Positions 1 to 54,810 of a stretch of DNA of 54,810 nucleotides are shown here, one piece after another. Under the pieces are notes generated by a model. That model did not search any database. It was given only the letters and a program-made list of their open reading frames with translations, and was not told where the DNA came from. The translations under genes were made by a program, and so were the position numbers. The DNA comes from Candidatus Bathyarchaeota archaeon. GTDB taxonomy: Archaea; Thermoproteota; Bathyarchaeia; TCS64; CBFDTC01. Position 1 is the first letter of the stretch, and every line of letters starts with the position of its first letter. The stretch lies in assembly GCA_965612785.1 (NCBI GenBank), contig CBFDTC010000001.1, positions 1 to 54,810 of the forward strand, given 5' to 3'.

Positions 1-1
1 C

Positions 2-1372
2 GGGATTGTGGTTGAAAGAGATAACATAATACTCGATGGAGCAGGCCACACCATTCAAAGAAAGAGTAATGTGACAGAATCTCTGTTAGACTCTTCATCT
101 GTTCACCTACGAAAATTTACTATTTACAAAGGAATAAATCTTCAAGGAAGAAGTAACGTAACGGTTAAAAACATCATAATCATAGGGTTTGATTTTGGCA
201 TCTACCTCGATCATTCTTCCAATAACCTCATAATTAGGAACAATATAACAAACACCTGGATTGGCATCCGTCTTAGCGATTTTTCAAACTATAACATCAT
301 CAGCAAGAATAGCATAGTAAACAACTGCTATGGCATCGGACTTTGGGATTATTCAAGCCATAACCGGATCAGCGGGAACAATATAATAAACAACTCAGAC
401 GGCATCTCACTCAACTCTTACTCTTCGAACAACGTCATAAGCGGGAATAACATAGTGAATAACGACGAGTATGGCATCTTACTCAGCCATTCTTTCAATA
501 ACACCATAACTGGAAATGTGTTTGTTAACGATGGTCTAGTTGTATGGCCGCCCTCATATGAGAATGTTGTGGAGGATAACACCGTCAACGGTAAGCCTCT
601 GGTCTACCTTGAAGGCGTCTCGGGTCAGGTTATTGGCAATGCAGGTCAGGTTATCCTCGTGAAATGCAAAGACATAACCATAGAGGGTCTCAATCTTTCT
701 AACACTGATGTCGGCATCCAGCTACTGAAGACAAGCGACACCAAGATAATAAACAACGATATAGCAAACAACTCGAATGGCATCCGGCTCTGGTACTCTT
801 CAAACAACATCATCAGTAAGAACAGGGTGGTGAACAACATAATAGGCATCCGGCTCGATTATTCTTCGAGCAACATCATTAGTGAGAACAATATAACAGG
901 GAATATGATAAATGGTATCGAGCTTGCCTATTTCTCAAATAATAACACTATCAGCGGGAACAATATAGCAAATAACGGGTATGGCATTCGGCTCACTTAC
1001 TCTTTAAAGAACGTTATTTACCATAACAACTTCATCGATAATGGTCAACAAGCATGTATCGATACTGCCACCTCAATTAACGTCTGGGATGATGGTTATC
1101 CTTCTGGAGGCAACTACTGGAGCGACTATACCGGCGTAGACTCGTACAGCGGCCCCTATCAGAATGAGACAGGAAGTGATGGTATAGGAGACACGCCATA
1201 CGTTATCGATGAAAACAACATCGACAGATACCCGCTTATGAATCCATGGACTCAGGGGTCTGAAGGGTCGGCGCCCCCGTCGTGGATTGAAACACGGCTA
1301 CGCTATTTCGCCGTTTCTGTCATCGCCTTAACAATGTTGACCGTTACAATCATAAGAAGAAAGAGGCAATGA
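2..1372 (+). CDS. Right-handed parallel beta-helix (PbH1/NosD-like) repeat surface protein; 5' end cut by the window edge; C-terminal membrane anchor
   Basis: The frame is open to the window edge and the visible N-terminus has no signal peptide. There are many tandem 22-23 aa repeats of the form NN.I..N.I..N..GI.L..S..N.I. A GNYWSDY..GSDGIGDTPY..D.YPL cap typical of NosD-like beta-helix domains follows. The protein ends in a hydrophobic helix plus an RRKRQ tail. The DNA is about 40% GC, unlike the rest of the window. Confidence 0.8.
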   Translation, partial: GIVVERDNIILDGAGHTIQRKSNVTESLLDSSSVHLRKFTIYKGINLQGRSNVTVKNIIIIGFDFGIYLDHSSNNLIIRNNITNTWIGIRLSDFSNYNIISKNSIVNNCYGIGLWDYSSHNRISGNNIINNSDGISLNSYSSNNVISGNNIVNNDEYGILLSHSFNNTITGNVFVNDGLVVWPPSYENVVEDNTVNGKPLVYLEGVSGQVIGNAGQVILVKCKDITIEGLNLSNTDVGIQLLKTSDTKIINNDIANNSNGIRLWYSSNNIISKNRVVNNIIGIRLDYSSSNIISENNITGNMINGIELAYFSNNNTISGNNIANNGYGIRLTYSLKNVIYHNNFIDNGQQACIDTATSINVWDDGYPSGGNYWSDYTGVDSYSGPYQNETGSDGIGDTPYVIDENNIDRYPLMNPWTQGSEGSAPPSWIETRLRYFAVSVIALTMLTVTIIRRKRQ

Positions 1373-1382
1373 GTTTGGAAAG

Positions 1383-1622
1383 CTAGCTTGTATGTGAGCG
1401 TATCGACTCCTCGTTGGTTAACAGGACCTTCAAGTAGGCGTTTCTGAGTGAAACATTAACTCCTGTTGTGTCAAAGTGACTCCTTTCCAGAGCTTTCAGG
1501 GTTTTTGATTGAAGAAAAATAATGATTTTTGCCTTATCTGCCTCATCGGCGTTTTGAAGTCTTTTGATAGATTCATTCGCATGTAGGTGAATTTTCCCCG
1601 AAAAAACATTTTCCTTGACTTC
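1383..1622 (-). pseudogene. Possible 5'-truncated gene remnant (startless open frame) at the low-GC/high-GC boundary
   Basis: This is a 79-codon stop-free frame in AT-rich DNA. It begins right after TAA (1623-1625) and ends at TAG (1383-1385). There is no ATG/GTG/TTG near its 5' end. The translation looks protein-like (..KIHLHANESIKRLQNADEADKAKIIIFLQSKTLKALERSHFDTTGVNVSLRNAYLKVLLTNEESIRSHTS). I did not recognise a family. Confidence 0.3.
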
Positions 1623-1634
1623 TTAAGGTAGGTT

Positions 1635-1907
1635 TCAGGTCTCTGATGGCTTTCTGGGCTTGACGAGGAACGAGCCGTCTGGCATAGACACGACCCTGTG
1701 CGTCCCCCTGAGACCAGCCCTGTGGACGGCCTTCCTCAGTAGGTCTCTGAACATCCTCCTGCCCATCTCTCCCTCCCCGTAAGCCACGGCCTGACCTCCT
1801 GCGTACTCCACGCCCTTGACCAAGCTCCTCAAGGCCTCCACGACCGCGTCCACTTCCTCGTCCTTCATCTTCGAAAACTTGACCGAGTACTCGAACCCTC
1901 TGGACAT
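1635..1907 (-). CDS. Small hypothetical protein (90 aa)
   Basis: ATG-initiated ORF with host-like high-GC codon usage. A TATA-like box lies about 30 nt upstream. No recognisable domain. Confidence 0.5.
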   Translation of the reverse strand: MSRGFEYSVKFSKMKDEEVDAVVEALRSLVKGVEYAGGQAVAYGEGEMGRRMFRDLLRKAVHRAGLRGTHRVVSMPDGSFLVKPRKPSET

Positions 1908-1932
1908 GTCAGTATCCTTTTGTCGGTAAAGA

Positions 1933-1940
1933 TTTTATAT
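1933..1940. promoter_or_regulatory. Shared A/T box (TTTTATAT) between divergent genes
   Basis: Its centre is about 30 nt from the ATG at 1907 (minus strand) and about 30 nt from the TTG at 1967 (plus strand). This fits archaeal TATA spacing for leaderless transcripts in both directions. Confidence 0.4.
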
Positions 1941-1966
1941 GTATCCACGTTTTTTAATGAAGTAAA

Positions 1967-3079
1967 TTGTGGAAATCGGCCAGAAAGCCGCTGCTGGTGG
2001 CGGTATGCGCGGCTTTGATCATCGCGACGCTGATCGTGGTTAGGGCTTCGCGTCAGGGCCCCTCCGCCCTCACCCTCGTAGTGGTCTACGGCTCGGAGAA
2101 GAGGGGTTGGATGGAGGAGGTTGCGCCGCTTTTCAACTCTGAGTGGAGTTCCAGCCATCCTGACACGCCGCTACAGCTTAAGCTTATACCGATGGGCTCT
2201 AGGGAGGCTGTGAACCAGATGCTGCTTGGGGAGATAAAGCCCGTGGTGTGGAGCCCCGCGTCCTCCATCTGGATCCCGTATGCGAACTACCTGTGGGAGG
2301 AGGAGTACGGCTACCCCCTGGTTACGGAGTGGGAGCCCCTCCTGTACTCGCCGATAGTCATAGGGACATGGGAAACCTACAGGGACGAATATAACATAAC
2401 CGGCTTCGAGAGTCTGCACAGGCTTGCGGAGAACCCGGATGCGGACCTTAAGTTCGCCCACACCGACCCAAGGCTCTCCAACTCGGGCATGATGGCTCTC
2501 ATACTGGAGGTGTCCGCGGCGGCTGGGAAGCCGCCGAGCGAGCTGACGGTGGACGACCTGCTGAGGGAGGACGTGTTCGAGTGGCTGAGCGAGTTGGAGG
2601 CGAGGGCCGTATTCTACGGAGAGAGCACGGGCTTCCTTGCGGACCAGGCCGCCAGCAGCGGACCGCAGTCCATCAACGCCTTCGTGGTCTACGAGAACCT
2701 GATAATCGAGAAGAACCGTCAGGGCGAGCCCCAGGCGAGGTGGGGTGAGAAGATAGTGGCCGTCTACCCTGCGGAGGGGACGCTGATGAGCGACCACCCC
2801 TACTGCATACTCAACGCCCCGTGGGTCACCCCGGAGCTCCGGGAGGCCGCCGAGGAGTTCCTGCGGTTCCTCAAGCGTCCCGACATACAGGAGCTGGCAA
2901 TAAAACACGGGTTCAGGCCCTCCGTGTCTGGGGTGGAGCTGGACCCATCCGTCTTCAGCCCTGAGAACGGCGTCCAGATGGACATCCCCTGTCCCGTACT
3001 CTCGTCGAGTGTGGACGGAGAGGTTATGGCCAGGATAACGGACCTGTGGACTGCGTGTAGGTTCGGTGGTGGAGGTTGA
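1967..3079 (+). CDS. ABC transporter periplasmic-type substrate-binding protein, N-terminal membrane anchor/signal; substrate unknown (oxyanion-type suspected)
   Basis: TTG start. The N-terminus has a hydrophobic segment (LLVAVCAALIIATLIVV). The length is typical of a type-2 PBP. A DPRLSNSGMMAL motif resembles the anion-binding S-x-S-G loops of PstS/ModA-like binding proteins. The stop overlaps the permease start by 4 nt. Confidence 0.7.
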   Translation: MWKSARKPLLVAVCAALIIATLIVVRASRQGPSALTLVVVYGSEKRGWMEEVAPLFNSEWSSSHPDTPLQLKLIPMGSREAVNQMLLGEIKPVVWSPASSIWIPYANYLWEEEYGYPLVTEWEPLLYSPIVIGTWETYRDEYNITGFESLHRLAENPDADLKFAHTDPRLSNSGMMALILEVSAAAGKPPSELTVDDLLREDVFEWLSELEARAVFYGESTGFLADQAASSGPQSINAFVVYENLIIEKNRQGEPQARWGEKIVAVYPAEGTLMSDHPYCILNAPWVTPELREAAEEFLRFLKRPDIQELAIKHGFRPSVSGVELDPSVFSPENGVQMDIPCPVLSSSVDGEVMARITDLWTACRFGGGG

Positions 3080-4770
3080 GTCTGGTAGTAAAGGTCGAGA
3101 AGAGGCTTTCCCAGGGCCCGATGCCCGCGGTTGGGAAGGCCTTGACGTTAGCCTTCTTCATAATCATCGTCTTGAGCCCCATCCTGTACGTGTTCTTCCA
3201 GGTCTTCAGCAACTGGGGTGAGGTCTACAGGTGGGTGTTCGCAGACCCGTTCTACTCGAAGATAGGCCTCGGAGCCCTCAGGTTCGGCATGATAAGGGAG
3301 GCCCTCATACGGTCTTTCGAGATAGCCGGCTTGGTGACGCTGATAGACGTCATCGTCGGCCTCCCCATGGCTCTGATAATGGCCAGGTACGAGTTCAGGG
3401 GTAAGCGGTTCGTGGACACCCTCATAGACCTCCCCCTCGCCGTCCCCACAGCGGCCCTCGGCTTCTCGCTCTACCTGTTCTGGGGGACTGCTGATGGCAT
3501 AGGCGGCCTCCTTGGGATAGGGAGGGGCCTGTTCTCCAGGGGACCGATTCTCGTCATCCTCACACACGTAGCTTTCACTTACCCCTACATCGTAAGGTCT
3601 CTCAAGGCTGTCATAGAGTCCATAGACAGGTCCTACGAGTACGTGGCCAGGACCCTCGGGGCTCCAGGGTTCACCGTGTTCCGGACGGTTACAGCCCCGC
3701 TGATGAAGGAGGGCCTCGTGGCCGGCGCCATACTCTCGTTCACGAGAAGCCTCGGCGAGACGGGCGCCACCCTCATCGTGTGTGGGGCGTTCGAGACGGC
3801 GCCCGTGCTGATAGTCTCCTGGAGGAGGATGCTCCTCATACCCCCCACGGCCTTCCTGTCGATGGTCCTGATAGCCACCGCATGCGCGTTGCTCGTCGTC
3901 CTCAAGTTCTTCGCGAGGCGGGTTGGGTTCCCGATAAAGAAGGTCTGGCCGGGCTTCGAGAGGAGGCTCAGCGGGAGGGCTCAGAGGGCCTTCAGGGACG
4001 TGGCGACGTACATGTTTTTCATAGTCGTCGTCCTCGTACCGTCTTGTTTCACGTTCCTCTACATGAGCCGGTGGTGGGCTGGAAGCCCGTACACAGGGGC
4101 CAGGGAGCTCGGAGTCTTCTACCAGGTGTTCCTGGCCGGGGACAGGAAGTACCTGACGCTCTTCTGGAGCCTCCTGACTTCGTTGGCCGTGGCCTCGGTA
4201 TCGACGTTGGTTAACCTGCTGGCAGGCATACCGATGGCGTACCACCTGGCCAGGGGTGGATGGAGGAGGCTCAAGGGCGTGATAGACTCCCTCGTAGACT
4301 TCCCGCTGATGATACCCTCATCAGCCCTTGGGTTCGCAACGTTCCTGTTCTGGGGTCCACGGGGCCTGGGCGTAGCGGGTCCAGGCTTCTGGCTGATAAC
4401 GCTCACGCACATAGCGTTCACATACCCGTACATAGTCAGGCCCCTCGTGGCCGTGTTCGAGTCCGTGGACCCAGGCCTGGAGGAGGCCGCCAGGACGATG
4501 GGGGCTCCACCCCTGACCGTCTTCAGGACCGTCACGTTGCAGGTGGTCAAGCCGGGCATACTGGCCACGGCGATCATGGCGTTTACGAGGAGCCTCTCCG
4601 AGACGGGTGCGACGCTCGTCGTGATGGGGTTCGCCAGGACCGTCCCGGTCCTGATAGTGCAGTGGGTTGAGAGCCTCGCCCTCCAGGCCGCCTCCTTCGC
4701 CTGCGTCGTGCTGATAGTCATATCCTACCTCCTGCTGTTCACGGCGAGGAGGCTTGTGGGTGGGGAGTGA
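3076..4770 (+). CDS. ABC transporter permease, internally duplicated (two BPD_transp_1 halves, about 12 TM)
   Basis: There are two EAA-loop motifs: ..YEYVARTLGAPGFTVFRTVTAPLMKEG.. and ..LEEAARTMGAPPLTVFRTVTLQVVKPG... Each is followed by FTRSL(G/S)ETGATL. The architecture is like the fused FbpB/ThiP-type permeases. Confidence 0.9.
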   Translation: MSLVVKVEKRLSQGPMPAVGKALTLAFFIIIVLSPILYVFFQVFSNWGEVYRWVFADPFYSKIGLGALRFGMIREALIRSFEIAGLVTLIDVIVGLPMALIMARYEFRGKRFVDTLIDLPLAVPTAALGFSLYLFWGTADGIGGLLGIGRGLFSRGPILVILTHVAFTYPYIVRSLKAVIESIDRSYEYVARTLGAPGFTVFRTVTAPLMKEGLVAGAILSFTRSLGETGATLIVCGAFETAPVLIVSWRRMLLIPPTAFLSMVLIATACALLVVLKFFARRVGFPIKKVWPGFERRLSGRAQRAFRDVATYMFFIVVVLVPSCFTFLYMSRWWAGSPYTGARELGVFYQVFLAGDRKYLTLFWSLLTSLAVASVSTLVNLLAGIPMAYHLARGGWRRLKGVIDSLVDFPLMIPSSALGFATFLFWGPRGLGVAGPGFWLITLTHIAFTYPYIVRPLVAVFESVDPGLEEAARTMGAPPLTVFRTVTLQVVKPGILATAIMAFTRSLSETGATLVVMGFARTVPVLIVQWVESLALQAASFACVVLIVISYLLLFTARRLVGGE

Positions 4771-5867
4771 TGCCTGAGGTCAGGCTCGTCGGGGTGTCGA
4801 AGAGGTTCGGCGACGTGGTGGCCGTGGACCATGTGGACCTGGAGATAGGGGACGGCGAGTACTTCTCGCTCCTCGGCCCGAGCGGATGCGGCAAGACGAC
4901 CACGCTCAGGATAATCGCAGGCCTCGTCCAGCCGGATGAGGGTGAAGTTTACATAGACGGCAGGCTTGTGAACGACGTCCCGCCTGAGGACAGGAACGTG
5001 GGGTTCGTGTTCCAGCACTTCGAGATATTCCCGTTCATGACCGTCTTTGACAACGTCGCCTACCCGCTCAGGATAGTCGGCACACCCGAGCCCGAGGTTG
5101 AGGAGAGGGTCTGGAAGGTCCTCGACATGGTTGAGCTGAGGTATGCGGCCGATAGGTACCCCAGAGACCTGAGCGCTCCGGAACTCCAGAAGTGTGGCAT
5201 AGCCAGGGCTCTGGTGAGGGGCTCCAAGCTCCTCCTCCTGGACGAGCCGCTCGGGGCCCTCGACCCCGAGGTGAGGAAGAAGTTCAGGGAGATGCTCAGG
5301 GGGTTGGTGAAGGAGCACGGCCTGACGGCGGTTCACGTCACCCACGACCAGGAGGAGGCGATGGCAATATCGGACAGGATAGCCATAATGCGCAGGGGTA
5401 GGATAATCCAGGTCGGCTCACCCATGGAGCTCTACCTGAGGCCCAAGACGATATTCGTGGCCAACTTCATGGGCGAGACAAACTTCCTCGAGGCCATAGT
5501 CGTATCATCCTCTGAGGAGGGTTCGGAGCTGCGTCTCAGGGGTGGGATACCCGTCAAGGTCAAGGTCAGCTACCCGGAGATAGGGGCGAGGGTCATCGTA
5601 GCCGTGCGGGAGGAGGCCCTCAAAACCTCCAAGGAGCCTTTCGACGCCAACTCGATAGAGGGTAGAGCCGTGTCCTCCGCGTTCCTCGGAAGGTTCGTCA
5701 GGCACAGGGTGGAGCTCGTCAACGGCGAGTTCATAAAGGTCAGGGAGCCCTCCACGTCCTCGAGGCCCTACAGGAGGGGTGAGAGGGTTTACGTGTACTT
5801 CCCACCGTCCAGGATGCTCGTGTACCCGTACCCGCCTGACCTGATGGACGAGCTTTCACTGACTTGA
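4767..5867 (+). CDS. ABC transporter ATPase 1 (MalK/PotA-like with C-terminal TOBE-like domain); degenerate signature motif
   Basis: Walker A GPSGCGKTT, Q-loop FVFQHF, Walker B LLLLDEPLGALD and H-loop VTHDQEEA are all present. The signature is LSAPELQKCGIARAL instead of LSGGQ.QRVA.ARAL. A GTG at 4767 is followed by an ATG at 4770, which overlaps the permease TGA. Confidence 0.9.
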   Translation: MMPEVRLVGVSKRFGDVVAVDHVDLEIGDGEYFSLLGPSGCGKTTTLRIIAGLVQPDEGEVYIDGRLVNDVPPEDRNVGFVFQHFEIFPFMTVFDNVAYPLRIVGTPEPEVEERVWKVLDMVELRYAADRYPRDLSAPELQKCGIARALVRGSKLLLLDEPLGALDPEVRKKFREMLRGLVKEHGLTAVHVTHDQEEAMAISDRIAIMRRGRIIQVGSPMELYLRPKTIFVANFMGETNFLEAIVVSSSEEGSELRLRGGIPVKVKVSYPEIGARVIVAVREEALKTSKEPFDANSIEGRAVSSAFLGRFVRHRVELVNGEFIKVREPSTSSRPYRRGERVYVYFPPSRMLVYPYPPDLMDELSLT

Positions 5868-5878
5868 GGTGCGTCTCC

Positions 5879-6961
5879 ATGCCTGAGGTCAAGGTTGTGA
5901 ACCTGTGGAAGAGCTTCGGAAAGAGGGTCGTCCTGAAAGGCGTGAACCTCGAGGTCGAGGACGGCGAGTACTTCGTCATAGTGGGGCCTACGGGAAGCGG
6001 TAAGACGACGTTGCTCATGATACTCGCCGGGATACTGAAGCCTGACAGGGGTGAGATATACTTCGACGGGGAGCTGGTGAACGACGTCCCACCCGAGGAC
6101 AGGAGGGTCGGCCTGGTCCTGGAGAAGTTCGCCCTGTTCCCCCACTACACGGTGATGGAAAACCTCCTCTACGGCCCCGTCGTCAGGGGCGAGGACCTGG
6201 GCAGGGCCTTGAACGTGGCTAAGGAGATGCTCAGGATGGTGCTCCTCGAAGACAGGCCAGACGCCATGCCCACAGAGCTCAGCGGAGGGATGAAGCAGAG
6301 GGTCGCCCTCGCCAGGGCCCTCACAGCTGGTGCCAGGTTGCTCCTCCTGGACGAGCCTCTTGGGGCCTTGGACGCGAGGATCAGAGCCTCTCTGAGGTAC
6401 GACCTGGTGAGCATGGTGAAGGACATGGGCCTCACGGCCATACACGTGACGAACAGCATAGAGGAGGCGATGGAAATCGCTGACAGGATGGCCGTGATGA
6501 GGGATGGAGTGATAGAGCAGGTCGGAACCCCCATGGAGGTCTACGAGAATCCGGTGAACATATTCGTGGCCGACTTCATGAGCGAGCTGAACGTGTTCAA
6601 CGCCGAAGTCGTTTCCACAGGAGACGGATGGACGGAGCTGAGGACCGAGGAGGGGTTCACGCTGAGGTGCTCGAAGGGCCCCCTCGAGAAGGGGATGAAG
6701 GTCCTGGCCGCCGTGAGGGCTGAGGACGTGGACCTGGAGCACGGCCTCGGACACGGCGTGAACGCCGTCCCGGGTAGGGTTGTCGACGTGGAGTTCATCC
6801 TCGGCTTCTACAGGTATGTCTTGGACGTGGACGGTAGGACGTTGGTGGCTGAGGAGTTTTCGGACTGGAGGGTGTTCAAGCAGGGCGATGAGGTGACCGC
6901 AAAATTTAGGCAAGACAAAATCCTTTTATTCAAACAAGGACGGGGTGTTAGGGTTGAGTAA
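5879..6961 (+). CDS. ABC transporter ATPase 2; intact signature but degenerate Q-loop and H-loop
   Basis: Walker A GPTGSGKTT, signature LSGGMKQRVALARAL and Walker B LLLLDEPLGALD are present. The Q-loop reads LVLEKF (Gln to Glu, codon 6122-6124). The H-loop reads HVTNSIEEA (His to Asn, AAC at 6452-6454). I chose the ATG at 5879 (MPEVKVV, parallel to MPEVRLV of ATPase 1) over the TTG at 5864 used in the ORF track. Confidence 0.9.
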   Translation: MPEVKVVNLWKSFGKRVVLKGVNLEVEDGEYFVIVGPTGSGKTTLLMILAGILKPDRGEIYFDGELVNDVPPEDRRVGLVLEKFALFPHYTVMENLLYGPVVRGEDLGRALNVAKEMLRMVLLEDRPDAMPTELSGGMKQRVALARALTAGARLLLLDEPLGALDARIRASLRYDLVSMVKDMGLTAIHVTNSIEEAMEIADRMAVMRDGVIEQVGTPMEVYENPVNIFVADFMSELNVFNAEVVSTGDGWTELRTEEGFTLRCSKGPLEKGMKVLAAVRAEDVDLEHGLGHGVNAVPGRVVDVEFILGFYRYVLDVDGRTLVAEEFSDWRVFKQGDEVTAKFRQDKILLFKQGRGVRVE

Positions 6962-7628
6962 GAGGCTGTTGCGGTGGTTTGCCGTAAGACAGAGCACGAA
7001 GATACTCAACCTCATCTGCAGACACCTCGACCTCGTCACGGGTACCGTGGAGGAGCTCGTCAGGATGCTTTCAGCCGCCCTCAAGGAGGACAGAGAGGAG
7101 GTCGAGAAGTGTTACGTCAGGATAAAGGACATGGAGAGGGAGGCCGACAGGCTCAGGAGGGACCTGGCGAGGGAGCTGACGAAGGGCGTGCTACCGCCCG
7201 AGGAGAGGGACGACCTCATGCACCTGATAAGGAGGGCCGACTGGGTGGCAGACTGGGCGATGGAGGCCGGTAGGCTTCTCAGGATAGTCCCTGTGGACAA
7301 GACATCCGAGAGGTTCAAGAAGATCATAAAGGAGATGTGCGAGGAGGACCTCAAGTGCGCCATGGCGCTCAAGAGATGCATAGGCCGGTTGACCGAGAAC
7401 GTCAAGGAGAGCTTGTCGTTGGCCTACGAGGTCGAGAGGATCGAGGAGAAGATAGACGACCTGTACGCCGAGCTGAGGGAGGAGTACGCCCACCTCGAGG
7501 CGGACACCATGAACGCGGGGGCTCTCGTGTTGTTGAACATGTTCATGGACGCCGTCGAGATGATCGCCGACTGGTGTGAGAACACCTCGGACTACGTGAG
7601 GGTCATTGCGGTGAGGCTTTCGGAGTGA
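6945..7628 (+). CDS. DUF47 / PhoU-like (TIGR00153-type) phosphate-transport-regulator-related protein
   Basis: All-helical protein of about 225 aa with the pattern ..V.ELV.ML......D.EEVEK....I..MEREAD.LRR.L...L.....PPEERDDL..L.. typical of DUF47. It overlaps the end of ATPase 2. Confidence 0.7.
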   Translation: MLGLSKRLLRWFAVRQSTKILNLICRHLDLVTGTVEELVRMLSAALKEDREEVEKCYVRIKDMEREADRLRRDLARELTKGVLPPEERDDLMHLIRRADWVADWAMEAGRLLRIVPVDKTSERFKKIIKEMCEEDLKCAMALKRCIGRLTENVKESLSLAYEVERIEEKIDDLYAELREEYAHLEADTMNAGALVLLNMFMDAVEMIADWCENTSDYVRVIAVRLSE

Positions 7629-7631
7629 TGC

Positions 7632-7883
7632 ATGATGGCCCTCACCCTGCTGCAGATATACGTCCTAAACCTGGCGGTCACCGTCGGTATGTTCGCCGTG
7701 CTGATATTCAGGGCCTGGATAGAGTTGAAGAACTTCAAGATAATGTGGAAGGAGATGGAGTGGAGGAGGACGAGGGAGACCGTTGGCAGGCTTCTGAAGG
7801 CCCAGAAGGACCTGTTCACCCGCGTTGAGGGTGGGGATGAACTCTACAGGATACTGTGCGAGATATTCGAGGTGCGGGAGTGA
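7632..7883 (+). CDS. Small membrane protein (83 aa), hypothetical
   Basis: ATG ATG start 4 nt after the previous stop. One N-terminal TM helix is followed by a charged tail. No recognised family. Confidence 0.45.
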   Translation: MMALTLLQIYVLNLAVTVGMFAVLIFRAWIELKNFKIMWKEMEWRRTRETVGRLLKAQKDLFTRVEGGDELYRILCEIFEVRE

Positions 7884-7889
7884 ACATGC

Positions 7890-8432
7890 ATGCCGTTCAC
7901 CCCACTACATTACCCTGTAGCGTACCTGATACACAGGGCCAGCCGTAGGAGGCTCAGCCTACCCGCCTTGACGGTTGGTTGCTTCACACCAGACCTGGAG
8001 ATACCCGTGCTGCTCTACCTGACCGGTTCGAGGGCGCACGACAGGCTCGTCCTACACAGCATCATAGGTTCCTCCACCATAGGCGTGCTCCTGTCCCTCT
8101 CGATACTCATGCTTGTCTCCCCCGTCATACTGAGGTTGTCGGGCGTGGAGGGATCTTGGAGGAGGACTTCGTGGCTGAACGTCGCCGTCTCCTGCCTCAT
8201 CGGAAACCTCTCCCACGTATTCCTGGACGTCACGTGTCACACGTACAACCCGCTCTTGTGGCCCATAACCTCCAAGAGCGTCATAAACCCGTTCGACAGC
8301 CCGGTTACGGCTTACTGGGTGATGTGGCCCACGACGAGCCTTGTGATGCTCGTCCTGTTTGCGGCCATAGTCGTATACGAGAGGCCGTCCACGCTGAGGG
8401 AGGCTGTTGAGAAGCTGTTCCTGGGTAGTTAG
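7890..8432 (+). CDS. DUF4184-like membrane-embedded metal-dependent hydrolase family protein
   Basis: The N-terminus MPFTPLHYP.. with conserved His residues and several TM segments resembles the DUF4184/YdjM-type family, as recalled from memory. Confidence 0.5.
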   Translation: MPFTPLHYPVAYLIHRASRRRLSLPALTVGCFTPDLEIPVLLYLTGSRAHDRLVLHSIIGSSTIGVLLSLSILMLVSPVILRLSGVEGSWRRTSWLNVAVSCLIGNLSHVFLDVTCHTYNPLLWPITSKSVINPFDSPVTAYWVMWPTTSLVMLVLFAAIVVYERPSTLREAVEKLFLGS

Positions 8433-8689
8433 AGCTCCTCGGCGGGTATGGCCAGCATCGTCTCAGCTCTGTACCCGCCTGCTCTGACGAGCCTGGATAT
8501 GAAGGCCTTCGCCATCCTCTCGTTGGGAGCCTCGAATATCAGGGCTGCGTCGTACCTGCCGAAGAGCGAGTAGACGCCGACTATCCTTATCCCTGTGGGA
8601 GGCGAGACGGTCGATATCCTCTTCAGGACTCCGAGCTCCTCTCCAACCCTCTCAGGCCTGAGGACGGTTAGGAGGGTTAGGAACATCAT
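8429..8689 (-). CDS. GYD-domain protein
   Basis: Small alpha/beta protein with ..VGVYSLFGRYDAALIFEAPNE..A..F. typical of the GYD family. The ATG at 8689 overlaps the cupin TGA (ATGA), so I prefer it to the GTG at 8701. Confidence 0.7.
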   Translation of the reverse strand: MMFLTLLTVLRPERVGEELGVLKRISTVSPPTGIRIVGVYSLFGRYDAALIFEAPNERMAKAFISRLVRAGGYRAETMLAIPAEEL

Positions 8690-9057
8690 CTTCCAGCGCA
8701 CCCCTCCATGGGTATCAGGCAGAGCATCCTGAGGACAGACCGCCCCTCGTTTCTGAACTGGTGGGGCTCGTTGGGCGGTATGTAGACGACCGTGCCAGCC
8801 TGGACTTCGTATCTTCTACCATCAGCCAGGACGACGCCCCGCCCCTCCAGCACGTACACCTCATGCTCCCATGGGTGGCTGTGCAGGGCTGTGTGTCCTC
8901 CAGGCTGGAACTCGAACATACGCATGGCAAACTTGTCCGCTCCGATCCTTCTGTCTATGAGCCACCTAACCCTGACGCCCACAGCACCCTCCTCGTCGAC
9001 TTCCTCGTCCTTCACGCTTGAGTAATCGAAGACGACGGCCAACCTAGACACCAACAC
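8686..9057 (-). CDS. Cupin_2 domain protein
   Basis: Cupin motifs G.HTALHSHPWEHEVYVLEGRG and ..GTVVYIPPNEPHQF.N are present. A TATAAAAA box on the minus strand lies about 25 nt upstream of the start. Confidence 0.8.
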   Translation of the reverse strand: MLVSRLAVVFDYSSVKDEEVDEEGAVGVRVRWLIDRRIGADKFAMRMFEFQPGGHTALHSHPWEHEVYVLEGRGVVLADGRRYEVQAGTVVYIPPNEPHQFRNEGRSVLRMLCLIPMEGCAGR

Positions 9058-9180
9058 TCGATTGGCCTAACGCATTTTTATACATGTTGACCATCCTTCG
9101 CTGAAGTCCCTCCCGGAGAGGCTCGTGTACAGGGTCGAGGCCGAATGGGACGGCGAAACGGGCGTGGAGGCCTCGGAAAC

Positions 9181-9987
9181 CTAAATACCGTACCTACGTC
9201 TGAGGGCTTCCTTAAGCTCTGCGACGGCCTCAACCGCCGGCGAGTCTGGGAAGCGATCCAGCGGAGACACCCCAAGCCTGTCGGCCTCGGAGACCGAGGG
9301 GTCGAGGGGTATCTTGCCGACCAGGGGTATCCCAAGCTCCTCCACAGATTTTTCCACGAACTCCCTGTCCAGCTCGGATGAGAGCTTGTTCGCGACGGCC
9401 AGGACGTCCCTTATGCCTATGTCCCTCGCGAGCGGCGTCATCCTACGAGCCGTCTCGACAGACTTCGCCGTCGGCTCCACGACCACCAGCAGGGCATCCA
9501 CACCCTTAGCCGTCCCCCTGCCGAAGTGCTCCAGCCCTGCCTCCATGTCCAGGACCACCAGCTCACCCCTCTCCAACACCAGGTGGGCCAACAGCATCCT
9601 GAGGAGGGCGTTGGCGGGGCACATGCACCCCGTACCGCCGGCCCTGACGGTCCCCATCACGAGTAGCCTGACGCCGTCCGGGCCTACTATCCCGAACCTG
9701 TCCACGAGGTCGTCCACCCTCGGGTTGAGCTTGAACACGCCGGGGTAGGGTCCCCCGGGGAGCGCTCCAGTACGCTCCCTTATGAGGTCCGCGTTCTCCG
9801 ACAGGGGCTTCACGTCACGCATGGCGTCTCCGGGTATGCCGAGCGTCGTGGAGAGGTTTATGTTCGGGTCCGCGTCGACGGCGAGGACCTTGAACCCGTC
9901 TCTTGCGAACATCCTTGCGAGTGTTCCGGCGATGAACGTCTTTCCGACTCCGCCTTTGCCTGAAACGGCTATCTTAAGGCTTGTCAT
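9181..9987 (-). CDS. cooC: CODH nickel-insertion accessory ATPase CooC (MinD/ParA-type)
   Basis: Deviant Walker A VSGKGGVGKT, a CxC metal site (GTGCMCPAN), about 268 aa, adjacent to cdh genes. Confidence 0.9.
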   Translation of the reverse strand: MTSLKIAVSGKGGVGKTFIAGTLARMFARDGFKVLAVDADPNINLSTTLGIPGDAMRDVKPLSENADLIRERTGALPGGPYPGVFKLNPRVDDLVDRFGIVGPDGVRLLVMGTVRAGGTGCMCPANALLRMLLAHLVLERGELVVLDMEAGLEHFGRGTAKGVDALLVVVEPTAKSVETARRMTPLARDIGIRDVLAVANKLSSELDREFVEKSVEELGIPLVGKIPLDPSVSEADRLGVSPLDRFPDSPAVEAVAELKEALRRRYGI

Positions 9988-10008
9988 CAGATGATTCTCG
10001 CCGTGCCG

Positions 10009-10050
10009 CCTAAAAATGTGTGTGTCTCTGGTCGGGCGAAGAATTTAAAT
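10009..10050. promoter_or_regulatory. Divergent cooC / cdhD promoter region with two A/T boxes
   Basis: CTAAAAAT (10010-10017) lies about 26 nt from the cooC ATG (9987) on the other strand. ATTTAAAT (10043-10050) lies upstream of cdhD. It is too close to the ATG at 10060, and it is about 29 nt from an in-frame TTG at 10075. Confidence 0.4.
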
Positions 10051-10059
10051 CGTCATTAC

Positions 10060-11304
10060 ATGCATAGTATTGGTTTGTCGGAGAAGAGAGTTAGGGATAA
10101 GCCCTCAGTGGAGGATTCACTGACCGACCTATCGAGTTTAATCTTCGAGGCGCTGACTAAGGGAGGGCTCGAGATAGCCCTAGAAGACGTCGTCATAGAG
10201 TCCGACGAGCTTCACATAATCCTCCAGCAGGCCGTCATACCCAAGCTCGTCGCCCCACCAGTCGTGAAGCGCGTCGAGGAGCTCCTGAAGGTCGAGTTCG
10301 AGGAGCCCAAGATGGAGTGGGTCGGCAAGGTGGTCGAGGTCAAGATCGGGGCGACGAAGGGTGAGGGTGGGACGAGGAGCGCTTCCTACGTCATCGGGGG
10401 TGAAACCGCTCCGCCGGTATACAGGCTCGTCGGGTTGGAGGAGGCCATGCCCCACAGGCCGGTTGTCGCCATGGACGTCTTCGACATGAGGATAGGCCTG
10501 CCGAAGGCCATAAGGGTTCACGTGCAGGAGGTCATGGACGACCCAGCTGAGTGGGCGAGGCTGTGCGTCGAGAAGTTCGGGGCTAAGATGATAAACCTGC
10601 ACATGGTCAGCACGGACCCGTTCATAAAGGACACGCCTGCAAAGGAAGCCGCCAAGACGGTTGAGGAGGTCCTACAGGCCGTGAAAGTTCCCCTGTGCGT
10701 GGGGGGTTCCGGAAACCCGAAGAAGGACATGGAGGTCTTCAAGGCCGTCGCCGACGTGTCGGAGGGTGAGAGGATACTGATAAACTCGCTGAACCTCGAC
10801 ATGGACCTGGACGACATAGCCGGGTACCTGAAGGACAAGGACTGCGTCGTCATAGCTTTCACACCCATGGACCTGGACAAGGCCAGGGAGCTCAACAGGA
10901 AGCTGTTCGACTACCTCCCGAAGGACAGGATAGTCATGGACACCAACACGGCCGGGGCAGGGTACGGACTGGACTACGGTTTCTCAGTCATGGAGAGGGC
11001 CAGACTGGCAGCACTGAAGGGAGACACGGAGCTCCAGCAGCCGATAGTTGCAGGCTCGACGAACGCGTGGGCTGCGAGGGAGGCTTGGCTGAAGATGGAT
11101 CCGTTCTGGGGTCCGAGGGAGCTTCGTGGGCCTATATGGGAGACGCTGACCAGCCTGGCCTGCTTCCTCACGGGGGCGGATTACTTCATGATGATGCACC
11201 CGCTCTCCATAAAGACGATCGAGGAAATCGTAGACTTCCTGATGAAGGGTGAGCCCTGCAACCCTGAGGACATAGCGGACTGGGTTAGCTGCGACTTGGG
11301 GTGA
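10060..11304 (+). CDS. cdhD: Acetyl-CoA decarbonylase/synthase delta subunit (corrinoid Fe-S protein small subunit)
   Basis: Length and sequence pattern match CdhD, and cdhE follows immediately. The start is uncertain: the ORF-track start at 9991 would abut cooC, so the ATG at 10060 or the TTG at 10075 is more plausible. Confidence 0.85.
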   Translation: MHSIGLSEKRVRDKPSVEDSLTDLSSLIFEALTKGGLEIALEDVVIESDELHIILQQAVIPKLVAPPVVKRVEELLKVEFEEPKMEWVGKVVEVKIGATKGEGGTRSASYVIGGETAPPVYRLVGLEEAMPHRPVVAMDVFDMRIGLPKAIRVHVQEVMDDPAEWARLCVEKFGAKMINLHMVSTDPFIKDTPAKEAAKTVEEVLQAVKVPLCVGGSGNPKKDMEVFKAVADVSEGERILINSLNLDMDLDDIAGYLKDKDCVVIAFTPMDLDKARELNRKLFDYLPKDRIVMDTNTAGAGYGLDYGFSVMERARLAALKGDTELQQPIVAGSTNAWAAREAWLKMDPFWGPRELRGPIWETLTSLACFLTGADYFMMMHPLSIKTIEEIVDFLMKGEPCNPEDIADWVSCDLG

Positions 11305-11310
11305 TGTGGG

Positions 11311-12762
11311 ATGCCGTGGAAGGCCGTAAGCCCGATAGAGGTGTACAAGCTTCTCCCCAAGACGAACTGCAAGGAGTGCGGTGAGGAGAACTGCATGGCG
11401 TTCGCAGTGAAGCTGGTGAACTTGGAGACGAAGCTGGAGAAGTGTAAGCCCCTCCTGGAGGAGTCGAAGTACAGGGAGAACTACGAGAAGCTCAGGGAGA
11501 TGCTCAGGCCTCAGGTCAGGGAGGTGGAGCTCCGCGGCTCTAAGAAGACCGTCAAGATAGGCGGGGAGTACGTCATGCACAGGCATGAGATGACGTACAT
11601 GAACCCGACGGCCATAGCCATAGACATAACCGACAAGATGCCGCAGGAGGAGGTCATAAAGCGCATAGAGTTCACCGAGAACTTCGAGTACGTCTTCATA
11701 GGCCGTAAGCTGCACCTCGACGCCCTTGCAGTCAGGTCGGTGACGAACGACCCTGAGAAGTTCAGGTCGACGGTCAGGTTCGTCTCCGAGCACACGGGGC
11801 TTCCACTGGTGATATGCTCGCTCAACCCGAAGGTCTTGGAGGCAGCGGTCTCAGAGATACCCGACGGGAGACCATTGCTCTACGCCGCTACGAAGGACAA
11901 CTGGAGTAAGGTTGGCGAGATAGCGAAGAAGCATGACCTTCCGCTGGCCGTGTTCAGCCCGGGAGACCTTGACATGCTGGTGTCCCTCGTGAAGACGCTC
12001 TCGGAGATGGGCGTCGAGGACCTGGCCCTCGACCCGGGGACGTTCGTCGGTAAGAGGGGCTTCTCCTACACGGTCACGGCGTTCACCAAGCTTAGGTGGA
12101 AGGCGTGTAACGAGGACTACCGCCTGGCCGGATACCCGCTCGTCGGGACTCCCCTGACGGCCTGGAAGCTCATGGACGGCGAGCCGTGGGAGAAGATGTG
12201 GTGGGAGGCTCTAACCGGCCTGACGCTCATGACGAGGTACGCCGACCTCCTGATAATGCACTCCCTGGAGGGTTGGGTCTACCTGCCGATGGTCATATGG
12301 AGGTTCAACCTCTACACAGACCCGAGGAGGCCCGTGTCCGTGGACCCAGGCCTGAGGATAATAGGCAAGCCTGACGAGAGGTCCCCGGTGTTCGTGACGG
12401 GCAACTACGCCCTCACGTACTCGCTGGTCGGCATGGACATCGAGGGCGCCAAGGTGAACTGCTACCTGCTCGTCGTGGACACTGAGGGCATGGCCGTTGA
12501 GTGTGCAGTCCCCGGCGGTAAGTTCGACCCAGACAACATAGCGGAGCTCCTGAAGCAGAGCCGTCTGGAGGAGATGGTGAAGCATAGGATACTCGTCATA
12601 CCAGGCAAGGCTGCGAGGCTCTCCGGGGACATAGAGGACGCCACGGGTTGGAGGGTCATACCGGGGCCCATAGACTCGAAGGACATAGCAAAGTTCATGA
12701 GGGAGAGGTGGAGGCCAGATGTCCTGAGGGAAATACTGGGCGAGGAGCCTTTCCTAAGCTGA
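11311..12762 (+). CDS. cdhE: Acetyl-CoA decarbonylase/synthase gamma subunit (corrinoid Fe-S protein large subunit)
   Basis: The N-terminal 4Fe-4S motif LPKTNCKECGEENCMAFA is typical of CdhE/AcsC. Length is about 480 aa. Confidence 0.93.
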   Translation: MPWKAVSPIEVYKLLPKTNCKECGEENCMAFAVKLVNLETKLEKCKPLLEESKYRENYEKLREMLRPQVREVELRGSKKTVKIGGEYVMHRHEMTYMNPTAIAIDITDKMPQEEVIKRIEFTENFEYVFIGRKLHLDALAVRSVTNDPEKFRSTVRFVSEHTGLPLVICSLNPKVLEAAVSEIPDGRPLLYAATKDNWSKVGEIAKKHDLPLAVFSPGDLDMLVSLVKTLSEMGVEDLALDPGTFVGKRGFSYTVTAFTKLRWKACNEDYRLAGYPLVGTPLTAWKLMDGEPWEKMWWEALTGLTLMTRYADLLIMHSLEGWVYLPMVIWRFNLYTDPRRPVSVDPGLRIIGKPDERSPVFVTGNYALTYSLVGMDIEGAKVNCYLLVVDTEGMAVECAVPGGKFDPDNIAELLKQSRLEEMVKHRILVIPGKAARLSGDIEDATGWRVIPGPIDSKDIAKFMRERWRPDVLREILGEEPFLS

Positions 12763-14619
12763 CTGAAGCTCCCTGCTCATCTTCCACCACCTCGGGAACA
12801 GCTCCCTCTTCCCGGGGAGCACAAACCCGGCCAGGTACTCGTCCATGAAGTCCGCATCCTTCAGTAGGTCGTAGTAGGCCATGAGCTCAGCCACGGCCCT
12901 GGCATCCCTCCTATGCATCGAGGAGACGAGGGTTATGTACGCACCCCCCAGCGAGCCGTTCCCTAGGTATATCACGTCTGCGTTGGTGAACTCTGGTATA
13001 AGGCCTATCCTTACGGCGCTTTCGAGGTTTATGTAGTTTCCGAACGCCCCGCAGACGTACACGTGGCTTATGTCCTCGACGGACAGCCTCATCTTCTTCA
13101 TCAAAACCGATATGGCGGCGCAGGCCGCAGACTTGGAGTCTATTAGGTTGGCTATGTCCCGTTCGGTTATGACTATGTCCATGCCCGTGGCGGACTCCTC
13201 CCTCGGTACGACGACGTACTCGTACCCGTCCACACCTTCACGTATGTACGGCGAGTCGAGCTTCCTGTTTATCTTCCCCAGCGGGTCGATTATGCCCCTG
13301 ACGAACATCTCGCTGAGGACGTCTATGAGCCCCGATCCGCATATCCCCTTCGGCTTGACGTCGCCTATAGTCGTGTACTTTGCCTTAAGCGTCTCAGGGT
13401 CTATCCTAACCGAGCTTATGGCGCCCTCAACAGCCCTCATCCCACATCGGACACCCCACCCCTCGAACGCAGGTCCAGCTGCGGCCGTCGTGGCGAGTAG
13501 CCATCCGGTTGATCCTATGACCACTTCTACGTTGGTTCCTATGTCTATCAGGAGTGATATCTCCTCCTTCTTGTACATCCCGGAAACGAGTACGTCCCCT
13601 ATCGTGTCTCCTCCGAGAAACCTGCCGGCGTTCGGGAGACAGTAGACTCTAGCCCCCGGGTTTACCTTGAGGCCTAGGGAAGCGGCGTTGAGTATGAACG
13701 GCTCCCTCGGTATTTCGACTTTAACCTTAGTCTCCAGAAGCGGGGCCGGGTTCTTCCCGACGAACAGGTACTCCATCACCGTGTTCCCGGCAACCGTCAC
13801 GTCGTATATCTCATCGCTGCGTACGCCCTTCGTAGACGTTATCCTATCTATTAGCATGTTTATGGTGTCCACAACAGCCTTCTGGAGCGTCTTCAAACCG
13901 TCCGCCCTCTTCACGGCGTAGGATATGCGGGAGACCACGTCCTCCCCGTAGGCTATCTGGGCGTTGTACTCCGAAGCTGAGCCGACCACCTCACCTGTGT
14001 TCAGGTCGACGAGGTAGGCGACCACTTTCGTAGTCCCTATGTCCACGGCCAGGCCGTACATCCTGTCCCTCGTGTCTCCGGGTTCGCCGCAGATTATCTC
14101 GCATGTGGGTCTGTAAACTGTGTACGTTACGCCCTTTTCGACCTCCTTAACCTCGACCACACTCGGGATGTGGCACGTGATGCCAGCCTTTCTGTTCAGG
14201 TGTTCCAGAGGGTTTTCGAGGGCCTCCTCCCTCGTGAGGTATATCTTCCTCACAGCGGGGTCTAGAGAAACTTCCGGTAGCCTGACTTCCATCTGCATCT
14301 TCTGCTTCTCGACCCTTGTCTCAGGCGGTATGAACACTTCGCAGTCGGAGAGGCATTTCGTCAGGCATGCCAGGACGTATCCACTTGAGAGTTCCTCCGG
14401 GGTTAGGAGCTTCTCCTCTGGGTTGTAGTCGAACTTTACGTCCCCGGACCTGACGATGACCTTACATTTACCGCATTTTCCGATGCCTCCGCAGACGCTC
14501 CTTATGAGTATGCCTCCCTCCCAGGCGGCGTCCATTATGGTCGAGCCCTTCCTTACCGCCACCCTCCTGCCGTAGGGCTGAAAGGTTACGACTATCTTCT
14601 CTTCAGAACCCTCACTCAA
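12754..14619 (-). CDS. RACo-type reductive activase of the corrinoid Fe-S protein (2Fe-2S ferredoxin domain plus ASKHA ATPase domain)
   Basis: The N-terminal plant-type ferredoxin motif is C.GIGKCGKCKV, followed by a large ASKHA-fold body (DIGTTKV.., DIGTNVE..). It lies between cdhC and cdhE. Its 3' end overlaps the cdhE 3' end by 9 nt (convergent). Confidence 0.85.
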   Translation of the reverse strand: MSEGSEEKIVVTFQPYGRRVAVRKGSTIMDAAWEGGILIRSVCGGIGKCGKCKVIVRSGDVKFDYNPEEKLLTPEELSSGYVLACLTKCLSDCEVFIPPETRVEKQKMQMEVRLPEVSLDPAVRKIYLTREEALENPLEHLNRKAGITCHIPSVVEVKEVEKGVTYTVYRPTCEIICGEPGDTRDRMYGLAVDIGTTKVVAYLVDLNTGEVVGSASEYNAQIAYGEDVVSRISYAVKRADGLKTLQKAVVDTINMLIDRITSTKGVRSDEIYDVTVAGNTVMEYLFVGKNPAPLLETKVKVEIPREPFILNAASLGLKVNPGARVYCLPNAGRFLGGDTIGDVLVSGMYKKEEISLLIDIGTNVEVVIGSTGWLLATTAAAGPAFEGWGVRCGMRAVEGAISSVRIDPETLKAKYTTIGDVKPKGICGSGLIDVLSEMFVRGIIDPLGKINRKLDSPYIREGVDGYEYVVVPREESATGMDIVITERDIANLIDSKSAACAAISVLMKKMRLSVEDISHVYVCGAFGNYINLESAVRIGLIPEFTNADVIYLGNGSLGGAYITLVSSMHRRDARAVAELMAYYDLLKDADFMDEYLAGFVLPGKRELFPRWWKMSRELQSA

Positions 14620-14679
14620 CCATCAACTCCTCCCTGGTGTGCTTCAGAATATTTTGCATAGGCAAAAAATAAATTATTC

Positions 14680-16071
14680 TCAGCCGCCCGTCTTCGCCCT
14701 CCTTATGACAAGCCTCTTCGCGTATATCTTGACGTTCTTCAGCTTGAAGGTCGCACCCATGCCGGCTGGGACGCCGGCGGGAGCCGTTGCCACGAGCTCC
14801 GGTATGGCCTCCGGTACAGCTTCTTCCTTCTCCTCTTCAGGCTTCTCCTCGACCCACCTCTCGACTATCGGGTGTCCCCGCTCCTTCAGGAACTGCTTGA
14901 GCTCCTCCACGTTGGACACGTCCTCCTCGGTGGCTATCTTCCCTATCAGCTCCTGGGGTATGAAGTCCTTGACCTTCTCCAGCAGCTCCTTCGGAGCCCA
15001 GACGACCCTGTACCACCCACCGTCGGCCTGTATGAACTTCGGGGACCTCATGTACTCGATGGATACGCCGTGGAATCCGTCCACCTGTCTCCCACCAGCC
15101 GTGGCGTCCGCTATGGCGCCGAACGTGAGGCCCGTGACCGTCTTACCTCTGAACCCCCTGTGCACGACGCCGAACCCGTCCACCTCGGGTATGTAGAACA
15201 GGGCGGCCTCAAAGCACCCGCAGGAGGTGTGCGGGTAGCCGAAAGCCGAGTAGAGCCAGACCCTGTCTATGGCTCCGAGAGTCCTCTTCTTTATGGCCTC
15301 GTTGACGCCCGTGTACTCACCCTTGACGGGGTCGAGGCACTCACCCTTCGGTATCTCGAATATAGGCCCCTTCGGGTCCACCTTGGCGGCGGCCCTCGCG
15401 TCGAACCAGCTTATGGCCCCACAGTTCGCGTACCTCTGTGGGGTTATTATGGAGACGTGGGTTGGGGCGAAGGATTGGCAGAGTGCGCATCCGTAGAACA
15501 CGTCCACGTCCTCGTCCTTCAACCCTCTGGCCCTGGCGTCCCTCGCCTCGTAGACCTTCAGGGCCTCCTGGTACATCTCCTTGACCTTCTCCGGGTCGGT
15601 TATGAACGTGACCTGTATCTTCTGTATGAACGGCATCTCGCTCTTGAACAGTCTGCATAGGACCTTACCCCAGTACACGAACGAGTTGAAGCCCTTCTTG
15701 AAAGACTTCTTGCTGAGCCTAATCCATATGTCATACCTCTGGTTTAAGTGCATCAGACCCTCGATGTAGTTCGTGAACTCGTGTATCCTACGCTCGATCA
15801 CGCCCTCGAGCTCCTCCTCAACCTCCTTCCCTGCCACCTCGATGAGTATGCCGAGAGGCTGGTAGCGGGCCCCCTCCGGGAAGTCCTTTATGTCGGGCCC
15901 TATTATCGTGACCTTCCCGTCCTCTATCTCCTCCATCTTCCTTGCCCTAACGAGCTCAAACTTGTAAGGGCATTTTGTTCCACCGAACTCGACGTACATC
16001 TGAGGCCTTCTGACACGTTCACCCTCGTAAATCACGCCCACGTCTACCGGGATGTCCTCGAACATAGACAT
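14680..16071 (-). CDS. cdhC: Acetyl-CoA synthase, beta subunit of the ACDS complex
   Basis: Strong resemblance to the CdhC/AcsB catalytic core (..CALCQSFAPTHV.., ..HTSCGCFE.. A-cluster cysteines). An acidic/Pro-rich C-terminal tail is typical of archaeal CdhC. Confidence 0.95.
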   Translation of the reverse strand: MSMFEDIPVDVGVIYEGERVRRPQMYVEFGGTKCPYKFELVRARKMEEIEDGKVTIIGPDIKDFPEGARYQPLGILIEVAGKEVEEELEGVIERRIHEFTNYIEGLMHLNQRYDIWIRLSKKSFKKGFNSFVYWGKVLCRLFKSEMPFIQKIQVTFITDPEKVKEMYQEALKVYEARDARARGLKDEDVDVFYGCALCQSFAPTHVSIITPQRYANCGAISWFDARAAAKVDPKGPIFEIPKGECLDPVKGEYTGVNEAIKKRTLGAIDRVWLYSAFGYPHTSCGCFEAALFYIPEVDGFGVVHRGFRGKTVTGLTFGAIADATAGGRQVDGFHGVSIEYMRSPKFIQADGGWYRVVWAPKELLEKVKDFIPQELIGKIATEEDVSNVEELKQFLKERGHPIVERWVEEKPEEEKEEAVPEAIPELVATAPAGVPAGMGATFKLKNVKIYAKRLVIRRAKTGG

Positions 16072-16611
16072 CTATCCGCTCACCCCCAGCATATCCGAGA
16101 GCTCCAACAAATACCTTTCCCAATCCTCCTGCCTGAGGTTTGGGAAGGACCAGGAGGCGTGGGGCTGGTAAAACCTGTCCAGAGATATCGTCTTTAAGTG
16201 CTTTGCGAAGTGTTTTAGGCCCGAAAGTATGAGCCAGGCGCTGTAGTACCTGAAGCCTACGAAAATGGCCAGGTCGTGGACCCCCTTCCCGTCGAACCCC
16301 TCGAAGCTCTCATCCACAAGTCTGTTCCCCACGTCGGTCAGAGGCATCCACGGAGCCTCCACGCCGAGGCTGGACAGCTTCTTCAGGTAGGCGGCTGTGG
16401 CCACGACGGTTATGCCGGTGGCCTTGTGGAGGGAGGCTGCGTACTCCAGGAGGGTTCCATCCCCAACCTTGACCTTGTCGGCGAACTCCCCGAGGACCAG
16501 GACCGGGTGTTTTGCCCTCTTTATCATCGCGTAGGCCACCTTCGGGTCCTTCATCACCAAAGCCTTCTTGGGTCCTGGTATCTCCGCCCTCTGCCAAGAC
16601 TCAGCCGCCAA
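16072..16611 (-). CDS. cdhB: ACDS/CODH epsilon subunit
   Basis: About 180 aa, lying between cdhA and cdhC. The N-terminal pattern ..AEIPGPKKA.V...P.VAY.MIK.AK.P.LV.G matches CdhB. Confidence 0.9.
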   Translation of the reverse strand: MAAESWQRAEIPGPKKALVMKDPKVAYAMIKRAKHPVLVLGEFADKVKVGDGTLLEYAASLHKATGITVVATAAYLKKLSSLGVEAPWMPLTDVGNRLVDESFEGFDGKGVHDLAIFVGFRYYSAWLILSGLKHFAKHLKTISLDRFYQPHASWSFPNLRQEDWERYLLELSDMLGVSG

Positions 16612-16617
16612 TCCACG

Positions 16618-18981
16618 TCACCTCTTGTACCAGGCTCCCACCAGCCTCTTCACGAGGGTCGGGTCGGGCATGGCTATCTCACCCTCCTTCCAGCCAGCCT
16701 TCTCCAAGGCTTCGAGAACCTCGTCCTTCATCGTCACCGGTATGTCGGCCTTAGTCCTCACGAGTAGGTGCAGGTCGTCGGGGAGCCTGCCGAAGAACTT
16801 CTTGTGTAGGTCTATGTAGTGCGTCAGCTTTATCGCACGACCCTTGGTCGTGTCGCTCGGCCTCATGCACAGCTTAGCTATCATCACCATACACTCCTCC
16901 TTCGTCTGCGCAGAGTAGAACAGGTGCTCCGGGACGGGCCCTACGTAGACCTTCTCACCCGTCCTGGCGTCGTAGACGTACCAGTCCTCCTTCCTGTCCT
17001 TCCTACCCAGCAGCATCCTCCTGTACTTCAGCCCATGCGGACCGACTATGACCGGGATACCCAACCTCCAGAACCCTGCGGCTATCGAAGCCGCCTTCTG
17101 CGACATGGCCCCCCAAGCCACCCCACACGCGCCGACGCGGTTTATTATGTAGTCCGCGATCTCCTCGTAGTTGGCCCTTAGGTTCCTCTTGGCGAATATG
17201 CTGGCGATCTTTATGGCGGCTCCGGCTATGTGCGGGTTCGAGACGCAGGAGCCGCAGTTCACCACGCCTCCAGCGTCGAATACGCCCGGGTACTTCTCGT
17301 AGACCGTCTTTCCCTCCTCGTCCTTGTACATGGCTGCCGACATGGCCGCGCAGCCGGTTGTACAGATTATGTAGTTCCTCCTCGCGAACTCGTCAACCAT
17401 CTCGGCGATGTCTCTGCCTGCTCCAGGGTAGTTGGCGCAGCCGACGAAGGCCACGACGCCCGGTATCTCGCCCATGACTATCGGCCTTCCGACGGTCCTT
17501 ATCTCCGTGTCCCTTATCGCACCCCTACCAACCCTTATGCGGTACTTCTCCTCCCTGAACTTCCTGTCAGCAGCCTTGACTATCATGCTGTGGACTGGTA
17601 TGCCGCGTGGACAGGCGTGCTCGCACCTTCCGCAGCCTATGCAGAGGTCGTAGAGGGCCTCCAGCTTCGACAGGTCTCCCTTGGCGGCGGCCTCCATGGC
17701 CTCCGGTATCGGAAGGGTGTTGGGACATGCCCTCGTACACTCCATACACTTCCTACAGCGCTTGGCCTGTTCAACCAGCTCGGACGCGTCGGGTAGAACC
17801 TTAAACTTCTTCCTCAGCGGTGCGACCTTCAGCGCCGTCTCCACGGCCACCTCTCCAACCTTCCTCGGGTTGAGTATGACGGCCCCGGGAGCCCTGCCGC
17901 TCACCAGGTCTTCCACTATCTCCCTCGGGTCGTCCTCGGTTCTGTCCGGGAGGCCGTGCATGGCCTTCTCCGAAGCGGCTATCAGGGGCGCCCTGATCTT
18001 CATCGCCTCGTTCAGTATGTCCGCCCTTATGCACTGCTCGTCCACGACTATCACGTCTGGTATTCCGCTCCTGATGAACCTCAGCTGCCAGGATATCGGC
18101 CCTATTATCTTGGCCGCCGTGTTGTACCTCGTCACGTCTATGGCAGTGCAGCATATCCCTGCCAGCTCGACCTGACCCACGAGCTTCTTCTCCATCAAGT
18201 AGTCCATTATGTCCGCAGCCGGCGGGACGTTGTGGCCTATGACGAGTATGACGGGCTTAGTCGGGTCCACGGCTCCGAGGCCTATCTCCGTGAACGGCGC
18301 CTCTGGGTCGGCCTTCGGGAACCCGTAGCACATAACCTGGGCGAGGTCCGCTATCTCCATCCCCACCTGGTCTATCATCCCGGCGTGGAACACCTTCGAC
18401 TCGAAGTCTATGTTGTCCCCCTCCTGACCCGTGTGGCAGCATGAAAGGAGGTGTGTGACCTCGGTCTCCAGGTAGTCCAGAATGTCTTCCAGGTCTCCGA
18501 GGGTCTTGGGTCTAACCCCAGTAACGAGCCTGGTCACAGGGGCCTCTATGAACACCTCTGGACCCCAGTCTATCGGGTAGTTCCTCCCGTACTCGCCTAT
18601 CAGGTGCTCGACGAGGTGCCTCGCATGGCTGATGTGGGTTGCAGCCCCTATGCAGCAGGCGAGTAGGACTATCCTCGACTGCTGGGCGGCCATGTCTATT
18701 CCACAGGCGCCCCTCTTGTCCCCCGTCAGGTCGCACTTTCCGAATGTGCACAGGCAACAAACGTCGCAGAAGGGCATGTAGAAGGGCTTGTACCTCTTTA
18801 GGAGCGTCCTGTCCCACTCCCTGAGGTCGGCGATGCCCGGGAAAGGCGTCGGGCCGACGGGTTCCTCCCATGTCTCCTCGAATATTCGGCCGATGGATAT
18901 CTCAAGGCCCTTGACGAGTCCAAGAGATGTCTTCAGCTCGTCTATCTTCAGGTGCAACTCTCTCTTCGACAATAAGACCAC
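16618..18981 (-). CDS. cdhA: Carbon monoxide dehydrogenase, alpha subunit of the ACDS complex
   Basis: 787 aa. It has N-terminal Cys clusters, an inserted 2x[4Fe-4S] ferredoxin motif (CRKCMECTRACP.. and CIGCGRCEHACP), and C-cluster regions. The start is a GTG at 18981; an alternative in-frame TTG lies at 18972. Confidence 0.95.
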   Translation of the reverse strand: MVLLSKRELHLKIDELKTSLGLVKGLEISIGRIFEETWEEPVGPTPFPGIADLREWDRTLLKRYKPFYMPFCDVCCLCTFGKCDLTGDKRGACGIDMAAQQSRIVLLACCIGAATHISHARHLVEHLIGEYGRNYPIDWGPEVFIEAPVTRLVTGVRPKTLGDLEDILDYLETEVTHLLSCCHTGQEGDNIDFESKVFHAGMIDQVGMEIADLAQVMCYGFPKADPEAPFTEIGLGAVDPTKPVILVIGHNVPPAADIMDYLMEKKLVGQVELAGICCTAIDVTRYNTAAKIIGPISWQLRFIRSGIPDVIVVDEQCIRADILNEAMKIRAPLIAASEKAMHGLPDRTEDDPREIVEDLVSGRAPGAVILNPRKVGEVAVETALKVAPLRKKFKVLPDASELVEQAKRCRKCMECTRACPNTLPIPEAMEAAAKGDLSKLEALYDLCIGCGRCEHACPRGIPVHSMIVKAADRKFREEKYRIRVGRGAIRDTEIRTVGRPIVMGEIPGVVAFVGCANYPGAGRDIAEMVDEFARRNYIICTTGCAAMSAAMYKDEEGKTVYEKYPGVFDAGGVVNCGSCVSNPHIAGAAIKIASIFAKRNLRANYEEIADYIINRVGACGVAWGAMSQKAASIAAGFWRLGIPVIVGPHGLKYRRMLLGRKDRKEDWYVYDARTGEKVYVGPVPEHLFYSAQTKEECMVMIAKLCMRPSDTTKGRAIKLTHYIDLHKKFFGRLPDDLHLLVRTKADIPVTMKDEVLEALEKAGWKEGEIAMPDPTLVKRLVGAWYKR

Positions 18982-19075
18982 CTTAACTTTTAGGAATCAT
19001 AATAGAAGAGGGGTTCAGAATATTAAGTTTATGGCAAAGCACCTCAGCCAAGCTTCGTCCTTCAGCTCCGTACAC

Positions 19076-19086
19076 AAAATTTATTA
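19076..19086 (+). promoter_or_regulatory. TATA-like box upstream of metF
   Basis: AAAATTTATTA in the 147-bp cdhA/metF divergent spacer. It predicts a TSS near 19110. That favours the ATG at 19129 over the TTG at 19099. Confidence 0.35.
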
Positions 19087-19128
19087 CAAGAATGACTGTT
19101 GTTAGATGGAAGTTTGGGGCGATCCTCC

Positions 19129-20049
19129 ATGAGGCCTGCGTACAGTAGGCTGGTCAAGGAAATCAGGGACGGAAAGTTCGTGTTCACAGGCGAGCTGGAG
19201 CCCGAGAAGGTCACGGACCTGAGCGATGTCATAAAGAGCGCTGAGGCCATGAAGCCCTACGTCGTGGCAGCCAACGTCACCGACGGACCTCAAGCCATGG
19301 CCTACATAAACTCCCTCGTCCCGGCCTACATAGTTCAGAGGGAGACCGGCCTCGAGACGATATGTCAGATGACTGTGAGGGACAGGAACCGCATAGCTCT
19401 AACCGCCGACATATTGGCCGCAGCACACCTCGGAATAAGGAACATACTCGCCCTTAGCGGAGACCACACGACGCTCGGGGACAATCCAGGCGCCATGCCT
19501 GTGTACGACCTGGACTCAACTCAACTGGTCTACCTCCTCCACCTGCTGGTGGACGAGGGTAGGGACCTAGCGGGTCACGAGATACACGGGAAGGTTGAGA
19601 TCAACGTGGGCATAGCTGGAAACCCGAACGCCGACCCGTTGGAGCCTGAGATACTGAAGATCGAGCGTAAGGTGAGGATCGGTGTGGACTTCATACAGAC
19701 GCAGACTGTGTTCGACATCGAAAAGGCTAAGACGTTCCTCAAGGAGATCGAGTACCTGAACACGCCGTGTCTGATCGGAATATTCCCGATAAAGTCTTAC
19801 AGAATCGCAGAGTACTTCAACAAGTACATTCCAGGCGTAAGCGTTCCAGACGAGTTCATGGAGGCCCTGAAGAAGTGCAAGGAGGAGCCTGACAAGCAGA
19901 AACGTAAGGAGAAGTACGACGAGGCCAACATAGAGTTCTTCGCCCCGTTCATAAAGGAGCTCCGGAAGACGACTAAGGCGGCTGGGATCCACGTGATGGC
20001 AGTCCTGTACGAGAGGATATTCAAGCCCCTGTTCGAAGCTGTGGGGTGA
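19129..20049 (+). CDS. metF: Methylenetetrahydrofolate reductase-like protein (MetF family)
   Basis: MTHFR-fold pattern (..F.F.GE..P.K....S....A.....YV.A.NVTD.P.A......L......Q.E.G.E.I.Q.T.RD.NR.AL..D.L.A..LGI.N.L.L.GD). It is followed by metV. Confidence 0.88.
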   Translation: MRPAYSRLVKEIRDGKFVFTGELEPEKVTDLSDVIKSAEAMKPYVVAANVTDGPQAMAYINSLVPAYIVQRETGLETICQMTVRDRNRIALTADILAAAHLGIRNILALSGDHTTLGDNPGAMPVYDLDSTQLVYLLHLLVDEGRDLAGHEIHGKVEINVGIAGNPNADPLEPEILKIERKVRIGVDFIQTQTVFDIEKAKTFLKEIEYLNTPCLIGIFPIKSYRIAEYFNKYIPGVSVPDEFMEALKKCKEEPDKQKRKEKYDEANIEFFAPFIKELRKTTKAAGIHVMAVLYERIFKPLFEAVG

Positions 20050-20055
20050 TGTAAT

Positions 20056-20694
20056 GTGATAATAACCGAGCAGAAGCCCTTTGAGGAAATCCTCGAGATG
20101 GTCAAGCCGTACAAGAAGATAGCCATAGTCGGATGCGACACCTGCGCCACGCTATGCCAGACGGGCGGCGAGGAGCAAGTGAACGAGATGGCTGAGAAGC
20201 TGAAGGACAGGGTTGTGACTGCGTTCGTCATAGAGACGCCGTGTGACGAGAGGACGTGTAGGAGAGACTTGAGAAAGCATAGGAAGGAGATCGAGGAGGC
20301 AGAAGCCATACTCGTCATGGCCTGCGGAGTGGGTACCCAGACGGTCGGAGAACTTTCAGGCAAGGTAGTCATACCGGCGCTCAACACGAAGTTCCTCGGA
20401 ATGACGGAGAGGATAGGCAGGTTCTACGAGAGGTGCAGGGCCTGTGGAGACTGCATACTCTACGAGACGGGTGGCATATGTCCGTTGACGAGGTGCGCTA
20501 AGGGCCTGCTGAACGGTCCATGCGGAGGCCAAGTGGACGGCAAATGTGAGGTAGGCGGGTACGAGAGGGACTGCGCCTGGGTTCTGATCTGGAAGAGGCT
20601 TAAGGAGCAGGGGAGGCTGGATCTCTTCAAAAAGTTCAGACCTCCGAGGGACAGGTCTTACAAGGCTCAGCCGCAGGAGCTACTGTTCCGCTGA
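20056..20694 (+). CDS. metV: MetV-type Cys-rich partner subunit of MetF (MTHFR C-terminal domain protein)
   Basis: GTG start. Cys clusters GCDTCATLCQTGG and CRACGDCILYETGGICPLTRCAKGLLNGPCGG are typical of MetV. Confidence 0.85.
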   Translation: MIITEQKPFEEILEMVKPYKKIAIVGCDTCATLCQTGGEEQVNEMAEKLKDRVVTAFVIETPCDERTCRRDLRKHRKEIEEAEAILVMACGVGTQTVGELSGKVVIPALNTKFLGMTERIGRFYERCRACGDCILYETGGICPLTRCAKGLLNGPCGGQVDGKCEVGGYERDCAWVLIWKRLKEQGRLDLFKKFRPPRDRSYKAQPQELLFR

Positions 20695-20715
20695 CGACCG
20701 TCTACACCCTTAACC

Positions 20716-20721
20716 TTTTTT
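20716..20721 (+). terminator. Oligo-T tract downstream of metV
   Basis: A T6 run lies about 22 nt after the metV stop. Archaeal termination commonly uses oligo-T tracts. Confidence 0.35.
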
Positions 20722-20869
20722 AGAAGCTCTGGGCTGCTTCTATTCTGTCGCTGAGTTCGTTTATCATCTCCTCCAGGGCGCCTATGCGTTCCTCGATTTC
20801 CTCCAGCCTGTGGTTCAGGTCCTCTATCTGCTCTTCAAGTGCCGCTATCCTCTCCTCGAGGCTGCTCAT
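20720..20869 (-). CDS. 49-aa coiled-coil micro-protein (below the ORF-track cutoff)
   Basis: The ATG..TAA frame translates to MSSLEERIAALEEQIEDLNHRLEEIEERIGALEEMINELSDRIEAAQSF. Leu/Ile occupy an unbroken a/d heptad pattern (positions 4,8,11,15,18,22,25,29,32,36,39,43). It overlaps the last 35 nt of the upstream NTase gene in another frame. Confidence 0.5.
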   Translation of the reverse strand: MSSLEERIAALEEQIEDLNHRLEEIEERIGALEEMINELSDRIEAAQSF

Positions 20870-21962
20870 CGTCGCCACCAAGCCCAAGCTCACTAAAAGA
20901 TAATTTAACCCTATCGCTTCCAGAGGCCAGTTTGAGGCACTGTTCGAAGTACCTCGGCCCGTACGTTAGGGTAACCTGCCTCAGGGAGGCTCTGGGCGTC
21001 CTGTGTTCTTCAAGCCATCCGCACACGACTCCTCGCTCTCCGGCTTTGAGCTGGCCTCTGAACTCCTCCACGTACGACACCACCCTATCCACGTCGGGTC
21101 CCTCTAGGGCTTCGACGTGGTATACGGACGGCATGAACATCGACTCCGAGTCGTCGAGGACCTCGACTACGCACTCCGTGAAGCCGAGGTTGGTTATCTC
21201 CAAGTCGTCGCTGTATTCGTTCGTTATCTCCTCCCACCTCCTGACGGGCTCGAACTCCACCTTCACGGTCCTTCCGAGCCTCTCAGAGTCGTACACGCCG
21301 TATATCATCTTCCTCCTCTGGTACCAGCCGTACTCGGCCTTGCTGTACCTCAAGAACCTCCAGGTCATCGGATGCTCCTCAGGACGCCAACCCTCGAACT
21401 CGTTCCTCAGCCGTGTACCGGGGTCCCTGTACAGTTCTCTGAGCGTCTCGACGAGCCTCCGGGTCTCCCTGATGCCGTACACGGTTAGGTCTATGTCGCT
21501 GTACCTCGGGTTGTAGAAGTCGTGTAATAGGGAGCCGAACACGCCGAAGTCTCCGAGCCTGAGTCCAGAATGCTCTACGACCGTGTCCAGGAGCTCCCTC
21601 ATCGTCTCCACGAGCGGGTCGTCCCTGTCCGACTCGTACAGCCTTCTGAGGGCCTCATCCGGCCTCCTGACCTCGTGTATCTGGTCCTCAGAGACGCCTA
21701 CGAGCCTCCTCCTCAACGGTTTGTAGTAGACCTGGTACTGGGGGAACCTCTCCCTTACGAACCTCAGCCCTCCGTCGAAGTAGAACTTGTAGAACCTCCC
21801 AGCCCGTCCCTCCCTGATGGCCCTTGGGTCCCGGCTGACGTATACGCTCTCGTGGGCGTATTCGAGGTCGCACACCCAGGCTCCGGGTGGATGGTTGTAG
21901 CCGTAGACCCTGAAAAGGAGTCCCTCCTCGGTCACGGGGGAGTCCCTGTCCCTCAGCCTCAT
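20835..21962 (-). CDS. Pol-beta-superfamily nucleotidyltransferase paralog A (uncharacterised archaeal family)
   Basis: NTase motif FGVFGSLLHDFYNPRYSDIDLTVYG (G-S-x10-D-x-D). It shares N-terminal (RDRD..GLLF..GYNHPPG) and C-terminal (VLDDSESMFMPSVYHVE) modules with the two upstream paralogs. Its ATG overlaps the TGA of paralog B (ATGA). Confidence 0.85.
   Translation of the reverse strand: MRLRDRDSPVTEEGLLFRVYGYNHPPGAWVCDLEYAHESVYVSRDPRAIREGRAGRFYKFYFDGGLRFVRERFPQYQVYYKPLRRRLVGVSEDQIHEVRRPDEALRRLYESDRDDPLVETMRELLDTVVEHSGLRLGDFGVFGSLLHDFYNPRYSDIDLTVYGIRETRRLVETLRELYRDPGTRLRNEFEGWRPEEHPMTWRFLRYSKAEYGWYQRRKMIYGVYDSERLGRTVKVEFEPVRRWEEITNEYSDDLEITNLGFTECVVEVLDDSESMFMPSVYHVEALEGPDVDRVVSYVEEFRGQLKAGERGVVCGWLEEHRTPRASLRQVTLTYGPRYFEQCLKLASGSDRVKLSFSELGLGGDDEQPRGEDSGT
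21475..21514 (-). repeat. 40-nt segment identical to 22515-22554
   Basis: ccgtacacggttaggtctatgtcgctgtacctcgggttgt occurs verbatim in paralogs A and B (it encodes NPRYSDIDLTVYG). The flanking sequence is strongly diverged. Confidence 0.9.
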
Positions 21963-23011
21963 GGCCTGTCCACCAGGGGCTTTATGTAGCTGTTTGGGTA
22001 CTCGGTTGAGCCTACGAGAACCCTCATGTACACGCCCCCATCAGCCTTTTCAACCTTCTCGAGCTTGCCTGCGAGCTCTATTTGCTCTCCTTCGTAGGCC
22101 ACGTCGCAGAAAAGCCCCTCGTAGGAGACCACCTCCACAACCGTCTCGGCTTCCCGGGGTCCCTCCAACACCCTGACGTCCTCGACCCTGTACACGGCTG
22201 GTGTGTACATGGCCTCCCGTGAGTCGGAGACGGTTGCGAATGCTCTGACGAAACCGATGGGCCTGTAGGTGCGGTCTCCGTAGGCCTCGGTTATCTCCTC
22301 GTCCGTCTTGGTCGGGTGTATGGAGAACCTCCTGCCTTTGAACAGGCCGTAGTTCCACCTCCTTGAGGCGATGACCCTGACGGTCTTTCGGTCGAGGCCG
22401 AACATACCGGCCCTCCTCACACACCACTCCTCCAGCTCCCTCCTCCCCAGCCTCTCGACGACCCCGTCTCCGCCGCTGCGTATCCAATCCCTTACGCTGG
22501 AGGAGCTTCGTGCTCCGTACACGGTTAGGTCTATGTCGCTGTACCTCGGGTTGTGTATGGCTATCAGTATCGAACCAGTCACGCCGAGGTCCCCCACGGG
22601 CACATCTGCCCCACCCGAAATGGCTTCGGCGAGCTCCACGGTCTGGGCTTCGAGTTCGTCCCTCGGTCCCTCGTGGAGCATATGGGAGAGCCTCTGCTCG
22701 GGCATGTAGTACTTTCTGACGAGCCTCTTCGGGACGAAGGTCATACGTATCTGCCTCACGGGGCAGAACCTCACGTACTCCGGCCTCAAGGCCTGGAGCT
22801 CCTCCGTCATGCGCCGCACCTCGGACACGTGGTAGCGTCTCATGATCCTGGCGTAGGTCACCCCGCCTCTGGACCATATTCCGTCTCCTGGAGCGTACTT
22901 CGGGTACGCCGTGTAGCCGTCTGGGGGGTGGAGGTACCCGGTTAGGCAGAAGAACAGGCCGTCCACCGTCTCCACGTAGTCCCTGTCCTTCGGCTTCCTC
23001 AACCCAGACAC
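21959..23011 (-). CDS. Pol-beta-superfamily nucleotidyltransferase paralog B
   Basis: Motif LGVTGSILIAIHNPRYSDIDLTVYG. Alignment of the N-termini (KDRDYVETVDGLFF vs RDRDSPVTEEGLLF) supports a start at the GTG at 23011 or the TTG at 23002 (TTGA overlap with the stop of paralog C). The ATG at 23059 in the ORF track is less likely. Confidence 0.8.
   Translation of the reverse strand: MSGLRKPKDRDYVETVDGLFFCLTGYLHPPDGYTAYPKYAPGDGIWSRGGVTYARIMRRYHVSEVRRMTEELQALRPEYVRFCPVRQIRMTFVPKRLVRKYYMPEQRLSHMLHEGPRDELEAQTVELAEAISGGADVPVGDLGVTGSILIAIHNPRYSDIDLTVYGARSSSSVRDWIRSGGDGVVERLGRRELEEWCVRRAGMFGLDRKTVRVIASRRWNYGLFKGRRFSIHPTKTDEEITEAYGDRTYRPIGFVRAFATVSDSREAMYTPAVYRVEDVRVLEGPREAETVVEVVSYEGLFCDVAYEGEQIELAGKLEKVEKADGGVYMRVLVGSTEYPNSYIKPLVDRP
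22515..22554 (-). repeat. 40-nt segment identical to 21475-21514
   Basis: See the partner copy. The two copies lie exactly 1040 nt apart at the catalytic motif of adjacent paralogs. Confidence 0.9.
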
Positions 23012-23952
23012 CTCATGTACTCCTCCTGGGTGGCGGAGCCTACCACGAGCCTCGTCCAAGCCCTGCCGTGGAGCTCCGCCCTCTCCAAGAAGCCCCTAAC
23101 CTCGACCACCTCGCCCGGCCGGGCGTACATCCTGTAGGCTCCGACCATCGAGACGACTTCAGAGACCCTCCAGGCATGTTCCCCACCCTCCAGCACCTCC
23201 AGGGTTTCGACTCTGTAGACGGCGGGTCTGAACATGGCCTCCGAGTCGTCGAGGACTCTGCACACCACCTTGGCGGGGCCTATCGGCGTGGCCTGTGGTT
23301 CCTCCTCGATTTCCTCGTACTTTCTCACGGCGTTCACCACGAAACGCCTCCCCATGAACCTCCCCACGTTCCCCCTCCTCGCCTCGTCCTGGGTGGACCT
23401 ACTCAGCTCGAGAACACCCTCCCCCTCAAGCTCCCTTAAGGCCTCCAAGACCCTGAGGTAGTTTCGACCACCGTAGACCGTCAGGTCTACGTCGCTGAGC
23501 TCGTCGTGCATGCCGAGGCATATGGAGCCGTGTATGCCGAAGTCCTCCAGCGGCACCCCGGAGCTCTCGGAGAGGGTCTCGACGAGCCTGACGGCCACCT
23601 CCTCCAGTTCGTCTCTATGTTCCTTCGCCAAAAGCCTCCTAAGAGCCCCGGCCGGCGTGTAGGTCTCCCGTACGTGGCTCAGCGGTGGGGCGACTACGTC
23701 TCTTCGGAGGTTTGGATGCCTGTACACGTGGTGGGGCATGTGCCTCCTGAACGTCTCCAACACGATTCTGTAATGGTTTGGGCTGAACAGCGTCTTAGGC
23801 CTGAGCATGCGTTCCCCACGGAAAACCCAGACCCTGTCCAGCCAATCGAGGGGGAAGAGCTCCGAGATGCGTTCGGGGACGTACTTCAGGAACGCTACGA
23901 CCCTGCCGTTGGGGTGGTGGTACCCGAACGTGTAGAATATCAGTCCCTCCAC
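22999..23952 (-). CDS. Pol-beta-superfamily nucleotidyltransferase paralog C
   Basis: Motif FGIHGSICLGMHDELSDVDLTVYGG. The C-terminal module is VLDDSEAMFRPAVYRVE. The annotated start is a GTG at 23952. Homologous coding sequence without any start codon continues upstream (see findings). Confidence 0.8.
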   Translation of the reverse strand: MEGLIFYTFGYHHPNGRVVAFLKYVPERISELFPLDWLDRVWVFRGERMLRPKTLFSPNHYRIVLETFRRHMPHHVYRHPNLRRDVVAPPLSHVRETYTPAGALRRLLAKEHRDELEEVAVRLVETLSESSGVPLEDFGIHGSICLGMHDELSDVDLTVYGGRNYLRVLEALRELEGEGVLELSRSTQDEARRGNVGRFMGRRFVVNAVRKYEEIEEEPQATPIGPAKVVCRVLDDSEAMFRPAVYRVETLEVLEGGEHAWRVSEVVSMVGAYRMYARPGEVVEVRGFLERAELHGRAWTRLVVGSATQEEYMRCLG

Positions 23953-23998
23953 GGAGACGAACGGGTCTCCGTCCCTCGGCCTCCAGGCCTCGGCCCCT

Positions 23999-24877
23999 TC
24001 AACGGCTGGCGAGTTGGATGACGTGGTTAACTACCTCCTCGACTACTTTCGTCTTCGAGACCCTCTGAAGCCCCATCCACCCCGGCATGCTGTTCACCTC
24101 GACAACGTACAACCGTCCGTCCGTCGTCTTCACCAAGTCCACCCCAGAGTACTCGCATCCTACGGCTCTCGAAGCCCTGACCGCCAGCCTCTCCTCCTCC
24201 GGAGTTGGGTTGTACGGTCTCGGTTCGGCTCCCTGCGACACGTTCGTCTTCCACGTACCGCCGACCCTCTGCATGGATGCGACGACTCGGTCTCCGACGA
24301 CGAACATCCTGAGGTCTACGTTTCCGTGGGGTATGTACTCCTGGAGGTAGTAGACGCACCTGGAAAGCTGGAGCGCCCTGAAGACCCTGTACGCCAGGTC
24401 CCTGTCCTCGACCCTCATGACTCCCCTCCCGAGAGACCCGAACAGGGGTTTGACGACCACGTCTCCACCCAGCTCCTCGAAGGCGTCCATGGCGTCCCAG
24501 AAGTTCTCGCACGCCACAGTCCTCGGAACCGGTATGCCCTCGTCCTCCAGGATGGTTAGGACCCTGTACTTGTCGGCCGCAATCTCAATTGAAAGCGGTG
24601 GGTTCACGACGACCACACCGAGCCTCCGGAGTCTGTGGAGGACGTCCATCCTGAAGAAGACCTGCTCCGGAGAGCCTCCAGGTAAACTCCTGACTATCAG
24701 GGCGTCGAGGTTGTCCACCCGGACGCCTGAGCAGTACACCCGATCTTCCACCGACACTTTGGCTTTGAACTCCCTCGGCTTGAGGAAGGGAGCTTCTACT
24801 CCACGTTTCCCGAGCTCCTGGACTATCTGCTTGACATGTTCGTCCTCCAGACTCTTCCCTAGGACGCCTATCCTCAT
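23999..24877 (-). CDS. RimK-family ATP-grasp alpha-L-glutamate ligase (MptN/CofF-like)
   Basis: The ATP-grasp pattern ..GDVVVKPLFGS.GRGV.. / YLQEYI.. / DLRMFVVGDRVVASMQR..G.WKTN.SQG.. / GVDLV....G.LYVVEVNS.PG is typical of RimK/MptN/CofF/LysX ligases. It starts 16 nt downstream of fwdC. Confidence 0.85.
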   Translation of the reverse strand: MRIGVLGKSLEDEHVKQIVQELGKRGVEAPFLKPREFKAKVSVEDRVYCSGVRVDNLDALIVRSLPGGSPEQVFFRMDVLHRLRRLGVVVVNPPLSIEIAADKYRVLTILEDEGIPVPRTVACENFWDAMDAFEELGGDVVVKPLFGSLGRGVMRVEDRDLAYRVFRALQLSRCVYYLQEYIPHGNVDLRMFVVGDRVVASMQRVGGTWKTNVSQGAEPRPYNPTPEEERLAVRASRAVGCEYSGVDLVKTTDGRLYVVEVNSMPGWMGLQRVSKTKVVEEVVNHVIQLASR

Positions 24878-24893
24878 CTAAGGGTTGAAAAAA

Positions 24894-25751
24894 CTAAGTG
24901 TTGGTTAAACGTTTTCTATCGCTTAGCAGGAATATCTCTCCTCCGCCTCCCTCGGCCAAGTCTCCGTGGTACCTGTCGTACACAGCGTCCATGTACCTGG
25001 AAGCCTCCTCGACCCCGTACGTCCGGTGGAGCTCCCTCATCAACAGCCTTATGAACGTCGGGCTGTACGTGGCGTCGTACACGAACGTCGGAGGCATTTC
25101 CTCAACCCCTCCGTGGACTACTATCACGGCGCCCTTGTTCCCCATGTGGGCTCCCAAGCCCCTTCCGGCTCTGCCGAACACGATTATCGTCCCGGCCACC
25201 ATGTCGGCTCCGAGGAACTCCCCGGCGTCCCCCAGCACGACGAGCAGACCCCTCCTCATACCCCTGCAGGCCTCCCCCCCGACGCTCCCATGGACGATTA
25301 TGGCTCCGCCCGTCATGCCGAACGGGCTTCCGAGGTAGGAGGCCCCGAGGAAGTGGTCTGCGTTCCCTCGAATCCTGAGGACGCCCCCGCTCATCTCAGC
25401 GCCAGACCACTCCCCGACGTCTCCCTCGACGACGATTTCACCCCCGCTCATCTTCGCGCCCGTGTGGGCTCCGCTCCGGCCTTGGATGACTATCCTGCCG
25501 GCGGTCATCTCGTATCCGATGTACTTTACGGTCGGCACGTCTCCCTCGACGACTATCTCCGTGTCCTCGGCGCTGTCCCCAGCCTCTCCGTAGACCTCGA
25601 ACAGGTCTCCGAGCCTCCTACGTCTCTTCCCGACCCACAAGGTCAGGTTCCGGAGCTCTTCGACCGTCTTGCCTGCGAACTCGTCTGGGGTTATACAGTA
25701 TGCCTCCACGGGGACTTTCGGAAGCTCCTTTGGCTTGAGCCTAACCGTCAC
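24894..25751 (-). CDS. fwdC: Formylmethanofuran dehydrogenase subunit C
   Basis: Repetitive Gly-rich beta-helix (..GGEIVVEGDVG..SGGVLRIRGNA..GGAIIVHGSVG..GTIIVFGRAG..) typical of FwdC/FmdC. Confidence 0.9.
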   Translation of the reverse strand: MTVRLKPKELPKVPVEAYCITPDEFAGKTVEELRNLTLWVGKRRRRLGDLFEVYGEAGDSAEDTEIVVEGDVPTVKYIGYEMTAGRIVIQGRSGAHTGAKMSGGEIVVEGDVGEWSGAEMSGGVLRIRGNADHFLGASYLGSPFGMTGGAIIVHGSVGGEACRGMRRGLLVVLGDAGEFLGADMVAGTIIVFGRAGRGLGAHMGNKGAVIVVHGGVEEMPPTFVYDATYSPTFIRLLMRELHRTYGVEEASRYMDAVYDRYHGDLAEGGGGEIFLLSDRKRLTNT

Positions 25752-25754
25752 GTC

Positions 25755-26693
25755 TCACACCCCCAGACAGTCCTTCAGGTAGATGAGGTACTTACCCAGC
25801 CTGCCGCCGTAGTTCCCTGCCGTTATGCCCAATACGCCGTCCACCTTCACAGCCTCCCTGATGCCCACGGCCATCGCCTTCTTAACCGACTCGAGGTCCA
25901 CGCCGTTTATCACGATCTCGAACACCGAGCCGACCCCCTCCGGAACCTGGGTGTCCGGAACCTCAGCCCTCAGCGTCGGACACAGAGGCGTGTTCGTCGA
26001 AGCCCTCAGGAACTTGTACCGTGAACCCACCTTGCTACCGCTCCTGCACACCCCGCCGGGGAACGGCGTTATGACGCCCCTGATGGGCTCTATGGCCTTC
26101 ACGGCTCTCTCCGAGGCTTCCAGGGCTGAGTCTACGTCCCTCCCGAGGATTATGAAGTTCCCCCCGGCCACGCCCCTCTTCATCCCGAACTTGTCTTCGA
26201 TGAGGAATTCGCCCTCCATGACTGGTATCCTCCACAGGCGTCTCTTGGCTCCGAGGCCGTCCCCGAGCCTGACCTTCTTCTGGTAGCCGTCTCCGAAGAA
26301 CCTAAGCCTCCCACCGAGGCTTACAGTGTCCTCAGCCTCCTCGAGCGGGATGCCGTTGTAAACGGCTGAAGTGGGGCTCGTCAGGACGCACTGTCCCACC
26401 CTGCGGAGGAGCTGGTCCTCCATGTCCTTCCTGCCCGTGAACACGAGGACGCTGACCCCAGGCCTCCCGTCGGGCGTCTCGTCAGGGCTGAGTTCGCACT
26501 CTATGCCCGCCTCGCAGCCGCACATTATTATCGAGGTAGCGAACCCCGTCATCGTCTGGGCGGCTATCCTCGCCCACCTGGCGTTCTTGGCGGTTATTAT
26601 CAGCCTCGAAACCCAAAGCCTGAAGGCCTCTGCGAACGTGTCCTCTACCCTAACCCCATTCAGCTCGAACGCCAACTCACCCACCTCCAGCAT
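25755..26693 (-). CDS. ftr: Formylmethanofuran:tetrahydromethanopterin N-formyltransferase
   Basis: N-terminal NGV.VEDTFAEAF....R..ITA.N..WA..AA...TGFATS.I.C..EAGIE is diagnostic of Ftr. Length is about 300 aa. Confidence 0.93.
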   Translation of the reverse strand: MLEVGELAFELNGVRVEDTFAEAFRLWVSRLIITAKNARWARIAAQTMTGFATSIIMCGCEAGIECELSPDETPDGRPGVSVLVFTGRKDMEDQLLRRVGQCVLTSPTSAVYNGIPLEEAEDTVSLGGRLRFFGDGYQKKVRLGDGLGAKRRLWRIPVMEGEFLIEDKFGMKRGVAGGNFIILGRDVDSALEASERAVKAIEPIRGVITPFPGGVCRSGSKVGSRYKFLRASTNTPLCPTLRAEVPDTQVPEGVGSVFEIVINGVDLESVKKAMAVGIREAVKVDGVLGITAGNYGGRLGKYLIYLKDCLGV

Positions 26694-28380
26694 GGACCTC
26701 GACAGGGTTGGGAAGGTACACGTCTTGGACCGGGTAGTTGCTCAGCTTCATGGTGTAGTACTTCTCGAACACCTCCCCCACCTCCTCCAAAACCTGCTCC
26801 CTCACGTCCTCCTGGACGGACGCCCTAACCCAGAACGTGTTTCCAAGTGGGGTTGAGACTATCCTCCCATCCCACACGACGATTTCGCCTCCCTTAACGA
26901 CGTACTTCGCCCTCGAGAAGGCCTTCTCTATGCTCCTGTAGTCCGACGAGTCGAGCCTGTTCGGGTCTATCGGGTACACCGCCACATCTGCGTCCGCACC
27001 GACTCCGAGGTGGCCCTTATCCCTCAAGCTCAGGGCCTTGGCCGTCGCTGCCCTCGTCACTATGGCAATCTCGTAGAGCGTGTACTCCCGGTATATGTCG
27101 GCTATCTCCGTCTTCCTGAACACGGCTCCGTGCATCCCGGCCATCGTGTCGGACCTTGCCTTACGGCTCATCAGCCACGCTATGACCCTCGGGTAGTGGG
27201 TGAACGGAGCTCCGTTCGGGTGGTCTGTCGTCAGGTAGACCCTCCATAGGTCCTTCATCAGCAGCATCACCTCCAGGCCTATGGCCCACTGAACAGCGTT
27301 GACGGGACTCTTCTTCTTGAACGTGTAGGGGACTATGCCCGCCCCCGTCTCGAACTCCACGTCCGAGTTTATCCACTTGTTCCCCGTCAGCTTGTAAAGC
27401 CTGAACTGCCAAGGTCCGTCGGCCGTCATCGTAGTCGTGTCCGTGAAGTCTATCTGACCTACGTCCACGGTCACGTGTTCATGCTTGTTCAGGTAGTCCA
27501 CTATCTCAGGACCTCCTGACCTAAAGTCCCTCCAATCCTTCCCTGCGAAAGCGTTGAACTGCACGTGGGTTACGTGTATCACCGCCTTCCTGCCGGGTGC
27601 AGGTTCGACGCCTCTGACGGCCTCCATCGTCTCTATGGTCGTCTCGTAGTTTCCCGGGACGCCGAGGTTGTTGCAGTGGACGTGTATCGTGTGCGGCAGC
27701 CCGAGCGACTCGTTAGCCCTCGCCAGCCCGACGACTATCTGCCTCGGCGTGACGCCGAAGCCCTCCACGACGTCGTCTATCGACTCGACGTCCTTACCCC
27801 ACTTCCACATCTCGACGCCGCCCGGGTTGACTATCTTGACTGCGTAGCCCTTCGTGGCCCACAGGAGCCAGGCCACGAACGCCTTCAGCTTCTCTAGGTC
27901 TCCCTCGGAGACGTACTTGAGGACGAAGTAGTTGTTTCCCATCAGCGGGAAGAAGGCCTTGTCGACTATCGGGGTGTCGTTGAGCTCCTCGTGGACGTGT
28001 CTCGCACCCAGCGGAGGCCCTGCTGGCTCTATGACGGTCGTGTACCCCATGAGGGCGTACCTGTACCCAGTCACGAAGGTCGACGGAACCGAGTACCCGA
28101 CTCCAGCCCTCGTCACGTCCGTCCTTGGGACTACGTCCTTCCTGTGGTCTTCGGGCCTCATCAGCCTTCCGAGGTTGACCTTCGACCCTGCTATGTGGCT
28201 GTGTATGTCCACGCCGCCGGGCATGACGGTCATGCCTGAGGCGTCTATGACCTTTGCCTTAGACTCGTCCACGGACTCCACTACCTTGCCGTCCCTTATG
28301 CAGATGTCCATACGCTCCCCGTCCACGCCGTTCAGGGGGTCGAAGACGTATCCACCCTTTATGAGGAGCTCCACCCTCAC
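26677..28380 (-). CDS. fwdA: Formylmethanofuran dehydrogenase subunit A (amidohydrolase fold)
   Basis: 567 aa. The metal-binding pattern GG.DIHSHIAGSKVN and overall similarity match FwdA/FmdA. Confidence 0.93.
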   Translation of the reverse strand: MRVELLIKGGYVFDPLNGVDGERMDICIRDGKVVESVDESKAKVIDASGMTVMPGGVDIHSHIAGSKVNLGRLMRPEDHRKDVVPRTDVTRAGVGYSVPSTFVTGYRYALMGYTTVIEPAGPPLGARHVHEELNDTPIVDKAFFPLMGNNYFVLKYVSEGDLEKLKAFVAWLLWATKGYAVKIVNPGGVEMWKWGKDVESIDDVVEGFGVTPRQIVVGLARANESLGLPHTIHVHCNNLGVPGNYETTIETMEAVRGVEPAPGRKAVIHVTHVQFNAFAGKDWRDFRSGGPEIVDYLNKHEHVTVDVGQIDFTDTTTMTADGPWQFRLYKLTGNKWINSDVEFETGAGIVPYTFKKKSPVNAVQWAIGLEVMLLMKDLWRVYLTTDHPNGAPFTHYPRVIAWLMSRKARSDTMAGMHGAVFRKTEIADIYREYTLYEIAIVTRAATAKALSLRDKGHLGVGADADVAVYPIDPNRLDSSDYRSIEKAFSRAKYVVKGGEIVVWDGRIVSTPLGNTFWVRASVQEDVREQVLEEVGEVFEKYYTMKLSNYPVQDVYLPNPVEVHAGGG

Positions 28381-29678
28381 ATCACCTCCCTGACACGTCT
28401 GATTACCATCTCCAAGACCTCCCTGTCCGGGAGGACCCCCTCAGGCGGGTCGACTATCTTCTTCAGTCTTATGGGAACCCCGTCCATGCGGTACGCCGTC
28501 CCCTCACACTCTATCCCGGATGCGGCTACCGGTATCACCACGTCAGCCATCATGGCAGTCATGTTCACCTTACAGTCCATGACCGCCAGCGGTATCCTGG
28601 CCAGATGCCTGGCCGCCTCGACGGGGAAGTGGGCTGCGGGGTCCGACGCTATTATCAGAGCGGCGTCCACCTCCCCCCTTGCCAGGAGGTCTACGGCCCA
28701 GAACTCCCCCGGCCCGTACCTCGGGTAGCCTCTGCTGAAGTCCACCGCGTACGGGTACCCCGTCTGCCAGGTCGAAACGGTGTTTGCCCCAGCCACGTTG
28801 AAGTGCCCCCTCATGGGCATCATGACGAACTTCGTGTGGGAGTTCAGGTCCCTCACAAGCCTCGCCAACGCCTCCACGTTCATGTGCCTCCCGGGGCTCA
28901 TCGTGACCCCGACCCCGAAGAACACGACGCCGAACTTACAGGTCTTCATCTTCTCCGCCATCTCCCTCACGGTGTCCATCGGGACGCCTGCCACCTCCTC
29001 GACTGGGAGGTCGTACCCCCTCAGGACAGCCCTCAAGGCCTGCACGAGCTCGAAGTCCCTCCCAGGCTTGACTTTGACGAACATGTCGGCTAGCCTGGCG
29101 GTTCCCGTCCTGCGTACGTCGACGACGATGACGAACCTGTCCTTGCGGCCCTGGATGAACATGCCCTTCGGCAGGACCGAGTACCTTGCCATGTGTCTCA
29201 GGAACGACGCAGTTGGGTTGCACCCCCAGAACACGACGAGGTCGGCTCTGTTCTTCATCTCCCCGAGGGTGGCCTTGGGCTCCCCCACGGCCTGGAGGGC
29301 GAGTATGGTCGGTCCGTGGCAGACGGAGGCGGTGTTGTCCACGACGGCTCCGACGAGCTCTCCGAGCTCTATGGCCTTGGATATGGCGTCGCACTCCGTG
29401 GAGCTGAGTCCGTATATAAGCGGCCAGTCGGCCTCGACGAGCATCCTCGCCAACTCGTCCACGGCCTCCTCCAGAGTGGTCTCGACGAGCTTTCCGTCCC
29501 TGCGTACCATCGGCTTCAGGATGCGGTTTCTGTGGTGGTTCCTGAACTTGCTGGAGGATATACCACACCCGTTCTTCACCTCGACTATCCTCCCATCCTC
29601 CACTCGGACGACTATGTCGTCGCACAGGCACCCACAGAACGGACACACGACGTCCTCGTACACGGGCACGTCCATCAC
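28377..29678 (-). CDS. fwdB: Formylmethanofuran dehydrogenase subunit B (molybdo/tungstopterin-binding)
   Basis: N-terminal Fe-S motif CPFCGCLCDD and an MopB-type body with an active-site Cys (NTASVCHGPT). There is no in-frame TGA. W versus Mo cannot be told from the sequence. Confidence 0.9.
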   Translation of the reverse strand: MMDVPVYEDVVCPFCGCLCDDIVVRVEDGRIVEVKNGCGISSSKFRNHHRNRILKPMVRRDGKLVETTLEEAVDELARMLVEADWPLIYGLSSTECDAISKAIELGELVGAVVDNTASVCHGPTILALQAVGEPKATLGEMKNRADLVVFWGCNPTASFLRHMARYSVLPKGMFIQGRKDRFVIVVDVRRTGTARLADMFVKVKPGRDFELVQALRAVLRGYDLPVEEVAGVPMDTVREMAEKMKTCKFGVVFFGVGVTMSPGRHMNVEALARLVRDLNSHTKFVMMPMRGHFNVAGANTVSTWQTGYPYAVDFSRGYPRYGPGEFWAVDLLARGEVDAALIIASDPAAHFPVEAARHLARIPLAVMDCKVNMTAMMADVVIPVAASGIECEGTAYRMDGVPIRLKKIVDPPEGVLPDREVLEMVIRRVREVM

Positions 29679-30067
29679 CCCCTAAGCATCTGGACTAAGT
29701 CCTCCAGGGTCGGGACTTTCATGCCTGGGGCTGGGGAGACCTCCGCCTCCACGCTCTTGAACTGGGGCATGCCGACCCCCCTGGTGTGGGAGCTTATGAC
29801 CGCGTTTGCCCACGGGCCGTAGGGCATGAACGCCACACCCTCATCCAACCCCTTGGAGACCTTACACCAGACCACCACAGAGCCGACGCCCGTCTTCACG
29901 GAGACCGTGTCGCCGTCGGAGACTCCCAGCTTCTCAGCGTCGGAGGGGCTGAGCTCTACGACCGCCACAGCCCTACGGTACTCTTCAGACGTCTTGCCGA
30001 TCTCCATCGTCATACCCTGCTTGGCCGTTCGACCAGTTATGAGCGTGACCCTCACACTCAAGCTCAT
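29675..30067 (-). CDS. fwdD: Formylmethanofuran dehydrogenase subunit D (molybdopterin dinucleotide-binding barrel)
   Basis: 130 aa with the pattern ..LITGRT..QG........S.EY....A..ELSP.DA.KLG...GD.V.V.T..GSVVV. It has an ATGA overlap with fwdB. Confidence 0.9.
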   Translation of the reverse strand: MSLSVRVTLITGRTAKQGMTMEIGKTSEEYRRAVAVVELSPSDAEKLGVSDGDTVSVKTGVGSVVVWCKVSKGLDEGVAFMPYGPWANAVISSHTRGVGMPQFKSVEAEVSPAPGMKVPTLEDLVQMLRG

Positions 30068-30076
30068 AACACCCCC

Positions 30077-31039
30077 TCAGATTTCCAGCCCGAGCCTAAG
30101 TATCTCCGCGTTTATCCCACCAGCCCTGAAGACCCTGCCCGTCCTGACGTTCGTGACCACCACGCCGGCTGGTGCGAAGAGGGCTGGGTCTATCTTCGTG
30201 AAGTCGAAGTCCACCTCCTTGTATATCTCGTAGCTGGGCTTACCGTACGACGGGGAGCTTGAGGAAGGCGTCTTCGACACCAGGTCGGCCAGCCAACCCT
30301 CATCTTCGACGTCCACGAGGTAGGAGGCGAAGCCCCCGTAGGTCAGGGCATCCTCACACCGACCTATCGCCACACCCCAGTCTGGGTGGGGTGGCATGAC
30401 CGGTGCGTACCCCGACGCATGTAGGACGCTGTTCGGGTCGAGTCCGAGGTACTCCATCTTGAACAGGCCTGTCTCGGCTATCCTGCCGGATATCTGCGTC
30501 GAACCTGCGTAGGAGGTTGTGGACGTCAAGACTATGTACACCTCTTTAGGTTCGACGTCGCACTTCTCGCTTATGAAGAGGGCAACCTCATCCCCCGGCT
30601 TCTTCGAGGTCTCCAGGACTATGACCGCAGAGTCGTAGTCGTCCTGATATCCGATCTTCTTGAAGACTCTCTTAGGCTTCAGGGCGAGGGCCCTCGCCGG
30701 CCCAGAACCGTCTCCCGTGAAGTCTCCCACCCTAACCCTCCAGCCGGCCAGCTGACAGCCAAGCAGGGATACGGCAGGCCTGTCTGTCGACACCACCACG
30801 GTCGGAAGCGTCAGGTCTCCGTACTCCACGTACGTCAACGAGACCTCGGCCAGGCCGCCCATCGCTATCTCCGTAACTTTAAGGCCGGCCAGTACGCCTC
30901 CGGGCGCCTCAAGACCTGTGTCTATGACGGTGGCGCCGCATCCGAGTTTCTCAACCTTCACTCCGTATAGCTCAGGCTCTTCGAGAAGCTGCTCGACAAC
31001 CTTCAGGGCGAGCTTGTTTACGCTTAATTTAGACATCAC
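30077..31039 (-). CDS. mch: Methenyltetrahydromethanopterin cyclohydrolase
   Basis: Strong pattern match to Mch (..G.TVID.G.EA.GG..AG......MGGLA.V.L...........V.V.TD.PA...L..Q.AGW.V.VGD....GSGPARALALKPK..). The GTG at 31039 is followed immediately by an ATG at 31036. Confidence 0.93.
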   Translation of the reverse strand: MMSKLSVNKLALKVVEQLLEEPELYGVKVEKLGCGATVIDTGLEAPGGVLAGLKVTEIAMGGLAEVSLTYVEYGDLTLPTVVVSTDRPAVSLLGCQLAGWRVRVGDFTGDGSGPARALALKPKRVFKKIGYQDDYDSAVIVLETSKKPGDEVALFISEKCDVEPKEVYIVLTSTTSYAGSTQISGRIAETGLFKMEYLGLDPNSVLHASGYAPVMPPHPDWGVAIGRCEDALTYGGFASYLVDVEDEGWLADLVSKTPSSSSPSYGKPSYEIYKEVDFDFTKIDPALFAPAGVVVTNVRTGRVFRAGGINAEILRLGLEI

Positions 31040-31056
31040 AGTATGTTGTATGGAAC

Positions 31057-31064
31057 AATTAAAA
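31057..31064 (-). promoter_or_regulatory. TATA-like box (TTTTAATT) for the mch-fwd-ftr operon
   Basis: Its centre is about 24-25 nt upstream of the mch ATG (31036). This is consistent with a leaderless transcript. Confidence 0.5.
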
Positions 31065-31305
31065 CGTTTGTGGTTCGTTTTGTGGACTCTTTTCCTGTCC
31101 GAACACGCGCAAGTGTATTCTTACGAAGCCACGGCATCCCTCGGGACTGTGACACCCGTTTTTGAGGCTGGTTCGGCCCCCTCAGCGTATCGTCTCGGAC
31201 ACGGCATGTACACCGTACATGTTTCGCGCATCATGACGGAAACTTTTACGTGGGTTTTAGGAACGCTCTAAGCGCCCATCTGGTTTAGGCCACTGTAGTT
31301 GTCCA

Positions 31306-31998
31306 TCAAGCCTTCTCGAGGATTATCTTGACGTCCACGGCCACGGCGCCTTCCTCGTAGACGTGTATCGGGTTCAGGTCTACCTCACCTATCTCCCGGA
31401 GCTCCGTCACCATCCTGGAGACCTTGAGTATGATTTCCTTGACCGCCTCCAAGTCCGCAGGGGGTCTCCCACGGTACCCCCTGAGTATCCTGTACCCCCT
31501 GATCTCCCGTATCATCTCTTCGGCATCTGCCTCGGAGACGGGGGCGACCCTGAAGGAGACGTCGTCCAAAACCTCGACGAACACTCCTCCAAGCCCGAAC
31601 ATCACGGTCGGCCCGAACTGTCTGTCCCTGAAGGCTCCGACTATCACTTCGACCCCTTCTTTGACTTGTTCTTCGACGAGGACTCCGACTATCTCGGCCG
31701 ATGGGATCCTGTTCAACGTGTTCTCCACGACCTTCCTGTAGGCCTCTCTGACCTCCTCCCGGTTGGAGACGTTGAGGAAGACCCCGCCTACGTCGGTTTT
31801 GTGGACGACCTGCGGTGAGACCACCTTGAGGACGACTGGGTATCCGATTCTCTCGGCGTGTTCGACCGCCTCCTCGACGCTCCTCGCCAGCTCGAACCTC
31901 GGGACGGGTATCCCGTACTCGATGCAGAGGCGTTTAGCCTCAGGCTCCATCAGTACGTACCGCCCCTCCATCCTCGCCCTCGCTATCACGGATGTCAA
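31306..31998 (-). CDS. acdB: ADP-forming acetyl-CoA synthetase (acetate--CoA ligase), beta subunit (ATP-grasp_5)
   Basis: Close pattern match to Pyrococcus ACS beta: ..L.EPEAK.L...YGIPVP.F..A.....A......IGYPVV.K.VSPQ..HK.D.GGV.... and ..DPQFGP.VMFGLGG.FVE.L.DVSFRVAP....DA.EMIREI.. Confidence 0.9.
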   Translation of the reverse strand: MTSVIARARMEGRYVLMEPEAKRLCIEYGIPVPRFELARSVEEAVEHAERIGYPVVLKVVSPQVVHKTDVGGVFLNVSNREEVREAYRKVVENTLNRIPSAEIVGVLVEEQVKEGVEVIVGAFRDRQFGPTVMFGLGGVFVEVLDDVSFRVAPVSEADAEEMIREIRGYRILRGYRGRPPADLEAVKEIILKVSRMVTELREIGEVDLNPIHVYEEGAVAVDVKIILEKA

Positions 31999-32960
31999 GC
32001 CCCTCCCACCCCACGCTTCAGGTAGTATTCTATGAGCTCCCTCACCCCGTCGATGACCCTTCTCTTAGGGTTGAACCCGAGAACCCTCCTAACCTTATCG
32101 TTCGAGTAGTAGAAAACCCTGACCTCCCCGGCTCTCTCACCGGCGTGGACGACGGAGGCCCTGACGCCCACGGCCTTCTCAACCTCGTCCAACACCATGT
32201 CGGCCAAGTCCGATATGGTCAGAGCCTCGCACCCAACGTTGAAGACCTCCCCGGTCACCCTCGAAGCCTCAGCCTTCATGCACGTCTCGAGAACGTCCAC
32301 TACGTCCATCAGGTGGACGAAGTCCCTCATCTGGCTTCCGTCCCCGTATATCGTCAAGGGCTCCCCCTTCAAGGCCTTGGACACGAATATGGGCATCACC
32401 GAGTCCTCCCTCACCCTCGGACCGACCCCGTAGACGTTTCCGAGCCTGAGTATGACCGTCTCCATGCCGTACACGTCGTGGAAAGCGTTCATCAACGCCT
32501 CGGAGGCCAGCTTCGTAACCCCGTACAGGCTCAGCGGCCTGAGTTCGCAGTCCTCCGAGACCGGAACCCTCCTCGGCGTCCCGTAGACGGCTGCTGTGGA
32601 CGTGAACACGATTCTGTCTACGTCGAGCTTCCTCGAGGCCTCCAGGACGTTGTAAGTCCCGTAGACGTTCGTGGAGACCGCCTCCTCGGGCCTCTCGCTG
32701 CAGGACGGTATACCCGACATGGCCGCCAGGTGTATGACTGCCTCCGCCTCACACTCCTTCAGGGCCTCCTCCAGGTCCGCCGGGTTCCTTATGTCCCCGA
32801 CCTTCAGCACGTACCCGTACTCCTCAGCCCGCCTGTGCAGGGGGGTGTAGTCTCCGAGGCTTAGGTTGTCCAGCGAGACTACCCTGTGGCCCCTGGAACT
32901 GAGCTCCAAGACGGTTGCAGAGCCTATGTACCCCGCCCCGCCCGTGACGAGGACGTTCAC
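31995..32960 (-). CDS. NAD-dependent sugar-nucleotide epimerase/dehydratase (GalE-like SDR)
   Basis: Rossmann motif VLVTGGAGYIGS and catalytic YxxxK (YGVTKLASE). 321 aa. ATGA-type overlap with acdB. Confidence 0.88.
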   Translation of the reverse strand: MNVLVTGGAGYIGSATVLELSSRGHRVVSLDNLSLGDYTPLHRRAEEYGYVLKVGDIRNPADLEEALKECEAEAVIHLAAMSGIPSCSERPEEAVSTNVYGTYNVLEASRKLDVDRIVFTSTAAVYGTPRRVPVSEDCELRPLSLYGVTKLASEALMNAFHDVYGMETVILRLGNVYGVGPRVREDSVMPIFVSKALKGEPLTIYGDGSQMRDFVHLMDVVDVLETCMKAEASRVTGEVFNVGCEALTISDLADMVLDEVEKAVGVRASVVHAGERAGEVRVFYYSNDKVRRVLGFNPKRRVIDGVRELIEYYLKRGVGGA

Positions 32961-32985
32961 AAAAAATTCTCTGCCATAAGAATCC

Positions 32986-34356
32986 TTAAGTCTTCTTCAG
33001 GGCCGTCTTCAAGGCCTTTTCAGCCGCCAGGGACAGGGGCTCCAGCACGTCGGAGAGCGGAGGCGTGTACCCGAAGTCCGCCCTGGACAGGTCTTGGAGC
33101 GTCATGCCAGACTGTATGGCCAGGGCCATGGCGTTGACCCTGCCCAGAACACCCTCCCCGCCGACCACCTGACAGCCGACTATCCTGAGGGTCTCGGCGT
33201 CCGCCACCACCTTCACGGTCACATGCTTCCACCCAGGGTAGTACTCCGCCCTCGTCCTCCACGTGACCTTGCCGGAGACGACCTCCATGCCGAGCTTTCT
33301 GGCATGCCTCTCGGTCAGGCCGGTTGAGCCTACTTCGATGCCGAACATCTTAGATGCGAATGTTCCGAGGGTTCCTGGGAAGGTGCAGTGTCCTCCGGCA
33401 GCGTTTATCCCGGCAACCTTGCCCATGCGGACAGCCGTTGTGCCAAGCTGTGGCGCCGAGGGGGTCTTCGAGACCATGTGAACCGACTCAGCGCAGTCTC
33501 CGGCGCAGTACACGTCTTCAACAGGCCTACATCTCCCCCTCTCTAACGCCCTGAGTTTCATGTCCGTCTTCAGGCATCTCGTAACTCCCACAGCCAAACC
33601 CATAGCTTCTCCGAGCTCTACGTTAGCCCTCACGCCGGTGGCCACGACGACGATGTCTGCCTCAACTTCCATGCCTCCAGCACACACGGATTTGACATGC
33701 TCGTCACCCAACACCGCCTCTACAGGCTTCTTCAGGAGAACTTTTACCCCCTCCCGCTCGACGACGCTCTGAACCCGTCTAGCCATGTCCGCATCCAGGG
33801 ATGCGGGTAGTATGGAGTCCATGAGCTCGACCACGGTCACTTTGAGACCTCTCCTCCTCAACGCGTCCGCCACTTCTAAGCCCACAGGCCCGGCTCCCAC
33901 GACAACCCCAGCCTTCGCATGTTCCAGCTTCCTCATCACGGCGAGACAGTCGTCCACCGTTCTGAGCGTGTACACCCCGTCGAGGTCCATCCCCTCCACG
34001 GGGGGCTTCCAAGCCCTAGCCCCCGTGCATAGGATAATTGAATCGTACTCGACTTCCTCGACACGTCCGTCCTCCCTCCGTACCGTGGCGACCCTGGACG
34101 CCCGGTCGACGTCGACCACCTTAGACTTAAGCCACAGGTCTATCCGCATGGCCTTGAAGTGGGATGGCTTGTACGTTATGAGTTCCTCCAAGCTCCTTAT
34201 CTCGCCGGATATTAGGAACGGGAGACCACACCTCGAATACGTCGAGTACGGCTCATCCCCCACGACGATGATCTCAGCTTCTCTATCCGTCTTCCTCGCA
34301 AACGAGGCGGCCGTCGCTCCGGCAGCGTTTGCCCCGACGACCAGTATTCGCCTCAA
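32986..34356 (-). CDS. FAD-dependent pyridine nucleotide-disulfide oxidoreductase (NADH oxidase / CoA-disulfide reductase type)
   Basis: FAD motif ILVVGANAAG, single redox Cys in YSRCGLPF, second dinucleotide motif VVVGAGPVGLE. About 456 aa. Confidence 0.88.
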   Translation of the reverse strand: MRRILVVGANAAGATAASFARKTDREAEIIVVGDEPYSTYSRCGLPFLISGEIRSLEELITYKPSHFKAMRIDLWLKSKVVDVDRASRVATVRREDGRVEEVEYDSIILCTGARAWKPPVEGMDLDGVYTLRTVDDCLAVMRKLEHAKAGVVVGAGPVGLEVADALRRRGLKVTVVELMDSILPASLDADMARRVQSVVEREGVKVLLKKPVEAVLGDEHVKSVCAGGMEVEADIVVVATGVRANVELGEAMGLAVGVTRCLKTDMKLRALERGRCRPVEDVYCAGDCAESVHMVSKTPSAPQLGTTAVRMGKVAGINAAGGHCTFPGTLGTFASKMFGIEVGSTGLTERHARKLGMEVVSGKVTWRTRAEYYPGWKHVTVKVVADAETLRIVGCQVVGGEGVLGRVNAMALAIQSGMTLQDLSRADFGYTPPLSDVLEPLSLAAEKALKTALKKT

Positions 34357-34397
34357 GGTTTGACAACTTCTTTTCGGTAAAGTTATATTTTAGACTT

Positions 34398-34943
34398 ATG
34401 GCAGTTAGTCTCGGGTTGCAGCTGGACGAGGAAAGTGTTAGGAGGCTTCTTGCCATAAGGAGAGACCTTCTGGAGAGGGTTTCGGAGCTTGAGGAGGAGA
34501 TTAGGCGTATCCGGGAGGTTGTCAGGGTCATCGAGGAAACCCTCACCGCCCAAGGGTTCAGGAGGGCGGCCGAGTCCTCCAGCGGCCTCGAGGTCCCGCT
34601 CAGGTCTTCGGACGGCCGTCTGCTGGCTGTGATGTACGTGTATGAGGGTAGGCTCAGGATAGTTCCTTCCGGAGAGTTGGAGTTCAGGACCTCCACACCA
34701 CCGTTCAGGTCGTTCCTGATAGACAGGGTTTTCGAGGGGATGAGGAGGGCTGACGAGAGGAGGGTTGGGGAGGGGGCACTCAGTCCGGATGAGGTTTTCA
34801 GGTACGAGGTTCGCAGCGACGGCGACGTGATAAGGTCGATAGAGGTTTGGAACTACGGTGGTGAGCGTCGCCTGGGCGAGATCAAGAGCGCGGTCAGGTG
34901 GACGCTTGAGAGGATGTACGAGAAGACCGCGGTTCGGGGTTAG
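34398..34943 (+). CDS. Hypothetical protein with N-terminal coiled-coil segment
   Basis: I chose the ATG at 34398 over the track start at 34329, which would overlap the divergent oxidoreductase gene. An A/T box TTATATTT lies at 34384-34391. No recognised domain. Confidence 0.55.
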
Positions 34944-35509
34944 CCCTCCACGACGTATCTGTAGTGGACGTACACGCCAGCCGTTGGGCTTTTGCTCGTG
35001 ACTTTGATTATGTCTCCGGGCTTGGCTCCGAGTATTATGGCTATCGGGTCTGAGGCCTTTATCCAGGGGAGCTGATGCGGTTTGGCGTGGTACTTCTTCA
35101 AGACCTCCTCGGCCTCCTCCCTGGAAAGGACTTCATGCTTCGGGACGAGCCTGTGCTTGAACACGTCGAACGCCGGTATCGTTGGCGGTATGAGCTCTAT
35201 AGTGTACCCCTCCTTCGAAACCCTGTTCACCTCCTCCCTCGCCAAGTGCGTGTACCTCCCCTCCCCCACGAGTATGCCGTGCTTGACGTCGTGCTTCTCC
35301 AGAAGCCTCTTGAGCCTCCTTACGTACGTGACCCCGACGGCCTTTTCGCCAGGCACGCACAGGACGATGACCTTCTCCCGGGTCTTAGGCTTCTGGGCGT
35401 GGATTATCGTCATCTCCTCAGACCTCGAGACATCCTTGACCCTGAAGCCCCTGTACTTCAGGATTATGGCCGCCCTCTTCTCGCAGACCTCGGTCGGCTC
35501 GTACTTCAT
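34940..35509 (-). CDS. rpoH: RNA polymerase subunit H (Rpb5 homolog) with an Rpb5-like / restriction-endonuclease-like N-terminal domain
   Basis: The C-terminal 75 aa match canonical archaeal RpoH: [19 protein letters not shown]......[11 protein letters not shown]...[10 protein letters not shown]...SPTAG....YRYVV. Residues 1-112 form an extra domain whose core ([46 protein letters not shown]) parallels the eukaryotic Rpb5 N-domain ([33 protein letters not shown]). The ATG at 35509 overlaps the rpoP TGA (ATGA). Confidence 0.85.
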
Positions 35510-35679
35510 ACAGCCTTCACCCTCTTCACTATCTGGGGCCTTATCTTCACGAATATCCTGCTCATGCACTTGGGACACCTGAAGGACACGGAGGATGAGA
35601 GCTCCTTGAAGGACAGCTTGTACCCGCACATCATACACGCATAGTAAATGTCTTCCCTCGGCTTCTCCTCGGTCTCCAT
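35506..35679 (-). CDS. rpoP: RNA polymerase subunit P (Rpb12 homolog), 57 aa, absent from the ORF track
   Basis: The manual translation is [57 protein letters not shown]. The zinc ribbon CxxC..x16..CPxC followed by RI..K.R matches RpoP. Confidence 0.85.
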
Positions 35680-35720
35680 CGCCTAACTTAGGCGCCAAAC
35701 GACAACTTAAACGTTTTTCA
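35680..35720 (-). promoter_or_regulatory. rpoP-rpoH promoter region: BRE/TATA-like GAAAAACGTTTAAG plus a 15-bp palindrome abutting the ATG
   Basis: The TTTAAG box (35706-35711) lies about 30 nt from the ATG at 35679. The perfect palindrome CGCCTAAcTTAGGCG (35680-35694) occupies the space between the box and the start codon. Confidence 0.4.
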
Positions 35721-35766
35721 GCCTACACGTGTGCGGATGGTGACCCGATCCTTAGCGAGTTTTCCT

Positions 35767-36336
35767 CTATTCTATCAGAAGAAGCGTAAAGCTTTTGAAG
35801 CCTCTGTCAGGCGTCGTAACCACATCCACGTCGTATCCGGCTTTCCTGGCGGTTGAGAACACGTCTATTCCACACGCCTGCATAGAAGGTCTCGCTTTCT
35901 CCGGATGCAGACACAGTTTCTTATCCTGCTTAGACGCGCAGCTTAACTCTCCGGCTGGACACCGGTCGCACATCGTGCATGTGTTGGCTATGAACGCGAA
36001 TGCCTTGTAGAATCCGTCGAGGAAGGCGATTCTCTCGAGCTCTAACATGAGGTTGTGTATGGATTTCAACCTCCTGGAGTCTTTGATGTCTCTGAACTCG
36101 AAGAGCATGGCATGGCGGTATTCGTCCAGTATCTTCCGTGTCTGTTCTGGGGTTGGAGTGTAGGGTGGACACGTGAAATACTTTCCATAGTCGTCGCATC
36201 CGTACATGCATTTCAGCCTGACCCAATGGCCTACGGTTATGTCCTCAGTGCGTATTAACTTGGCGGAGCTTGCGCCTCTACTCAGTGCATAACTACTCAG
36301 CTTTGAGACCAGTCTTTTCAGCCTCTCATCCATCAT
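35767..36336 (-). CDS. DUF2284-family predicted metal-binding protein
   Basis: The signature ..W.RLKCMYGCDDYGKYFTCPPYTP.PE.T..IL..Y and later C..C..CP cysteines are typical of DUF2284. Confidence 0.75.
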   Translation of the reverse strand: MMDERLKRLVSKLSSYALSRGASSAKLIRTEDITVGHWVRLKCMYGCDDYGKYFTCPPYTPTPEQTRKILDEYRHAMLFEFRDIKDSRRLKSIHNLMLELERIAFLDGFYKAFAFIANTCTMCDRCPAGELSCASKQDKKLCLHPEKARPSMQACGIDVFSTARKAGYDVDVVTTPDRGFKSFTLLLIE

Positions 36337-36362
36337 GCTATGGTCGTAGATGTTGCCGCCCC

Positions 36363-36418
36363 TTTATAAGAACTTCCATATTAGGCTGCTTTAATCCAGG
36401 TAAATGTTTTTTTAAACC
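36363..36418. promoter_or_regulatory. Divergent promoter spacer (DUF2284 gene / AAA+-VWA gene)
   Basis: TTTATAAG (36363-36370) lies about 30 nt from the minus-strand start at 36336. TTTTTTTAAACC (36407-36418) lies upstream of the plus gene. That gene also has an SD-like GGAGAGGTG (36450-36458) 6 nt before its ATG at 36465. Confidence 0.4.
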
Positions 36419-36464
36419 TATAACGCTGTTATGTTTGATTCCTTCGACCGGAGAGGTGTTTCCT

Positions 36465-38318
36465 ATGCTTGATGAGATCGCTGAAATACAGAGGAAGTAC
36501 GGGATAATTGGTCGTGAGGAGGAGCTCAGGAAGGCGATCATGGCGATTAGGGCGGGTAAACACATACTGTTTGAAGGGCCTGTCGGGGTTGGCAAGACCG
36601 TTCTAGCTACAGCGCTGGCCATGCACTTCGGACGTAAAATATACCGAGTTGACGGAGACGAAAGGTACACCGAACATAAACTCGTGGGGTGGTTCGACCC
36701 CTCCTCGGTGATGACCAAGGGATATTGTTGGGAGTCTTTTATTCCAGGTCCCTTGACGCAGGCGATGTTGGACGGGGCCTTCCTGTTCATAAACGAGCTC
36801 AACAGAATGCCTGAGGGAACCCAGAACGTACTGTTGCCAGCGATGGACGAGGGGATCATAGTCGTACCTAAGATAGGCGTGGTCAAGGCCAAGCCTGGTT
36901 TCCTGGTGATAGCCACCCAAAACCCCGAGGAGTACGTGGCCACGAGCAGGCTTAGCGAGGCTTTGAGAGACAGGTTCGTCTGGATACCCCTCGAATACCA
37001 GTCCGAGAGGGAAGAGATAGAGATAGTGCGCAAGGAGACTGGCTGTACGGATGAACGTATAATCACGACGGCGGTTAAGATAGTCAGGAAGACGCGGGAA
37101 GACCCTGAGATAAGGAGAGGTTCATCGGTTAGGGGTGCGATAGACATAACGGCGTTAATCACGGCCAGGACGGGCAGAGACTTCCCGGATCAGGAAACCT
37201 GGGTCGAGGCATCTACCATGGCCCTTGCCACGAAGATAGAGCTTAGGGAAAGGTCGGGTAAGTCTGTTGAGGAGGTCATACGGCAAATAGTGCTATCCGT
37301 CCTCAATGAACAGCAACGTCTGAGGACTGGGAGGTCGGGATCCCCGAAACTCCCAGGTCGTGAGACAGGCCTGGGGGCGGGAAGGTCTGACCTCCCGGCA
37401 ACGTTTGTCTCGCTGGTGGAGAGCAAAGACGTTCAGGGTCTTCTGAAGCTATTCAGACGTGAACCAAAGCTTGCTGGGAAGCTGCTCGCGGATGAGGGTG
37501 TCTTTAATGGCTTTATCCAAGCGGTCGAATCTTCTAAGGCCTTCCTTCCTGGGGCTTGCCTCCTGTTCCTCGTTCAGTCGGAGCTCGACGAAACTAAGAG
37601 AAGGATGGCGAGGAAGGTGCTTGTGAGGATGATACTGGGCCTCGTCAGCAAGGTCAGCTGGAGGGGGCTGCAGCCAACGGAATACGTCAACGTCCCCTTC
37701 AGGCCGGGTTTGGAGGAGATAGACCTGGAGGAGACTCTCGAGAACGTGTTGGGGAAGGGGGCTCCCAGCCTCGAAGATATAGTGTGCAGGGAGAGGGTGA
37801 GGAAGAGGAGGGCCGCTGTCCTGCTGTTAGACGTGAGCAACTCCATGCAAGGGGAGAGACTGGTTGTGGCCACGGCCGCCGTGGGGGTTCTAGCCCGCAA
37901 GTTCGAGGACGACGACTATGCGGTGGTGGTCTTCAGGGACAGAGCCAGGGTTCTCAAGTCCATGCGGGAGCATGTGGACTGCGAGGAGCTGGTGGAGAGG
38001 CTTCTGGACGTGGAGTTCGGAGGCTCCACGGACATAAAGAAGGCTTTAGAGACCGGCCTCAGAGAACTCGACTCCGTTCAGGCAAAGGTGAAGTTCGGCG
38101 TCATAGTGACGGACGGGTGGGTTACTAGGGGCGGAGACCCCGTGGAGGTGGCCGGTATGTACCCTAGGCTACACGTCGTCGAGGTGCCAATGGGCCCCGC
38201 TGGGGGAGACTCCGAGATGTGCGCGAAGATGGCTGAGGCGGGGAGAGGGAAACACATGCGTGTTCACGACTTTAGAGACCTGCCTATGGCCTTGTCTAAG
38301 CTCCTCAGGGAGTGCTGA
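36465..38318 (+). CDS. Fused MoxR-like AAA+ ATPase / long linker / von Willebrand factor A (VWA) domain protein (ChlD-like architecture)
   Basis: The AAA+ part has Walker A GPVGVGKT, Walker B FLFINELNR, and ATQNPEE..SEALRDRF. The C-terminal part has a MIDAS motif LLLDVSNSM. I chose the ATG at 36465 with its SD-like sequence. The 65-codon upstream extension in the ORF track overlaps the divergent gene and promoter. Confidence 0.85.
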   Translation: MLDEIAEIQRKYGIIGREEELRKAIMAIRAGKHILFEGPVGVGKTVLATALAMHFGRKIYRVDGDERYTEHKLVGWFDPSSVMTKGYCWESFIPGPLTQAMLDGAFLFINELNRMPEGTQNVLLPAMDEGIIVVPKIGVVKAKPGFLVIATQNPEEYVATSRLSEALRDRFVWIPLEYQSEREEIEIVRKETGCTDERIITTAVKIVRKTREDPEIRRGSSVRGAIDITALITARTGRDFPDQETWVEASTMALATKIELRERSGKSVEEVIRQIVLSVLNEQQRLRTGRSGSPKLPGRETGLGAGRSDLPATFVSLVESKDVQGLLKLFRREPKLAGKLLADEGVFNGFIQAVESSKAFLPGACLLFLVQSELDETKRRMARKVLVRMILGLVSKVSWRGLQPTEYVNVPFRPGLEEIDLEETLENVLGKGAPSLEDIVCRERVRKRRAAVLLLDVSNSMQGERLVVATAAVGVLARKFEDDDYAVVVFRDRARVLKSMREHVDCEELVERLLDVEFGGSTDIKKALETGLRELDSVQAKVKFGVIVTDGWVTRGGDPVEVAGMYPRLHVVEVPMGPAGGDSEMCAKMAEAGRGKHMRVHDFRDLPMALSKLLREC

Positions 38319-38341
38319 ACGGAGGCTTAGATGCCCAATAC

Positions 38342-39961
38342 TCATAACGTTCTCACACATAAGGCCTCCATGACTCTGTCAGACAACGTCCCAGTGACCT
38401 TGACCTCCACGACTTCCCCAGGCTCACCGTGGAAGCCCCTAACGACAACGACCGGTCCATGGTTCATCGGGTAGGCTATCCAGCCCCTGCCTGGGACAGG
38501 GCCGTACACGACAACCGTCATCCGCCTGCCTATGAGCATCCTCCTGGAAGCCCTGTTCACCTCCTCAGCCGCCCTCTTCACAGCCCTTCCGAGAGGGCTC
38601 ACATGAGCCGGCGGTGGGCTTGGCATGTCGCCGAACGCGGACATGGGTAGCGGCCTGAACCTGTACACGATTATCCTCTCAGCCCCCAGCCTGCGGCACT
38701 CTTCGATCGTCCTAACGGTCTCTGAGACGGTCTCCTCACTCTCTCCCGGGAGGCCATGTATGAAGTACACGTAAGGCCTCAAACCTGCCTTCCTGAGGAG
38801 CCTCACAGCCCTCAGAGCCTCGGACGGGGTGTTAGGCCTACCGAGGGCCCTGCAGTGCTCCTCAGAGCCTGTTTCAAACCCTATGTTGACCGGTGTGTGT
38901 CTGAGGTACCTTCCGAGGAGCTCCGCGACCTCTCGGTCCACGAGGTTCGGCTTTATGTTCTCGACCATCACCGAAAACCTTCCGCTGGACCTTCTCACAA
39001 GCCTGTGCAGGCCTGACAGGATCTCCTCCAACATGTCCAGGTTGGCCGGAGGCTCCCTCGGGTCGGTCAGGGGCTCGGGCTCAACCAGTACGTCCCTGCC
39101 GTAGTCGAGTACGTCGGAGCCGCTGAGGACCACCCGCCTCACGCCAAGTTCGACGAGTTCCTCCACCTCCTCCAGCACGGATTGGACTTCCCTGCTCCTC
39201 GAAGGGCCGAACAGGCTTGGGACCGAGCAGTACCCGCATCCTGGGGGTATCCCGGCTGGACAATAGTACCTCCGGCTCAGCGGACCTGTCCTGCAGGCGT
39301 CGCACCCCGTGCACTGTCTCCCGTCAGGGAGGCGCATCGTGGTTCGGTAGTAGTTGCTGCATCCCCTCACCACCTCGACGTACACCCTTAACGCCTTGTA
39401 TCCAGGGTATCCCCGGATAGCCCTGGTGGAGGGCTTCAACTTTGCGTACTCGTTTCGTCTCATGAACGGTCTGAGACCCGTGAACACCACCTCCCCCTCC
39501 TCCACATAAGCCAAGCCCCTAACCCGTCGGAGCTCACTGGGGTCTGGGAGCACACCGTCCGAGAGGCCCTTCCCCAGGAGCTCCGTCAGAGTCGCCTCCC
39601 CTTCTCCGATCACGGCTAGGTCGTACCGACACTTCTTGAGGGCCTCCACCCAGTCCGAGGCTATCGGCCCACCGAGGACCTTAGGCCCCTCGGAGTTTCG
39701 GTCCCAGAGGGCTGACACTCTCCTGACGGCCGTCAGGTCGCTCGTCATCCCGCTGACCATCAGCACGTCGAACCGCCTGAGTAGACCAGGCTTCTCCAGG
39801 ACCGCCGCCGATGTGACGAGCTCGTAGTCGAGTCCAAGGTTTTCGAGGACGCCTGCCACACACCTCGGGCCCGAGCCCACTGCGTCCATCGTGGCCCTTC
39901 TCACACCCTTCCCTGCTCCGAGGGCGTCGACTATCAGGAACCTCGTCTCAGGCAACCCCAA
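38342..39961 (-). CDS. Radical SAM protein with N-terminal B12-binding-like (Rossmann) domain, Cys-rich insertion and C-terminal TRAM-like domain
   Basis: The TIM-barrel radical SAM body includes ..GFETGSEEH.. and ..YFIHGLPGESEET... Seven Cys lie within 50 aa (RGC-x17-CTGCDAC-x10-C-x7-CGYC). The C-terminal beta-rich segment (..GRRMTVVVYG....G..AYP......VVV.G..GEPGEVVEVKVTG) is TRAM-like. Confidence 0.75.
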   Translation of the reverse strand: MGLPETRFLIVDALGAGKGVRRATMDAVGSGPRCVAGVLENLGLDYELVTSAAVLEKPGLLRRFDVLMVSGMTSDLTAVRRVSALWDRNSEGPKVLGGPIASDWVEALKKCRYDLAVIGEGEATLTELLGKGLSDGVLPDPSELRRVRGLAYVEEGEVVFTGLRPFMRRNEYAKLKPSTRAIRGYPGYKALRVYVEVVRGCSNYYRTTMRLPDGRQCTGCDACRTGPLSRRYYCPAGIPPGCGYCSVPSLFGPSRSREVQSVLEEVEELVELGVRRVVLSGSDVLDYGRDVLVEPEPLTDPREPPANLDMLEEILSGLHRLVRRSSGRFSVMVENIKPNLVDREVAELLGRYLRHTPVNIGFETGSEEHCRALGRPNTPSEALRAVRLLRKAGLRPYVYFIHGLPGESEETVSETVRTIEECRRLGAERIIVYRFRPLPMSAFGDMPSPPPAHVSPLGRAVKRAAEEVNRASRRMLIGRRMTVVVYGPVPGRGWIAYPMNHGPVVVVRGFHGEPGEVVEVKVTGTLSDRVMEALCVRTL

Positions 39962-39997
39962 GTATTTCTTTTTAGTTTAACATCCCTTGTATTTTGG

Positions 39998-41032
39998 ATG
40001 TGTCTTACCGCACTCGTCATAGCCCTGTGCTGCGTGGCCTCCTTCACGCTTACGTACATCTCCACACCCAGGTTCATAAGGTTCCTCAGGGACGCCGGAA
40101 TAGTCGGCAGGGATGTGATGAAGCCTGGGAGGCCGCTGGTTCCGGAGATGGGTGGCCCACCCGTCTTGGTGGGCTTCCTTTTAGGTCTCTTCCTGTTCAT
40201 AGGCCTAAACATTTTCGTCCTTGAATCCCTGAAGGCGCTTACGGAGCTCTTGGCGTCCATATCCACGGTGCTGATAGTGACCTTCCTCGGGGTGTTCGAC
40301 GTTCTGACGTGTCTCGTGCCGGTCAAGGAGGGCGTCTCCGGGTTCGAGAGGTACAAGCGTAGGGGCCTCTCGATATGGATGCACTTCCTCCTACCCCTAC
40401 CCGCAGCCATACCTCTCATGGCGGTCAAGGCAGGTACGACGACCATGGACCTCCCGATCCTCGGCGTCGTGGACTTAGGGCCCCTGTACCCGCTGGTGGT
40501 CATCCCACTGGCCGTTCTGGTCGTGTCGAACGCCACGAACATGCTGGCGGGCTTCAACGGCCTCGAGGCTGGTATGGGCTTCATAATGCTAACAACCCTT
40601 GGGGTGTTTGCGATGGTGAGGGGTAGGGTCGAAGCCGCGGCTCTGTCGCTGACGTTCGCGTTCTCCCTCCTGGCCTTCCTCAGGTACAACTGGTACCCGG
40701 CTAAGATACTGCCGGGAGACCTGAACTACGTCATCGGGGCCGTCATGGTGTGCACCTCAGTCGTCGGGAACATGGAGAAAATCTCGGTCCTATGCTTCCT
40801 ACCGTGGGCCGTCGAGGCCTTCCTGAAGCTCTCGTCGAAGTTCAAGGCGGAGAGCTTCGGGATACTCCAGGAGGACGGCACTCTCAAACCCCCTCCGGGA
40901 GGGGTGCACTCGCTCACACACCTCGTCATGAGGCTCGGAAGGCTCAGGGAGTGGCAGGTGACGGCGACCCTGATGGCGGTCGAGGCGGTTGTGTGCGTTT
41001 TGGCGTTCCTCCACTGCCTCGGGCTTGTTTAG
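39998..41032 (+). CDS. aglH: Glycosyltransferase family 4 (MraY/WecA/AglH-like) UDP-HexNAc:dolichyl-phosphate HexNAc-1-P transferase
   Basis: Polytopic membrane protein with the motif NATNMLAGFNGLEAGMG (the NxxNxxDGxDGL equivalent in archaeal AglH) and the N-terminal pattern P.FI.FL...GI.G.D..K. Confidence 0.8.
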   Translation: MCLTALVIALCCVASFTLTYISTPRFIRFLRDAGIVGRDVMKPGRPLVPEMGGPPVLVGFLLGLFLFIGLNIFVLESLKALTELLASISTVLIVTFLGVFDVLTCLVPVKEGVSGFERYKRRGLSIWMHFLLPLPAAIPLMAVKAGTTTMDLPILGVVDLGPLYPLVVIPLAVLVVSNATNMLAGFNGLEAGMGFIMLTTLGVFAMVRGRVEAAALSLTFAFSLLAFLRYNWYPAKILPGDLNYVIGAVMVCTSVVGNMEKISVLCFLPWAVEAFLKLSSKFKAESFGILQEDGTLKPPPGGVHSLTHLVMRLGRLREWQVTATLMAVEAVVCVLAFLHCLGLV

Positions 41033-41883
41033 GACCTCAGCCACTCGACTATCTTCCCGTAGAAGTCCGTCACGACCTTAGGCCTCCAGTCCGTCTCGAA
41101 GTTCAGCGACCAGAAGGCTCTGGTCGTGTGCATGCCGAACCCCCTCGTCCCCTCCAGACGCTTCATCCCGTGGTCGGAGACGACGAGGAGTACGGCTTCG
41201 TCCCCGAGCTCCTGGGACAGCTTCCGAACGTACCTGTCCGCGGTTCTGTAGGCCCTGTACATCTCCGGGAGTCCGAAGGCGAGTTCGCCCACGATGTCGA
41301 GCAGCTTCGTCCAGACCATGATCAAGTCCCACTCGGATTGGATGAGCTCCGAAACGCGTTTCGTCTTCTCCTCGAACCTACGGAAGGCCTCTCTTATCAC
41401 GTTCGGAATCTTATCCAGCCCGAATTCTCCCTCGTATATCCCGAGGTTCCACATGGGGCTGTAGGCTGGCACGTCCACGGCGTACGCCCTCCTGGCGTGG
41501 TCGAATATCGTCGGCACACCGTAGTCCCTCCTGTCGACGACGCGTCTCTTGAACCCCATACGTCTCAGTATGCCGAACTTCCTCTCCAGCCCCCATCCCC
41601 TAGCGAACACGTCCACGAGCCTGTCCACGAGAGGGTTCGTCCACCTACGCCTCTGGAGGAGCCTGCCTATCCTACCCCTCGGAAGGGTTCCGGTTATGAA
41701 CGCGTACCAGACCATGGGCGTGTACGGCTCGTAGATTATCCTCCCATCCCTTCCGAGAATCTTAGCGAAACACTCCCTCGGAACCTCCACGGAGCCGTAC
41801 ACCCTCTGCATGAGGCCCTTAAGCCTCCACCTCTCGACGAAGCCGACCTCACATCCGTCGAGGGCGAGTATGAAAACTTTCAT
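41029..41883 (-). CDS. Alkaline-phosphatase-superfamily protein (type I phosphodiesterase/nucleotide pyrophosphatase-like)
   Basis: N-terminal ILALDG and C-terminal VVSDHGM are the metal-ligand motifs of the AP superfamily. The specific function is unknown. Confidence 0.5.
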   Translation of the reverse strand: MKVFILALDGCEVGFVERWRLKGLMQRVYGSVEVPRECFAKILGRDGRIIYEPYTPMVWYAFITGTLPRGRIGRLLQRRRWTNPLVDRLVDVFARGWGLERKFGILRRMGFKRRVVDRRDYGVPTIFDHARRAYAVDVPAYSPMWNLGIYEGEFGLDKIPNVIREAFRRFEEKTKRVSELIQSEWDLIMVWTKLLDIVGELAFGLPEMYRAYRTADRYVRKLSQELGDEAVLLVVSDHGMKRLEGTRGFGMHTTRAFWSLNFETDWRPKVVTDFYGKIVEWLRS

Positions 41884-41960
41884 GCGAACCTACCAACTGT
41901 TTGGAGATAAGCCTTAAAAACTTAAAATTTTTCCACAGAACCGCTCACGATAATGATGAG

Positions 41961-43784
41961 TTGTGTGGAATATTCGGATGCGTACTCTCAGACGGCTCTG
42001 CGGCTCCGGTAATCCACAAAGCCCTCAAGAGACTCGAGTACAGGGGATACGACTCCGTCGGTGAGGCCACAGTCCACGAGGGTCGAATACACGTGAAGAA
42101 GGCCGCCGGGAAGATAAGGGACGTACACAAGCTCCTGAACCTCGACGACCTCCCAGGCTCCGTGGGCATAGGACACACCAGGTGGGCCACACACGGAGCC
42201 CCGACGGACGTGAACGCACACCCACACGTGGACTGCGACGGCGTCGTAGCTGTGGTCCACAACGGGATCATAGAGAACTTCTCGACCCTGAAGGCCGAGC
42301 TGGAGGAGGCGGGCCACACGTTCAAGTCGAAGACGGACACGGAGGTAATACCGCACCTGATCGAGCACGAGATAAAGAACGGGGCATCGTTCGTCGAGGC
42401 TGTCAGGAGGGCTGTGCTTAGGCTGGACGGCTCGTACGCCATAGCGGTCCTCTACGCCGAGGAGCCGGACAAGATAGTCTGTGCGAAGAAGGAGAGCCCA
42501 CTCGTGGTAGGGGTAGGGGACAAGTCCGTCTACTGCGCATCCGACGTGCCGGCCTTCCTGCCCCTCACGAACAGGGGCTTCGCCCTAAGGGACGGCGAGA
42601 TGGCCGTCCTGAGGGCTGGGTCCGTCGAGGTGTACCGGACGGAGGACATGAGCCCCGTCGAGTACGAGGTCAAGACGTTTCCATGGACGCCTGAGATGGC
42701 CGAGAAGCAGGGATACCCGCACTTCATGCTCAAGGAGATACACGAGCAGCCCACGGCCCTGAGGAACGCCCTCAGGCTTCAGGAAAGCTACCTCGACCTG
42801 ATGACGACCTTCCTGGACAGGGCTAAAACCGTGTACATGGTCGCCTGCGGCACCTCGTACCACGCATGCCTCGCAGCGACCTACATGTTCTCCAAGCTCG
42901 CGTACAGGGAGACGGAGGCCGTCATAGCCTCGGAGTTCATCGACAGGTACGGAAACTCCGTCAACGTCGACAGCGCTGTCCTGGCGGTCAGCCAGTCCGG
43001 TGAGACGGCCGACACGCTCAAGGCGGTGATGTACGCCAGGGACAGGGCGGCCACGATCCTGGGCATAACCAACGTCCTCGGGTCCACCCTCACGAGGGTT
43101 GCTAGGGTCTACCTGTGTCAGCAGTCCGGCCCTGAGATCGGTGTGGCTGCGACTAAGACCTTCACGGCTCAGCTGATGGTGTTGGCCCAGCTTGCGATGA
43201 GGCTCGGTTTGAAGAGGGGTAAGATAGGCCACGAGGAGCATAAGGCGCTTATGAGGAAGCTTAGGAAGATCCCCGACATCGTGGAGGAGACGATTAGGAG
43301 GAATGAGGAGAGGGTTAAGGCTTTGGCTGAGAAGTACCATAAGTCCAGGTTCTTCCTGTTCCTCGGCAGGGGGATAAGCTCCGCAACGGCGGCTGAGGGC
43401 AACCTGAAGATGCTCGAGATAACCTACATACCCTCGATAACCTACCCGGCGGGTGAGAGCAAGCACGGTCCGATAAGCCTGGTCGAGGAGGGTGTTCCCA
43501 TAGTGTTCGTCTGCCCGAACGACTCGACGAAGAAGGCGGCTTTGGGGAACATGATGGAGCTTAAGGCCCGTGGCGGACGCATAATCGCCGTGATGGAGGA
43601 GGGGGACGAGGAGGTCAAGGAGTTGGCGGACGACTACGTCGAGATACCGAAGGGGGTGCCGGAGGTGTTCACCCCGATACCGTACGTCGTCCCGCTCCAG
43701 ATGTTCGCCTACTACACCTCAGTCAAGCTTGGGTTAGACCCGGACAAGCCAAGGAACCTTGCGAAGTCTGTGACGGTCCTCTAA
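41961..43784 (+). CDS. glmS: Glutamine--fructose-6-phosphate aminotransferase (isomerising)
   Basis: The Ntn-amidotransferase domain must begin Met-Cys (CGIFG). The only start codon directly preceding that Cys is the TTG at 41961. Two SIS domains and a C-terminal ..NLAKSVTV. follow. TATA-like TTAAAAACTTAAAATTTTT lies about 30-45 nt upstream. Confidence 0.93.
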   Translation: MCGIFGCVLSDGSAAPVIHKALKRLEYRGYDSVGEATVHEGRIHVKKAAGKIRDVHKLLNLDDLPGSVGIGHTRWATHGAPTDVNAHPHVDCDGVVAVVHNGIIENFSTLKAELEEAGHTFKSKTDTEVIPHLIEHEIKNGASFVEAVRRAVLRLDGSYAIAVLYAEEPDKIVCAKKESPLVVGVGDKSVYCASDVPAFLPLTNRGFALRDGEMAVLRAGSVEVYRTEDMSPVEYEVKTFPWTPEMAEKQGYPHFMLKEIHEQPTALRNALRLQESYLDLMTTFLDRAKTVYMVACGTSYHACLAATYMFSKLAYRETEAVIASEFIDRYGNSVNVDSAVLAVSQSGETADTLKAVMYARDRAATILGITNVLGSTLTRVARVYLCQQSGPEIGVAATKTFTAQLMVLAQLAMRLGLKRGKIGHEEHKALMRKLRKIPDIVEETIRRNEERVKALAEKYHKSRFFLFLGRGISSATAAEGNLKMLEITYIPSITYPAGESKHGPISLVEEGVPIVFVCPNDSTKKAALGNMMELKARGGRIIAVMEEGDEEVKELADDYVEIPKGVPEVFTPIPYVVPLQMFAYYTSVKLGLDPDKPRNLAKSVTVL

Positions 43785-45127
43785 GAGACGGGTATCCCGT
43801 ACTTTTCCGCCACGTCCTTGAACGCCTCGGCCACGTGGCGAACCTGCCTCCAGCTCAGCCCGTACGTGTTCAGCTTAACCCTCCTCGTCAGGCCTGGCTG
43901 GAGTCCGAACACGCCTCTCCTGCGGAGCTCCTCGTAGAGGAAGTACCCACGCCGCTTATGCTTCTTGGAGACTTCGTGGAAGTCCGGGAACTCCATGCAT
44001 ATCAGCGTGTGTTGCTTGGGCTTCACTCCTAATTGTTTCGACCTCCCTATCTTCTCAAGCTCTGAGACGAGCCACCTAGCCTTCTCGACCTCCTCAGCCC
44101 ACCTCCCGACACGCTCCTTGACGTGGGGTAGGGATGCCATCATGGCCACGGCGACCCCGCCCATCAGGGTGCATCCGAGGAGCTCCACCTCCTTCCCCTC
44201 CCTGAACCTGCTCTCCCTGAACACCCTGTCGGCCCACTCCTCCCTGACGGCCAGTATTCCGGACGGAGCCGGGGATGCGAACGACTTGTGTCCGCTGGCT
44301 GCGAGGAAGTCTGCCCCGAGCTCCCTCCCGTCCACGGGCATCACGCCCGCCGTGTAGGCGCAGTTCAAGAGGAGCGGTATCCCCCTGTCCTTGAGCGTCT
44401 CGGAGACCCTCTTTGCGTCGTGCAGGTTTCCGACCTTGTAGTCCACGTGGGAGAGAACGGCGAGGACGGGCGGCTTCCCCGTCTCCCTCTCGACCTCGTC
44501 GGCCTTCTCGCCGTAGGCCTCCGGGTCTACCCTGTACTCCGGGTAACCCGTGTTCGGAACTTCGACCACCCTGGCTCCAGCCTGCTCGGCGGCCAGGTAG
44601 ACCGTGTAGTGGCTTAGGGAGTCGACGAGCACCGTGTCCCCCGGCTTGACGAGGGACGACATGACGGCTTGGAAGCACCGCCTTGCGCCTGGGAACAGCC
44701 TTGCCTCGTCCATACCGAGGAACTCAGCCAGCTCCCTGTGGAACTCCATGAGGTTTGGCCTCCTTATCCTGTCAAGCCTGAACGGTGGTAGGCAGTAGTC
44801 GCAGACGGAGTACCCGTCGCAGTACGCCGTCAACGTCTTCCTGGCCTCGGGTGGTAGAACCCCGCCCCTCTGTATGGGCTGGACGCTGACGTACTCCTCC
44901 TCCACGGACCTGGCAACTATGCCAGGGGCGGACTGGATGGGCGGGGCGTCTCCGCTCCTCCACTCCTCCAGAACCGTCAGGGCTTCCCGAACCCTCTCCA
45001 GGGCCTTCAGGACGACTGTTCTCTGCTGCTCCGTCAGGGTGTGGTCGGGCGTCGTTTCCCTGAGAACCTGCCTCACGTCCTCGAGGGCGAACAGCGCCTC
45101 GTACAGGGCTCTAACCTTAACGTCCAT
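43781..45127 (-). CDS. pscS: O-phospho-L-seryl-tRNA:Cys-tRNA synthase (SepCysS) with an N-terminal helical extension of about 65 aa
   Basis: The core pattern is ..QRGG.L...AR..L......GYSVCD.C......I..P....F...LAEFLGMD..R...GAR......M.SL..PGD.V..D...HYT.YLAAE.AG..V.EVP.., with PLP Lys in GSGHKS-like ASGHKSFA and LGCT. The N-terminal 60-70 aa have no counterpart in minimal SepCysS. Confidence 0.85.
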   Translation of the reverse strand: MDVKVRALYEALFALEDVRQVLRETTPDHTLTEQQRTVVLKALERVREALTVLEEWRSGDAPPIQSAPGIVARSVEEEYVSVQPIQRGGVLPPEARKTLTAYCDGYSVCDYCLPPFRLDRIRRPNLMEFHRELAEFLGMDEARLFPGARRCFQAVMSSLVKPGDTVLVDSLSHYTVYLAAEQAGARVVEVPNTGYPEYRVDPEAYGEKADEVERETGKPPVLAVLSHVDYKVGNLHDAKRVSETLKDRGIPLLLNCAYTAGVMPVDGRELGADFLAASGHKSFASPAPSGILAVREEWADRVFRESRFREGKEVELLGCTLMGGVAVAMMASLPHVKERVGRWAEEVEKARWLVSELEKIGRSKQLGVKPKQHTLICMEFPDFHEVSKKHKRRGYFLYEELRRRGVFGLQPGLTRRVKLNTYGLSWRQVRHVAEAFKDVAEKYGIPVS

Positions 45128-45128
45128 G

Positions 45129-45168
45129 CCGAACCAAAGAGGAGTTCGGATGGATTCGTTAAAAAATG
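45129..45168 (-). promoter_or_regulatory. HAD/SepCysS intergenic element: T6 tract plus 6-bp inverted repeat
   Basis: On the minus strand the sequence reads TGA-AC-ATTTTTTAAC...CCGAAC-tcctctttg-GTTCGG-C-ATG. The oligo-T could terminate the HAD transcript and/or act as a TATA box for SepCysS. The hairpin lies directly 5' of the ATG. Confidence 0.35.
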
Positions 45169-45169
45169 T

Positions 45170-45856
45170 TCACAGCCTCCCGAGGAGCTCCGGGAGCTCC
45201 CCGAGCCTCCTTATGACGTGGTGGGGTCTGACGTTCGGCGTCTCCACCACCTCGACTATCATCGTGTGTCCGCTTATCCCGGTGGGGTAGAGGACCGTGA
45301 TCATTCCGGCCCTCAAGCCCGCCTCCACGTCGTCCCCCATGTTCCCCACGAACACGCAATCCCCGGGCTCGACGCCCAGCATCTCCGAGGCCTTGAGCAG
45401 GCCGGACGGGTCGGGCTTCACGGCTCCGGCCTCCTCCTGGCTGACGGACACGTCTACGAGGCGGGATATCCCCGTGGCCTCCAGCTTTATGTCGAGCACC
45501 TCCCTCAAGGCGTCTGAGACCACCGCCAGGCCGTATCGGCTCCTCAAGGCTCTGAGCGTCTCCAAGGCCTCCGGCATGGGCTTCAGGAGGTGCACGTTCT
45601 CCCTGTGAACCCTCACCCAAGCATCCTCCGGGGCCCCTATGAACCTGCAGAAGTGCCTCCAATCGTACCAGAAGGGTGTCCCCCGGAACACGCGGTACTC
45701 CTTGACCCTCCTCATCACCTCATCCCTCGTGGCCCCGGTCGCCCTGACGGCCTCCTCGACGAGCATCTCTATGTTCCTCCTCTCGTACTCGGAGTTGTCC
45801 ACAAGCGTACCGTCCAGGTCGAACAAGACGGCCCTCACGTCCATTGCCAAAAACAT
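45170..45856 (-). CDS. HAD-superfamily hydrolase (subfamily IA)
   Basis: Motif I is LFDLDGTLVDN. Motif IV is VGNMGDDV. The start may be the second Met (MDVRAVLFDLDGT, 45844). Confidence 0.85.
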   Translation of the reverse strand: MFLAMDVRAVLFDLDGTLVDNSEYERRNIEMLVEEAVRATGATRDEVMRRVKEYRVFRGTPFWYDWRHFCRFIGAPEDAWVRVHRENVHLLKPMPEALETLRALRSRYGLAVVSDALREVLDIKLEATGISRLVDVSVSQEEAGAVKPDPSGLLKASEMLGVEPGDCVFVGNMGDDVEAGLRAGMITVLYPTGISGHTMIVEVVETPNVRPHHVIRRLGELPELLGRL

Positions 45857-45879
45857 AACAATCGATCAACGGATAAAGT

Positions 45880-46875
45880 ATGGGACGGGCGTTGAAGGTC
45901 AGGGTGTCCGTCGGAACCGCCTCGGTCCTCGGTCTGTGCCGGTGTAGGCTGGACGCTGAGCCGACGACTGCGTACCTCATGCTGTACCACGAGGGGAGGT
46001 GCACCGCCAACTGCGGCTTCTGCCCACAGGCCAGGACCTCCACGGCCAGGACGGACATGCTCTCCAGGGTTGTGTGGCCTCCCTACGACCTCGGGGAGGT
46101 CTCAGAGGCCCTCAAGGTCTCCAAGGGTCTCAGGCGCATATGCGTGCAGGTCGTGAACTACCCCGGCTTCTGGGGGGACCTGATCCAGGTGGTCTCGGAG
46201 CTCTCAGACGCTGGTCTACCCATTTCCGTCTGCTGTCAGCCAGTGAGCCGGGAGATGGTGTGGGAGCTCAGGGACATGGGCGTCGAGAGGGTTGGGATAC
46301 CCTTGGACGCCGCCACTCCGGAGCTTTTCGACGCTGTTAAGGGCCGCTCGGCTGGGGGGCCCTACACGTGGAGGGGTCACATGGAGGCCATAGGGGAGGC
46401 GCTGGAGGTGTTCGGTCCGTGGATGGTTTCGACCCACCTCATCGTGGGTCTGGGTGAGACCGAGCTTGAGGCCGTGGAGTTCATACAGCGGATGGCGGAC
46501 ATGAAGGTCACGACGGGCCTGTTCGCCTTCACGCCTGTGAGGGGGACGAGGCTTGAGGGGCTGGAAAGGCCGAGCCTGTCTTCGTACAGACGAGTCCAGC
46601 TCGCCCACACGCTCATATACAGAGGCCTGTCCAACCTGGGCAGGATGGAGTTCGACGAGGAGGGACGCATAACCGACTTCGGCGTGGACAGGGAGCTCCT
46701 CCTCGACATAGTCCTGTCCGGGGAGCCGTTCATGACGAAGGGGTGTCCAGGCTGCAACAGACCCTTCTACAACGAGGATCCTGGAGGACCGATGTACAAC
46801 TACCCCTACAAGCCCCCGAAGGAGCGAATGGTCGAGGAGGCCAGGATGCTCGGCCTACTCGACGACGCAGCATGA
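45880..46875 (+). CDS. Radical SAM protein, archaeal LipS-type (two-component lipoyl synthase) candidate
   Basis: CxxxCxxC motif CTANCGFC, a biotin/lipoyl-synthase-like TIM barrel, and a C-terminal CPGCNRPF. It is clustered with a second radical SAM gene and a split lplA. Confidence 0.75.
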   Translation: MGRALKVRVSVGTASVLGLCRCRLDAEPTTAYLMLYHEGRCTANCGFCPQARTSTARTDMLSRVVWPPYDLGEVSEALKVSKGLRRICVQVVNYPGFWGDLIQVVSELSDAGLPISVCCQPVSREMVWELRDMGVERVGIPLDAATPELFDAVKGRSAGGPYTWRGHMEAIGEALEVFGPWMVSTHLIVGLGETELEAVEFIQRMADMKVTTGLFAFTPVRGTRLEGLERPSLSSYRRVQLAHTLIYRGLSNLGRMEFDEEGRITDFGVDRELLLDIVLSGEPFMTKGCPGCNRPFYNEDPGGPMYNYPYKPPKERMVEEARMLGLLDDAA

Positions 46876-47823
46876 ACTCCGCCACTCGACGCTTATCCCC
46901 AGCCTACGGGCCTCCTCCACCGTCTCACGCCTAGGAAGGACAACCCTGTCCACACCAGCCCTCAGCAGGAGCCTCTCAACCTCAGCCGCGTACCGTCCCC
47001 TGGGCCTCATACAGCCGAGCCCTATGTCGGCCTCAGGCATGAGGAGCCTCGTCAGGGCCACCAGGGCGGCGACCTCTGTGGGCCTCGGCGGCTCGACGTG
47101 CTGGAAGTCCGTCCCAGGCGTCGGTATCAGGATGATGAACGTCAGGTTCCGTATGCCCAAGCCGTACACCATCCTAACGGCGTTGAGCTCCCCCCTGACC
47201 CGGCCTCCATGCAGGCCTATACACACATGCGGACACACCTTCACACCGGCCTCCGAGAGGTTGCGCATAGCCCTGGCGTAGTCCATAGGCGTCGCGTCGA
47301 GGCCGTGTACCCACCTGACCGTGTAGGGGTCTCCGGGGGCGTCCATGGAAGCGACCTCGACGCCGGAGGAGGCTATTCTCTGCGCCGTCTCGGAGTCGAC
47401 GAGGCCGGGATGCATGTTCATCCTCAAACCCATCTCCGATCCCTCCTTCAAGGTGTCGAGGAAAGGCTCGACTGGGAGCCTCCCAGACTTGGTGTAGCCT
47501 CCGCTTATCAGACACCCAACCCCGCCGGAGTCGGCGAGTTCCCTCAGCCTCCTCTCCAGAAGCTCCGGCCTTTCAGCCCACTCCATGGCTTTCAGGTAGA
47601 CACGCCTGCAGTGTCTACAGTCGAGCTCACACCGTCCTCCTGTTATCGATATGGAGGGATAGTTCGGGTACGGTCTGTAGGCCCTGAGGCGTCTCCTCGA
47701 CGTCTGGAAGGCCTCGTCCAGGACTTCCTGGAGATCCAGCTCGACGGTCCTGAGTATCCTATGCGTCTCCTCGGCCGTCAGGTTCCGCCTCCTCACGGTT
47801 TCGAGTATCCTATCGGGGTTCAA
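46855..47823 (-). CDS. Radical SAM protein, second LipS-type lipoyl synthase component candidate
   Basis: CxxxCxxC motif CELDCRHC. It is translationally linked (14-nt overlap) to the upstream lplA C-domain gene. Its 3' end overlaps the convergent radical SAM gene by 21 nt. Confidence 0.75.
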   Translation of the reverse strand: MNPDRILETVRRRNLTAEETHRILRTVELDLQEVLDEAFQTSRRRLRAYRPYPNYPSISITGGRCELDCRHCRRVYLKAMEWAERPELLERRLRELADSGGVGCLISGGYTKSGRLPVEPFLDTLKEGSEMGLRMNMHPGLVDSETAQRIASSGVEVASMDAPGDPYTVRWVHGLDATPMDYARAMRNLSEAGVKVCPHVCIGLHGGRVRGELNAVRMVYGLGIRNLTFIILIPTPGTDFQHVEPPRPTEVAALVALTRLLMPEADIGLGCMRPRGRYAAEVERLLLRAGVDRVVLPRRETVEEARRLGISVEWRSSCCVVE

Positions 47824-48085
47824 CTCCCGCAGCCTTCAGGACTACCTCAACCAGGTCCCTCACGGATACTCCGACGAGTGTGGCGTTCAGGTCTGCGACG
47901 GCTGAAGACACCCTCTCAGCCACTTCCTCCGGGTCCAGCCGGGAGCCGACGAGCCTCTTCTCGACCTCTTCGACGACGTCCTCTGGGTGGGCGAAGAAGT
48001 CTCCCGTTATCCTCACCCTGGCGATCCGACCGTCGGAGACCTCCACCTCGGCCTCGACGAGCTTCCCTCCAGCAACCTTCTTCAC
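47810..48085 (-). CDS. Lipoate-protein ligase C-terminal domain protein (LplB-type)
   Basis: 91 aa with ..K..GGKL......V.DG.I..V.ITGDFF..PE......E..L.G... typical of the Lip_prot_lig_C domain. It follows the LplA catalytic-domain gene. Confidence 0.8.
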   Translation of the reverse strand: MKKVAGGKLVEAEVEVSDGRIARVRITGDFFAHPEDVVEEVEKRLVGSRLDPEEVAERVSSAVADLNATLVGVSVRDLVEVVLKAAGVEPR

Positions 48086-48103
48086 GGCGAAGCCCAGCCG
48101 GAT

Positions 48104-48871
48104 TCACCTCCTGAACGTCCACCACTCGGCGGAGTACTTCTCCCTAGCAAGCCTCTCAGCCTCCGCAGCCTCCCAATCCGTCAGCTTTCCAGGCCTGAGC
48201 TCCACGCCGAGCCTCTCCTCGAAGCCCTCCTTCAGAGCCTCGGCCACCTCCTGGAAGCTCGGCTTCCTGCCGAGTTCCATGGTGAGGGATGTGACCCTCT
48301 GCTTGACGTCGCTTATCAGCTTGTCCCTTATCTTCTCCTTCGGCACCCTTAGAACGGTGAACATCTTCTCTACGTCCACCTCCAAGAGTATCGTCCCATG
48401 CTGGAGGACGACTCCCATACGCCTCGTCTGGGCGTTTCCTGAGACCTTCCTGCCGTGGACGACTATGTCGTTCACGGGTTTGAACTCCGCCTCGACGCCG
48501 AGCCTCCTCAACCCTGACACGATTCCGCCGCATATGGCTCGGTAGGACTCCATTATGTCCTTGGGTATCGAGTCCGACGTCTCGGAGGCTACGAGGCTGT
48601 ACGTGACCTCCCCCACGTAGTCGTGGTACACCGCCCCGCCTCCCGTGATCCGCCTCACGACGTCCACACCGTTCCTCCTGCATGCTTCGAGGTCCACGAC
48701 CCTCCTGACGGCTTGGAAGTACCCTATCGACACGGCGGAGGGGTTCCACCTGTAGAACCTTACGGTGTTCGGAGCTCTTCCCTGGGACACGGCCCTCATT
48801 ATGGCCTCGTCTATCGCCATGTTCATGTAGGCCGTGTTCACCGAGAGCTCCAGCAGCCTCCACGTCTCCAT
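48104..48871 (-). CDS. lplA: Lipoate-protein ligase A, catalytic (BPL_LplA_LipB) domain
   Basis: The N-terminus ..WRLLE........NMAIDEAI...V..G..PNT.RFY.W.P.AVSIGYFQ and ..GGGAVYHD.. / ..GRK.SGNAQ.R.. are diagnostic. Confidence 0.9.
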   Translation of the reverse strand: METWRLLELSVNTAYMNMAIDEAIMRAVSQGRAPNTVRFYRWNPSAVSIGYFQAVRRVVDLEACRRNGVDVVRRITGGGAVYHDYVGEVTYSLVASETSDSIPKDIMESYRAICGGIVSGLRRLGVEAEFKPVNDIVVHGRKVSGNAQTRRMGVVLQHGTILLEVDVEKMFTVLRVPKEKIRDKLISDVKQRVTSLTMELGRKPSFQEVAEALKEGFEERLGVELRPGKLTDWEAAEAERLAREKYSAEWWTFRR

Positions 48872-48875
48872 GGCC

Positions 48876-49865
48876 CTACAGCTCCTCTATTATTCCGACA
48901 GGTGCTATTAAATCTGCCAGGTCCACACAGTTCCTGCCGAACTCCTCCATGTAGGAGGCTATGGATATCATGCTCGGAAACTCCTCAGCCCTGTCCCTCA
49001 ACCCGTCCAGGGTCTCCACAAGCTGCTCCAAGTCAGACCTAACCTCAGACAGCACCCGGATTTCCGAGGAGAGGAAGCCCCCGAGGGCGTTGACCTGCAT
49101 CTCAGCAGCCACGTCGAACAGAGGCCTGACGGCCTCTAGAAGCCACCCCTCGAGGGGCCTGTCCAGCTCCTCGACCTCCCTGGCCATGTTGGAGACTATG
49201 TCCCCGTTCGCCTCCAGAAGGTTTGCGGCAACCCTGTGGTCGAGGCACTGTATGGCGGTCAGGCCGAGCTCGTCGGCCAGACCCGGCCTGCTGGCGGCGG
49301 CCCTCAGAACCCTGACGGTCAGGAAGTAGAGCCTGTCTACGTCGTCGTCCCGCCTCCTGACCATCTCGGCCAGACTCCTGTCGGCTTCGGAGAGGGCTCT
49401 GAAGACGTCTTTGAGCATGCCGACGACGATGCCACACATCCTCTGCAGCATCCTCCTCGGATCCAGCAGGGATGGGTCGATTATGCAGTGTATCTCTATC
49501 TTCGTGGCGGTCTCCTCCATAACCTCAAGGCCTATCAGCTTCCTCATCGTTTCTTCAACCCTCGCCCTGTCCTTGCTCCCTATCCTTCCGCCGGATATCG
49601 TTATCACGTCGTACCCGAGCAGGTAGGCGCCTATTATCCCCCAGGTTATGTGATCCGGCTCCCGGACGGGGCATCTGATCAAAGCCCTCCTAGGAGCCTC
49701 CCTCTCCCCGTAGGCCGGGTCCACGATCAGCCTACCGTCGCCACGGTCTCTGACCTCCACGAGCGAGCCTCTCCTCAAACCCCACTTCTTAGCCCACTGC
49801 TTAGGAAGCGATATCATCAGCGTCCCTTTCCCAGTTTCCTGAACCCTACGGATAGCCCTAAACAT
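48876..49865 (-). CDS. AbrB/SpoVT-domain plus tandem PhoU-domain regulator (archaeal phosphate-uptake-regulator-like)
   Basis: The N-terminal swapped-hairpin motif is ..GKGTLMISLPKQWAKKWGLRRGS.VEV. The remainder is helical with PhoU-like repeats (..M...V..ML.D....L...D..LA..V...DD.VD.LY..). Confidence 0.8.
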   Translation of the reverse strand: MFRAIRRVQETGKGTLMISLPKQWAKKWGLRRGSLVEVRDRGDGRLIVDPAYGEREAPRRALIRCPVREPDHITWGIIGAYLLGYDVITISGGRIGSKDRARVEETMRKLIGLEVMEETATKIEIHCIIDPSLLDPRRMLQRMCGIVVGMLKDVFRALSEADRSLAEMVRRRDDDVDRLYFLTVRVLRAAASRPGLADELGLTAIQCLDHRVAANLLEANGDIVSNMAREVEELDRPLEGWLLEAVRPLFDVAAEMQVNALGGFLSSEIRVLSEVRSDLEQLVETLDGLRDRAEEFPSMISIASYMEEFGRNCVDLADLIAPVGIIEEL

Positions 49866-49933
49866 CTATATACCCATAACCAAACCCTAAAGATAAGTTT
49901 AAAGAAAGGGATCTATCCAAACCCAGATGGGGC

Positions 49934-50728
49934 ATGCCAGAATCCAAGGCGAAGCTCGTGGCCGCCACGGCCCTCTGCGCAGCCATATACGCCGTGACGT
50001 CCTACGCAACCAGCTACATAGAGTCTCCGTGGGGCATAGGTCAGTTCAGGCCTGCCGTGATAGTCCCCGCAGTCTTTGCGATACTGTTCGGCCCCTGGGT
50101 GGGTGGGGTCGGAGCGGCCGTCGGGACGTTCATCCAGAGCATAGCCAGGTACGGCCACCCGTGGCTGACGCTCGTCTCCGGGACGCCTGCAAACTTCTTC
50201 GGGTTCTACCTGATGGGCAGGCTGCTCAAGGGCCGTTTCACGTGGGCTAGGTTCCTGACAGTCTCGGTCGTGGTGTTGCTGTCGGCCAACCTCCTCTGCG
50301 CCTTCGGAGTCCTAGCGTTCTTCATCTTCACCGGGATGTTCTCAGCCGGTCTCCCAGTGTCGTTCTACCTCGGCTTCAGCACGGGCCTGACGCTCTGGTG
50401 GTACATAACGATGCTGCCGTTCATCCTCGTAGCCGTCCCCCCGATACTCAGAGCGGTGGCCAAATCGGCTCCGCACATCGTCCCAGAGGACGTCCTCAAG
50501 GCCGTGAACACCCCCGTCCCGTCCGGCCTGTTCACGAAGACTCTGATAGTCTCCGGCGTCTCTATGATCGTCGTGGGTCTGTGTACGCTCATACCCGGAG
50601 CGGAGTGGCTCGCAGTGGCCTACAGAACGCCTGACCTCGTCCTGTCGGGGATAAGGCTGATGTTCCTGATAACGGGAGGCGGATGCACGGCCGTCGGGGT
50701 CGCCGTGGGCGCCGCTTCGAGGGCCTAA
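49934..50728 (+). CDS. Polytopic membrane protein, N-terminal half resembling ECF-transporter S components (QueT-like)
   Basis: The pattern ..A.CAAIYAV.S........P.G..QFRPAV..PA.FA.LFGPW.GG.GAA.G is reminiscent of the QueT/ECF-S families. A C-terminal extension of about 90 aa with 2 TM follows. The family assignment is tentative. Confidence 0.5.
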   Translation: MPESKAKLVAATALCAAIYAVTSYATSYIESPWGIGQFRPAVIVPAVFAILFGPWVGGVGAAVGTFIQSIARYGHPWLTLVSGTPANFFGFYLMGRLLKGRFTWARFLTVSVVVLLSANLLCAFGVLAFFIFTGMFSAGLPVSFYLGFSTGLTLWWYITMLPFILVAVPPILRAVAKSAPHIVPEDVLKAVNTPVPSGLFTKTLIVSGVSMIVVGLCTLIPGAEWLAVAYRTPDLVLSGIRLMFLITGGGCTAVGVAVGAASRA

Positions 50729-51705
50729 GCCTTCTCGTAGAGGTGGCAGGCAACCCACCTGCCGCTGGAGACCTCAACCAGCTCGGGCTCCCGCTCGCTG
50801 CAGACGGGCATGGCCTCAGGACACCTGGGGTGGAACCGGCATCCCGGGGGTGGGCTGACGAGGTTCGGAGGCTCTCCGGCGACCGTCCTCCGCTTCTTGA
50901 GCCTGTTGCTGGGGTCAGGCTCCGGGACTACCTCTATCAAGGCGTTGGTGTACGGGTGCATCGGGTTGTGGACAACCTCCCTGAACTCGCCTACCTCGAC
51001 TATCTTACCTGCGTACATGACTGCGACACGCTTAGAGAAGTACTTGGCCGTGGCCATGTCGTGAGTTATGTACAGGAACGCTATGTTGTGCCTCTCCATG
51101 AGCTCCTTCAGGAGCATCAGTATCTCGGCCCTTATGGAGGCGTCGAGCATCGTGACGGGCTCGTCGGCCACGACGAAGTCCGGCTCGAGTATCATCGCCC
51201 TGGCTATGTTGACCCTCTGCATCTGCCCGCCGCTGAGCATGTGCGGGTACTTCGGTATGAAGTCTTCAGGGGGTGTGAGCTTGACCTCCTCCAACGCCTT
51301 ACAGACCCTCTCGTAACGTTCCTCACGCGTCCCGACGTTGTGTATCATCAGGGGCTCGCTGAGGGTGTGGTATATCGTGTACATCGGATCCAAGCTCGAG
51401 TACGGGTCCTGGAATATCATCTGGGCACGCCTCCTGAACCACTTGAGCTCCTTCTCCTTGGCGTGCGTTATGTCCTTCCCGTCGAATATCACACGGCCTG
51501 AGTAGGGTACGAGAAGCCTGAGGGCGGTCTTCCCCAGCGTCGTCTTACCGCACCCGGATTCGCCCACGAGGGCGAGGGCCTCCCCCCTCCTGAGGTGGAG
51601 GGAGACTCCGTCCACGGCCTTGACGTACAGGGGCTTCGAGAAGAGGCCCTTCCTGACCTGGTAGTACGTTCTGACATCTTCCAGGATGACTAGAGGCTCG
51701 TCCAT
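50725..51705 (-). CDS. oppF: Oligopeptide/dipeptide-type ABC transporter ATPase (OppF/DppF-like)
   Basis: Walker A GESGCGKTT, signature LSGGQMQRV, Walker B VVADEPV.MLD and H-loop ITHD are present. The C-terminal oligo_HPY extension has PHPYT and a Cys-containing tail (GCRFHPRCP...C). Confidence 0.9.
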   Translation of the reverse strand: MDEPLVILEDVRTYYQVRKGLFSKPLYVKAVDGVSLHLRRGEALALVGESGCGKTTLGKTALRLLVPYSGRVIFDGKDITHAKEKELKWFRRRAQMIFQDPYSSLDPMYTIYHTLSEPLMIHNVGTREERYERVCKALEEVKLTPPEDFIPKYPHMLSGGQMQRVNIARAMILEPDFVVADEPVTMLDASIRAEILMLLKELMERHNIAFLYITHDMATAKYFSKRVAVMYAGKIVEVGEFREVVHNPMHPYTNALIEVVPEPDPSNRLKKRRTVAGEPPNLVSPPPGCRFHPRCPEAMPVCSEREPELVEVSSGRWVACHLYEKA

Positions 51706-51754
51706 CTAAAAGACGGACTTGAAAAAGACGATTTAAATCTTCCCACCGTTTGGT

Positions 51755-52270
51755 ATGTTGGGAAGCCCCATGAGACACCTTCTCAGGCTTCCAGTCATAC
51801 TGGCGTTCTTCGCAGTGGGCATAGTCCTGTCAGCCGTGTCCTTCATCCCCAAGTTCATATACCTGAGCGGCGAAACCATAGACCTCAAGGTCCCAGCGAT
51901 GGGCGACTGCTCGACCCCCGTGGAGTACACGGGCTTCGTCAAGGCTCAGGCATCGGTCCCGGAGGGGGTCGAGGTCTACATCCTGACCGAGGGGGAGTAC
52001 GAGAGGTACCTGAACGACGGGGCCCTGCCGAAGAGGTTCATATCCAACGAGTCGGACAGCGTTTGGGTCAGGAACCCGTACATGCTTGTGGCCGTGAACG
52101 GCCTCGACAGGGACGTGGAGCTCTCGTTGAACGTGGAGGTGTACGAACGCAGGATGCCGTACGCACTCTTGTCCATACCAGCATACCTGGTGACGGTCTT
52201 CGCAGCTGCGCTCCTGATGTTCAGGGTCGTAAAAAAGTTTGGGGAAGAAATGGGGATTAGCTCTTCTTAG
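51755..52270 (+). CDS. Hypothetical bitopic membrane protein (171 aa)
   Basis: N- and C-terminal TM helices flank a soluble segment of about 110 aa. No recognised domain. Its 3' end overlaps the convergent SBP gene by 14 nt. Confidence 0.45.
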   Translation: MLGSPMRHLLRLPVILAFFAVGIVLSAVSFIPKFIYLSGETIDLKVPAMGDCSTPVEYTGFVKAQASVPEGVEVYILTEGEYERYLNDGALPKRFISNESDSVWVRNPYMLVAVNGLDRDVELSLNVEVYERRMPYALLSIPAYLVTVFAAALLMFRVVKKFGEEMGISSS

Positions 52271-54810
52271 CCAACGCTATGGCCACAGCTGCTATGGCTA
52301 TGCCGATGACGCCGACGCCTACGCCGGCGTACATAGCGTTCCTGGCGGCCGCCCTGGCCGCTGCGAGCTGGGTCTCAAGGTCGGATACCGTGCTCTGGAG
52401 CTCCGCTATGTCGTGTTCTAGGGATGCCTCGAGGGCGTCTATCTGCGACTCTATGTAGACCATCACGGGTATGACCACCAAACCTTTGGTTTCTACCTTA
52501 AGAACAGCTGTTCCATGAGGTGTGGCTATAGCATATACTTTGTATATTCCAGGCAATAGTGTTCCAGTTTCCTCCTCACTTAGTGTGACAACGAACTTGC
52601 TTACGCTTTCATCCCACGTGGCCGTTTTCTCTATAACTGTCTCGCCCTCCGGGTTAACTATCGAGATACGGACATCCACCAGACTATACGGTTCACCTTT
52701 GAACGTTGATGTGACGTTTATTGTGGCTGGCAGGCCTGGCACAACCCGTGCTGGGACCTCAAGACCTATCTTAGGTATCGGAACCGCTAAGCCATCCCAG
52801 CGGTCGGCCTTGTACACGTAGTTACGGAAAGCCTTGACGGTTATCGTCTTGGCGACTGGGTCTATGTTCTCAAGGTAGAACGGACCGTTACTGACGAAGA
52901 AGTGGCCGTGGTCAGTGTACCAGGCATCTAGGGCAGCCCACCTGGCCGAGGCCTTGCTGGCGTCTAGCTTGGCCACGTCAGGCAGGTCTGGGTCTCCCAT
53001 GTAGGTCGGGAAGTGGTTCCTAGCCTTCAGGTCGGCCAAGTAATCCTTGAGTATGTCGAGGCTTGGGCCCCTCGCTAAGTCGAGCCATTCAACGCCCCAG
53101 GACTCCGCCATAGAGTCAGAGAACGCTAGCTTATGTTCGCTCACGGCGGCGTCCATCAAGGCGTAGAGCTCCCATGGGGTGGCGGTCCAGACATCGGCTA
53201 GGGCGGCTATGTAGGTCGGGTCGATGTGCCAGTAGTCTATGTAGACCGTCAGAGCGGTGTTGTTCAGGACCTTTATGCCCTTGCAGGTGGATATGAATAA
53301 CTCCTGCCCACCCGTGACAGCCCACGGGTCGTATATGTCGCTTTCGTTGTAAGCCACCAGGTAAACGTGGGCGATAGCGGCGAATATGTCTGCCATCGTC
53401 ATGTCCTCGCCGTGGTGCCACTTGCCGAAGTCAAAGTTGAGCGTCACGGCGCTCGTGGCATTGACGCCCTCTCCAACTGTCTTCCAGTCCTTCGTGGCCG
53501 GGTCGAATATCAGCGCGTCCTCAGGTACGGGCAGTACACCCTCAGGCCCTGCCGTCTCTACGGAGAATGTCTCTCTTATCGGTATGTAGATGCCAGTGTG
53601 CGGGTGTGGGTAGACCCCGTAGGAGTCCATTATAACGGTTCTAACATGGGTACTGTAAATCCACTTGAACCCGCCGACGGGGTTGAACGCATCTGCTGGG
53701 AACCCCTTTATGCCTACCTTCAGAGTCCCGCCTATAGTGTCGGGGAACCTCGTGGTCCTGAGCGTGTATAGCGACCAGAATCCGGCTACCAAGTCGTAGG
53801 ATATGTTCGTCACGCCCGTGTTATATGGGAATGGCATGACCTGGTCGACGAGCCACACCCTCGTCGAGTCCTTGAGGCAGAGCTCGTTTATCTCTTCTAT
53901 CCAGCTGAGCCTCTCAGTCATGTTGGCATACTCGGCGTTGAGCAACTTTTCAGCAAGCTCTACGAGTCTTCGCTCAGGCGTGTAGTACTCGAACACGGCG
54001 CCAGTCCACGGTGAGCAGTACATGAAGTAGGCTATCGTGTCTTCGTAGGCCGTCATGGCCTCGAAAGCCCATCCTTCGGTGTATAGGTGCCAGTCCGTTA
54101 TGCCTCCGTAGACCTTGGGTATGGCCTTCTCCTTGGTTCCGTAGTCCCTGTGGACCGTGAACCCGAGTTCCTCGAGCAGGCCTGCGATATAATCTCCTAT
54201 GTCCTTCCTCTTATCCTCAGTCCTAATGACGAAGTACAGCTCGATCAGGTTTCCATCAGGGTCATACCACTTACCGTCCTTGAATGTACACCCAGCGTCC
54301 GTCAGAGCTTCGAATATGACCTCCCGAGCTTTATCGAAGTCGTGGCTGTACTCGGCCTCAAGTTCTATCATCTTTGGGAGTACCCTGAAATAGTCACCTA
54401 TGAGGAATGGCATGTACACTGTGTAATCTGGGTACCCCAGTCCTCCCATTATTTCCTCAGCTATGTACTCCCTGTCTACCAGCCAGTTTAAGGCCTCCCT
54501 GACCTCCCTTATTCCGAACGGGTTGAACCTCGGCTCACCGCTTATGTTCACGTACGGAAGCGGGTTGATGAACAGGTTGTACGTTCCTGAATAGGTTTTT
54601 ATATAGTCGACGTTGGGTAGCTCGTCGGCCGTCGCCAGCCCCTCAGGAGTCTCTATACCCCAAAGCCACAGGTGGAGGTCCCCAGAGTTCAGCTTCTCCA
54701 GGGCGTCCGTCTCCTCGGAAACTTCGGAGAACACTATCTCGTCCACGTACGGGCCGTAGGGTATCTCCTGCGAGACCTTGTGTGGGACTGCGGCCAGGGC
54801 TGGTGTGATG
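52257..54810 (-). CDS. ABC transporter family-5 (OppA/DppA-like) substrate-binding protein, 5' end beyond the window, with a C-terminal Ig-like/coiled-coil/TM anchor extension
   Basis: The frame stays open upstream of the GTG at 54746 to the window edge (..ITPALAAVPHKVSQEIPYGPY-VDEIVF..). The SBP_bac_5 pattern (..NPFG.REVR.ALN.L.DR..I..EI..G) is present. The last ~190 aa are a beta-rich module, a heptad segment (IDALEASLEHDIAELQSTVSDLETQLAAA), and a TM helix plus KKS. Confidence 0.85.
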   Translation of the reverse strand, partial: ITPALAAVPHKVSQEIPYGPYVDEIVFSEVSEETDALEKLNSGDLHLWLWGIETPEGLATADELPNVDYIKTYSGTYNLFINPLPYVNISGEPRFNPFGIREVREALNWLVDREYIAEEIMGGLGYPDYTVYMPFLIGDYFRVLPKMIELEAEYSHDFDKAREVIFEALTDAGCTFKDGKWYDPDGNLIELYFVIRTEDKRKDIGDYIAGLLEELGFTVHRDYGTKEKAIPKVYGGITDWHLYTEGWAFEAMTAYEDTIAYFMYCSPWTGAVFEYYTPERRLVELAEKLLNAEYANMTERLSWIEEINELCLKDSTRVWLVDQVMPFPYNTGVTNISYDLVAGFWSLYTLRTTRFPDTIGGTLKVGIKGFPADAFNPVGGFKWIYSTHVRTVIMDSYGVYPHPHTGIYIPIRETFSVETAGPEGVLPVPEDALIFDPATKDWKTVGEGVNATSAVTLNFDFGKWHHGEDMTMADIFAAIAHVYLVAYNESDIYDPWAVTGGQELFISTCKGIKVLNNTALTVYIDYWHIDPTYIAALADVWTATPWELYALMDAAVSEHKLAFSDSMAESWGVEWLDLARGPSLDILKDYLADLKARNHFPTYMGDPDLPDVAKLDASKASARWAALDAWYTDHGHFFVSNGPFYLENIDPVAKTITVKAFRNYVYKADRWDGLAVPIPKIGLEVPARVVPGLPATINVTSTFKGEPYSLVDVRISIVNPEGETVIEKTATWDESVSKFVVTLSEEETGTLLPGIYKVYAIATPHGTAVLKVETKGLVVIPVMVYIESQIDALEASLEHDIAELQSTVSDLETQLAAARAAARNAMYAGVGVGVIGIAIAAVAIALAKKS

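Follow-up and report, generated by a model that had tools for sequence, protein, structure and literature searches.

What three adjoining, related nucleotidyltransferase genes (NT3, NT2 and NT1) might do at the end of an archaeal operon for C1-carrier enzymes is the question raised by this locus, which lies in a 54,810-nt stretch of a Candidatus Bathyarchaeota contig (the window). The array runs along the minus strand from mch-fwdDBA-ftr-fwdC into genes for a RimK/MptN-like ATP-grasp ligase, NT3, NT2, NT1 and a 49-aa coiled-coil protein (Table 1), with all five of these reading frames as they had been called in the first-pass annotation; mch, fwdD, fwdB, fwdA, ftr and fwdC were identified upstream of the ATP-grasp and NT genes by Pfam search, and the other flank of the array consists of MetF/MetV and cdh genes. 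The fwdD-like and fwdB-like genes share a 4-nt overlap at the fwdB start, the fwdB-like protein is 47–51% identical to its equivalents in Bathyarchaeia loci, and the fwdA-like protein is 55–62% identical to those in related loci.

Table 1. Features of the array in the window, listed in the direction of minus-strand transcription.
Feature	Position	Strand	Remarks
AT-rich TATA-like element GTTTTAATTG	31054..31064	-	~20 nt upstream of mch start codon
mch (methenyl-H4MPT cyclohydrolase)	30077..31039	-	Pfam MCH, 362 bits
fwdD-like (molybdopterin dinucleotide-binding domain protein)	29675..30067	-	Pfam Molydop_binding, 78 bits
fwdB-like (molybdopterin oxidoreductase subunit)	28377..29678	-	Pfam Molybdopterin
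fwdA-like (amidohydrolase subunit, formylmethanofuran dehydrogenase)	26677..28380	-	Pfam Amidohydro_3, 230 bits
ftr (formylmethanofuran:H4MPT formyltransferase)	25755..26693	-	Pfam FTR and FTR_C, 194 and 213 bits
fwdC-like (GXGXG protein)	24894..25751	-	Pfam GXGXG
RimK-family ATP-grasp alpha-L-glutamate ligase, closest to MptN	23999..24877	-	292 aa; Pfam RimK 112 bits, Rimk_N
GC-rich 46-nt spacer	23953..23998	-	NT3 frame open throughout; encodes the family's RPRDGD motif without canonical start
NT3 (NT3-clade nucleotidyltransferase paralog)	22999..23952	-	317 aa from first canonical start
NT2 (NT2a-clade nucleotidyltransferase paralog)	21959..23002	-	347 aa; TTG start overlapping NT3 stop
NT1 (NT1-clade nucleotidyltransferase paralog)	20835..21962	-	375 aa; Pfam NTP_transf_2, 22.2 bits (cut-off 21)
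AT-rich TATA-like element TTAAATTATCTTTTAG	20894..20909	-	within NT1 tail, ~30 nt upstream of micro-ORF ATG
Heptad coiled-coil micro-gene MSSLEERIAALEEQIEDLNHRLEEIEERIGALEEMINELSDRIEAAQSF	20720..20869	-	49 aa from own ATG

The spacing within the array is tight: 16 nt separate fwdC from the ATP-grasp gene, NT3 and NT2 meet at TTGA (or at an in-frame GTG 9 nt upstream), and NT2 and NT1 at ATGA, all as previously described. The array of one relative (L089) is identical in order to that of the window; in another (L088), fwdC and the ligase gene overlap and are followed by NT3 and NT2a. The fwdC stop is followed by a run of six T residues in the window (24888–24893) but by TCTCTT in L089, so the run is not conserved. 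TATA-like elements were not found in the spacers of the array, and upstream of mch the element GTTTTAATTG is one of six stretches with at least nine A/T bases in ten within 20.6–31.4 kb and the sole match to TTTTAA in that interval, making it a candidate promoter of the mch-to-NT unit. Given the tight spacing and the fwdC/ligase overlap in L088, we favour a single predicted transcript of ~10 kb from mch through the NT genes.

Full-length pairwise BLASTP comparisons of NT1 with NT3 (E = 6e-31), NT1 with NT2 (E = 2e-26) and NT2 with NT3 (E = 5e-42), at 31–34% identity, place the paralogy of the three proteins far above chance, and the single three-part architecture recognized earlier was borne out. 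The three share an N-terminal G-L-x-F-x3-G-Y-x-H-P, a central G-S-x9-10-S-D-[IV]-D-L-T-V-Y-G and a C-terminal V-[LS]-D-[DS]-x-E-[AS]-M-[FY]-x-P-[AS]-V-Y-[RH]-V-E motif, present much as described before, except that in NT3 the conserved RxRDxD precedes the first canonical start codon. The spacer encoding it carries a perfect hairpin (GGAGAC-N6-GTCTCC) just before the GTG at 23952; L089 and a third relative (L090) retain RPRDGDPFVS with one synonymous change, and L088 has a TTG start at the codon equivalent to the non-canonical NT3 position of the window. For NT2, the 347-aa reading, the start of which is also the choice of gene callers, is more likely than one of 366 aa beginning at 23059. NT3 is 37–52% identical to other NT3-clade proteins, NT2 is 39% and 40% identical to the products of CitG-like-abutting genes in Vulcanisaeta and Ignisphaera, respectively, and NT1 has 1245 homologs, with 45–60% identity in Bathyarchaeia, Asgard lineages and Thermofilaceae and 96.5% identity to NT1 of L089.

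On sequence grounds, the three genes are not recent duplicates; they belong to an ancient, apparently archaea-specific family of three-domain Pol-beta-type nucleotidyltransferases, comprising clades NT1, NT2a, NT2b and NT3 and a euryarchaeal clade that includes Methanocaldococcus jannaschii MJ1086, with 1295 representatives at 50% identity. The G-S...D-x-D catalytic motif is present in every clade; across the four main clades, G140, G143, S144, S155, D156 and D158 are invariant (100%), and conservation of E245 and E318 is at least 96%. Among named hits, the family was not seen in haloarchaea, Thermococci or Thermoplasmata, and bacterial homologs were limited to three MAGs labelled Chloroflexi, Anaerolineales and Acidiferrales, which are taken to be putative mis-binned contigs. 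In keeping with the first-pass view that the architecture has no characterised function, NCBIfam has no model for it, Pfam only a weak match to the generic NTP_transf_2, and the PDB no relative by sequence, profile or fold; no paper describing the family was found. Many members are named “predicted nucleotidyltransferase” by JGI, a label that the first-pass annotation had already suggested, and the M. jannaschii member is “Uncharacterized protein MJ1086” in UniProt. MJ1086 is a family member in a model organism and a prototype for the family; neither this methanogen member, nor the four to five ancient clades, nor the CitG-like partner described below had been foreseen.

In a survey of gene neighbourhoods across archaea, the link to C1-carrier genes first noticed in the window recurred well beyond it, in differing gene orders, in Vulcanisaeta, Ignisphaera, a Sulfolobales MAG and Bathyarchaeia, and also in Thermofilaceae, an Odinarchaeota-labelled MAG and a Methanobacteriota MAG. 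The strongest partner of the family is a gene for a CitG-like protein, found no more than two genes from NT2a or NT2b in 18 of 19 loci, although the window itself has none. NT2a lay directly beside ftr in all ten loci holding ftr, NT1 was immediately preceded by an NT3-clade gene in most of 80 genomes, and MptN-like ligases, Mfn-like genes and fwd/mch were repeatedly near NT genes; CitG-like, ftr and MptN-like genes adjoin NT genes in at least seven lineages of varied gene order. In Vulcanisaeta, MptE-like, ftr-fwd-mch, a RimK ligase gene (opposite strand) and NT2a, which overlaps the CitG-like gene, are followed by MfnD-like, MfnB-like, MfnE-like, TIGR03123/MfnF-like, Fae and SHMT genes. In Ignisphaera the CitG-like gene immediately precedes NT2a, and the Sulfolobales MAG has NT2a with an MfnB-family gene and the CitG-like gene 5 kb away. 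One group of Bathyarchaeia has the order NT3-NT1-NT2b-(ECF-S-like)-CitG-fwdDBAC-mch and another ftr-NT2a-...-NT3-NT1-creatininase-FMN_red-flavoprotein; in the Odinarchaeota-labelled MAG, NT2b-NT2a beside ftr precede CofE-like, cdhD, cooC and NT3-NT1, and in the Methanobacteriota MAG the RimK ligase and NT genes are divergent. Inherited synteny, as opposed to independent events, may account for much of the signal within Bathyarchaeia.

The ATP-grasp protein had been described as a RimK-type ligase, and it passed the NCBIfam rimK_fam model (196 bits; cut-off 143) but missed the cut-off of its best equivalog, MptN_Meth (266 versus 350 bits). MptN was likewise the best equivalog for each of the ligases beside NT genes (266, 289, 228 and 153 bits). 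From the conserved gene neighbourhood we tentatively propose that the NT family acts on a C1-coenzyme side chain, most likely one of the methanopterin (H4MPT) type, with the CitG-like enzyme and the MptN-like glutamate ligase as partners. Starting from the pterin-aminophenyl-ribitol intermediate, the CitG-like enzyme would transfer an alpha-linked 5-triphosphoribosyl group from ATP to the ribitol hydroxyl and release adenine; the nucleotidyltransferase would couple the alpha-phosphate to a hydroxyl acceptor (2-hydroxyglutarate in methanopterin), yielding a ribosyl-5-phosphodiester and pyrophosphate; and the adjoining RimK/MptN-like ligase would add glutamate at the carboxylate end. The paralogs, NT3 and NT1 being a closely coupled pair alongside NT2a/NT2b, could form heteromers or serve successive or lineage-specific tail additions. 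This order of chemistry, drawn by analogy with CitG followed by CitX/MdcG, is speculative. CitG and CitX chemistry gives an alpha-ribosyl-5-phosphodiester, the linkage present in methanopterin, and E. coli citX precedes and overlaps citG, the same order as NT2a and the CitG-like gene in Vulcanisaeta; however, the published methanopterin scheme draws the second ribose from PRPP rather than ATP, which counts against an ATP-using CitG-like step, and no sequence relation between the NT family and CitX was detectable (hhalign probability 3.7%). In methylotrophs producing dephospho-H4MPT, without phosphate and hydroxyglutarate, mch, a glutamate ligase gene and a CitG-like gene occur together (PMC3615186, PMC11533326). 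The NT family would be a concrete candidate for missing steps of methanopterin-type side-chain synthesis.

The main rival is that the family's nucleotidyltransferases act on RNA or other nucleic acids, for instance by tailing or repairing the 3' ends of tRNAs or small RNAs, with RNA held by an OB-like barrel and a basic N-terminal domain and with the C1 proximity a functionally meaningless inherited synteny; we consider it unlikely. AlphaFold predicts a small N-terminal beta domain, the nucleotidyltransferase core and, at the C terminus, an acidic OB-like barrel (AF2 model of NT1, pLDDT 90.2 overall and <50 in the tail), and Foldseek gave domain-level PDB matches only: terminal uridylyl- and adenylyltransferases and CCA-adding enzymes on top for the core (TUT7, GLD-2 and CCA-adding enzyme, along with OAS and CdnE), and SSB and RPA for the barrel (probability up to 0.94). 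With all E values at least 0.02 and whole-query TM-scores <0.2, however, resemblance of this order is generic for the fold. NT1, NT3 and NT2a have a basic N-terminal domain (median pI 9–9.5; 7.8 in NT2b), yet the barrel is acidic in those same three of the four main clades (5.2–5.4; near neutral, 6.8, in NT2b), which argues against nucleic-acid binding. Counting against the coenzyme reading, none of 19 Asgard loci anchored on NT1 had a C1 gene within three genes, NT3-NT1 there lying beside KTI12, ThiDN and IlvC, and in one Bathyarchaeia subgroup NT1 is flanked by dCMP deaminase and CoaBC. KTI12, of a tRNA-modification cofactor family, immediately precedes NT3-NT1 in ~9 Asgard and Thermoproteota loci, but this adjacency is limited to one conserved synteny block. 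In M. jannaschii, again counting against the coenzyme reading, MJ1086 has no adjoining C1 or cofactor genes and overlaps MJ1085, which has an NYN RNase-like region (22.9 bits), but no MJ1085 homologs were found near NT genes in other loci. The recurrence of CitG-like, ftr and MptN-like neighbours across lineages also speaks against an RNA role, as do the small size of the family and the lack of haloarchaea, Thermococci and Thermoplasmata among its named hits.

Rather less probable is that methanofuran, instead of methanopterin, is tailored, the family activating or joining its variable glutamyl or tricarboxylate tail and the adjoining ATP-grasp being a methanofuran glutamate ligase. Gene context cannot separate the two targets, since C1-enzyme genes cluster with both biosynthesis gene sets. 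In favour of methanofuran, NT genes lie within or beside fwd/ftr operons, whose enzymes use methanofuran, the Vulcanisaeta NT2a and CitG-like genes are co-directional with MfnD-like and MfnB-like and beside MfnE- and MfnF-like genes, and the MfnB-family gene lies near NT2a in the Sulfolobales MAG. In methylotrophs with poly-glutamylated methylofuran, genes for a RimK-like ligase and a CitG-like protein also lie next to mch. The ligases, however, fit MptN best and MfnD weakly or not at all, and CitG-type or nucleotidyltransferase chemistry has no obvious place in methanofurans, of which we know of none with a ribose, phosphate or phosphodiester.

A holo-carrier-protein-synthase-like system, as for CitX and MdcG, is improbable. 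In it, the CitG-like enzyme would make triphosphoribosyl-dephospho-CoA or a similar compound, which the nucleotidyltransferase would link covalently to a serine in a partner protein, perhaps a formyl-branch subunit or the small coiled-coil protein. The citX-citG parallel fits such a system, as do CoaBC, which adjoins NT1 in seven Bathyarchaeia loci, a pantoate-kinase-like gene adjoining the CitG-like gene in a Sulfolobales MAG, and the conserved micro-protein after NT1 in some lineages; but the archaeal CitG-like proteins score 34–44 bits against CitG/MdcB equivalog cut-offs of 272–282 bits, a citrate-lyase or malonate-decarboxylase carrier protein is not present, the micro-protein is rare and has no conserved serine, and the NT family lacks sequence similarity to CitX. 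A defence or toxin-antitoxin module (an MNT/HEPN-type minimal nucleotidyltransferase or CBASS-type cyclic-nucleotide synthase) is disfavoured as highly implausible: Pol-beta folds are frequent in such systems and the CdnE and OAS matches are weakly in line with one, but PADLOC models matched none of the three NT proteins, a HEPN or effector partner is absent, and the orthologs, 45–60% identical across phyla, are syntenic with housekeeping genes, unlike mobile defence islands.

The coiled-coil micro-ORF had been taken to terminate the module, a claim not supported in that form. It overlaps the unconserved, disordered tail of NT1 (residues 349–375) by 35 nt and has a TATA-like box of its own, TTAAATTATCTTTTAG, so it need not be the operon end; equivalent (A)CTTATAA(A) boxes lie upstream of the micro-ORF in four Bathyarchaeia loci (L007, L011, L030 and L032). 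In 5 of 78 loci, a minority of lineages, NT1 is followed by a diverged homolog of matching size and position. Gene callers predicted it in three other contigs, and its nucleotide sequence is 100% identical in L089; MSSLEERIAALEEQIEDLNHRLEEIEERIGALEEMINELSDRIEAAQSF is a real conserved small gene.

The minus-strand gene array described in the first-pass annotation, which runs from mch to three paralogous Pol-beta-type nucleotidyltransferase genes (NT3, NT2, and NT1), was borne out by the open reading frames, Pfam matches to the upstream genes, pairwise identities, and shared motifs. Intergenic gaps across the array range from -17 to +46 nt, with an ATGA common to the NT2/NT1 junction and a TTGA common to the NT3/NT2 junction. 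In three further metagenome contigs, from the same or a sister organism, gene callers began NT2 at the 347-aa start and called the 49-aa ORF as well. The opposite flank of the array holds metF/metV and then cdh genes.

Genes of the minus-strand array, in order of reading, with window coordinates
Gene	Position	Strand	Source
mch	30077-31039	minus	Pfam
fwdD	29675-30067	minus	Pfam
fwdB	28377-29678	minus	Pfam
fwdA	26677-28380	minus	Pfam
ftr	25755-26693	minus	Pfam
fwdC	24894-25751	minus	Pfam
RimK-family ATP-grasp	23999-24877	minus	
NT3	22999-23952	minus	
NT2	21959-23002	minus	
NT1	20835-21962	minus	
49-aa coiled-coil ORF	20720-20869	minus	

A TATA-like sequence, GTTTTAATTG, lies ~20 nt ahead of mch, no AT-rich element was found in the 16-nt and 46-nt spacers of the array, and in a more distant relative (contig L088) fwdC overlaps the ligase gene; judged from these sequence features, the genes from mch to the NTs are likely co-transcribed. 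A T6 run directly 3' of the fwdC stop codon (window 24888-24893, minus) was considered as an internal archaeal terminator and rejected, as the sister organism (contig L089) reads TCTCTT there and the run is not conserved. Neither an RNA gene (by Rfam) nor a tRNA was found in the window. A further ATP-grasp gene, unrelated to the first, lies just upstream of mch (ATP-grasp_5, 285 bits; window 31306-31998); the ATP-grasp_5 model represents the beta domain of ADP-forming acetyl-CoA synthetase. After this gene come a gene for a sugar epimerase/dehydratase and one for a pyridine-nucleotide disulphide oxidoreductase.

Compared over their full length, the NT proteins of the window share 31-34% identity (E = 2e-26 to 5e-42), and all three carry the three motifs that had been read from the sequence. 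These include the signature of the Pol-beta-like superfamily, an hG[GS] motif with a [DE]x[DE] metal-binding dyad 9-13 residues further on, which is invariant among them (G143-S144 and D156-x-D158, NT1 numbering). Against a Pfam NTP_transf_2 gathering cut-off of 21 bits, NT1 scored 22.2 and NT3 16.2 (below the cut-off), NT2 gave no match, and the Methanocaldococcus jannaschii member MJ1086 scored 39.6. No NCBIfam model matched the window NT proteins, and no PDB relative of the family was found by sequence or by family profile. A search of 5.8 billion proteins with NT1 returned 1245 relatives, 45-60% identical, occurring in Bathyarchaeia, several Asgard lineages, and Thermofilaceae; for many of these, "predicted nucleotidyltransferase" is the sole name, as the first-pass annotation had suggested. 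When 1.84 billion cluster representatives were searched exhaustively with a profile, 1295 family members were found. Among the matches listed, full-length members were all about 330-385 aa, none was a fusion protein, and no member was evident from haloarchaea, Thermococci, or genuine bacteria; three NT-bearing MAGs with bacterial labels (Chloroflexi, Anaerolineales, and Acidiferrales) are suspected to be mis-binned archaeal contigs.

Clustering of 179 members from 80 genome loci, to which 124 representatives were then added, resolved four main clades (NT1, NT3, NT2a, and NT2b) and a small fifth, euryarchaeal clade, with the window genes falling in NT3, NT2a, and NT1. Each window protein resembles its orthologs from other phyla more closely than it does the adjacent paralogs, so by sequence these are ancient paralogs that did not originate by recent tandem duplication. 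Across the four main clades, conservation is 100% at G140, G143-S144, and S155-D156-x-D158 and at least 96% at E245 and E318, and the G-S/D-x-D motif is also present in MJ1086; as these residues are kept in all four clades, all copies look catalytically competent. MJ1086 (UniProt Q58486, listed as an uncharacterized protein) is a true family member of similar length with the same three motifs, 28.6% identical to window NT2 over 343 aa (E = 1e-40), but unlike the window genes it belongs to the separate euryarchaeal clade and is apparently a single gene. No paper on the NT family, and none on a CitG-like enzyme in methanopterin biosynthesis, was found in the literature searched. Although the nucleotidyltransferase superfamily is known, the three-domain family and its division into clades appear undescribed in the databases and literature searched, as do its systematic linkage to C1 and CitG-like genes and the role proposed here.

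An AlphaFold2 model of NT1 (pLDDT 90.2) comprises an N-terminal beta-rich domain (residues 1-100), a nucleotidyltransferase core, a C-terminal barrel (about 251-348), and a disordered, unconserved tail (349-375). The modeled core shows an alpha/beta nucleotidyltransferase fold, and its closest PDB structures by Foldseek were TUT7, GLD-2, a CCA-adding enzyme, OAS, and CdnE, all at weak scores (E 0.02-0.4). The full-length model gave no match over the whole protein and none that was significant. The barrel matched SSB and RPA (probability 0.8-0.94, target TM-score about 0.5, E at least 0.05), and the N-terminal domain, modeled alone at pLDDT 94, had no significant PDB match, the best being CcdB- and Sm-like barrels (E = 0.8). 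The core fold and G-S...D-x-D signature are shared with terminal uridylyl-/adenylyltransferases and the archaeal CCA-adding enzyme, which are among the top matches; however, the PAP-associated and tail domains of RNA-acting Pol-beta enzymes are absent from the NT proteins, the flanking domains differ, and the matches are all at E of 0.02 or above. The barrel is acidic (median pI 5.2-5.4) in three of the four main clades (NT1, NT3, and NT2a) and near neutral (6.8) in NT2b; the N-terminal domain is basic (pI 9-9.5) in those same three clades and 7.8 in NT2b.

To define the genomic context of the family, 80 loci from species-representative genomes were anchored on NT1, and all adjoining ORFs were clustered without preselection before Pfam labels were applied. 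In 47 loci the gene immediately upstream of NT1, in the same orientation, is NT3 (median gap -1 nt); NT2a or NT2b copies are found near NT1 in Bathyarchaeia and Thermofilaceae, and the window order NT3-NT2a-NT1 recurs in the latter. The commonest non-NT neighbor was a CitG-family protein (CitG-like; 19 loci), followed by an ECF-S-like membrane protein, fwdDBAC, ftr, mch, MobB, an Asn-synthase-like ligase, and RimK ligases. Wherever ftr was present it directly adjoined NT2a (10 of 10 loci), and CitG-like was at most two genes from NT2a or NT2b in 18 of its 19 loci; the window has no CitG-like gene. In one Bathyarchaeia group, NT1 is directly followed by genes for a creatininase-family protein and for two flavoproteins, one of the FMN_red and one of the PF02441 family; these two flavoprotein families include the dihydromethanopterin reductases DmrX and DmrB/AfpA. 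In several Bathyarchaeia loci (L037, L041-L044, L047, L051, L053, L056, L069, L070, and others), the ECF-transporter S-component-like protein is kept between NT2b and CitG-like, and the NT cluster adjoins MobB and Cdv/ESCRT-III/Vps4 cell-division genes.

The association with C1 genes and an MptN-like ligase, proposed from the window alone, recurs in other lineages in differing gene orders. In Vulcanisaeta sp. JCM 14467 (L085), the order is MptE-like / ftr-fwdBD-fwdA-fwdC-mch / RimK ligase on the opposite strand / NT2a overlapping CitG-like, with MfnD-like and MfnB-like after it / MfnE-like, TIGR03123 (MfnF-like, passing the model cut-off), Fae, and SHMT. CitG-like is directly followed by NT2a in Ignisphaera (L091), and a Sulfolobales MAG (L092) has an MfnB-family gene and NT2a, with CitG-like 5 kb off. 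The GHMP-like gene beside CitG-like in this MAG was considered as RFAP synthase (MptG) and set aside, as NCBIfam places it as pantoate-kinase-like. An Odinarchaeota-labeled MAG (L081) carries NT2b-NT2a adjoining ftr, then CofE-like, cdhD, cooT, cooC, DUF166, and NT3-NT1; the hydrothermal metagenome contig L088 carries fwdD-B-A-ftr-fwdC overlapping a RimK ligase, then NT3, with NT2a two genes on; L087 has an ATP-grasp_3 gene and then three NT paralogs beside cdh genes; and in a Methanobacteriota MAG (L097) a RimK ligase and an NT gene are divergent. There are counter-examples, specifically Jordarchaeia and Freyarchaeia loci with XPD / carbamate kinase / ThiDN / KTI12-NT3-NT1-IlvC, and one Bathyarchaeia subgroup with dCMP deaminase-NT1-(49-aa ORF)-CoaBC, and no C1 genes were seen at a Korarchaeota NT locus. 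MJ1086 likewise differs from the window genes in being without C1-gene neighbors and coupled instead to MJ1085, which overlaps it by 4 nt (L77117.1, 6475-9023) and encodes a 509-aa protein with EY-rich helical repeats and a C-terminal NYN/Zc3h12a RNase-like region (22.9 bits). The GHMP kinase gene MJ1087 follows MJ1086, and MJ1085 homologs were found near NT genes in no other surveyed locus.

The ATP-grasp protein of the window is by sequence a predicted RimK-type glutamate ligase: it passes the RimK-family model TIGR00768 (196 bits; cut-off 143.4), and Pfam assigns it RimK (112 bits) and Rimk_N (32.6 bits), covering the pre-ATP-grasp and ATP-grasp domains. Within this family (RimK, CofF, LysX), its best equivalog over the full length is MptN (NF040720), as is also the case for NT-adjacent ligases in three other lineages. 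MptN is the tetrahydromethanopterin:alpha-L-glutamate ligase, which adds glutamate to the carboxyl end of methanopterin's hydroxyglutarate. The match of 266 bits is below the curated 350, so that orthology to MptN is plausible rather than established, and the substrate to be glutamylated could equally be methanofuran or another tail.

The recurring CitG-like, MptN-like, ftr/fwd/mch, Mfn-like, and flavoprotein neighbors point to a C1-coenzyme system, specifically to enzymes that build side chains. CitG/MdcB is triphosphoribosyl-dephospho-CoA synthase, whose route first yields an alpha-glycosidic 5-triphosphoribosyl adduct from ATP, and CitX/MdcG is a nucleotidyltransferase-fold phosphoribosyl-dephospho-CoA transferase, which expels PPi from this adduct and joins it to a hydroxyl as a ribosyl-5-phosphodiester. 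Methanopterin has an alpha-ribofuranosyl-5-phosphate glycosidically on ribitol and phosphodiester-linked to 2-hydroxyglutarate, so the alpha-ribosyl-5-phosphodiester and PPi chemistry of CitG/CitX matches its linkage. The gene pairing is also alike: a gene for a Pol-beta-fold enzyme accompanies the CitG-family gene, in many cases with an overlap, and the nucleotidyltransferase-then-CitG order is the same in Escherichia coli K-12 (L100, 3632-5036; citX precedes citG with a 26-nt overlap) and Vulcanisaeta (L085, 8001-10062; NT2a precedes CitG-like with a 14-nt overlap). This genetic coupling applies to NT2a/NT2b, with overlap or abutment in Vulcanisaeta and Ignisphaera.

From this context and likeness, we propose a three-step route in which a CitG-like enzyme would put on a triphosphoribosyl group, an NT enzyme would form the phosphodiester that joins it to hydroxyglutarate (in lineage-specific variants, to a different hydroxyl acceptor), and a RimK-type ligase would lengthen the tail. 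A role of the family in building C1-coenzyme side chains is a tentative proposal, of somewhat less than even confidence, and its catalysis of the specific phosphodiester step is possible but doubtful. Several points weigh against both: an hhalign comparison of the NT family profile with E. coli CitX detected no relation (probability 3.7%), the window NT proteins had no CitX or MdcG Pfam match at E up to 0.1, the window holds no CitG-like gene, and three or four intact paralogs have no explained need. The NT proteins are also twice as long as CitX, with the extra N-terminal beta domain and OB-like barrel, and the CitG-like proteins of archaea score well under the equivalog cut-offs for CitG and MdcB. 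In contrast to the CitG/CitX system, the presumed acceptor is a small molecule. As a variant, an NT enzyme might activate phospho-hydroxyglutarate, for which CofC/CofD of F420 biosynthesis offer a precedent (a 2-hydroxyacid phosphodiester formed via a nucleotidyl-activated intermediate); CofC, however, has a MobA-like fold rather than a Pol-beta fold, and no CofD-like gene was seen adjoining NT genes. On a single euryarchaeal contig (L099, 6066-8005), a divergent D-2-hydroxyacid dehydrogenase gene adjoins an NT gene and would suit 2-hydroxyacid supply. Methylotrophs make dephospho-H4MPT, which is without the phosphate and hydroxyglutarate. In these organisms mch stays grouped with genes for a glutamate ligase and a CitG-like protein (PMC3615186, PMC11533326).

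Among the alternatives, RNA-directed nucleotidyl transfer is suggested by the fold likeness, the basic N-terminal domain, and the neighbors KTI12 and MJ1085, but the barrel is acidic and genes for C1 enzymes or cofactors adjoin the family many times over, and we regard it as unlikely. Tailoring of methanofuran fits the gene context; known methanofurans are, however, without ribose or phosphate, and we regard this as rather improbable. More improbable still is that the NT enzymes, like CitX, attach a prosthetic group to a protein; the carrier protein of the CitG/CitX system is not present. A highly speculative extension would make CitG-like and NT an archaeal holo-carrier counterpart of CitG/CitX, covalently attaching to a formyl-branch protein a C1 cofactor or CoA-type arm linked through ribosyl phosphate (a swinging-arm prosthetic group in Fwd/Ftr-type complexes), with the coiled-coil protein or a +1-shift fusion of the ATP-grasp ligase and NT3 as part of the machinery. 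A toxin-antitoxin or anti-phage defense module (MNT/HEPN or CD-NTase) can practically be dismissed, since PADLOC matches none of the three NT proteins, conservation is housekeeping-like, and the neighbors are housekeeping and C1 genes.

To our knowledge, the enzymes for several late methanopterin steps, namely alpha-ribosyl-5-phosphate addition and hydroxyglutarate attachment, have never been identified, and the literature searched offered no candidates. MJ1086-type NTs and CitG-like proteins form a concrete, testable candidate pair, for which there is a definite chemical hypothesis and, in a model methanogen, an apparently single-copy NT gene. Should the side-chain proposal prove true, it would close a gap in the pathway to a coenzyme on which methanogenesis, archaeal acetogenesis, and methylotrophy center, the Pol-beta nucleotidyltransferase superfamily would gain a new substrate class, and the paralog expansions of Thermoproteota and Asgard archaea would mark still-unknown variants of the coenzyme side chain. 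If the family acts on RNA instead, it would still be a widespread, structurally novel archaeal enzyme family.

At the 5' end of NT3, the family's N-terminal RxRDxD motif (RPRDGDPFVS) precedes the first canonical start codon, GTG 23952, in a frame that is open and without ATG, GTG, or TTG (window 23953-24001, minus). The motif is kept in the sister organism with one synonymous change (L089:9004-9060), and the codon that is a TTG start in L088 (6734-6790) is TGG in the window and TGT in L089. This upstream frame can be entered by a +1 shift at the stop codon of the ATP-grasp gene (CGT TGA A), which would give a ligase::NT3 fusion with the putative junction ...IQLASR-EGAEAWRPRDGD...; truncation, a non-canonical start, and a frameshift are all possible. 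A perfect 6-bp hairpin, GGAGAC-ccgttc-GTCTCC (window 23955-23972, minus), ends directly before the NT3 GTG and is kept in two relatives (L089 and L090).

The 49-aa coiled-coil ORF, which had been taken to end the module, is, judged by its conservation, a real gene: its 150 nt are identical in L089, where NT1 is 96.5% identical, and a diverged 45-57-aa heptad protein occurs at the same place after NT1 in five Bathyarchaeia loci, with substitutions that keep the heptads. Its part in the module did not stand, as it is absent from most lineages and so not a core part of the system. It is also probably transcribed on its own, because it has its own AT-rich TATA-like box, TTAAATTATC (window 20894-20909, minus), inside the dispensable NT1 C-terminal tail; such a box lies about 30-40 nt upstream of the ORF start in the window and in Bathyarchaeia loci L007, L011, L030, and L032. 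At the far left of the window, positions 1-2000 have a G+C content of 0.40-0.48, compared with about 0.60 elsewhere, and encode a NosD-like beta-helix protein (8-1372), which may have been acquired from another source.

Follow-up and report, generated by a model that had tools for sequence, protein, structure and literature searches.

The window analyzed here, which is the whole 54.8-kb stretch of DNA, carries on its reverse strand two overlapping genes for RNA polymerase subunits, and all coordinates given below refer to this strand (-). The upstream gene, rpoP (35506..35679), is an open reading frame of 57 aa with Zn-ribbon cysteines C15, C18, C35 and C38 and encodes a homologue of Rpo12/Rpb12. 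The downstream gene, rpoH (34940..35509), encodes an Rpo5 of 189 aa, is closed by a TAA stop and specifies a two-domain protein. Its N-terminal domain (residues 1-112; 35174..35509) has a predicted Rpb5-N-like, dead Mrr-type PD-(D/E)XK fold, and its C-terminal domain (residues 113-189; 34943..35173) is a canonical RpoH/Rpb5-C. The stop codon of rpoP and the start codon of rpoH overlap in an ATGA at 35506..35509, which can be read directly off the sequence and agrees with the translationally coupled gene pair proposed in a preliminary description of this DNA. A Shine-Dalgarno-like GAGGGTGA (35517..35524) is located 7 nt 5′ of the rpoH ATG and, by comparison with the general archaeal anti-Shine-Dalgarno sequence, may serve rpoH initiation. 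The same 189-aa product was predicted by gene callers on 4 independent contigs, and the start position of rpoH is shared with the family alignment of 119 sequences. Farther upstream, a TATA-like TTTAAG (35706..35711) lies ~29 nt 5′ of the rpoP ATG and is preceded by an A-rich, BRE-like stretch; archaeal promoter geometry suggests that these elements form a putative promoter from which rpoP and rpoH would be transcribed together with almost no leader. No Rfam family and no tRNA was detected when the window was scanned for them.

The identity of the small upstream gene was confirmed with a profile built from 12 rpoP orthologues, which matched the solved RpoP/Rpo12 of T. kodakarensis (3e-10), P. 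furiosus and Sulfolobus as well as Rpb12 (4qiw_P, 3e-10; 2pmz_P, 8e-8). The four Zn-ribbon cysteines are invariant among the orthologues. The NCBIfam RpoP equivalog cutoff was not reached by the protein (best 40.2 bits vs a cutoff of 84). In 47 of 91 related loci, the long rpoH has an rpoP homologue directly 5′ of it.

The two domains of RpoH

Canonical archaeal RpoH (Rpo5) is a protein of ~75-90 aa (e.g. 4qiw_H, 8cro_H and 7ok0_H), and the C-terminal 77 residues of the present protein resemble its orthologues closely. Residues 114-186 match RNA_pol_Rpb5_C (PF01191) at 9e-31 and 105.9 bits (cutoff 23.5), and the NCBIfam RpoH equivalog NF007129 is matched at 109.4 bits against a cutoff of 83. 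When compared with the solved archaeal RpoH chains 9bct_H, 8cro_H and 7ok0_H using Foldseek, the C-domain gave target-normalized TM scores of 0.89-0.93 and an rmsd of 1.0-1.4 Å at 54-61% identity. The assignment of residues 113-189 to a textbook RpoH is therefore correct. In contrast to the canonical protein, the two-domain form adds a folded domain of 112 residues at its N-terminus, and its gene is paired with rpoP rather than placed 5′ of rpoB.

The 112 residues at the N-terminus form a genuine domain. They match Mrr_cat (PF04471) at 37.8 bits, above the gathering cutoff of 21, and NA-iREase1 (PF22722) at 33.9 bits, near its cutoff; Mrr_cat is matched by 119 of the 119 family members, and hhalign relates the domain to Mrr-like proteins with 99.4% probability (P 5e-22). 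The AlphaFold model has a pLDDT of 95.3 for the N-domain and of 93.9, with a pTM of 0.86, for the full-length protein. However, unlike the Mrr_cat and NA-iREase1 nucleases, the family has kept neither the catalytic D nor (E/Q)xK in the alignment and has no conserved Asp: where the Mrr consensus reads DGGiD ... QCK, the family instead has C/W-x-P at the QxK site. It also differs from these nucleases in having no DNA-recognition domain and in being joined to a polymerase subunit. Judged by its sequence, the N-domain is a restriction-endonuclease (Mrr-type, PD-(D/E)XK) fold that is catalytically dead, and owing to the loss of the catalytic Asp and Gln/Glu-x-Lys it would serve as a structural module rather than as a nuclease. 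Purifying selection acts on its codons: dN/dS is ~0.10 in the N-domain (214 pairs), compared with 0.05 in the C-domain. Across the 119 sequences, 15 columns are invariant over the full-length protein, and E10, R20, G59, Y86 and T87 of the N-domain are nearly invariant.

Probable kinship with eukaryotic Rpb5

The preliminary description had aligned the core of the N-domain in order with a segment of the Rpb5 N-domain, and plain BLASTP reproduced this arrangement, pairing RpoH 29-186 with residues 54-209 of human Rpb5 (28% identity, two gaps, E 3e-22). The top PDB match of the full-length family profile was a plant Rpb5 (profile positions 26-181). Moreover, a profile of the N-domain only, searched against 177,635 PDB sequences, gave Rpb5 chains alone as significant matches (Drosophila 2.3e-5, human 1e-3, Arabidopsis 5e-3) and no nuclease. 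In hhalign comparisons, the archaeal N-domain matched Rpb5-N with 96.7% probability (P 3.7e-10, 84 columns), in a graded series from 97.0% for the Heimdall N-domains to 92.2% for those of Bathyarchaeia, and Rpb5-N aligned over 84-91 columns with the archaeal N-domain versus just 42 columns with Mrr. At the position of the Mrr catalytic Lys, a Pro is common to the archaeal C-x-P-G-E and the eukaryotic F-F-P-E-E motifs. The Pfam comparison was positive for Mrr_cat but negative for RNA_pol_Rpb5_N (PF03871), which gave no match at E <= 10 for the 189-aa RpoH, against 120 bits for the human control, and none in at least 118 of the 119 family members. Heimdall-type proteins showed sub-threshold matches to the Rpb5_N model, in register, at E 0.004-0.03 (15-18 bits vs a cutoff of 27).

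The top 34 PDB matches of the full-length model in Foldseek were all of the Rpb5 type (cellular Rpb5 and two ASFV homologues) and covered both domains, while solved archaeal RpoH chains matched the C-domain portion only. Query-normalized TM scores against more than 30 Rpb5 chains were 0.70-0.81 with the predicted domain orientation, which is not independent evidence because AlphaFold was trained on Rpb5 structures. When the N-domain model was searched alone, EndoMS and MspJI ranked slightly above Rpb5 by E-value, and the highest TM scores belonged to Rpb5 (0.65-0.70). Kinship of the N-domain with Rpb5-N and the PD-(D/E)XK fold is thus supported by both profile and structure comparison. The preliminary description had set a full-length Rpb5-like subunit against a fusion of RpoH with an Mrr-like nuclease domain as alternatives; our data support the view that both are correct and are one and the same thing.

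Similar to eukaryotic Rpb5 (RPABC1; shared by Pol I, II and III), the archaeal protein consists of an inactive PD-(D/E)XK N-domain followed by an RpoH-like C-domain; the alignment is collinear, the model reaches a whole-chain TM of 0.81, and the catalytic residues are gone in both, with Pro at the former Lys position. The archaeal N-domain differs in being still recognizable as Mrr_cat while lacking a Pfam RNA_pol_Rpb5_N match. The helical insertion of ~25-30 residues that the eukaryotic domain has between helix 1 and strand 1 is missing as well, human residues ~27-55 facing either a gap or a short loop. The Rpb5 homologues of NCLDV (ASFV 8q3b_E and vaccinia 6rfl_E) are likewise two-domain Rpb5-like chains (ASFV TM 0.72 to the model), but they are viral and far more divergent from the archaeal protein (13-20% identity).

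We therefore favor, with a probability of about three in four, a reading in which the rpoP-rpoH operon encodes a two-domain Rpo5 whose dead Mrr-type N-domain is the archaeal counterpart of Rpb5-N. An alternative is that the protein is a genuine Rpo5 to which a dead Mrr-type domain was joined independently of eukaryotic Rpb5, the two N-domains sharing ancestry at the superfamily level only. Consistent with such a convergent fusion, the archaeal N-domain scores far higher against Mrr_cat than against Rpb5-N, and its Foldseek E-values for MspJI and EndoMS match those for Rpb5. The distribution is patchy, a short rpoH is kept adjoining rpoB in Odin/Baldr-type loci, and eukaryotes did not fall within a named Asgard clade in a weakly informative NJ tree. 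However, independent joining would have to account for the identical domain order and linker and for an alignment that is collinear across both domains. It would also have to account for an N-domain profile that finds Rpb5 and none of the solved Mrr-type nucleases, the better and longer alignment of Rpb5-N with the archaeal N-domain than with Mrr, the common Pro, and the fact that the most Rpb5-like forms are those of Heimdall. We consider independent fusion unlikely.

Distribution and genomic context

The two-domain RpoH forms a large conserved family that is not confined to this organism. A scan of genome contigs returned 497 RpoH relatives, and the best 80 of these, on which the two-domain status of the relatives rests and among which weaker second copies are not visible, were all full-length two-domain proteins on contigs labeled as or resembling Bathyarchaeia. 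Named two-domain relatives came from Heimdallarchaeia, Kariarchaeaceae and Jordarchaeales. The survey of the two-domain form proposed earlier thus indicates that Bathyarchaeia and several Asgard lineages have it as their standard subunit. Short proteins in the representative search that resembled stand-alone N-domains proved to be truncated, frameshifted or chimeric gene calls. Separately, one NCBI record annotates an RpoH of 91 aa that coincides exactly with the C-terminal portion of a long form (P0525 vs P0223).

The gene had been described as lying away from rpoB and rpoA, and in the whole 54.8-kb window we found no RpoA motif, no RpoB motif and no second Rpb5_C open reading frame. RpoA or RpoB motifs were also absent beside the long rpoH in the 91 related loci. 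We then considered the rpoB loci, which were gathered by a metagenome scan seeded with RpoB from a long-rpoH locus, with taxa assigned by exact look-up. No rpoH was found near rpoB in 40 of the 40 Bathyarchaeia-type rpoB loci. In one lineage (P0189), rpoB and the long rpoH are on one contig, 4.7 kb apart; a tRNA-Lys precedes rpoB, and the long rpoH is the sole Rpb5_C gene of that locus. Two observations count against our main reading: a short rpoH is present in three loci whose RpoB is 70-74% identical to that of Bathyarchaeia, and a Bathyarchaeota Rpo5 accession has been listed two genes from Rpo1 (PMC13257274).

These data also bear on whether the protein is a non-polymerase paralogue, that is, a nuclease-derived or defense factor with an RpoH-like domain in an organism that encodes its canonical RpoH elsewhere. 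The consistent separation of the long rpoH from rpoB and rpoA would fit this explanation, as would the frequency of Mrr_cat and NA-iREase1 in defense proteins, and the search for rpoH covered contigs and loci, so that a divergent second rpoH may lie elsewhere, also in the genome from which the window comes. Nevertheless, a canonical rpoH in the rpoB operon was missing from all 40 Bathyarchaeia-type loci and from the P0189 locus, the C-domain is conserved like an orthologous RpoH in identity, rmsd and equivalog score, and the catalytic residues of a nuclease are gone. Additionally, rpoH is linked and translationally coupled to rpoP, and the neighbors of the long rpoH are housekeeping genes, with no defense islands. 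We regard a non-polymerase paralogue as very improbable.

It is hardly credible that only a short product is made from an internal start, with the upstream 112 codons untranslated or vestigial: a GTG (V116; 35162-35164) is indeed present in frame, as noted earlier, and the 91-aa record corresponds to such a product, but inspection of the sequence before this GTG revealed no Shine-Dalgarno-like site comparable to that 7 nt 5′ of the upstream ATG, which is itself coupled to the rpoP stop, and the low N-domain dN/dS, the predicted fold (pLDDT 95) and the invariant and nearly invariant residues all argue for the full-length protein, which the sequence evidence thus appears to favor.

A putative place in the polymerase and its origin

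Overall, we propose a putative model for the two-domain Rpo5. A single promoter 5′ of rpoP would drive both rpoP and rpoH, and translation of rpoH would be coupled to that of rpoP through the ATGA overlap and the Shine-Dalgarno-like site. The two-domain RpoH would be built into RNA polymerase, its C-terminal domain docking on the largest subunit as in the solved archaeal polymerases. The N-domain, as a structural module and counterpart of the eukaryotic Rpb5 N-domain, may sit at the lower jaw beside the downstream DNA and contact it. There, it would fill the void that Rpo13 occupies in Sulfolobus and the "guard rail" domain of Rpb5 occupies in Pol II. The space between Rpo5 and the Rpo1N clamp head is the site of Rpb5-N in Pol II (PMC3479171), and Rpo13 of Sulfolobales would share this space by the downstream DNA with the N-domain, although it has an unrelated fold and is encoded by a separate gene.

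Besides guiding downstream DNA, the N-terminal domain of Rpb5 offers a docking site to TFIIB, TFIIF and viral HBx (PMC3479171, PMC3906176). Reviews and structural papers, one of them from 2012, state that it is absent from all archaea, and one paper proposed that Rpo13 is a "fossil" that was replaced by the Rpb5 N-domain (PMC3479171, PMC3906176). In open-access papers and bioRxiv, we came across no account of a two-domain RpoH in archaea. An Rpb5-like N-domain is the rule in Bathyarchaeia and in several Asgard lineages; therefore, this part of the polymerase is probably of archaeal origin. The Rpb5 jaw domain probably derives from the archaeal dead Mrr-type domain, and eukaryotic Rpb5-N may descend from the archaeal two-domain form. 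We lean toward a scenario in which the jaw domain is an archaeal invention: before eukaryogenesis, RpoH acquired a dead Mrr-type domain by fusion and its gene moved out of the rpoB operon, and the two-domain form, which is most Rpb5-like in Heimdallarchaeia, was inherited by eukaryotes.

For genome analysis, annotation pipelines sometimes shorten the two-domain rpoH so that it resembles a short RpoH, and gene-order studies that rely on rpoH lying beside rpoB would overlook two-domain rpoH genes. For the polymerase, the finding would move one further piece of eukaryotic architecture back into archaea, offer a concrete origin for the Rpb5 N-domain in an inactivated Mrr nuclease and open the role of the jaw domain to tests in a simpler system. 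If this interpretation is true, the 189-aa RpoH is a living relative of the ancestor of Rpb5.

Organization of the rpoP-rpoH gene pair

On the minus strand of the window, a 57-aa ORF with four cysteines (35506-35679) is followed by a 189-aa ORF (34940-35509), and the stop codon of the first overlaps the start codon of the second in an ATGA. As a single sequence, the small ORF scored 40 bits against the NCBIfam RpoP models (cutoff 84) and matched Pfam Zn_ribbon_RPAB4 with an E-value of 0.009. A profile built from 12 orthologues from related loci matched the solved RpoP/Rpo12 of Thermococcus (3e-10), Pyrococcus and Sulfolobus, followed by eukaryotic Rpb12. On these sequence comparisons, among which we regard the profile as decisive and the single-sequence matches as weak, the small gene is rpoP. 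The translational coupling of rpoH to a 57-aa rpoP proposed in the preliminary description was thus upheld, both in the overlap and in the identity of the upstream gene. A Shine-Dalgarno-like site, GAGGGTGA, lies 7 nt before the rpoH ATG, and inspection of the sequence ahead of the internal in-frame GTG at V116 revealed no comparable site. TTTAAG lies about 29 nt before the rpoP ATG and is preceded by an A-rich stretch; judged from known promoter geometry, this arrangement would fit an archaeal BRE/TATA promoter and a nearly leaderless transcript. A 252-aa reading of rpoH initiated at TTG, which would overlap rpoP in another frame, is unsupported by homologues and four independent gene calls. 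Of 91 loci examined, 47 have an rpoP homologue immediately ahead of the long rpoH, so that much of the family shares the pair as a conserved operon; the Asgard loci examined do not have it.

Downstream, a convergent ORF without a Pfam match (34329-34943, plus strand) overlaps the rpoH stop codon by 4 nt; each of the four contigs with this locus has it as a predicted gene of 175 aa. A DUF2284 gene directly upstream of rpoP and, farther out, a divergent MoxR-type AAA+/VWA protein (35767-38318) recur on four contigs of the same species, and an AAA_3 and VWA pair also adjoins the long rpoH of the P0189 lineage (locus L092). The GC content of the rpoP-rpoH region is 56.1%, compared with 58.7% in the window overall, and therefore gives no compositional sign of foreign origin. 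The window is dominated by a near-complete archaeal Wood-Ljungdahl gene set (9181-32000, both strands), comprising a CooC-like ATPase, two CdhD-family genes (probably CdhD and CdhE), RACo, CdhC, CdhA (787 aa), an MTHFR-like gene, RimK-like ATP-grasp genes, formylmethanofuran dehydrogenase (Fwd) subunits, Ftr and Mch. A run of three ORFs (375, 366 and 317 aa; 20835-23952, minus strand), flanked by the MTHFR-like gene and the ATP-grasp/Fwd genes, lacks Pfam matches at E <= 1e-5. Scans of the 54.8 kb (1-54810) for tRNA genes and for Rfam families at gathering score were negative.

Domains of the long RpoH and their relation to Rpb5

Residues 114-186 matched RNA_pol_Rpb5_C (9e-31) and the NCBIfam RpoH equivalog (109 bits; cutoff 83), in keeping with the earlier view of the C-terminal part as a textbook RpoH. 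Residues 10-107 matched Pfam Mrr_cat (37.8 bits; cutoff 21) and NA-iREase1, an inactive restriction-endonuclease family. The dN/dS ratio, computed over 214 pairs of homologous genes, was ~0.10 in the N-domain and 0.05 in the C-domain, and 15 columns were invariant across 119 full-length sequences; by these measures of sequence constraint, the N-domain is translated and conserved. Apparent short or N-only database proteins proved to be truncated or frameshifted gene calls. The 91-aa NCBI record MFQ6074875.1 (P0525; "RpoH [Bathyarchaeia]") is exactly residues 99-189 of the 189-aa two-domain relative P0223, and its length is the annotation pipeline's choice of start codon; annotation can therefore conceal the N-domain through an internal start.

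Two readings of the N-domain had been offered: a counterpart of the N-terminal half of Rpb5, or an Mrr-like nuclease domain fused to RpoH. For the latter, we compared it with real Mrr-like proteins from an N-domain profile search of 1.84 billion representatives, whose consensus reads FE...DGGiD...lvQCK...VGV..VREL. The RpoH-linked domain retains the helix-1 Glu and the VGV..VR.L helix but has no conserved Asp, and Cys/Trp-x-Pro replaces Gln-x-Lys. The Mrr affinity seen by Pfam thus stands, whereas the catalytic residues are replaced, and judged by them the domain is not an active nuclease. Eukaryotic Rpb5 carries Phe-Phe-Pro at this position, and so shares with the archaeal domain a Pro where Mrr had Lys.

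The kinship with Rpb5 was examined using human and yeast sequences 100% identical to PDB chains. The N-terminal line-up first noticed from the sequence alone was confirmed by BLASTP, which aligned residues 29-186 collinearly with residues 54-209 of human Rpb5 (28% identity, two gaps, E 3e-22) and continued unbroken across the inter-domain linker. With a full-length family profile, the top PDB match was plant Rpb5 (1.2e-32; profile positions 26-181), which outscored solved archaeal RpoH. A profile of 30 N-domains, excluding the RpoH part, was searched against 177,635 distinct PDB sequences; its significant matches were solely Rpb5 chains (Drosophila 2.3e-5, human 1e-3, Arabidopsis 5e-3), and it retrieved no restriction enzymes among them. 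The Pfam search, however, returned no RNA_pol_Rpb5_N match for the window protein; Heimdall-type proteins gave sub-threshold Rpb5_N matches at the correct position (E 0.004-0.03). In profile-profile comparisons, eukaryotic Rpb5-N was matched by the archaeal N-domains (96.7% probability, P 3.7e-10, 84 columns), by those of Heimdallarchaeia (97.0%, P 8e-11, 87 columns) and by those of Bathyarchaeia (92.2%, P 5.9e-7, 80 columns); Mrr was matched by the archaeal N-domains (99.4%, P 5e-22, 98 columns) and by Rpb5-N (92.7%, P 4.3e-7, 42 columns). This graded series places the archaeal domain between Mrr and Rpb5-N.

AlphaFold2 modelled the whole chain from the 119-sequence alignment with pLDDT 93.9 and pTM 0.86, and the N-domain alone with pLDDT 95.3. 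The top 34 PDB matches of the full-length model were all of Rpb5 type (cellular Rpb5 and two ASFV homologues), covered both domains and reached a query-normalised TM of 0.81. In contrast, solved archaeal RpoH chains matched the C-domain only (TM 0.39 by query, 0.89-0.93 by target), the canonical protein being the counterpart of that domain alone. For the N-domain model, Rpb5 chains gave the highest TM (0.65-0.70), although EndoMS and MspJI had slightly better E-values. Rpb5 structures were among those known to AlphaFold, and the orientation it predicts between the domains therefore does not count as independent evidence. Four independent sequence comparisons agree in relating the N-domain to Rpb5, as does the predicted structure.

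The rpoB loci and the distribution of two-domain RpoH

Normally, rpoH stands upstream of rpoB. RpoA', RpoA'' and RpoB motifs were absent from the window and from the 91 long-rpoH loci with 6-10 kb flanks. Whether the long gene is the true rpoH or a paralogue was examined through the gene order at rpoB. In the P0189 lineage, 4.7 kb separate the long rpoH from a divergent rpoB-rpoA operon. A tRNA-Lys(UUU) gene (L092, 3334-3408, minus strand) occupies the position ahead of rpoB, and no second Rpb5_C ORF turned up when the locus was searched by HMM at maximum sensitivity. With the RpoB of this lineage as query, a metagenome scan returned 80 rpoB loci (L096-L175), and exact-sequence look-ups identified representative RpoBs among them as Bathyarchaeia (three independent clusters), Hermod/Hod/Thorarchaeota and Odin/Baldrarchaeota. 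No Rpb5_C ORF was present at any of the 40 Bathyarchaeia-type loci (RpoB >=82% identical to Bathyarchaeia references, at least 400 bp upstream, many with 10 kb on each side), nor at the three of Hermod/Thor type. A short canonical rpoH abuts rpoB at six Odin/Baldr-type loci, and a short rpoH is present at three loci whose RpoB is only 70-74% identical to the Bathyarchaeia references. Therefore, the usual site of rpoH is vacant in Bathyarchaeia, where the loci scanned show no rpoH other than the two-domain gene. In a published survey of Asgard gene clusters, the conserved core likewise begins at rpoA1, without rpoH (PMC10833476); against this picture, one paper places a Bathyarchaeota Rpo5 accession two genes from Rpo1 (PMC13257274).

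A first protein search gave 376 relatives; of the best 120, nearly all span 170-198 aa and have both domains, and every one with an organism name came from Bathyarchaeota. With one genome per GTDB species, at least 497 relatives were confirmed. The best 80 of these were all full-length, with 77 labelled Bathyarchaeota, Bathyarchaeia or Bathyarchaeales (closed chromosomes included), one labelled only "uncultured archaeon" and two in bacterial bins. The latter two are contigs with a Bathyarchaeia-type rpoP-rpoH operon in MAGs labelled Candidatus Desulfaltia and Krumholzibacteriaceae (L026, DATKWY010000300.1; L034, DATKWN010000049.1), where the bacterial labels probably reflect binning contamination. 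A profile of divergent representatives extended the distribution to Candidatus Kariarchaeaceae, Heimdallarchaeota/Heimdallarchaeaceae and Jordarchaeales. Among the matches listed, the nearest named relatives share only 53-54% identity with the window protein. A simple NJ tree joins this protein to a Bathyarchaeia subclade and shows eukaryotes as one long branch beside two unnamed archaeal lineages; we treat the latter placement as uninformative.

Several relatives have variant forms. In four of 293-481 aa (P0153, P0176, P0241, P0270), which are nearest to the Heimdall/Kari forms, the RpoH domain is preceded by two or three dead-nuclease domains in tandem. P0197, a eukaryote-like Rpb5, has three tandem N-domains. 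The two-domain P0200 (561 aa) has an insertion of ~370 residues in the C-domain between the "LP.I" and "DP" motifs. Heimdallarchaeia proteins (P0358, P0378, P0154, P0376) bear Lys/Thr/Ala/Glu-rich C-terminal tails of 30-90 residues, and one of these proteins weakly matches the histone-H1-like HC2 (E 3e-4).

Putative role and significance

We propose that one promoter would drive co-transcription of rpoP and rpoH, and that their coupled translation would keep two small polymerase subunits at matching levels. Binding of the C-domain to the largest subunit would follow the pattern of solved archaeal enzymes. The N-domain, whose nuclease fold has lost catalysis, may form a structural block beside downstream DNA at the lower jaw, as homology and the predicted structure suggest. 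By analogy, its counterparts would be Rpb5-N, the "guard rail" by downstream DNA in Pol II, and Rpo13, which plays that part in Sulfolobus (PMC3479171).

Rpb5-N has been classified as a PD-(D/E)XK fold found only in eukaryotes (PMC3424549), and a 2014 study describes RpoH without an N-terminal extension (PMC3906176). A 2026 survey of archaeal polymerase subunits treats variation in Rpo6 and Rpo8 and not a two-domain Rpo5 (PMC13257274). In the literature searched, we found no description of a two-domain archaeal RpoH; since databases already carry the domain matches, the data appear to be public but uninterpreted. The two-domain RpoH is relevant to research on archaeal transcription and on eukaryogenesis.
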